40,954 bases of DNA. Source: Conidiobolus incongruus B7586 (taxonomy: Eukaryota). The notes beneath the pieces were generated by a model. That model had not been told where the DNA came from and did not search any database. It was given only the letters and a program-made list of their open reading frames with translations. Every line of letters begins with the position of its first letter. The stretch's first letter is position 1. Made by a program: the position numbers and the translations under genes. The DNA lies in assembly GCA_000697335.1 (NCBI GenBank), contig JNEM01013676.1:1-40954 (forward strand), read 5' to 3'. Shown here one piece after another: positions 1-40,954 of the stretch.

Positions 1-380
1 TCCTTTAACAAGAAATTTAAATTAACTCTAGGAGTATATTTAAGAAGCTTAAAATAATATTAATTTTGTTTAATATAAGAAGTTAATTAACTTTATACCT
101 TATAAACTTAAAAAGGTTAAAAAACAAAAGTTAGATATACTAGATATTAATTTTTCTATTATTATTAAAACCTACAAATTTATAACTTATTTTAAATATA
201 CTTTTAGTTTTAATATATCAATTAATAATTAATTAAATTTAACTCTATATATTATATTATAAATAAAAAATATATATTAAATAAATAGTTTAATATAAGT
301 TTATTTAAATTAAAGTTAATTAAGATATTAATAGAAATATTTATATTTTTAATTTTATGTCTCATTTTTATAAGTTAGTG
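1..380 (+). mobile_element. 3' end and right TIR of a hypermutated Tc1-like transposon (same family as 38700-40272), truncated by the window edge
   Basis: The transposase C-terminus reads NLN*L*EYI*EA*NNINFV*YKKLINFIPYKLKKV...YTRY* (stop 148-150), which reverts to a Tc1 'LWE.IQEAW..I...CKKLIDSMP...GGYT.Y*' end. The TIR runs 167-380 with inner repeat aaaacctacaaatttataacttat and ends ...gttagtg followed by TA (381-382). Confidence 0.85.
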
Positions 381-3300
381 TATAGTTAAAATAATACAAT
401 ATATATTAGAAAAATGATTGTATTTTTTGAAATAGATTTTTAGTTTTTAATAACTTAATAGCATTTGATAGTTGAGTGGTTTTTATAGGATATAAAGTAG
501 ATTGAGATGGCTATTAATATATTGATAATAGAATGGATTTTATTACATTTATACTAATTGGACTATTTAAATATATTATTAGTATATAGATCATTATTAT
601 TTTATAAAACAAAAATATTTATCAAATTAATTCATATTATAATTTATTATTAGCAAAGTTAGGATTCATTTTATTTCTTTATTTTATTTTAATGAAATTG
701 CAATATATTTAGATATTTCCAATTACCAAATATATTAGTGTCTATTTTGAAATATAATATACAGATTTAAATCTGAACTGGAGATTATATATTTATGATA
801 AATTAGGTAATAACCATCATTATGAATAATTATCATTTTGCTTAATAGTATATATCAATTCTAATAATATTTTATCGATAAATTTCAATATATTCATATA
901 TAATATTATTTAGCTTTTTATAAACATAAAATACCAAATTATAAAATTAATATCAATTCCATTACTCTAAAATATAAACCAGAAATTTTTAATAATTTTT
1001 TAAAATATTTTACAAATTTGAACAAAATTTAATATAAATTATTTTATATATATTATTAATAACTTTTATTATACCATTGCTAATCAGATAAATATCAAAC
1101 TTTAATGGATAAAATATTTTACTTGATTTTAGTGATATAATTGACCATAAAACTATGTAATACTGGTTTTCTTTTATATAATATCACAATGATTTATTGA
1201 GATATTTTGGTAATATTAATAAATATTAAATTTAATATAAATATATTTAAATACAGATAGTTATAAAATTTCTTTAAAAGTTTAATAAAATTTATATTTT
1301 ATATTTTATTTAATTTTGATAATTTTGAAAAATAAAAAAAAGCTTATATATAGTAAATTAGGATTAAATATAAAATTCAGCTATTAATAATCTTACAAAA
1401 AAAATTTAATTTTCTATATTTATTTTTTGATATATTAATAATTAGTTGTCTAAATTTTATTTTCAAAAATATATTTATATATGATAATTTAATATTTAAT
1501 TTATACTTGATAGTTTATTATATTAAAAATTATTTAAATATATCTAAAAACAATATTTAATTAAATATATCTTTTTAATATATTTTAGTAAAAAAAGATA
1601 ATCAATTTATTTAGTTTTTGTATTTAAGGTAAAATAAATAGTAGTTTTTATTTATTACCTTTATATTTCTTTATTAATAATAGATATAATGAAATTGATA
1701 TTAATATTGATTTATAATATTATATATTAAAATTATATAGCCTTTAGTTATTAAAATATCATTATGGAATAAGTTATAATAATTTTTTATAATTTGTTTT
1801 CAAATAATACTTAATTAAAATTTAAGATTTAATTTCAGTTATAAAATATATAATAATAACTATTGACATAATATTATTATTTTGATATATTATCAATATT
1901 TACATATATAATAATATAATTTAGATAAGGTTTTATTAAAATATCTCTTTTATTAGTCAGGTATTACTAATATAATATTAAGGATTGAAATGACTCATTT
2001 TTTTGAAAAATTTAAGTAATATATATAATATATAATTATCAAAATAATATAAATTATTGTTAATAACTCCATTATATCCATATATTTAATTTTATCAATA
2101 AAAATATTATCATTGACCTTTTTGAAATATTGTTTATTAATATAAATTATATAAATATTAAAATAAATCTATAATAGTTTTGAAGTTTTAATATATATAT
2201 TATCAAGAAATATATCTAAGGATTTTGATAGCTATATATAATAATAAATTCTTGAATTTTATTTAAACACAAAGTTTTAATTAAAAATTAAATAATATAA
2301 GTAATATCCTAAATAAAATCAATGAAACTTTAGTTATTATTATTATTTAAATTTATAATTTTTATATCTATTAAAAATTCAATATTATTAAATTTATTTT
2401 TTTTCAATTATTTTTGAATATTCAATTTTATAATATTAACTATTTATAAGAAAACAATATTTAATTAATATAAAAATAAAAAATTAAATTAAAAAATATA
2501 AAATCAAGAACTATTAAATCCAATTTGCTTATTAAATTTAAATATTCAATTAATAATATTATATAATAAATATTTTATAAATATATATCTTATATATCTT
2601 GATAGTTTGATGTATAGTTCTCCCTAGTAAAGATTATTTGATTTTCTCTAAATATAAAAAAATCTAATTAAAAAAATAAATAAAATAATGATTAAATAAA
2701 TCATATCATATAAATTGATCATTATTGATAACTTCTAAATTTATCAAATATATTATTATTCTAAAAATTTCATTGATAGTTTATTTTAAAAATTATTGAA
2801 AAATATTTAATATATTATAATATTCTATATTTATAATTTTAAAATAAAGGATTATTGATAAATACAATGGATTAGATTTAATCTTTTTTATTAATATTAT
2901 ATAACCAAATCATTGAAATATACCTATAAAAATATTAAAGACATAACCTTATAATAATAAATCATTTAATTTAAAATTAAGAGTCATTTATAAATTATTA
3001 AAAATATATTATATATTTCTAGAAGTATAGGAATTTATTATAAATTCTATATTTTTTATTTTATATTATTAGAGAATTTCAGCTTTTTCTTGTGATATTC
3101 TATACTAAGTTTCTAATAATATAAATATAACAATTTATTCAATTAAATTAGGTATAATATATTTTTGAAAATATATTTAAATAAATCAGTTTAATTAGAT
3201 TCAAACAACAACCTTTATTTAACGAATAATTTTTCATACACTAATATATTATACATATTATTATCAGTAAATAATATTATATTTTTACCAATCTGGTCGA

Positions 3301-4789
3301 ACTCTATTTCCAAGTTGATCAAAAAATACTTTCAAAATATAAAATATAATGTATAATATTTGAATAAATTCTTAATAGATGCTCAGATAGATAATTAATT
3401 TCAAATTCAATAAAAAAAATAATTTTACTATTAAGGATATAATATAAATTAAAATATTCAATTAAATTTATTAAATATAGTTATTAAAGAAATTTTAAAA
3501 ACCAATCTATATAATTATATATTAAAATAAACAATAAATTCAAACCTAATAAGTATTAGGTATATTTTATTATTTTGAATATAAAATAAAATTTTAAAAA
3601 ATAATATAATTGATATTAAATGAAAGATAATTTAATAGTATACTTTAATTTTTTAATAATTTAATATGTTTATTGATTTAAGGACTTAATATGTATAAAT
3701 CAAATAGATTTTGAGTTAAAATTAATATAATAAAATAAAAATATCAAAATTTTTATATTATACAATTTGCGGAATTTCTTCAAATCTGCGCTCTCCTTGG
3801 TGATTATGTCCAGGGGGTTGGGCTATAATCAATTGAACAAACCAAAATGCAAAGGTTAAAATATATTGAATACTCATTTTTCAGAATAGGATAATTTGTG
3901 GAAAGAACCCTTATTCAAATGTTAGAATTTCAGTTATTTATATACTGTTTTGAGTTGAATAGATTCACTTTGATTTAATTTGACTGAGAACTATTTCAAG
4001 TCAGTTTAACTTGAAAATTATCATTTTAACAATCTCGGTATAATTTTTTAATATTGAAAAGATATAAATTACGAATTGTTACATTTTTGATTTTTAAATT
4101 AGTGTATAATTAATCACAGAGTATTTCAATAAATATGTGTTTATCCAAGAATGTATCATATATTTTTTATTAACAAGAGTTATGTTTTTGAATTTCATGA
4201 TGTTTGATTTTATCAATTTGTAATTGGTAAATACTCTTGATTAAAATTATACACATATAGCTAAAATTAATTCTAATCCATTATAAAACAAATTTATAAT
4301 TTTATTAAATTATAAATTATTAGAGAGAAAATTAAAGTATTTATGCCAATGAATTATGAAAGAATTCTTATACCTACATTATTAAAAGAATTTAAGATAA
4401 ACCAAATATATATAACTTATTTTTCAATATACATCCATCAAGACACTATAGTTGAAAATATTAACTAAACACATTAAATTTATTTTTCTTGATTCACACC
4501 GACCATTTTAGTAATTAATTATAGTTTTAAATAGATGATGATTGTTATATTAATTATTCCTAGTTATATCAAAGAACTAATCATTTTTATTACAAAGTTT
4601 TTGACATTTAAAATTTAGATTTAATTGGCATCAGAATTAATTATGTTTTTAATATTTAAAAGCTATTAAGTCAGTTTAAAGAAAATGGGATAAAATTAAT
4701 AATTCTACATGCCTATTGTATATTATAGATAATAAATAGGTTGGCACTAAATGAATAAATTGAAACTTAAATAATAGATTTATGTTAAT

Positions 4790-5360
4790 ATTGAATGCTG
4801 GCCTTAATAAACACTATTTAATACAGTTTTAATCCTAATATTTTTTTAATTTTCATAACATTGTTTTTTTCTAGTTATAATTTTATAAATATAATTTGAT
4901 ACCTTTTGTAACAAATTTATTGTACAATGAATATTGTCAAATTTTATCTATTTTAAAAAAATTATAATTCTTACTCGTTAATAAATTTCTACCAATAAGG
5001 TAACAGGATTTATTGTTTCAAAATTTCTCAATTATATTGACCATTTTGAATATCAAATGCTATAATAAGGGAATAAATACATATTTAAGAATTTAGAGTT
5101 GCTTTTGCTGCAAATAATATTTGTTATATTTATTATAAAGTAGAGAATATAAAAAGTTGTTTAAAATAGCACATGAGTAATATTAAAATAAATTAATTGC
5201 CCTATCATTGAAAACTGTTATTCGTTATTTTCAGGAAGTATAACTTTTAAAAAACTGTGTAAAACTACATCAATATGTTTGTATCAGTAATATTAATTTT
5301 AAATCAATATGATTATTTAATCTGAATGAGTATTTTATGGATTCAATCAGGTCTACTGTT
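4790..5360 (-). mobile_element. Possible highly decayed non-LTR retrotransposon RT relic
   Basis: Weak ordered echoes of RT motifs on the minus strand: SRPD*I (GPDGI-like, about 5340-5357), NDRAINL (NYRPISL-like, about 5190-5210), IIAFDI (about 5050-5070) and SVY*G (GV.QG-like, about 4800-4815). Many stops and frame changes; spacing is imperfect. Confidence 0.25.
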
Positions 5361-7119
5361 AATTGTGCAATATAATATATATTATCCGACTTTGGAAAAA
5401 TCACATTTAAATTTTTGAATCAGTAATTGATTTTTATTTCATTAATATATTTATAAGATTGTAAACCTAAATACTGAACCAAAAGACTGTTGTAAATAAA
5501 ATGTAATAAAATAAAATATATAATACTCAGTCATTCATATATTTTTAAATCAAATAATCTTCATCAGATCATTTGAAATATTAATACTTTTTCGTATTAA
5601 TTATCTTAAATTAAAATTTCAACCTTGGAAATGCAATATTTATACTGTAAATCAAAAATTCAATCAAAAACCATATAATAAATAATATTTATTACATTGT
5701 ATTTAATACATACTATCAAGTAGTCATTAATCTTTCAATTATATGAGCATATTATTGTTTAAATTATTATTACTTATAAATTGATCTTTTGTAAATATCA
5801 TTATTTAAGATAAACTTAGAAACTTTGGACTGAATCATCAAGTTAGATTATTTTTCTAGTCATTTAATATGAACTATTTAATCTTGGAAGATAATATATT
5901 TAATTAAACCTGCTTTATATTATTACAACTTAATTTCATTTATAATTTAAAGACTCATTTAGCATGTATGTTATACTAAAGTCTGTTATTTATATGTATA
6001 AATCTTTTATTTTTTTAAGATATTAATTATCATATAATGATTAATCAAATTATATTATTTATTATCAAAGAATCAGTTAATAATACTATATTATATCAAG
6101 TTTAAAATTGAATATTTACCATATTATTTAACCAAAAATCTGAAGACTATTCCTGGAACATTTATTGATTCTCAGCATATCTATTATTATTTAATTAAGG
6201 CTTAGGATAAACTTTCATTTAAAAAAAATATTTAGATATTATTATATATTATTTATTAAATTTGAAAATATAAGAATAAATATACTATTGATTCCTTTAA
6301 TCAAATATTAACAATTATAACTATGTTTTTACCCTTAGATTATAAGTAATAATAAGTATTATATCAAATAATTTTAAATATTGCTTTAGAGCTGGAAAAA
6401 TTAAAACCATATTAATTGGAGATAAATTCAATCTTTGCTTTGTCAGTGATATTAAATAGTTTTTTAATTAATGGGAAAATACTATGTAACCTAAAAAAGC
6501 AAATTTACTTTATAAAAAGATTTTTAATATATTAATAAAAAATTTAAATAATAATTTTATTATTTTAAAATAGATATATATGGATATAGAAAGATTTAAA
6601 ATAATAAATTAATGTTCTATCACAAACAATATATCTTGTTATATGAATTATTATAAACATATAAAAATTATCTGAAATATTATTAAAGCCTCTAAAAATA
6701 TATTATAAATAATTTAAGTTTTTTAAATTTATTTAAAGTTTATATATCATAACTAAAATATTGAAAAATATATTTTAACAAAGATTTTTTAAATTAATTT
6801 TATTAAAATTTATTTAAATATTAAGCTTAATAAATAATAAAATTATATATTAAGATATAACCTAATTAATATATCTATGATGATAATCACCTAAAATCAT
6901 TAAGAAAAATGATAAAAGGTCTAAGAAAATCATATTTATTTAACTCTCAAATACACGGAATTTTTAATATAATACTTTAAATCAACAAAGTAATCTAATA
7001 ATCAAGGTTAAAACATAGTTAAAAGATGATATTTTGAAAACTAAAAAAAGGAAAAACTATATGTTCTGATGTAAATTATTTTTCAAATTAATATTATTAA
7101 TGTCAAGGCCAAATAAATA

Positions 7120-7505
7120 TAAGCTGATCTTTGATTTAAAAAGCCATAAATAATATTCCTCTAGAGTATTAAATAGATGAAAAGCTATTAAAACTGTTCA
7201 GATCTTATATCCAAATCTAATCTTAATTCTAAGTCCCAAAACCTCACAAAGGAAGGTTAATATTTATTAGAAAATATAAAACACTATATAATCCTAAAGG
7301 AAGTGGTTTATGGTTATAATCAATTTTTTCGTTTACTATGTATGGAAGTTTTAGAACTGATTCTACATTATCTAATAAATATTGTTTCTGATAATAAAAA
7401 TATATTTCGTTTATTATTGTTGGTTTTACAATATTCAGCAGGAAATATTTCTTAAGGATGGTTGAATATTAATATACATAGCTACAATGGCTTGGAATTT
7501 GGAAT
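7120..7505 (+). mobile_element. Possible highly decayed non-LTR retrotransposon RT relic
   Basis: Ordered echoes with frame changes: LIFDLK (about 7124-7141), PKGSGL (PQGS.L-like, from 7293), ttgttt-ctgataat (LFADD-like, about 7382-7395) and WLGIW (7488-7502). Confidence 0.3.
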
Positions 7506-8273
7506 ATTTATTAAATTTATATCAATTGCTATTTCGATATCAAGTCACTTTCTCTTTTGTTAAATGTTTAAAATTTAATCATTACCTTGAAACATGAATT
7601 CTTTTTATCATTATCAAAGTTCAACTTGTTAAGTGAATTGGCAGTAAATTAACATTGTAAAGCGAATGAAAAATTCCTTGTCATACCATGATATACTTAA
7701 TATCAAGAATGGATAGATTCTATATTTTATAATAAAATGGTCAACCAACATTGATTTTATATTATTGGCATAGATATAAAATAATAAGATTGTACTCATA
7801 ATTAATGCTGAAAGATGAAAATATGCTATATCGTCAATTATTAAAATTATTCTATAATTAAAAGTTATAAAATCATAAAGCCGGAAATTAATGAATAGTT
7901 AATTTTAAATACAAAAATCCGAAGTCTTTGGTTAAGATACTAATATAATAATATAATATTAATTCAAATACTTGAAGTTATCTTGAATAAGGTAAAAACA
8001 AAATCAAATTTGATTAAATATAAACTTTGAAAGAAGACTAAAGTTGTTGAAATATTTTAAAAAATTTGAAATGCTGTACAACTGAGGTAATAGTAATTGA
8101 TATTTCAATTATAGATATTAGTATATGATAACTCGAATTTTGTAGGATATTAATTTTTACAAAAGGTAAGAAAATAATATGAATATTATAATTTACCCAA
8201 ATCCTTTGATATTAAACAAATAGTTATTAGATTATAGAAATAATGTAGAAAAGCAAAAACTGTCACAAGATTA

Positions 8274-9375
8274 TTAATACATTTGAGGTTTGGGGTTACT
8301 GTTTCCACCTTGGTTGCCTTGGTTACCTCCTCCATAGCCTCCTTGACTACCTTGTGAGCTATAACCTTGGTTGCCACCACCATAGCCACCTTGGTTACCA
8401 CCTTGGGAGCTGTAACCTTGGTTGCCACCACCATAACCTCCTTGATTACCTCCTCCGTAGCCTCCTTGACCACCTTGTGAGTTATATCCTTGATTGGCAC
8501 CACCATAACCTCCTTGGTTACCACCTTGGGAGCTGTAACCTTGGTTGCCACCACCATAACCTCCTTGACCGCCTTGTGAGCTGTAACCTTGGTTACCACC
8601 GCCATAACCTCCCTGGCCACCTTGATTGCTACCACCATAACCTCCTTGACCGCCTTGGTTGCCACCACCGTAACCACCTTGATTACCTCCTCCGTAGCCT
8701 CCTTGACCACCTTGTGAGTTATATCCTTGGTTCCCACCACCATAACCTCCTTGATTACCTCCTCCGTAGCTTCCTTGACCACCTTGGCTACCTTGAGAGC
8801 CATATCCTTGATTACTGCCTCCGTAGCTGCTTTGGTTACCACTTCCATAACTACCTTGGCCTCCTTGGGAGCCGTAATTGCCACCACCTCCACCTATAAT
8901 AGAAATAAAAATGAATATGAAAAACAAATATTAAATTCGAAGTTGAATAAAGCTAAAAAATAATTGAAGAGAGAATTAGGACTAAAAATTTACCTTGTTG
9001 ACCAAGTTGGCCACTCATCATTTGAGCAGCTTGAGCCATAAGACCAGCAGTTTGAGCGTTATTACCGCCACCAGCAAGTTTGGCAACTTCAGCCATAGCT
9101 AATCCAATAAGGGCGTTGTTATTTTTGCCACCACCGCTGCCGCCACTACCACCACCTCCCATCATGCCCATAACGCTGTTGACGGCCATACTGACAAGTG
9201 GGTTGGAGGAGCCGCCGCTGCCTCCTCCCATGCCACCACTGCTGCTGCTACCACCACCTCCACCAGATAACATCTTGAAGGCGTCACTGAGGAGACCACG
9301 ATCGACACCAGCTTCATGAGCGTGTTTCTTAGCTTCATCCTGATCGAAAGAATCTGTATAACTTCTATTAGCCAT
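8274..9375 (-). CDS. 333-aa Gly/Gln/Asn/Tyr-rich prion-like repeat protein with a short helical N-terminal domain (resembles fungal 'beta-flanking' proteins)
   Basis: Two exons, 9375-8994 and 8893-8274, joined by a 100-nt GT-AG intron (8993-8894) that keeps frame (…GQQ G|GGGGNY…). The N-terminus has DQDEAKKHAHEAG and LIGLAMAEVAKL; the C-terminus is (GGYGGGNQ / GYxSQGG[QN]Q?)n. Confidence 0.9.
8310..8880 (-). repeat. Coding tandem repeat: 24-bp units (GGYGGGNQ, GYxSQGGQ) in higher-order blocks
   Basis: Recurrent ccaccaccataacctccttg and ccttgtgag(c/t)t(g/a)ta units on the + strand. Confidence 0.9.
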
Positions 9376-10141
9376 TCTAATTATTAATTTAATTGACTTA
9401 GACTAATGATTTAATACAAAAATACTTAATGCAAGTGAATACTTTTGTATTTATATAATTTCAGTGGATGGTGTGATGTCATACCAATCAGAAATTTCAC
9501 ATTGGTTTCAGTTGATTAATTCATAGTTTAATTTAATCAAATTATTAATTATTTGAAAATGATTTAATAGAATACAAGTGAAAATAATGGATTTGCATAG
9601 TTTGAACCAATTTTAAACAATATCTAGATTCCATATATTTTTAAATTGAATAATTTTATTTATGATCTAGCCTTTTTTATACTGATAAAACTTTCAAAAA
9701 AAATATTCGAAATTTAGTAATTTTATTTAGTTGAATTGAATGATTTGATATAGTTGATTAGTTTAATTTTATATTTCAAAATAATGGATAATCAAAGAGT
9801 ATTGAAACAAAGTTTAATCAATTGATTTTGAGGTTTGAAATTTTGCCTACATTTTACCAACATAGCAATTATTAATTAATTGATTAACCTTGTAAATATT
9901 GATTAAATTTTATACCATAATTTATTGACATTCATTAGATTATTTTATTTAATGATCTGATAGATGTAGTATATGTCTATGATATATTAATTCTGTTAAT
10001 TGTAGAGTATTTAAAATATTTAAAATGAATTTATTAATTAAATAACTTTGATACAAAAAATAGATTAAAATATTATTTAAAATGATTCTGTGAATTATAA
10101 TAAATCTTTAGTCTAAAGTAAATATTAAACTGAATTACTTG

Positions 10142-11678
10142 TTAAGATTGTTCATTGGTTGATGAAGTAAATATTGGCTTGATAAAAACATTCCAATTAT
10201 TAGTCCAATCGGTAAAGTGACGGGGTTTGATTTTATCTGGATGTAATTGCTCACCATATCCTACAATATTCTAAAAACAGAATAAATATAAAGTAAAATA
10301 AAAAATGTTACTAAATATATACCTTTAAATGAGAGTAAAGTTTTTTAGAGTCGCTAAACTTGTAATTGGCTTGGGAATCTGGAGTGACTAATTCGTCCAA
10401 ACAGTTGAAATTGAGTGCGAGTACTGGTAAACTACAAGCTAACATATCGACAACTTTCATTGGAAGATCTAGACCAGATGAACTAGTATGGAACGATAAA
10501 CCGTAATCCACAGATCCCAATAATTTGGAATAGTGGTCATAACTCAACCAAGCAGTTTTCACAGTTGAATATTGAATCCCTGCACTTTCAAATAATTCTT
10601 CATAATGCCCCTTAAGAGGTCCCTTCCCTGTAATAATAATGACCAAGTGCTGAGGACTGGGTTGAGAGTTTTGATAATCATCATATTGTTTAAGAGCTTC
10701 CAAAAGAATTGAAAAATCTTCGTCAATGGTCCAACTGGTGGAACTGACTAGAATTTTGGGGCGATTTTGTCTATATTGAGTTTTTTGGTCTTGATTCAGT
10801 TGTGTAATTAAAGTTTGATTATCATCGCTTTCATATCCAAGTTTACGAGATACTGCTTTGATACTGGGGTGCTCCTTCTCCAATTCGAGCCAGAATGAGT
10901 GAATTTCGTCGAGTGAAAGTCTTCTAAAATGTTTAGGAGGTTGATCATATAAGACAATGATTTGGCCACTATACATTGATGAGATAATGTCATAATATAG
11001 AGATTATATGTCACTTACTAAACCTGAATTTCTTCCAATAGAAATTTCTTCATTTCTTCAGATACACATAAATGATAATCAGCAAATTTGCCAAATTTAA
11101 ATTCATACCTAATTTAATATAATAATTATTGAATAGATATTAATTTATATGTTAAATAGATATTACCATTTAGCAATTCTGACCAACCTATTCCTCTCTC
11201 CAAGATTGATAGCCATTATAGAATATCCCAAATTATGCCAATCAATGACCAGTTTCACGCCTCGTAACCAACCAACAATCTTTGTAATTAACAGAGTTGG
11301 AACGGCTGGTGGATTTTGTAATAGAAAGTAATCGCATTGGGGTAATGTTAACAATACAAAAAATAAATACAGCGCAAGCCAGAGTGCTTTGAAGGGAGCG
11401 TACAATAAATACAAGAATTTAGGAAGATCCGGAGGTAGTGAAGAAGCTGGTTGAACGTAGTGAAAGTTGACATTCTCCGATGAGGTTAGAGACTCGAGAG
11501 GGGGACTACCTAATACAATTTATTAAGTTTTAAATTGAGGTAATTACGATTGGGACTTACCTTTATAACCTACAAGTTCTACATCAAACCCAAGACTAGA
11601 TAATGATTGTGCGTGATATTGCATCCTTGGAGATCTCCCAATATCACCCAATACTATAACTCCTACTCGTTTTGTCAT
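10142..11678 (-). CDS. ALG1: Chitobiosyldiphosphodolichol beta-mannosyltransferase (5 exons)
   Basis: The spliced product has [48 protein letters not shown] and [14 protein letters not shown]. All four GT-AG introns were checked and keep frame; stop at 10142-10144. Confidence 0.95.
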
Positions 11679-11766
11679 ATTTATTATTTTTGATTATTCA
11701 GGTGTGTAAACTTGATCTTATGACTCCATATTTGATAATTTATAGATAATGATGATCAAACATAAT

Positions 11767-11775
11767 TTATGGGAT
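11767..11775 (-). promoter_or_regulatory. ATCCCATAA upstream element (ALG1)
   Basis: Perfect 9-mer in sense orientation about 89 bp upstream of ATG 11678; recurs at six other promoters. Confidence 0.75.
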
Positions 11776-12199
11776 TGTTTAAATTCCTATTCAATTTCTC
11801 TATCAAATTAAAACTTTGTATTATTTATTATATCAAAAAGATTAGATTATATTAAATTTGATAAATATTGATACAAAATTAAGCATCCTTTTTAAAAGAT
11901 CATTTAATGATTAATAATTTCATTATTGATATAGTAATAGATTTAATCTTATGGTCGTTTAAAAATTATATATTCCTCAAATTTGGCTTTTTATATTTCA
12001 AAATTTCAATTAAGAATAATTAATCAGTCACAATGTTAGAAATAAAAGTAACAAATTGAAAGTCACTCTATTAAAAATTAATAATTGTTTGAAGGATGTT
12101 TATAATCAGCCACAAATTATAAATAATTACTGATGAAATTCAGAAAAAACTGTCGGCTATAAAAAAATTTTATAGAATTTTAAAATTTTATATTTTATA

Positions 12200-12770
12200 A
12201 ATCAACTCTATTGATGCAGAGAACCAGTACCCAATCCAGCCTTAACAAATACAAATTTCATATGAAGTCTAACAATATATCCAAATGAAATCATTGAATA
12301 GATAGAACAATTCTAAATATTAATTTTAACTCACAATGAATTTTCAAAATTATTCTAACATTCTATAGTTCAATAAAGTTCAGTTAAGTTAAAATTAATA
12401 AAAGTGTATCAAATATTGAAACAGGTTGAATGAAACTAAATTTTAAAAAATTATAATATAAATATGAATTCAATAATCACAATTCTTATACTTTTTCAAA
12501 TAATCAATTATAATTGATATTTTGGTAATAGTAATATATTTTAATCCATTAATTTAATTGGAAATGCGTTATAATAATTTAATTTGCTGGTTTATTTATT
12601 TGGTTGGATTTGGCGAAATTCAAGCACTTCAAAGAGGTCATTTGGGGGAAACGAAAATGGATTGGGATCCTTTAGAGGAGTCACCATATTTTGTTCAAAA
12701 CTATTGATTCCTGATTTTATTTCTTATGTTGAATAAATTGACTAACTGGCATAATATTCAAAAAAAGGTA
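12200..12770 (-). pseudogene. Probable decayed gene relic of unknown identity
   Basis: Coding-like GC-richer patches broken by stops: MVTPLKDPNPFSFPPNDLFEVLEFRQIQPNK*TSKLNYYNAFPIKLMD* and RLHMKFVFVKAGLGTGSLHQ*. Confidence 0.3.
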
Positions 12771-13231
12771 TTAACTTTTGTTTATAATATTTTATTAATT
12801 TTATTCAAATATAAATGGATTTTAATAAAATAATAAATTTTGTAAATTTGGATTTGTTCATCTTTATTAGAATTTCATATTATTAAAACAAAATTTCATA
12901 ACCATAGATAACTAATAAAATACTATATAAAATTATCATATTATAATACTATTATAAGCCATAAAGGAAAAACATTTAACTAGTCTAAGAGGCTATTAAT
13001 TCATATTGAAATTAGATTAAAATATATTTATTTACAATTATCATTTTATAATTCATTATAAAGGATAAGATATATTAGATTTAATAAATGATGTTTTATA
13101 GTCAAATTATGATTAGTATATAAACGTGATTAAGAAATTGATAAATATACTTGATACACTGTAAACGAATCGAACGAATAATCAAATTAATTTTTAATAT
13201 TTACAACATATTTAATCATTTTTAAATTTGA

Positions 13232-13240
13232 ATCCCATAA
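13232..13240 (+). promoter_or_regulatory. ATCCCATAA upstream element (PCC1)
   Basis: Perfect 9-mer in sense orientation about 93 bp upstream of ATG 13333. Confidence 0.75.
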
Positions 13241-13332
13241 AATTAAATTTTAGTAATTTCATTTTAAATTATGTTAATCAGTATTAAATTCTAAAATAAT
13301 TTTATTAATAAAAAATTGAATAAATAATTATA

Positions 13333-13726
13333 ATGTTCAAACATAACTTGTAATAAAAATAATATAGTTATATATTATTAAAAATTTTATTAATTAATAA
13401 TGTATTTAAATTTAGAGAATTATCAGTACCTTTTGAATCCGAATCCATGGCTAATGTAGCATATCAAGCTATAAGCGTAGAAGCTGAAGTTAAGCCCAAA
13501 TTAATTAAAACAGAATTTAAATTAGATCAAAATAATATTATCATGTAATATTGATAATTTAATTATTATTATTTATATGATATTAACATTAATATCATTT
13601 ATATTTAGGACATTCTCGTCTAATTCTTTAAAGATGATAAGATTATCGGTTAATAATAGGTTGGAAATGTTAGCTTTAATTGCTAAAACTCAATTTTATT
13701 TCGATCCTTCAAAATTGGAAGTATAA
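13333..13726 (+). CDS. PCC1: KEOPS/EKC complex subunit Pcc1/LAGE3 (3 exons)
   Basis: Missing from the ORF track. Splicing gives MFKHNLELSVPFESESMANVAYQAISVEAEVKPKLIKTEFKLDQNNIIMTFSSNSLKMIRLSVNNRLEMLALIAKTQFYFDPSKLEV*, matching the Pcc1 pattern L.VPF.S...A..A...L.VD.E...F....L+.LR.SVN. Confidence 0.88.
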
Positions 13727-14499
13727 ATGAAATATACCTAACATCATTGATGTAAGATATTTTTATTCAAATTTTAATTTGATTTTTTTTAATTTTATAT
13801 ATTTTTTGATTATTAGATTAGTATTAAAACAGAAAATTTAATTATTAATTATTTGGTTTAACAATATTTCATATAAAGAATTCAATGGTTCCATTTTGTA
13901 AAAACTGTTTAATTATTTCATATTAATATTTAAATGATTTTATAATTAAAAGATATTGAAAATGTAGTTAGATACATTAATTTAATATTGTAAAATTCAG
14001 TAATATAAATTTAACTAATGAAATTTTATAATTGATCTTATCTGCTTATCAATTTATTTTTAATCAATATTGAAGAATTCATCATATAGCTTGGCATTTG
14101 CAATAAATAGTAAATTTACTATTATTTTATTTGGTTTTTCAAAATTTTAGCATTTATATATTGAAATATGTTTTAAAGTTCAACCAATTCTAATATATTA
14201 ATCGAGTATATGTATGCTAGACAAAATATAATTTATTTTTAATATAAAATTTATATATAATCTATTATTATGGCTAATGTTGAATATATTTGAACAAAGT
14301 AATATTGTAAATTTTAATGTGACTGGTTTTATGACTAATACAAGTCACGTCTATTGCTGTAAAATATTATATATGAAATCATTCTAAGTATAATTTATCA
14401 CTATTTTATAATGCTAATACTTTAATTTCAATTTCACTAGAAATATTCAAATCAGATCAAATTCAAATTAAAGGTATCCCAAACAGAAACTTGAATTTT

Positions 14500-15500
14500 T
14501 TTAATAAGTTAATTTGTACTGCTTGAATTGTTATAATATTTTCAACCTTCAAGTATGAAATGATCATTTTTATAATTATACTGAGGATCCATTATCGATA
14601 TTATTTGTTTTAATATTTTGTAATCATTATTAGATTTAAAAATCTTCGAGAAATATGATGAATTGATGTCATCAGAGAAATCTAAAATCAGTTCTATTTA
14701 TATCATCATAAGTTTAAAGACGATGTTAAATATTTTATCAATCATATTTCCTATACAATTATTAAATAGGTTGTAAATGAATTGCCAAGTAATTCTTCCT
14801 TGGGAGAACTTGTATATTTTTGTTTATCCGTATCTTCCAAATTGGACAGCTATATTAAATATTATTTGGTTATTGGACTATATTTCAATTTCTAATTTTA
14901 AGAGCTTGATTCAAATCTTTGATATATTTTCGCTTAACTTTAATCATTTAATCACAAGTATATAACAAATCTTACGTTTGAAACATGATGATTCAAAATA
15001 TAATATATATTGCTTCAATGTACATTTTATTCATATTAGTCATTATTCAACAATCAGCATTTTCATCTATTTTTTTGAATTTCACAAAATTCTTCATTTG
15101 AATATTGGTAATCAATAAACAAGAATGGAATTATTTATTTTCAAAATGGTTAGATTTTTATAATAATATTAAAAATTATATAATTTATGAGTAATTTTAA
15201 TGGTTTTTTTATAAATAGTAGATCGTGAATTATTCTATAAATATTTCATTTATCAATTAGATATTATTGAAGGTATCAAATTAAAACTAAGTTTTCAAAT
15301 TTATATCAAAATGAATAATTACAAATACTAATAAATAACCACACACTAAATTTGTGCTTTGCATTATCAAAAATAGTAGATTGATTAGTTAAACCAGTTT
15401 CTAGCCAAGGTTTAAACGATTCTTCTACAATCAAATGTTAGTAATCGAGTATTTTATCAGCAATTCGTTAAAATTGTGGTGTTTTGTATTGACAATGGTT
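14500..15500 (-). pseudogene. Probable decayed gene relic of unknown identity
   Basis: Exon-like stretch at about 15500-15340 (HCQYKTPQF*RIADKILDY*HLIVEESFKPWLETGLTNQSTIFDNAKHKFSV) with two in-frame TAA. A further fragment (LSNLEDTDKQKYTSSPKEELLGNSF) lies at about 14850-14775. Confidence 0.35.
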
Positions 15501-16004
15501 AATAAATATAAAACAGAATTTAACTGAAATGAAAAGTTTTTTATATTAAAACATTATGTGTTAATTATTATTTAGAAATATATTCATTCAATTACATAAA
15601 AAATTTTATATCTGCTAATCCTATAAAATAAAATTTCTACTCAAAATTAGCTAAAAAGTGCAATATATGATAACTAAGAGCTAAGTCTATAAAATTATAT
15701 TATATCATGATTATGTTCAATATCAATAATAAATTAGAAAAATCATAATTTTTAATATCTAATATAAATTTAAATTCAAACAAAAATGAAAAACTCTCCA
15801 AATAATTAATGCAACCAATAATTATGATAATCCAATAAAATCACCTCAAATTTCCAATTTTAATTTACTAAACATTCTCAACTACTATAAACTAAATCTA
15901 AATTTAAATATAAATTTAATTATAATCTGAATTATTTAACTGCTTTTTTAATTCTTTAATAATAATTAATGAAATTATAATAGTTTAATATTTTTTTTAT
16001 CAAG

Positions 16005-17468
16005 ATGTTGGAAAATTTAACAGTATTGGAAGTTCAAGTACTTGAAGATAGTATTAATTTTTTAATTCAATTTGATGATAAAGAAGTAATATTAGTTTTT
16101 TTTTTCATTTTAATTATATTAATTTAGTTTAACTTAGAATAATATCAAAACCATATATCGAAGTTACGATCAAACAATATGGTTATATAAGCAATTAGAA
16201 GCCGAACCTAATTTAATAATACCTTTTTGTTTTGGTCAAATTGATAAAAATTTATTACAGGACGAGAATGAAAATTATTTGGAGTTGATGCGATTTAAAG
16301 TCGAAAGGTTTTTAAAATTGGTTGTCAGTTTGGAGTATTTGGAGGATAATAGGTATATAGAAGAGTTTTTTGATGATAAAATGGTAACATTTTTTCTATT
16401 ATTATTTAATAATATTATAATTATGAATATTTGTTTACTTAGAATGAAATGAATAAAATAAAACCTGAATGTGTAAATCATATTAACGGTGGCTTTTTAA
16501 ATAATTTGGTCGGTTTGATACCCCAATTGAAATCTAGTCCCGTAAATGCCTATGTTAATTTACCTCAGATTCCTGAATATTGTAAAGAAATTGACCTTGG
16601 TCAAATTGAAAGTAGCCAAGCTTATATCACAAATCTTGACGAAAATTACAATTTAATGACGGATAATCTGCAGTCCTTACTCGATACAACGGAACAAATG
16701 GAGAAAGGAATAACGAAACTGGGGACATTATGTTTATCCACGTTACACGGGCAGTATCGACTAGGGAAAGCGAATACCACGCCTCCAGAATTACATAGAT
16801 TTCACCATTTTTTAGAGAAATTCTCCATGCTGATAGATGATTTAAATGCTATTCAGAAAGGAGATTTGAGTTATTTAAAGTATCAACTCATATTAATTCA
16901 GTATAAATTAAGCCTAAAGTCCATCAAAAAAACAATAATTAATAACCAGTCTAAATTTGTAGAACTCAACCATTTAATCAAAGATTGTCACAAGAAACAG
17001 GATAAAATTTTGAGTATTATGGATGATCAATCTTTGGAACCTACACCCGAATTGATCGAAGCAAGAAGGCAGGAGGAAGAGTCAAACCAAGCCATTTTAA
17101 AGGCAAAGGAATTGGTCAAAGAAACCAATGAAAAGCTTGTGAAAGATTTAAATACATTTGAACTTTTAAAATCGAAGGATCTTCAGAATTCTATTAGATC
17201 TCTAGCCAAAAGTCAGCTTGAGACTCATAAACTCAAATTGGAGAAATTAAAGCAATTTTTCAGTATTCCTCAAACTCCCCAACCAAAGCCCAGTTTTCAT
17301 ATCTCCCCTGTGATTGACTCAGAAACCCCTTCGTTTCAATCTTATCCCTCTTCAATCGTTTCTATCCGATCTTACGAATCTTTGGGTATTGGTACATCAT
17401 CCTCAGCCACAAAACCTACCAACTCAATAGCCAATGGCATTCCCTTTTATCCTCTCGACATTGATTAA
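16005..17468 (+). CDS. Divergent PX-BAR sorting-nexin-like protein (3 exons)
   Basis: Exons 16005-16085, 16138-16383 and 16443-17468 join in phase 0. A PX-like IYRSYDQTIWLYKQL…IP…RFKVERFLKLV…IEEFF segment is followed by a long coiled coil with a BAR-like end (DLNTFELLKSKDLQNSIRSLAKSQLETHK) and an S/P-rich tail. Confidence 0.8.
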
Positions 17469-17545
17469 ATCAACCCTATTTATTTAATTCATCGTAATCA
17501 AACACTAACAAGTTCATGAAAAACAATTTATGAATAAAAATCATA

Positions 17546-18085
17546 TTAGTCATTTGCTTCAGTTTTATTAGATTTTTTTCAATTCATTTGCCTTTCACCT
17601 CAATTTTTTGCCCTATTTTTATTAGTTTTCTGTTGGCTCAACTCCAACTTTTCTTTAACTTTTAACTCAAATTCCTTTTGTTTAGCTTCCTAATAAAATC
17701 AATAAATATCATATCACATAATAATAAATGATTTTGAATTACCTTTTCTAATTCTTCTTGTATATTATGTTACCTTTCATATTCACTTCTTCGCGAAGCT
17801 CTATAAACGTGAAAATCACCACTACCTACACTAGAGCGTAAACTATTTTATTAGCTCAGAAGAAATTATTTCACAGTGTTTAATAATTATCTGGTTCATA
17901 TTTAGGTTCTTGTGGTTCTTCAAATACTTTGGAACCTTGATTTTTTGTTAATGGAATAGTCACAGATTTTGAGGTTTTTCATTAACTTTTCCAATTCCAA
18001 CCTTAGTAAATCGGTTGCAGTTTTTGGAAAATTTTTAGATTTGAGTTTGGTTGAAGTGTGTTCTAACTTCTTTTTTATCTGTCAT
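17546..18085 (-). pseudogene. PRKRIP1: PRKR-interacting protein 1 (DUF1168) homologue, disabled
   Basis: Recognisable blocks: PKTATDLLRLELEKLMKN, SSVGSGDFHVYRASRRSEYER and KTNKNRAK. Lesions: frameshift in the A6 run after the ATG (18071-18076), a second near 17970, in-frame TAA at 17770-17772, and TGA at 17600-17602 and 17579-17581. Confidence 0.82.
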
Positions 18086-18163
18086 ATTTATTAATTTTTA
18101 TATTTTATTATAATTAAAGTTATATAAATTGAATCAATAATGATGTGCAATATTTAAAAATAA

Positions 18164-18172
18164 TTATGGGAT
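18164..18172 (-). promoter_or_regulatory. ATCCCATAA upstream element (PRKRIP1 pseudogene)
   Basis: Perfect 9-mer in sense orientation about 79 bp upstream of ATG 18085. Confidence 0.7.
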
Positions 18173-18187
18173 GGTATTTTGTATTTA

Positions 18188-20339
18188 TTAATCATCTTCA
18201 ATGGGATCTGAAAGATCCATGTCGTGAACAGTGGTGAATAAGCGATCAATTCCAAAAATGTGATTGAGTTCTTTAAAATCAACTAACGGGGACTCGTTAT
18301 TAAAAGATTGGTTAACTATTTCATCTTCTTTCAATGGATCTAATTGGACACTATCGTGATAGTTATAAGAGTTCATACGTTGAATAAACTGTATACAATC
18401 TATTGAAATGAGATATTAGTAAATGAGATATACTTTCAAATATTACGAAAATTGTATTCAATTACCTCGAGGAATTTGATTACGGCGATTGAATCCAATA
18501 TAGGGATAATAAGGTAGATATACTTCACTCAAATCGCTCCCACTTAAACCAAAACCTATAAAATTTTATAAATACCTAAGAACCATATTAATTAAAATAA
18601 CTTACTGTTCAAATTTAATAAATAAAATTTAATCATGTTAAATTTAAAATAATTTAACTGATTTAAATTTGTCTTTAATTGTTTTAATTGGTTGAAATAG
18701 TTGGGTTTATAAATTTTTTTGGAGAATGAATTTTCCTTGTTGTTATTAATGTTGCTATCATTGGAATTTTTGTTAGCATTGATAATTTGCTCCATAGTTG
18801 ACCAAATTTGAATTAATGTTAAATCATTTTTAAATTCAATTTTTTCCTATAATATAGAAATGAATTAGCTGATAATTAAAGGAATATTGATTAAATTACT
18901 TGGGTATAATTGTAGTTTTCTAAAATATCATATTGACTATATTGGTCGCTTAGCTCGACAGTTTGATCGATATCATCACAGAATGTAGGATAGTTTTGGA
19001 ACAAGAAGTGCGTTAAGGTGTTTTCGTTAATATGCATAGTTTTAAGTATATCCTAAATTATTTATTAGTAAAATGATTGTATACAATCTAGTTATGAGTT
19101 ACATTTGGATTATTTCTATAAACTAGCTTCTTTTGAATATTTGGATTATTATTCGGAATCACTATGAAATAATTAACAAATTTGCAAAATATAATAATAA
19201 ATATGATATTTACTTGACCCATAAAATATTTTCCCCAAGGTTCTAAACAGTTCAATCGACGGATCCCTATAAATAAAATTAGTCAAATATCAAAAAACTA
19301 TATATATTCAATACTTTTCAAATAAAGCACCAAAATCGATCTTATCAAAATTAAGGCAATAAAACTGTAAATGATTAATTAAACTTCGCATATCGCCAAT
19401 TTCAGTTTTGACCAGTTCATTGACTAATTTGATTAAATGAGGTGAGGACCCTTTTAGCATTCCAAACTCAAGGTCGAGGATCCTTTTGAGCGATTTAGTG
19501 ACTAGAGTCGGTGCTACCTTGTTAAATTTAAGTAATGATACTCTGGGATGATTGAGTATGGGCTTGTCAAAGGTGCGAAATATACTCCAATTACTGAATT
19601 CGTTGAAACATATGACAATAGGCACCATATGGTTCATCTGACAAATATTAAATAATATAGTATTTAATTTGGTCAATATGGATTCGTGGGTGATATTGGG
19701 TAAATCATCAATGACAATGATTTTTTTCGTTTTGGTTTGACGATTGATATTATAATTCAAATGTAACTTTAGAAAGTTTTCAAAGTGGTCTATTTCTGAA
19801 TGCTTGAGGTAAAGTTCATCAATAGATGCAGTGGTCGGATTGGTCCTGAATTTGGGCTGCTGTAGTAATATTGGTGCATTCCAATCTTCGCGACTGAGCC
19901 CATGATGTTGAATGAATAGGGACGTAGCAACCGTTTTACAACTTCCAGAAGGGCCGTAGCATATCAATATTCTTTTATTATAATTCGGATTCTATTAATC
20001 ATTAATTAAAATAAATTGTAGAGAGTGAATATGATAAAATTACATAATAATGCGTATCCAGGTTTTGAAACCAATCAGTTAAATATTTAATCTTATTACT
20101 ATGAATAAAAAGTTCATTCTAACATCAAAATAAAAATAGTAAATATCAAAATAATATATAAAAAATAAGAAAGGTTACTATATTCTGAGGCGTATATTTA
20201 TCAATCCACAACCTCGTATCTACTTCTGTCTAAATAGAAATATTAATAATTTGGTCAATTTTAAAATATACTATATTGTTACTTTCAACTTTTTATTAAT
20301 TAGTTCTAATCCATTGTTTGCTTGTTCTCTTTTTGTCAT
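18188..20339 (-). CDS. RAD17: Checkpoint clamp-loader subunit Rad17/Rad24 (10 exons)
   Basis: The spliced product has LWIDKYTP, ELFIH, Walker A GPSGSCKT, IDDLPN, GDMRSLINHLQF, LFRTLGKIFY, LFQNYPTFC and an acidic DPIEDD* end. All nine GT-AG introns keep frame. Confidence 0.92.
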
Positions 20340-20433
20340 TATTGAAACTTGAATAATATTCAATTTAATAAAATTTAATAATTTAAAATCAAAATTAAAT
20401 CTCGACTATAAACGAAATACCAGTCAAATATTT

Positions 20434-20442
20434 TTATGGGAT
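20434..20442 (-). promoter_or_regulatory. ATCCCATAA upstream element in the RAD17 / zinc-finger divergent promoter
   Basis: Perfect 9-mer, sense to RAD17, about 95 bp upstream of ATG 20339. Confidence 0.75.
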
Positions 20443-20564
20443 ATAACATATGGTTTTATTATCTAATTATTAATTAAATATGATTAAATGACTGGTTTTT
20501 AAAAATTATAAATTCTTAACTCCTAACTCTTGTTCTTGAATTCCTTTTCAATAAATAGGATCTA

Positions 20565-20822
20565 ATGAATTTATTCACTTGTAAAAGATGCTCTCAAAAA
20601 TATTCACCACTATTAAATCAATCTGATAGCTGTAAATATCATCCCTTAACTTTTGTATGTAGACCTCATCCCGTTGACCATTACGCCTACGAGCTAAATG
20701 ACCAATTGATGACCGAGTTAAAATCTTGGAATTGTGAATATTGGGACTGCTGTGGCAAAGAGAGCAAAGATGCTACAGGGTGTAAATCATCTTATCATAT
20801 TAGCTATGATGATAACGAATAA
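20565..20822 (+). CDS. 85-aa Cys/His-rich zinc-binding protein (CHORD/Btk-like ligand pattern), intronless
   Basis: Pattern CxxC…N…C.YHP..FVCR.H…YEL…WDCCG……GC….HISYDD; GC is elevated relative to the flanks. Confidence 0.85.
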   Translation: MNLFTCKRCSQKYSPLLNQSDSCKYHPLTFVCRPHPVDHYAYELNDQLMTELKSWNCEYWDCCGKESKDATGCKSSYHISYDDNE

Positions 20823-21784
20823 ATATTTAAGCTTAAGAGCGTTATAATGAAATATATTAATGTATATAATGATTATTTGAATGGATTGTTATTAAAATAG
20901 AATGAAATATCAATTTTTAAATATATAAATTGCATGAACTTAAATATCATTTATGAATCAAACCATTTGTTTATAAAAGAAAACAGTAATTTACCAAGTT
21001 CAAAAACATTCAATCACATATTTGAATAACCCTCATATATTAAAATGTCAAAACTGATTACGACTTAATTGAATATTTAATTATGTACTTTTGAATCATA
21101 AGATATATAAAATCACTTAGAATTTACATAAACTATATGAATATTATTTGAATTATTTATTAATTTGATTTTAAGAATAAATTTTATACTAATATTTCTA
21201 TTCAATCAACTATATATATATATATTCCAATTTATAAGTACTAGAATTATTAGACTGAAAGATACATTTTAATCAAGATTTAATTCATTATCAATTAAAA
21301 TATATTACGACGATTTATATAGTACGAATTGTTATATTAAATATATATATTTTTGAAATTTATACATTAATTAATTATATTTTGTAATATTGTAGCTACT
21401 TAGATTATAACCTGCCCATTCAACTTCATCTCGCAAAGTACTTACATTTTAGATTATAACATCTTGAGCCACTTCAGATCATTTTCAAGGTCTCATTCCT
21501 TAAGAGATCTATTACATCTTCAAATACTACCTTTAATCGGCATATAATTCATAATAATATCTATGTCAAATGTCTTTCCAACAGAGGTTAATAGACCTCT
21601 CAGAAGATCTCAATACCTCTTCGTCCCCATAGTAGAGGCCTCAAACTAACTATGCCTTCTCAAACAATAACTTACTCGTCTCATCAACTTATCTTAAGCT
21701 TTGTTACCAATCTGCAATGTGACAGTGTTTATAAATTAGTTGAATTAAATTCAAAATATAAATTAAATTGAAGTTTTGAAAATT

Positions 21785-21793
21785 ATCCCATAA
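21785..21793 (+). promoter_or_regulatory. ATCCCATAA upstream element (PFDN6)
   Basis: Perfect 9-mer in sense orientation about 99 bp upstream of ATG 21892. Confidence 0.75.
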
Positions 21794-21891
21794 TGACAAT
21801 ATATTATCTATTTATCTATAAAAATGAATTTTGGGTCTCAATATCAACAACTCTAAAATTCACATAATCTACTCAAATTAATTATTCAATC

Positions 21892-22466
21892 ATGTCATTA
21901 GAAGTTAAAAAAGAATTAGAATTACAATCTAAAGAATTTCAAAATTTACAAAATGGTAAATATAAATATATCATTAAAAAGAAAAATATTAAAGTTTTTT
22001 TTAGAATTTACAAAATTTGTTCAAAATAGAAATCAATTAGAAGCTCAATTAAAAGAGAATGAAGCTGTTAAGAAGGTATTCAACATAATAAAATATTCTT
22101 TTTCTCTATTCATTTATATTTTTAGGAATTCAGTATTTTGAACGAAAATAACAAAATTTACAAATTAATTGGTCCTGGTTTAATCGAACAAGATATGGAC
22201 GATGCTAAATCTAATGTAGATAAAAGAATTGATTTTATTCAATCTGAAATGTATGTTTATGAACCTTACTCTTTTTTTTTCTATTTAATGATTTTATTTT
22301 TAGTGACAGAATTGAAACTAAGTTAGCGGAATTATCAAAACTTCAAGAAGAAAAAAAAGTCAAGGTAACTAAAATTTAATCCCATTTTCATGTAATATTA
22401 AATTTGAATTAGATTATAAAATTACAAAATCAATTATTCCAAGACCAACAAAAAGCTTCCGCTTAA
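21892..22466 (+). CDS. PFDN6: Prefoldin subunit 6 (Yke2/Gim1), 5 exons
   Basis: Spliced product: MSLEVKKELELQSKEFQNLQN…NRNQLEAQLKENEAVKKEFSILNENNKIYKLIGPGLIEQDMDDAKSNVDKRIDFIQSE…QDQQKASA*. Confidence 0.93.
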
Positions 22467-22586
22467 GATTGAGATATTTAATAAATATTTTGTAAACATT
22501 AATTTATTAACAAACTATAAAACAAATATTAATTAAAACCAATGAAAATTGAAAATTGAATAGCTTTAAACATTTGATATAAATCA

Positions 22587-24969
22587 CTATTGCATATCAT
22601 ATTCGTTTCCTAAACCTGAATCATCCATATGGGACAATTCGTTGGAAGTGGTGGGTAAAGTTTCGACCAATCCCGAGAGTTGTTGATATAATCTAGCTGT
22701 AGTGTTATGGAATTCCAGTTCATTTTCAATGAAAGTTTGATAGATATTGGAAGTAAGTAGTTGTCTTCTGTGGAAAAATTCCAACTCTTTCAAAATTGAA
22801 AACTTTTTAAATTGACTTTTCTTAACAAGATTAGCTAAATTTTTCTCATTCTATAAATTCATTCATTAATATTATGGAGTATGAAATGTAAATAAATATT
22901 ACGCTTTGAAGTTCTCGATTTAATTGTTCGATTTCTGAAGGATCACCTCCTTTACTCTGTAATAAATCTATTTTAGCAGTCATATCATCGATCGTTTTTT
23001 GCAATTGTTCAATTTGATTTTGATTAGTTGTTTGGTCATATCGATTAAGTAGGTTCTGGATATAATATTAAGTTAATTGCATGCAATAAATGTAGTATTT
23101 ATATTCATTACTCTAAGTGAGTTAGCCATAGTCAAATGTCTCTTAAAACTCTCTAAAGTAGCTGTGTCTTTATCCGAACTCTAACGTTTTAAAAAGTTAA
23201 TAGTGTGATATGAGCGAGAAATATTAATATTACCTTTTGAATATTGGCTGCTGATATCCTTTCCAAATAAGTAGCAATGTCTTGATATTGAGTAACAAGT
23301 TGGGGGCATGGTTTACAATCTTCGTTATGGCACCAGTTTTCAAATTGGGAAAGTGTTCTAATAATTGTTATTAGCAAACTGAAAATGGTATTGAAAATTA
23401 ATATTAAATTACTCTAAGCACTGACTGTACATGAGTAAATCTTTACCAGCTCCTGACAACAAAGTTAATATATATGAAGATGATAAATTGGTTAAATATC
23501 AACAAACCTATTTGCCTACTTGCCAATCTTTGGAAGGTATCGCAAATCCTTTCGTATTGACTAATGGCTTGGTTAATATTCTCTTTGGCTTTGTGAATAC
23601 GATCTTGTAAATCGGAGGGAATCATATCGATCATTTCGCTTGTAAAACTTGAAAATTCAACTTCTTCAAATGTGTGAACTTTGTTCTCTCTACGGTATTG
23701 GGCCATTTCCTAATCGGATGTTAAAAAATTTAATAGTGATTTAATTGTCAATTTACCATTGGTTCGGTGAGGAAAGCATTTACTAAGCTGTCTTCTTTGA
23801 GTATAGGATGAATGGCAAGTAAATTGATGTATCTGCTTAAACCCATCAGACGATCCTTCTGAAATTGACTATTTCCAGCAAATTTCTTAGGTGGAAGCTC
23901 AGGGATCATACGGAATGGATAGCGCTTATTGAGAACTTCATCTAGCCAGTAAAAATCGCTGTATCTGCGAAGAACTGTACATTCACGAACCTGAAATTGA
24001 CATGATTTAATTTTTTGATTTAGTCAGTATGTATATTCAAGAATTAACTACCTTAGATACAAGTTGATAGTTAACATATTTAAAAAAGGTGCCACCCATC
24101 TCAGGAGCAACTGTGACCTCAATTTCGTCGTCTTCAACAGTAGGTAAAGGCAAGTCAAGGGTACGAGTTAAAGTATTGCCTTTCTTGCTTATGGAATTAA
24201 AAGTACTTGGTGCCTTTTTAGAGCGCATAGAGTTGAAAGTGGAATTACGCCAGGGATCGGAAGGGAAAGAATCACCTGTCCCAGCAGCTGCTGGTTTTGG
24301 AAAATTAAGTCCCGTAAAATCTATCTGATCCAAACCTGCAAGGTGAGGTTCAGGTAAATCTAAAAAAATGAATATTGAGTTGAATGAAGATATGAATAGA
24401 TTTCAATTCGAATTACCATGTCTTCGATTAAATAAATTTTCCAAACTGACGACTATAAAAAACAGAGTTAATTATATATAGTCACTATAAAATAAATTAA
24501 TTAATACCCATATTCTTTTGGGCCAAGGCAATTAAACCCAAAATAACAAAAAATTCAGTTTTGGAAATGTGGGTTTGGTTCATACCTAATACTGAATATA
24601 AAATCTAAAATATAAATTTTAATTAAATATGATGCCGTAAATTATTAAAGTTACCTGATCGGAAACATTGACAGGCAAACCACTAGCTCTAATAATATGA
24701 GATAAAGAAGCAACAGTAATCTGGTCTTGAGCATTAGGTTTAGTCATTTGAAAATAGGTCTCAAAAATGGGTGGCACTTTGGTATCATCTAAATATTTTA
24801 TCAATTATCATTAATTATTTATAATTTTATAAAAATTACTTAAAATAGTTGCTGGGTGAATTTCTGTACTATTAGCTTCGGCATACCAAGGATTATTAGC
24901 CTCTAATAATTCACTCGAGTGGCTAGGACCTCCAAAGTTAACACTCTCGTTAAATAATGGTGAGTTCAT
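22587..24969 (-). CDS. MVP1: Sorting nexin Mvp1/SNX8 (EH-like N-terminus, PX, BAR), multi-exon
   Basis: PX domain: [13 protein letters not shown]…[31 protein letters not shown]…[10 protein letters not shown]…[17 protein letters not shown]. The N-terminus has an EH-like SGLP…[12 protein letters not shown] segment and the C-terminus is coiled coil. Confidence 0.9.
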
Positions 24970-25719
24970 TTATTAATATAAAGATGATGAATGAATTATT
25001 TGGTTAATTGGGATTAGAGAAGATGACTTATTAATTTCACAATAATTTAATTCAATCCAAAATTGTTTGGTATAAACATTCGATATAATCACGTGCTTTA
25101 TCTTTATCCAATAATAGGTTATTTTGAAATTTAGATATTTTCGACATTTTTTTAATATACTATTGGTAAAAATTAGATGATGATTATTCAATATCGACAT
25201 TTTGAATTAATTTGTAGTATATCTATTGTAATTCAACGATTTATTAAACTAATCTGTTTTACCAAATTATAAACATTAAAACAATCCTGACAATTTGAAT
25301 AATTTATAAATCAATTAATAATTGACACAAGTCACATTTTAATTTAATTTGAATCAGAATATATTTCTGACCTTTTAAATAATATAATTTACCCAACCAA
25401 CTTCCTAACTTTAAAATTTAAAAATATTCGCGTTAAATATCAAATAGATTTATTAAGTTACTCTATTCTCAATAATGATAATCATTAATCTTAATGTTAA
25501 ATCACATGATATTAATTCATTGACAGGTTGTTGATTCAATATGTTATTCTTTGAAATACTTTGAGGTTTAGTGGATTTATTTTTTTAATCAGTTAACATT
25601 TAAATTATTTATCAAATTGTGGCTTGTATCATAATTTTATTTAACGTATTTATTAAATAATACTTTACATATAAAAATATTTTTATGATTATATAGTTAA
25701 CATGATTATTTTGATCTAA

Positions 25720-26772
25720 AGACAAAACTAGAAGTCAAGGAAGTGAATCAGGAAACAAAATTGTGTTTGTTACATGTTGAAACCTGTTTGATTACTATGG
25801 TATCAAAATTACAATTTGATAGCATATATTCAAAAGACCAAGAGAGGAAGATGTAACCGATATCGAAGCTAGATACTTGAGCCGAATTAAATTAGAAACT
25901 CCTGAAGATATTGAGAAATGGATTACCGACAGAAGAAATAATTCTCCTGGAAAGATTGCTAACGTTAAGGTATTTCACTTAATACTAGTATTAGTTCAAT
26001 GTTTATCATACATTAATTGAATAAAGATGGTAAAAGTTCAAATAATCCTTTGGGATTAATTGGGAGTTATTCTTCTGATGAAAGTGAAGAGGAGGATGAA
26101 GCTAACGAAAATATTCATAGTAATACATTATCAGATCAAGAGCCATCAAGAGCCATCAACTCAAGAAAATGATAACACTACTAATATCAATGATTACATT
26201 TCTAATAATCATCAGGTCAATGAAAAGCATAATGTATTAATGGATTCTATGCAGTTATTGGATAATGATGCTCCAGAAGACGAAAATGATCACCAAGATC
26301 AAAATGATGATAATGATGATAATAACGATGAAGATGACGATGAAGCACCTGAATTCCAAACATCACAACAAGCTTTCCAATCCCAGCCCCAATCGACGGA
26401 TCAAATATCGATACCAACTGAATGTGCCTCAGAATTACCCCAGTATGTAAATATTTTTCAAGTGGCAAGAAATGCTTCAAAAGTCAAAAATGTCTCTATT
26501 TACATACCAAGGTATTATATATTACTCATCATTATAGCATAACCATTAACAAGATTGGAATAGATTAAAAAACGCAATCAACCAAATTCCAAACCAGCTC
26601 AATCTCAATACAAGCGAAAAGATTTAATCAATTTGGTAAGTTTCAGCTATTTATTAGAAATATATGAAAATCAACCCAATTCTATTAGTTACAAGCTCAA
26701 GATATTGAAAAAGATGCCGAAATTTTATTACAAAGTTTGAGATATTTATATAATAATGGTTATCTCTATTAG
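25720..26772 (+). pseudogene. NUFIP1: NUFIP1/Rsa1-like snoRNP assembly factor with CCCH finger, apparently disabled (5' end not defined)
   Basis: Recognisable blocks: LETPEDIEKWITDRRNN, LGLIGSYSSDESEEE, CKYFSSGKKCFKSQKCLYLH and ILLQSLRYLYNNGYL* (stop 26770-26772). Lesions: no in-frame acceptor near 26020, a 10-bp duplication ATCAAGAGCC (26135-26154) that shifts frame into TGA TAA, and another shift at CCCC 26438-26441. Confidence 0.75.
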
Positions 26773-26932
26773 ACTATCCAATACAAAAATGGACCACTGA
26801 GTAACTATATTTTGATCATAAATTAGAAACATACTAATTTAAGATTTTGCCATTCAATGTAAAATAATAAGCAAATATATATTTATTATGGATAATATTA
26901 TTAAACATTTTATTATAAATTACAGATTAATG

Positions 26933-27772
26933 TTATATACTTTTGGATAAATTAAGTTGATTTAAATAATCCATTAATACAGCTCCAGCTGATGCTACAT
27001 TTAAACTTTCCAATTTGGGGTCTATAGGAATACCCAGTCCATACTCTGAAGATACCTTTTCAGAGATGCCATGATGTTCTGAACCCATTACCAATGCAAC
27101 TTTGGTCAAATTAAAATCTTTTTTCAAAATATCACCAGTCTTTCTCTTAAACAATACAGGTTTACAATCTTTTATAGGAGGTGGTTTTTCAGCAACAACC
27201 AACTTAAATCCACAATCCCTAACCATCGCCATCAATTCATCATACTCCACAAATGACCAATTAAATTTCAAAACATGTGCCAAACTGCTTTCAATCACTC
27301 TAAAATTCAGCGGATCACAAGATCCCCTCACAATGAAGATATGATCCCAATGCATTAAAGTCGCCGTGGATATTAATAGTCCCATGTTCTTAGGATCGCT
27401 AATACGGTCTAATACTAGCCATTTCGTTTCGTGATTTTTGTTTTGATGGGTTATTTGTGAAGGAAGTTGTAAATGTGTCAATACAGAATGAAATTCCAAA
27501 GGTAGAGATTTTAATAAATTATCAGAATCCAAAAGTATGTCACATTTCAAATATTGGTTATTTAAGTTGAATTGATTTATATCGACATTATTAGGAACTA
27601 TTAATGATTTTAAAGGCAGCTGATTTTTATAATATTTTAAAGGTACTACCAATTCCCTAACCTCATATCTGTAATTCCTGTCAGTAATCAATTTTTTTAT
27701 TGTTGTTGCTAAGTTTTTAGATATTTTATTCATTTTTTGTGAATTTAATTTTTTTGTGATTGGGTTAATCAT
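26933..27772 (-). CDS. SpoU/TrmH-family RNA 2'-O-methyltransferase-like protein, intronless (true start may be ATG 27733)
   Basis: SPOUT motifs LVLDRISDPKNMG, VMGSEHHGIS and IP….ESLNVASAGAVL. Confidence 0.9.
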   Translation of the reverse strand: MINPITKKLNSQKMNKISKNLATTIKKLITDRNYRYEVRELVVPLKYYKNQLPLKSLIVPNNVDINQFNLNNQYLKCDILLDSDNLLKSLPLEFHSVLTHLQLPSQITHQNKNHETKWLVLDRISDPKNMGLLISTATLMHWDHIFIVRGSCDPLNFRVIESSLAHVLKFNWSFVEYDELMAMVRDCGFKLVVAEKPPPIKDCKPVLFKRKTGDILKKDFNLTKVALVMGSEHHGISEKVSSEYGLGIPIDPKLESLNVASAGAVLMDYLNQLNLSKSI

Positions 27773-27829
27773 TGTTGGGTTGCTGACTATTATTTATAAT
27801 ATTCTTTCCACACGATAAATAGCTGAAGC

Positions 27830-27838
27830 TTATGGGAT
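27830..27838 (-). promoter_or_regulatory. ATCCCATAA upstream element (SpoU gene)
   Basis: Perfect 9-mer in sense orientation, about 58 bp from ATG 27772 or about 97 bp from the second in-frame ATG at 27733. Confidence 0.72.
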
Positions 27839-28430
27839 TAGGATTATTTATGAGATTAGTCTAGAATTTGATTTAAATTATAAAATTATCAAATAATAGA
27901 ATATGGCAAAAAAGCTAACAAAGTAATAATATGATAAAATTTTCTGGTTATTTATCATCTGATATATTATCACTACTCTGATCTTTATTAATCAGTCAGA
28001 AATTAATAAATAATATAATTTTACTTGTTTATGAGTCGAAAATCACTAGACAAAGCAACTTAATAATAATAAGCTTATTGAAATCTCAATAATAAATTGT
28101 CAATCATATGATCTATTTAATATTATAAAAAATGGATAAATAAGCTTAAATTGAATATCATAAGTTTAAAATATATTGATGATAATGAATAGATTGGAAA
28201 TGGATCCTACAAATTCCCACAACATTAAATCAAAGAATGATCATTGAAAGTTACCAATCAATTAATGAAGTATAAATAGTCAAAATCCAATTCAACTCTT
28301 AAATATTTATAAAATTTAAATCAGATATAAGATTGTAAACTCATATATAATATAATATAATATAATATATATAAACATATATACAATAATAAAAGATATA
28401 TACCTAATATAAATATAAATAATATTTATA

Positions 28431-31400
28431 ATGATGGAAAATTTCATTCATCAATATATTATCGCTTTAGATAATGGCCTAATTGATAAAGTCTTAGAAA
28501 TTATTGATTTAAGTTTACAAGGTTTATTTTAATTTCCATTCAAATCTGTAATTTTACTAATATCAGTTTTTAGAACTTACTTCAGGGAAAGAAACCTTAC
28601 TGAGTGTAGTTCAAAAATTAGAACAGTTTCTGACTTCTGAAGACCCAAGTATGAGAGCCAAAGGTAAGTTTTTCAATTGGTAGATCTCAATAATTGACTC
28701 ATAATAACTTGGGGTTTTCAGGGCTTGGTTTCCTCACAGAGATTCTCTCCAAATATCCTACGGACGCTTTGACGAAACAAGAAGGTAGCTATCCTTGTAT
28801 GACAACATATCAAAAATATTAATGTCTATTAGTGACTCAATTTACTACCTTTCTAATTTCGCGTTTGAGTGATCAGTACAGTATTAAGGAAGTCTTACAG
28901 GGGATTGAGGGCTTGACAAGGTCGCCAAAGTTCTTGGGATACGAGTGCAATCAAGTATTGGGAGAATTGCTCTCCAAAGTGTCGGTGCAGTCCTTGAGTC
29001 AGCCTTTGAGGTTTACCATTTTGAAATTGGTGGGTCAATTGATTGATCAGCATTCTGAAGGTAGGCATCCATTATATGTAAAATAATGAAAATTTATTAA
29101 TGTGATGCTAGTGATTATCACGATGAAAACTCAATTCCTCAACGGATTTATTAGTAGCATCGATGGCGAGAAAGATCCCAGAAATTTGGAGCTAGTATTT
29201 CAATTGGTTTATAAAGTGGCTCAAATTTGTGATATTGAGCCGGTATCAGAGGTAACTAAATATTATATATTTTACTGTTAGCCCATTAATTTTATATAGG
29301 ATTTATTTGATACCGTGTTCTGCTACTTCCCAATTACTTTTAAATCACCTAAGGACGATCCTTTCGGTATTTCACCCGAGGATTTGAAAAATCGCTTAAA
29401 GTAATATTCAATTTACCAAAATAATCGCTTTGATTAAGCTTAATTTATAGACAATGTATTGGTGCATCTCCACTCTTTGCTCCATACGCAATCCCATCGC
29501 TATCTGAAAAATTAAGTTCTAATTCAGTAACTGCCAAGGTAAATCAATTAATACTAATACTTAAACTTATTATTAATAAATCAATTAATAGAAAGATACA
29601 TTGAACGTCCTTGTCGATGTTATTGACGTTTACAGACAAGAAGACTTCTTAAATCAATTTGACGAATTGATTGATAATATTAAAGAAGAGGTATTATCAC
29701 TATCTAACCAATATAAAATACGATATATTTATATTTAAATAGGTCTATCATCCCATGGATGACGAAATCCAACTAATTGCATTAAATGTTCTCAAAAAAT
29801 TCTTCGCCAAAATTCAGCCCCAAACCGGGTCGGATTCCTTCAACGACGTACTTTGGAAACAGATTAACAGTCTCGTTACTGAAGCAGTCTCAAAATATGA
29901 CGAACCTACCAACAATGAAAGTGCTATCAAACCCGCTGGAAAGTTACTCTCTCAATTGTGTGGCGCTAGCGTTTTGTGTAGTTGTTTGATTTTGGATAAA
30001 GCTTTAGTCAATTTACTTGACGCTTTCGATCAAGTGCATCACGTACAATTGAAGCGTGATATTCTCGATATTGTAGTCAATCTCTTAACGGAATGTCGAT
30101 TAATTTTCAAATCTGAGAGCTCTGGATCTGATTTTGGTAATTTCAAAATCATTTGTTGACTTTCTATAATATATTTAAATTTTTGATTTTATAGATCCTC
30201 TCCTTCCAAATGAATTAGTCACACAACAACCTCGACTCTCGGCTATCTTTGATCAGCATTTCAGCCAGAAGAACGAATTATTAGGTCTCAGGAAAATTTC
30301 AGCTAACGGTTTCGTCGAATTGATTTTAACTGAACAAATTATGGATACTACAGAAGTATTTTGATTTCCATAGGTATTTCATGTGTATACTAATTTTATT
30401 TTAGAGAAATTTTTGCCTCCATACTTTGACTAACGCATTGTTGAATGAGCAGGATCAAGATTTGAAGTAATTTAAATTCCATTACTAATTACATTTCCAA
30501 CTAACTTGACTTTTAGACAACATTTAATTATGATTTTCGAAAAATTAATCGATTCTGTTCCTAATTTAATCAGTGAGATTTGTTTCCCTTCAATTATCAA
30601 TCATAATAACAGTAACTTGGTTCAATTTATTTTAATTAATGAAATAATTAATCAATTTTTAGAACTTGTTAGCATTATCCTTGCAAACAATATCGATCCT
30701 GCTCAATCCAGCCAATTGAAGGAAGTTATTACGTTTGCCACTTCGTTTGGCTCTAATGTTATTACAGCTCATTGGATTTTGGAAAGTATTTTGAGTCTTA
30801 TTGTCAATACTTTGAAAGGTAATTTATGCTATATATACAATATACTTCATCAATTGTTAATATAATCAATCAGAATCATACACATATACATCCATCTCAA
30901 TCGTCACATCCTTAATCCAATCCATCCAATCCATCCTTGAAAACCTATCTACCAAAGCCCAAAATAACGACACTTTCCAACTCTTCAACTCCATCTTCCT
31001 CCAATTGTGGAGTATTTCTTATGAATTGTGCGCCTCACCATCTTTCCTCAACTACTATGGCCAAAACATCATTAGCATTCAAAACCTTTTTCAGTCTGCT
31101 TACAGAGCGTTTATTTTGATTATTCGCACCCTCGATATATCCCAGCAGCAGGTGCTTCTCAACTGCGTGCATCGCCTCTTCTTCGATAATGATACTGGGG
31201 CTTTGAGGGGACTGGATAAAAATTTAGATTTGAATCAGTTTGTAACGCCTTTCAACGTAATTATAACAATTGAATTAGTTTTTGAATTTGTATTAATTGG
31301 CTATTAGGGATCTAATCAATTTGAAAATTTAATTTATCTTTACGCTGCAACAATTTTAGCAACCAAAGCTAAAGTAATATTGAAATAGATAGTTATTGAC

Positions 31401-32730
31401 ATATCACTAAATGGATTCTTTTTAGATTGAATTACCTTTCGATCCCACCAAACAAGTCCGCATATTAATCGATTACACTTTACAAAACTTACAAAAACCA
31501 ATTATCGAACCTTTATTATTAATTGTGGGATCTTTAGTTAACAAATTTTTCAACGGTAATTCAAATTCCATAGAGTATTATATATAGAGATTTAATGACC
31601 TTGATAGACAACCAATGTAAAGAAATTGCCGAGAATTACGCTCTCACGGATTTGAAGTACACAGCTTTCGATTCTACCCAGAGGGATTTTAGGAGGATCG
31701 GAACTATGAAATTAATTTCATGGGTAATTAAAATCCCATTTAATTTTAAATTTTTATTAATGGTTTTTAGATTACTAAAGCTTTGGTTCTCAGAGGTCAC
31801 AAGTCCGGATTCGATCTTCTCAATACTCTCATGGTCTCGTTAGAAGATACTGTCATCGGACCTCAAGCTGCCCAAGGTCTCCATATTGTTCTGGATGATG
31901 ACAGTTGGGCCTTGTCCAAGAAGAATTTCCACAATGTTAAGGTATTTAATTAAATTATGATAAATTGATACAATAAATTAATAGATATTATAGTTTTTGT
32001 TTGGTCAAAGAGTGTTCACCTATTGTCTCACTCCCCTCATTCAAGGGTTTACTGATGGGAAGACAGAAGGTAAGTAATGGTCCCAGTTTTTCTACATTTA
32101 ACTAATTTCTTTTAAGCTATGAAACATCACCATCTCTTAGCAATTTCTGCACTACTCAAAAATGCTCCTAAATCAGCTTTAGTGTCCGAAGGCTCTAATG
32201 TAAATTTCATAATTCATATAACAATTTCATCTTATTAACTTTATGAATTTAGTTACTTCCACTAATTATTGCATCTTTATACAATTCAGATCCTCAATTA
32301 CAGCAATCTTCGTTAGATACACTACTAGTAATTATTGAAACTTCACCATCATTGGTTGCTGATAAGGATGAGAGTCTCATTGATCAATTGTTGACACTCA
32401 GTCAATTTAAGATGACTAAAAATATGGTAATTTATAATTAACACTATACTATACTAATAATACATTATTAATCTATTGAATTTAGCGAGTCAGAATGAGT
32501 GCACTTCGATGCCTGAACCAAATCAGTTTGTCCTTCAACAAGGAAAATTTAATCAAGCACCAAGATATCGTCCTCAAACGTCTCAAGCCATGCCTCGACG
32601 ATCCCAAGCGCTTGGTCAGAAAATTGGTGGTTGACAGTCGTAATAGATGGTAAATATTCTAGTTTATCACTTTTTGATTTTATTAATTGATAATTTTAGG
32701 TATATGAGTTTAGGCACGAAGGGAGTTTAG
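28431..32730 (+). CDS. MMS19: MMS19/Met18 HEAT-repeat cytosolic Fe-S assembly targeting factor, many exons
   Basis: Motifs IDGEKDPRNLELVF, DLFDTVFCYFPITFKSPKDDPFGISPEDLK, ASPLFAPYAIP and C-terminal LDDPKRLVRK…R.RW; stop TAG at 32728-32730. Not every intron phase was verified. Confidence 0.93.
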
Positions 32731-32816
32731 CTGCTATTTAATGTCAAATAATAGCTCTTTATTTAACCAAAATAAAACAATTTTCATTTTAATTTAAACA
32801 TTATAGAAGATTTATT

Positions 32817-33642
<826 letters not shown>

Positions 33643-33737
33643 TTTATTATTTTGAGTATTTTGATTAATTGTTTGAAATTTAAATTGTTAGGGACTTGAA
33701 TTTTGAAATATAAAGAGAAAAATAATAGGATTTGGAA

Positions 33738-33746
33738 TTATGGGAT
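33738..33746 (-). promoter_or_regulatory. ATCCCATAA upstream element (SIW14-like gene)
   Basis: Perfect 9-mer in sense orientation about 96 bp upstream of ATG 33642. Confidence 0.75.
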
Positions 33747-34942
33747 AATTCCATTTCCTTTATTAACTTGGATTGAATATTAATTTAATAAAAAAATTAG
33801 ATAACTATTAAAATAATTAATATTATATAATATACCCTTTGTTCAAAAGTTACCGCAGGTGTTTCTTATAATTTTATATAAAATAATATTAAATTATTTA
33901 AATTTCACATATTTGAATTTCAAATTTATTATGTTCAAAATAAAAAATAAGTTTATAAATATATATCTTACATTATTGTAGTTATCTTGATTAAATCAAA
34001 TATTATATAATGAACAATAATTTACACAATAGATATTATAATAGATCGAGAATACGATAGTTATAAAATAATCAATTTAAATAACCAAATTATTGTAAAG
34101 TGTTCAATGTTTTATTTAATGTCAGTTTTCATTCGAAAAAACTACATTGAAAAAAAACTAGCAGTATTTTTTGAACACATGGTATTTACTATATGTTTAA
34201 GTATTTTAATTATTTAGTATTATATTCATTTTTATTAAATTTGTTAATCAAAATATATTTGATTTCAAAATAACTGATTATATATATATATATATAATAA
34301 AATAGATATAAATATATTTAAAAATAACTATTGAATGGTATAAATTATGTTAATAATAGGATATGGACTTAGTCTGTTGATTTCATAATCATATATGAAT
34401 ATCATAGCTTCAATTGGTTAATATAAATCTTAAAAATTGATAATTTATAATATAAAATCAATTTTTATACTCTTAATAATTATATAAGAGAGATTTAAAT
34501 TTTATTAAACAATAAAAAAATTTTATTTTTAGGTAATTAATATTAAATCTTAAAATTGATTTTTATTAAAACATAAAAAATTTAACTGAAATAATATTTT
34601 AATTGATATGAATGATATTCATTAAATAATTAATACATATAATATTAATTAAATTTTAATTATCTTGTAATAATTTTATTTATTTTATTGTTTATAATTT
34701 TTTTTTTCAAATAAAAAATCTTCAAATTAGTAAAAATCATTTTAAAAAAATTGTATTAATTTTCAATACAACTCAATTATTTAAAATCAAATTAATTAAT
34801 ATATTGTTTAGACTGTTATATAAATATATTTTAATAATCGATAAAATAGTAAATAAATTAATTTTAATCTGTTTTTTGGCTATTAATTATTTTGAATATC
34901 GTAATTAAACTTTATATCATAGTTAGAGATAAATAAAGATAA

Positions 34943-35500
34943 TGTCAAGATTGTCGACTTGGCAGCCCGTCGGACCAATGCAGGTCGCGGAGAACACGTT
35001 ACCTAAACAAGTTGACAAGGTTAATCGGAAACTGTGTTCACCTTGGGAATTGAATTATATACTCAATGAGGATAATTGCATTGATGAGTCTATATGTCCC
35101 GATAAAAGAGCATAGGCCATCAAAATAAGAAAGAAGTTCAGATAGTAGAAAGAAAATCCGATGCTGAGCTCACCAACTATGGTTCTACCTTAAGACCAAT
35201 AAAAATATCATTGTTAAAAACTAATTTATCTTGAGTTAATTTATCGATTCTAATTGCATTATTTAGTCGAAATGAATTCAGGTCAGCTAATCACTGTCGA
35301 TCCACGTATAGTAGCATATTCACCCAATTTGCGTACCATGCTCGCTATTCAGGCAGTCACGCATGCGCCTCAGCTCGTCCGGCTTGCCTTGGACGTACCT
35401 ATGCATGCCTGGAATCAGTGATCTGACTACCATGATTCTGGCCAGGATTGTCGAGCATGTGAGCGTTAGATGAATATTTGAACTTTTATTAATATTTGCA
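34943..35500. other. GC/CpG-rich non-coding island; possible solo LTR or structured RNA
   Basis: Abrupt start at TGTCAAG (34943) and a candidate end …TTGCA (35500), with flanks gataa/gatta matching at 4 of 5 bases. No ORF of 60 codons or more; several hairpins. Confidence 0.35.
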
Positions 35501-36300
35501 GATTAACTATAAGATAAAATGATCGATGACTCTGATTTAATCATATTAAAACAATTTATAGATTACATTAACTAAACTTTATTGTACTATTAATTATATG
35601 TGATTTCAAAAACTTAGACTTGAAATCACTTGAATTTGCATTAGACAATTCTAATCATATTACTCTTATTAACTTTAAACAAATGAATATAAAGAAAGTA
35701 TTACAAATAATCCTGTACAATAAAAGGATAATCCTATAAAATATAAAAATTCAAATTTAAACGGCATATTTTTTTTATAAAATTCATAATATTAATTCGA
35801 CTAAATACTATTTAATTTATTATTTTTTTTTAAAAAAAATCTCCAATAAATTTTAAATTCAATTACATGTTATAAAAGACCAAATCTTTGATTGGATCCA
35901 GAAATTTGGGAATTTTTTTGGGGGGGAGGGATCATTAGACTTAATTTCAAAATAAATTATATTTCAAAAACAATCACACCTTCAAAATAAAGTCGTGTTT
36001 TTATAATAATCAATGATTGGGTACTGCTAACTTGTTTATTGAGGGGATGAAATTCAAATTACTCTAAATTCATTATAAAAAAGTAAACCATGTTACTTGA
36101 TTGGTGCTTGGATTTCCCATAAATTAGTATTCAGATGATTTTTTTAAATATGGTTGAATCATAGTTGAAAGAAGAGAAGGATCAGAGTGAGTTTGGATAA
36201 GTGTTTACTTAATTTGGATTAGATAATTACTATTTAAATCTTATTATCAACTGATATTATTTTATTTATTACTTTTAACTTTCTTATTCCAAATTTCGAA

Positions 36301-37536
36301 ATGAAGATTTTGTTCATTACAGATGCTTATGAACCTCAAGTCAACGGTGTAGTAACAACGATAAAAAACCTCAAAAGAGTTTTAGAAGACCTCGGTCACA
36401 CTATTGAAATTATGGAACCTTCTCAATTCTTAGGTATTCACGTTTTCGTCTACCCCGAAATCAAATGGTGTTTGGATTTATGGAGAGTAGGCAATATGAT
36501 CCGCAATTCTGAACCGGACTGTGTGCATATCTTCACAGAAGGGATGCTAGGGTTAGCAGCTAGGATTTATTGCGAATGGGCAGAACCCGAAATCCCCTTT
36601 ACAACGAGTTATCATACCCGATTCCCCGAATTTTTGGAAATGTACTTTTATATTCCTGCCAAGTATACATACAGGGGGTTGAGATGGTTTCATTCCAAGG
36701 CCCAGTCAACACTTGTGCCAACACCGAGTATGATGGATTATATGAAAGAAGTTGTTCCAGATGCGAATTGGAAATTGTGGACGAGAGGTGTCAATCCTAA
36801 ATTGTTTTATCCCGAAATGCGTCTAAAAGCTCCTGAGTTGGTACCTGAGTTGGTTAATCTACCTCGTCCTATTATTCTATGTGTGTCGAGAGTGTCTCTA
36901 GAAAAAGGATTAGATGATTTCTGTAAATTAAAAGTAAATGGTACCAAAGTTGTAGTGGGAGATGGACCTTCCAAGAAATCCCTTGAGGCAAAATATCCAG
37001 ATGTGATCTTCACAGGTGTGATGACTGGAAGTAAACTTGCAGCTGCCTACGCATTCGCAGATTGCTTCGTTTTTCCATCTAGAGTAGATACATTTGGCAA
37101 TGTTATGATTGAATCAATGGCATGCGGTACCCCAATTGCTGGCTACAAAGTAACAGGTCCCAAAGATGTCCTGATCGAAGGAGTCTCAGGTTATATGCTA
37201 CCCGGCGGCCTTGAAGAAAGTGTAGAAGCATGCCTCAAGCTCGATCGCGAACTCGTACATCAAGCAAGTCAAGACTGGACCATTGAAGCCTGTGTCAACA
37301 TCTTTCTCAAGAATCTATACCGCCTACCTCCCGACTTTTGGCTCACCATCCCCAACCACAACCTACAGCCCACAAGTCGAAGCTTATCCAAGCGCTTCTT
37401 CAAACGCCTTATTTACATTTTAGAAATTTTCTTCCTAGCGTTTTACACCCAGTACAACGGTAAAAATATCTTTATTTTAGGATTTATTTCACTATTTATC
37501 GTTTTGTTAAATATGTTGCTGTGGACTGCTTTTTAA
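36301..37536 (+). CDS. GT4 (GT-B retaining) glycosyltransferase of bacterial type with a C-terminal hydrophobic anchor; probable glycolipid synthase
   Basis: Intronless 411-aa ORF with TDAYEPQVNGVV, YPEI, TEG.LG, FTTSYHTRFPE, WTRGV, RVSLEKGL, VVGDGP and FVFPSRVDTFGNVMIESMACGTP. Two hydrophobic segments lie at the C-terminus. Confidence 0.93.
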   Translation: MKILFITDAYEPQVNGVVTTIKNLKRVLEDLGHTIEIMEPSQFLGIHVFVYPEIKWCLDLWRVGNMIRNSEPDCVHIFTEGMLGLAARIYCEWAEPEIPFTTSYHTRFPEFLEMYFYIPAKYTYRGLRWFHSKAQSTLVPTPSMMDYMKEVVPDANWKLWTRGVNPKLFYPEMRLKAPELVPELVNLPRPIILCVSRVSLEKGLDDFCKLKVNGTKVVVGDGPSKKSLEAKYPDVIFTGVMTGSKLAAAYAFADCFVFPSRVDTFGNVMIESMACGTPIAGYKVTGPKDVLIEGVSGYMLPGGLEESVEACLKLDRELVHQASQDWTIEACVNIFLKNLYRLPPDFWLTIPNHNLQPTSRSLSKRFFKRLIYILEIFFLAFYTQYNGKNIFILGFISLFIVLLNMLLWTAF

Positions 37537-38285
37537 ATAATTTTTTGAATTTTAAATTGTTTTATATATCATAATAGCTAGTAAATAAATTTTATAATGA
37601 TATAGTTTCTTAATATCAAAATAATCAATTAATTTTCAAATATTATTTATTCAAATTTTTTTCACCTATTATTTACAATGAGAATTGATGTTGAAAATTT
37701 AAGTAGTTGATTTTGTACTGAAAATTAGCTCAAATATTATAATTTACTCAAATTGATATTTAATTTAAAGAATGATTAATTTATATATATATATATAATT
37801 AATATTAATATGTAGTAATATTTTTATAAAACTTTAAATTTTAATTGATGAAAATAACAGTAAATTCAATGAATCATAAAATGGGATATTAAATGATTAT
37901 TTGATAGATTTAAAATACATGATATACCAAATATTTAAATTAAGTATATATTTAATTCTATATCCTATAGATATTTGTTTATATTTACAAATATAATTTG
38001 ATCATTTTTATTTCATAATTGGGATTGAATTCTAAAACATCAGAATTAATTTTTTATTAACATACAAAGATTTAGTAATCTTATATTTAATTATATTAAA
38101 TTATTTATATTTTTAAGAAAATTTTAAGATAAGTTATACCTCAAAATATTACTTTTAACTAATACACCTGATAAGTTTGAAACATATATTACTATTCTAT
38201 ATTTTTAATAATGGGAATTTTTTGTGATTTAAAATAAATAAATATTTTAATATATAATATATAAAAATAAATATATAATATAAAT

Positions 38286-40894
38286 TTAATAGTTTCTTTT
38301 ATTATTAATAACTTTTGGTTATACTTTTAACAAAGATTTAACACTTAAAAAATAATTCTTTTTATTAAAAACTAAAATTTAATGTTTTATAAACCAATTA
38401 AATTTTCCTGTAGAAATTTTCTTTCCTTTAAACTAGTTTTTTAATTGCTTAAAGCAATTATAATCACATAAATTATAATCTAAAGAATATACTAGATATA
38501 GTATTTTTTCTAGTTATTTTTAATTAGAAAGTTTTTTACAGCTTTAAATTTATATATTTTATAATTATTATGTAAAATAATAAGTTTTCTTAAATTATAT
38601 TAAAAATACTAATTAAAAATATTTTTATTTAAAAAAACAATATAAAGTTTATCATTAATTGATTTTCCTTTAAACATTAAATAAGAATAGTATATATTAT
38701 ATTAACCTGTAAAAGTAAGTTATAAAATCAAAAACACTTATATTTTTACTAATAACTTAATTAATATTTAATGAAATAAACCTAAATTAAATAATTAAAA
38801 TCTATTATATTTATTAGTTATATATATTATTAAATGGTGATATTTAGTTATTAATTAGTTAAAATATAAACCTTTAAATTTTACCTAAGGTAAGTTATAA
38901 ATTTATAGGTTTTTGGTGATAAAAAAAAATTAAAACTTAGTGTATCTATCTTTAACTTTTCTAACTTCTTTAAGTTTATAGGGTATAGAATCAATTAACT
39001 TCTTACACTAAAAAAAGTTAATCTTGTTTTATACTTCTTAAATATATTTTTAAAGTTAATTTAAATTTTTTACTAGAGGGAAAGCTTTAATAACTTTTTT
39101 TAACTAATCCTAAAGGTGTTTAATTAGATTAATGTTAAAAAATTAAAGAAACTATTTTATAACTATTATCTTATTATTTTTAAGTTATTTAGTAATAAAA
39201 GCTATAGTATAACAAGAGGTATTATCTTACTAGAAAATAACATTAGATTTGTTTAACTTATATTATTTAATGGTTTTTTTCAATTTATTGTTTAGAATAC
39301 TTTAATATATTTTAGTATTAATTCCCTTATTAACTTTATAAAGATACTTTATATTTAAAAACAACATATATCCTTAAATAATAATTAACCTATTATTATA
39401 CTTTTAAGTAAAATTAACATAATAGTTATAAAATAATTCTATATCTTTTTTAAAGCATTTAGCTTTTTTATTAAATCTACTAAAGTATATTTTTATTTCA
39501 TTAGATTAAATAACCTTACTTTAATTATTTTTAGTTTAATATTAATAACAACATTTAAACTTTTATTTAACTTTATAATAGGATTTTTTTAATTAGGGGT
39601 ATTTTTTTTAAAGTGTAAGTGGTATCTATGCTAATATAAAATACATATAATAATATTAGTATTAACTAATATTTTTATATAGTTTTATAGTTTTTGTTAT
39701 ATTTTTACAATAGTATTATATTTACCTATATTAATTAACCTACAAATATATTTCTTATTATATTTTATTTATAATTCTAACACACTTAAGTTTAAATTTA
39801 AATGTTTTTTTATTGTTATTCTTAATAACTTTAACTATAGTAGATTAACTAACACTAGTAATTTTAATAATATCACAAGTTGATTAACCTTCTTTATAAA
39901 GTTAATTAATATATAAGTAGATTTTTTTAAAGAGGGATTTAGGTATAATAATACTAATAAAAAAAATTTAGTATATCTATAAAATATTATATAAAATAAT
40001 AGTAAAGAGAGAAAAAAGATATAGTTATATATTGTTAAATATATCCTTTTATTTTAAAAACCTGTAAATTTATAACTTACTTTAGTTAAATAATAAAGGT
40101 TAATATTTTTGCTAATAGTTTATTAAATATATTTAAATATATTTATTTATTATTAAATAATATACTTTAATTTTATATTATAGTTTTAAATAATCTAATA
40201 TATACAATTGTTTTAGTTATTAATTAAAATATATATATTTTTGATTTTATAACTTACTTTTATAGGTTAGTATATTATAATTTATTATAATAATAAATAT
40301 TTACTTATTAACAAAATATTTATTTAAAGGGATTTATAAAAAATGTTGATTTAATTTAATTTAACATTTTGATTTATGTTTTAATAAAAGATTATACATA
40401 AAGATTTAAGATTCATCAATTATAATTATTCACTATAAAAGTTTAAGCTTATAATAATATTTTAGTAAGTTTTATTTAACAATAATTATTTTACCTTTTT
40501 TTTAAACTTTAATTAAATTATAAGGTATTTATTTTATATTTTTATTTATTAATTTAAGTTTAAACTTTAATATATATATAATACTTGTAAAACTAATATT
40601 AAAGTACTTAAATAATTCTTTTACTAAAATAAAAAGGTGATTTTTAATATATTTTTTTATTTTATTAATAATTAAAAGAGTAATTATTAAAGTTAGTTTT
40701 TTAAATTTTAATAGGTTTTAAATAATTTCTCTTTTAGTTTTAAAGTAATTTATCTAATAATAAATTGTTAATTTAAATAATACTTTATTATTAAAAACTA
40801 CTTGTAAATTTTAAATAATTTTAAAAGGTTTATAGTTAAATTTTATTAATATTAAAATAAAAAACTTTTGATAATTATTATTTAATTTAAGTAT
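38286..40894 (-). mobile_element. Hypermutated mariner (DD34D) transposase, split by the Tc1 insertion at 38700-40272
   Basis: After reverting transitions: VFGDEALSKSTIY.W…PRSGRP (about 40800-40700), WVPHNL (taa ata cct tat aat tta, from 40531), RIIT.DESW (D at 40415-40417), LHDN (D at 38567-38569), HP.YSPDYNPCDY (D at 38463-38465) and LPKVW.KVIDN.GNY*. The two halves total about 1034 nt. TIRs were not located. Confidence 0.85.
38700..40272 (-). mobile_element. Complete hypermutated Tc1-like (DD34E) transposon, 1573 bp, with IR/DR-type TIRs
   Basis: TIRs at about 38700-38913 and 40057-40272 share inner and outer repeats (gtaagttataaa core); TA flanks at 38698-38699 and 40273-40274. The transposase relic 39946-38930 reverts to WT.DDWSKVIWSDETKI (D 39500-39502), IMIWGCM, VIFQQDNASCHT (D 39224-39226), WPPQSPDINPIEHLW (E 39119-39121, exactly 34 residues between) and LIDSMP…KGGYTKF*. 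Confidence 0.92.
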
Positions 40895-40954
40895 AATTAA
40901 ATTAAACAACCAATTTTAAAAAGTTAATTTTTTAATCAAAAAAACTAATATATA

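Follow-up and report, generated by a model that had tools for sequence, protein, structure and literature searches.

Strong, repeat-restricted C>T hypermutation of a Tc1 transposon in a probably non-Dikarya fungus

Whether fungi outside Dikarya destroy their repeats by a RIP-like mutation is contested, as index signals reported for such fungi (PMC11105155) stand against the verdict of a recent screen that the signature is confined to ascomycetes (PMC12543289). The window analysed here, a stretch of 40,954 nucleotides, carries near its right end a transposon with many stops in its reading frames, which the first-pass annotation had described as a full-length Tc1 element bearing RIP-like hypermutation in an apparently early-diverging fungus. 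The locus therefore raises the question of what the element is, what kind of mutation has struck it, how far this mutation reaches into the surrounding DNA and in which kind of host it acted.

A full-length Tc1 element with a dead transposase

The element runs on the minus strand from 38700 to 40272, exactly the interval first assigned to it, and lies between TA target-site copies at 38698..38699 on the left and 40273..40274 on the right, with the contigs of its family diverging at 38698. Its GC content is 14.6%, its C:G pairs are heavily mutated to T:A and CpG is absent. Like other Tc1 elements, it ends in inverted repeats and has duplicated its TA target. The ends measure about 215 bp each, the left (3') terminal repeat lying at 38700..38915 on the plus strand and the right (5') one at 40056..40272 on the minus strand, and inverted-repeat pairs join 38681-38765 with 40207-40291 and 38840-38914 with 40056-40130. 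When both ends are aligned, the outer and inner direct repeats match and differ almost only by transitions, the middle being poorly conserved. We take this layout to be that of the IR/DR elements (Sleeping Beauty/Minos type), which the element resembles in its ~215-bp ends with paired direct repeats, its TA target, its DD34E spacing and its transposase of about 340 aa; its nearest intact relatives among the matches listed are metagenomic transposases of 338 aa, whose identity to the dead frame reaches 36% at most.

The C-terminal half of the transposase (38930..39601, minus strand) keeps a single frame from 39601 to the stop at 38930, as had been claimed, and 34 residues separate D2 from E, which is the DD34E spacing. 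D2 is intact as GAT (39226), and the two other catalytic residues have been changed by G>A, D1 to AAT (39502) and E to AAA (39121). The earlier account of the catalytic half needs one amendment, in that the N-terminal half is present as well (39602..39945, minus strand), in another frame, the two halves being offset by one base through a single slip in the A-run around 39602-39609. Its confident alignment, obtained by tblastn, covers 39592-39765 (residues 62-118 of P0300 and 61-118 of P0296), and its start is placed by comparison with the 338-aa relatives. Save for this slip, one frameshift in about 340 codons, the gene is collinear with its intact relatives.

Searching with the C-terminal frame by phmmer, stops being read as X, returned 340 proteins at E<=0.001, the best of all being P0123, a Tc1 transposase of 338 aa (E 2.7e-30, 32% identity). 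Pfam recognises DDE_3 and HTH_Tnp_Tc3_2 in P0123, which gives the paired-HTH plus DDE homology, and recognised nothing in the dead frames of the element itself. Among the best 120 of 3486 matches no intact member of the element's own family was found, the highest identity to the dead frame being 36%, and the 72 metagenome loci that we collected are relatives of P0123 outside that family.

Direction, strands and sequence context of the changes

Both dead frames were aligned with 20 of the top 22 relatives, two partial ones being dropped, and columns in which at least 80% of the 20 relatives agree were taken as conserved (n=133), the ancestral bases thus being those implied by relatives that share only 24-36% identity with the dead frame. 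Fifty-three of these columns are unchanged, 71 call for C>T/G>A only, none for the reverse direction only, one for mixed transitions and 8 for a transversion. C>T/G>A alone suffices for 71 of the 80 altered conserved codons and the opposite direction for 0/80, compared with a mean of 16.0 (sd 3.4) and a maximum of 30 in 2000 codon shuffles, which bears out the transition excess claimed for both strands. The transversions from the relatives' residue required in 8/80 altered codons count against a simple picture.

Bases forced by the residue were scored in 122 of the 133 columns; the other 11, in the N-terminal part, align poorly and were excluded. Forced C has turned into T at 17 of 29 positions and forced G into A at 61 of 82 (G>T at 3), combining to 78/111 for C/G to T/A, while every forced A (59/59) and every forced T (48/48) was kept. 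A two-state ageing model with an equilibrium GC of 0.10-0.20 expects 9-20 changes from A/T to G/C where we observe none (P 1e-4 to 4e-10), and at a looser threshold of 60% only 3/168 A/T bases are changed (P 5e-4 to 3e-11). As 0 of 107 forced A/T bases changed, drift towards AT is rejected. Both strands were struck, with 25/43 cytosines changed on the coding and 61/79 on the template strand. The example changes that had been listed (TGG>TAG/TAA, CAG>TAG, ATG>ATA, CCA>CTA, CCT>TTT) do occur in the dead frames, among them Gln>TAG at 39232, Met>ATA at 38986, Pro>CTA at 39127 and Pro>TTT at 39151, 39139 and 39412. Trp has become TAA eight times and TAG twice, and the step from TGG to TAA, which takes two hits, would fit mutation in repeated rounds. 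The middle of the terminal repeats departs from this spectrum with mainly A/T transversions, 33 against 15 transitions between left and right, and 33 to 29 and 40 to 24 in the two comparisons with the copy at 1-380 described below; judging from the alignments, we read it as probably unconserved spacer or AT-rich misalignment.

As for context, most changes had been assigned to CpA/TpG and some to CpT/CpC. The lead of CpA stands, and the breadth had been understated, with CpG erased and 38/86 changes (44%) at CpT/CpC; the other scored changes fall on CpA (19), CpA-or-CpG (26) and CpG (3). By 3' neighbour, loss amounts to 19/22 at CpA, 26/27 at CpA-or-CpG, 3/4 at CpG (13/15 at the looser threshold), 9/14 at CpT, 18/34 at CpC and 11/21 at CpC-or-CpT. 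Cytosines before a purine were lost in 48/53 cases against 38/69 before a pyrimidine (p 1.8e-5), so that the ranking reads CpA ~ CpG > CpT >= CpC and the context is broader than in canonical RIP, as had been suspected. A RIP-type preference for CpA would fit the losses at CpA, yet CpG is equally lost and CpT/CpC are widely affected. On the 5' side there is a mild pyrimidine lean (62/81 vs 24/41 changed). These rates leave out 40 listed variant places (433 others exist besides), which over-represent sites that seldom mutate, 21 of 33 being followed by T. The 230 cytosines that survive in the element include none in CpG and 146 in CpT. Part of the CpC changes may have come second, once the neighbouring base had mutated. 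With definite changes beyond CpG (19 at CpA, 9 at CpT, 18 at CpC), decay of CpG-only methylation does not account for the scar, and together with the 0/107 A/T changes this upholds the earlier view that neither CpG-only deamination nor plain ageing explains it. A bisulfite or other sequencing artefact is out, since a single molecule bears C>T plus G>A and the genes are intact.

Mutated repeats, neighbouring genes and the transposon family

A second copy, truncated and belonging to the same or a sister Tc1 family, lies on the plus strand at 1..380, where it is cut by the window start; it comprises the transposase 3' end and a terminal repeat and is hypermutated too. Over 119 ungapped bases it agrees with the main copy at 96 and differs by 20 transitions and 3 transversions, and it retains the terminal TAGTG before TA that is mutated in the main copy. 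CpA+CpG make up 0.21 of cytosines in the element (p 7e-17) and 15% in this copy (p 1e-6), compared with 0.51 in non-coding host DNA of similar GC, in agreement with the claim that, within the window, the C>T change is targeted at repeats. In the element the composite RIP index stands at about +1.0, compared with -0.45 to -1.24 in intact relatives (12/12 examined, of 72 loci). Among 42 AT-rich windows of 500 bp before 37700 it is negative in 39, and the copy at 1-380 is the clear exception.

Two of three flanks are host-like, namely that of the copy at 1-380 and the first 175 bp to the right of the element. On the left flank (38250..38697), and there only, the RIP index climbs towards the element, and a partial shift of the CpR share (0.29, n 55, p 0.002) would reflect spreading into single-copy DNA or a further repeat remnant. 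The stretch at 40451..40954, with 10% GC and a CpR share of 0.19 vs 0.51 in the host (p 1e-5), gave no Pfam match in 6/6 frames and is probably another mutated repeat. Within the window the hypermutation is restricted to repeats, one flank being ambiguous. It is worth mentioning that the window ends on both sides in mutated repeat-like DNA.

The neighbouring genes are free of the C>T scar. An intronless GT4 glycosyltransferase gene at 36301-37536 (plus strand) has 40-46% GC compared with ~32% in neighbouring exons and retains CpG and CpA though it lies ~1.2 kb from the element; its best NCBIfam match, far under the cut-off, is alpha-monoglucosyldiacylglycerol synthase, and a transfer from bacteria is possible. 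At 8274-9402 (minus strand), a glycine-rich gene with internal tandem GGYGGGNQ-type repeats has 40-45% GC and an index near zero, its short internal repeats not being AT-eroded. A small Cys/His-rich protein encoded at 20559-20822 (plus strand) has its nearest ESM Atlas clusters, with BTK (13%) or CHORD (19%) motifs, at weak similarity. Two PX-BAR sorting-nexin genes (16138-17468 and 22587-24402) lie near genes for ALG1, RAD17, MMS19, a SpoU methylase and a Siw14-type phosphatase.

The wider family was followed in four DNA runs of one sample, possibly the source of the assembly, in which 85-90% of the words of 31000-40954 are present. Per run, 27,559-35,366 contigs aligned to 38690-40060, and places showing another letter at >=1% of depth were counted as variable. 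Transitions account for 420/466, 409/447, 409/451 and 415/457 variable places in the four runs (~91%). Of 208 C/G still standing in the main copy, 176-189 are T/A in other copies, and G:C>T:A transversions are seen at 7-9 places; conversely, 231-234 of 1163 A/T places in the main copy are G/C elsewhere in the family. The family thus varies in the way in which the main copy was mutated. This implies an original GC of ~32% and a loss of ~53% in the main copy, both rough figures from an incomplete count that misses saturated sites. Less mutated copies appear in a loose-end consensus, where a 30-base stretch after 39137 shows nine differences by eye, all C/G against T/A in the window. At 38698, 28-37 contigs per run (X1-X3) diverge with ~0.54 agreement and therefore point to many insertion sites. 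From the contig numbers and varied flanks we infer a very high copy number, summed contig depth being excluded as a measure of it. Contigs also join the internal positions 39073, 39285, 39728 and 39826 to the element's end (within 38690-40060), which suggests nested self-insertion, and many internally deleted forms occur among the run contigs. Import of a copy already RIP-mutated in an ascomycete is out, since dead copies cannot spread and the copies differ independently.

Host placement and explanation of the scar

In a search with the ALG1 exon, limited to proteins of 404-2000 aa, the best match was Dimargaris at 53%, followed by Anaeromyces, Coemansia and Basidiobolus. No ascomycete or basidiomycete is named among the best 120 of 2415 matches; about 60 of these 120 are, by eye, named non-Dikarya fungi, and animals outrank Dikarya. 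A two-exon tree (330 columns, 27 chosen matches) places the window beside Neoconidiobolus and Entomophthora (SH-aLRT 88, bootstrap 81), this being, like the one-exon quick tree with its weak placement beside Kickxellales (support 57), a tree of one gene with a long host branch and without Dikarya sequences. Identity to neocallimastigomycetes is only 45%, and the host is therefore not one of them. The SpoU gene gave 7 matches, the sole named eukaryote being Entomortierella (1/7), and ESM Atlas searches of the window proteins were uninformative on the host. The earlier suspicion of a host outside Dikarya is probably right: we are highly confident that the host is a non-Dikarya fungus, a zoopagomycete being likely, and lean towards Entomophthoromycotina within it.

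RIP in Neurospora crassa proceeds through a RID pathway and, as DIM-2-mediated RIP, through a DIM-5/DIM-2 pathway (10.1101/115501). The scar resembles it in being C>T/G>A only, apparently favouring CpA and targeting repeats, and its sharp edges on two of three flanks recall the confinement of the RID pathway; it differs in that CpG is fully erased, CpT/CpC are lost about half the time and the host likely stands outside Dikarya. RID/Masc1 has been found only in Dikarya, with a bacterial-like gene in Batrachochytrium as the one exception (PMC5751038). In Zymoseptoria tritici, a mitotic Dim2-dependent mutator likewise makes repeat-restricted C>T changes at CpA, through a DNMT1-like enzyme and with the sexual cycle dispensable, but >98% of its C>T falls on CpA and CpG is spared, whereas our element is hit in all contexts (PMC8016269). 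A methyltransferase-linked mutator of this mitotic kind would, by analogy, leave a similar scar. CpA signatures have been tied to RID, and those confined to CpG to enzymes like Masc2 (PMC4352252); DNMT1/Masc2-bearing basidiomycetes are alike in losing CpG from repeats via methylation and deamination but show CpG only, CpA signatures appearing in the survey concerned only with RID/Masc1 ascomycetes. Fungal enzymes of this kind are reviewed in PMC13297926.

Closest to the probable host, Stajich et al., who stated caveats, reported a RIP-index signal for 24.2% of the windows of Zoophthora radicans and low levels elsewhere in the Entomophthorales, and they proposed two-domain methyltransferases as candidates while stopping short of calling them RID homologues (PMC11105155). 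Our case is alike in the likely subphylum and in the proposal of RIP outside Dikarya; theirs is a dinucleotide index, whereas the changes in the element were read from aligned codons and from sister copies, which give their direction, strand and context. The kingdom-wide 2025 screen of Badet and Croll found the signature unique to ascomycetes and scored 8/8 Zoopagomycota as no_rip, including Conidiobolus coronatus, which counts against a RIP reading (PMC12543289). In the open-access literature, covered mostly by search entries, we found no case in which RIP-like CpA mutation had been demonstrated by alignment in a fungus outside Dikarya. RIP outside Dikarya has thus already been proposed, and what appears to be new here is alignment-level evidence on a disputed question.

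We consider it fairly probable that a repeat-directed cytosine methyltransferase coupled to deamination produced the scar, acting on both strands in repeated rounds in a probably non-Dikarya host. Passive decay, in which repeats densely methylated in all C contexts lose 5mC to spontaneous deamination over a long time, MIP-like silencing plus chemistry with no dedicated mutator, seems unlikely to us. It would fit the absence of CpG among the 230 surviving cytosines, the loss of about half of CpT/CpC with all four contexts hit and the variation of 176-189 of 208 surviving C/G in the family, and CpG-led decay is known in DNMT1/Masc2-bearing fungi (PMC4352252). CpA was, however, hit as hard as CpG. 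Moreover, 70% of forced C/G were lost against 0/107 A/T (95% upper bound ~2.8%) in a gene with one indel, and such a contrast, at least 25-fold, would be hard to reach by spontaneous chemistry. Neutral amelioration, the drift of a GC-richer transposon to an AT-rich host equilibrium, would account for an element as AT-rich as the host's non-coding DNA (10-20% GC), but it is largely refuted by the same 0/107 (P <= 1e-4), by the near absence of G:C>T:A transversions (7-9 places vs 176-189 transitions) and by host DNA of equal GC that retains the CpA missing from the element.

Ordinary RIP, saturating the element over many rounds in an AT-rich ascomycete or basidiomycete with RID/DIM-2, would explain the CpA preference, the two strands and the confinement to repeats, and the ALG1 evidence leaves it some room through a tree without Dikarya, a long host branch and the range of 404-2000 aa searched. 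We regard it as improbable given the best 120 of 2415 ALG1 matches, where no such fungus is named and animals rank above Dikarya, and the Entomortierella match of the SpoU gene. No more credible is an AID/APOBEC-like cytidine deaminase attacking transposon DNA in place of a methyltransferase: the pure C>T spectrum, the broad 3' context and the mild 5'-pyrimidine lean would suit it, but both strands are hit and the 3' purine is the stronger determinant. To our knowledge, cut-and-paste elements such as this one have no long single-stranded intermediate that it could attack.

With a repeat-directed methyltransferase, the Tc1 family would have expanded to many copies, which may then have been marked as repeats by homology or heterochromatin. 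An enzyme of the DNMT1 superfamily, probably not canonical RID, would modify cytosines in all contexts, and successive rounds would saturate CpA and CpG before eroding CpT/CpC, destroying the transposase including two catalytic residues as well as the terminal CA. The enzyme could act before meiosis or in vegetative growth. Such a scar would work like RIP, and it may belong to RIP proper, which responds to sequence homology as such, duplicated genes included, acts before meiosis and depends on RID/Masc1 or DIM-2. More tentatively, it could represent true homology-triggered RIP in a zoopagomycete without canonical RID, using another methyltransferase of CpA/CpG-led, all-context specificity, and repeat-killing mutation would then be older than Dikarya or have evolved twice.

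Heavy C>T mutation can hide whole transposons from Pfam, which in AT-rich genomes could bias k-mer screens as well as the annotation of repeats. The very large, collinear Tc1 family, whose copies have decayed to different degrees, makes direction, strand, context and burst structure directly measurable. If the host lies outside Dikarya, repeat-killing mutation (RIP) would reach into a group that a recent survey scored as RIP-free.
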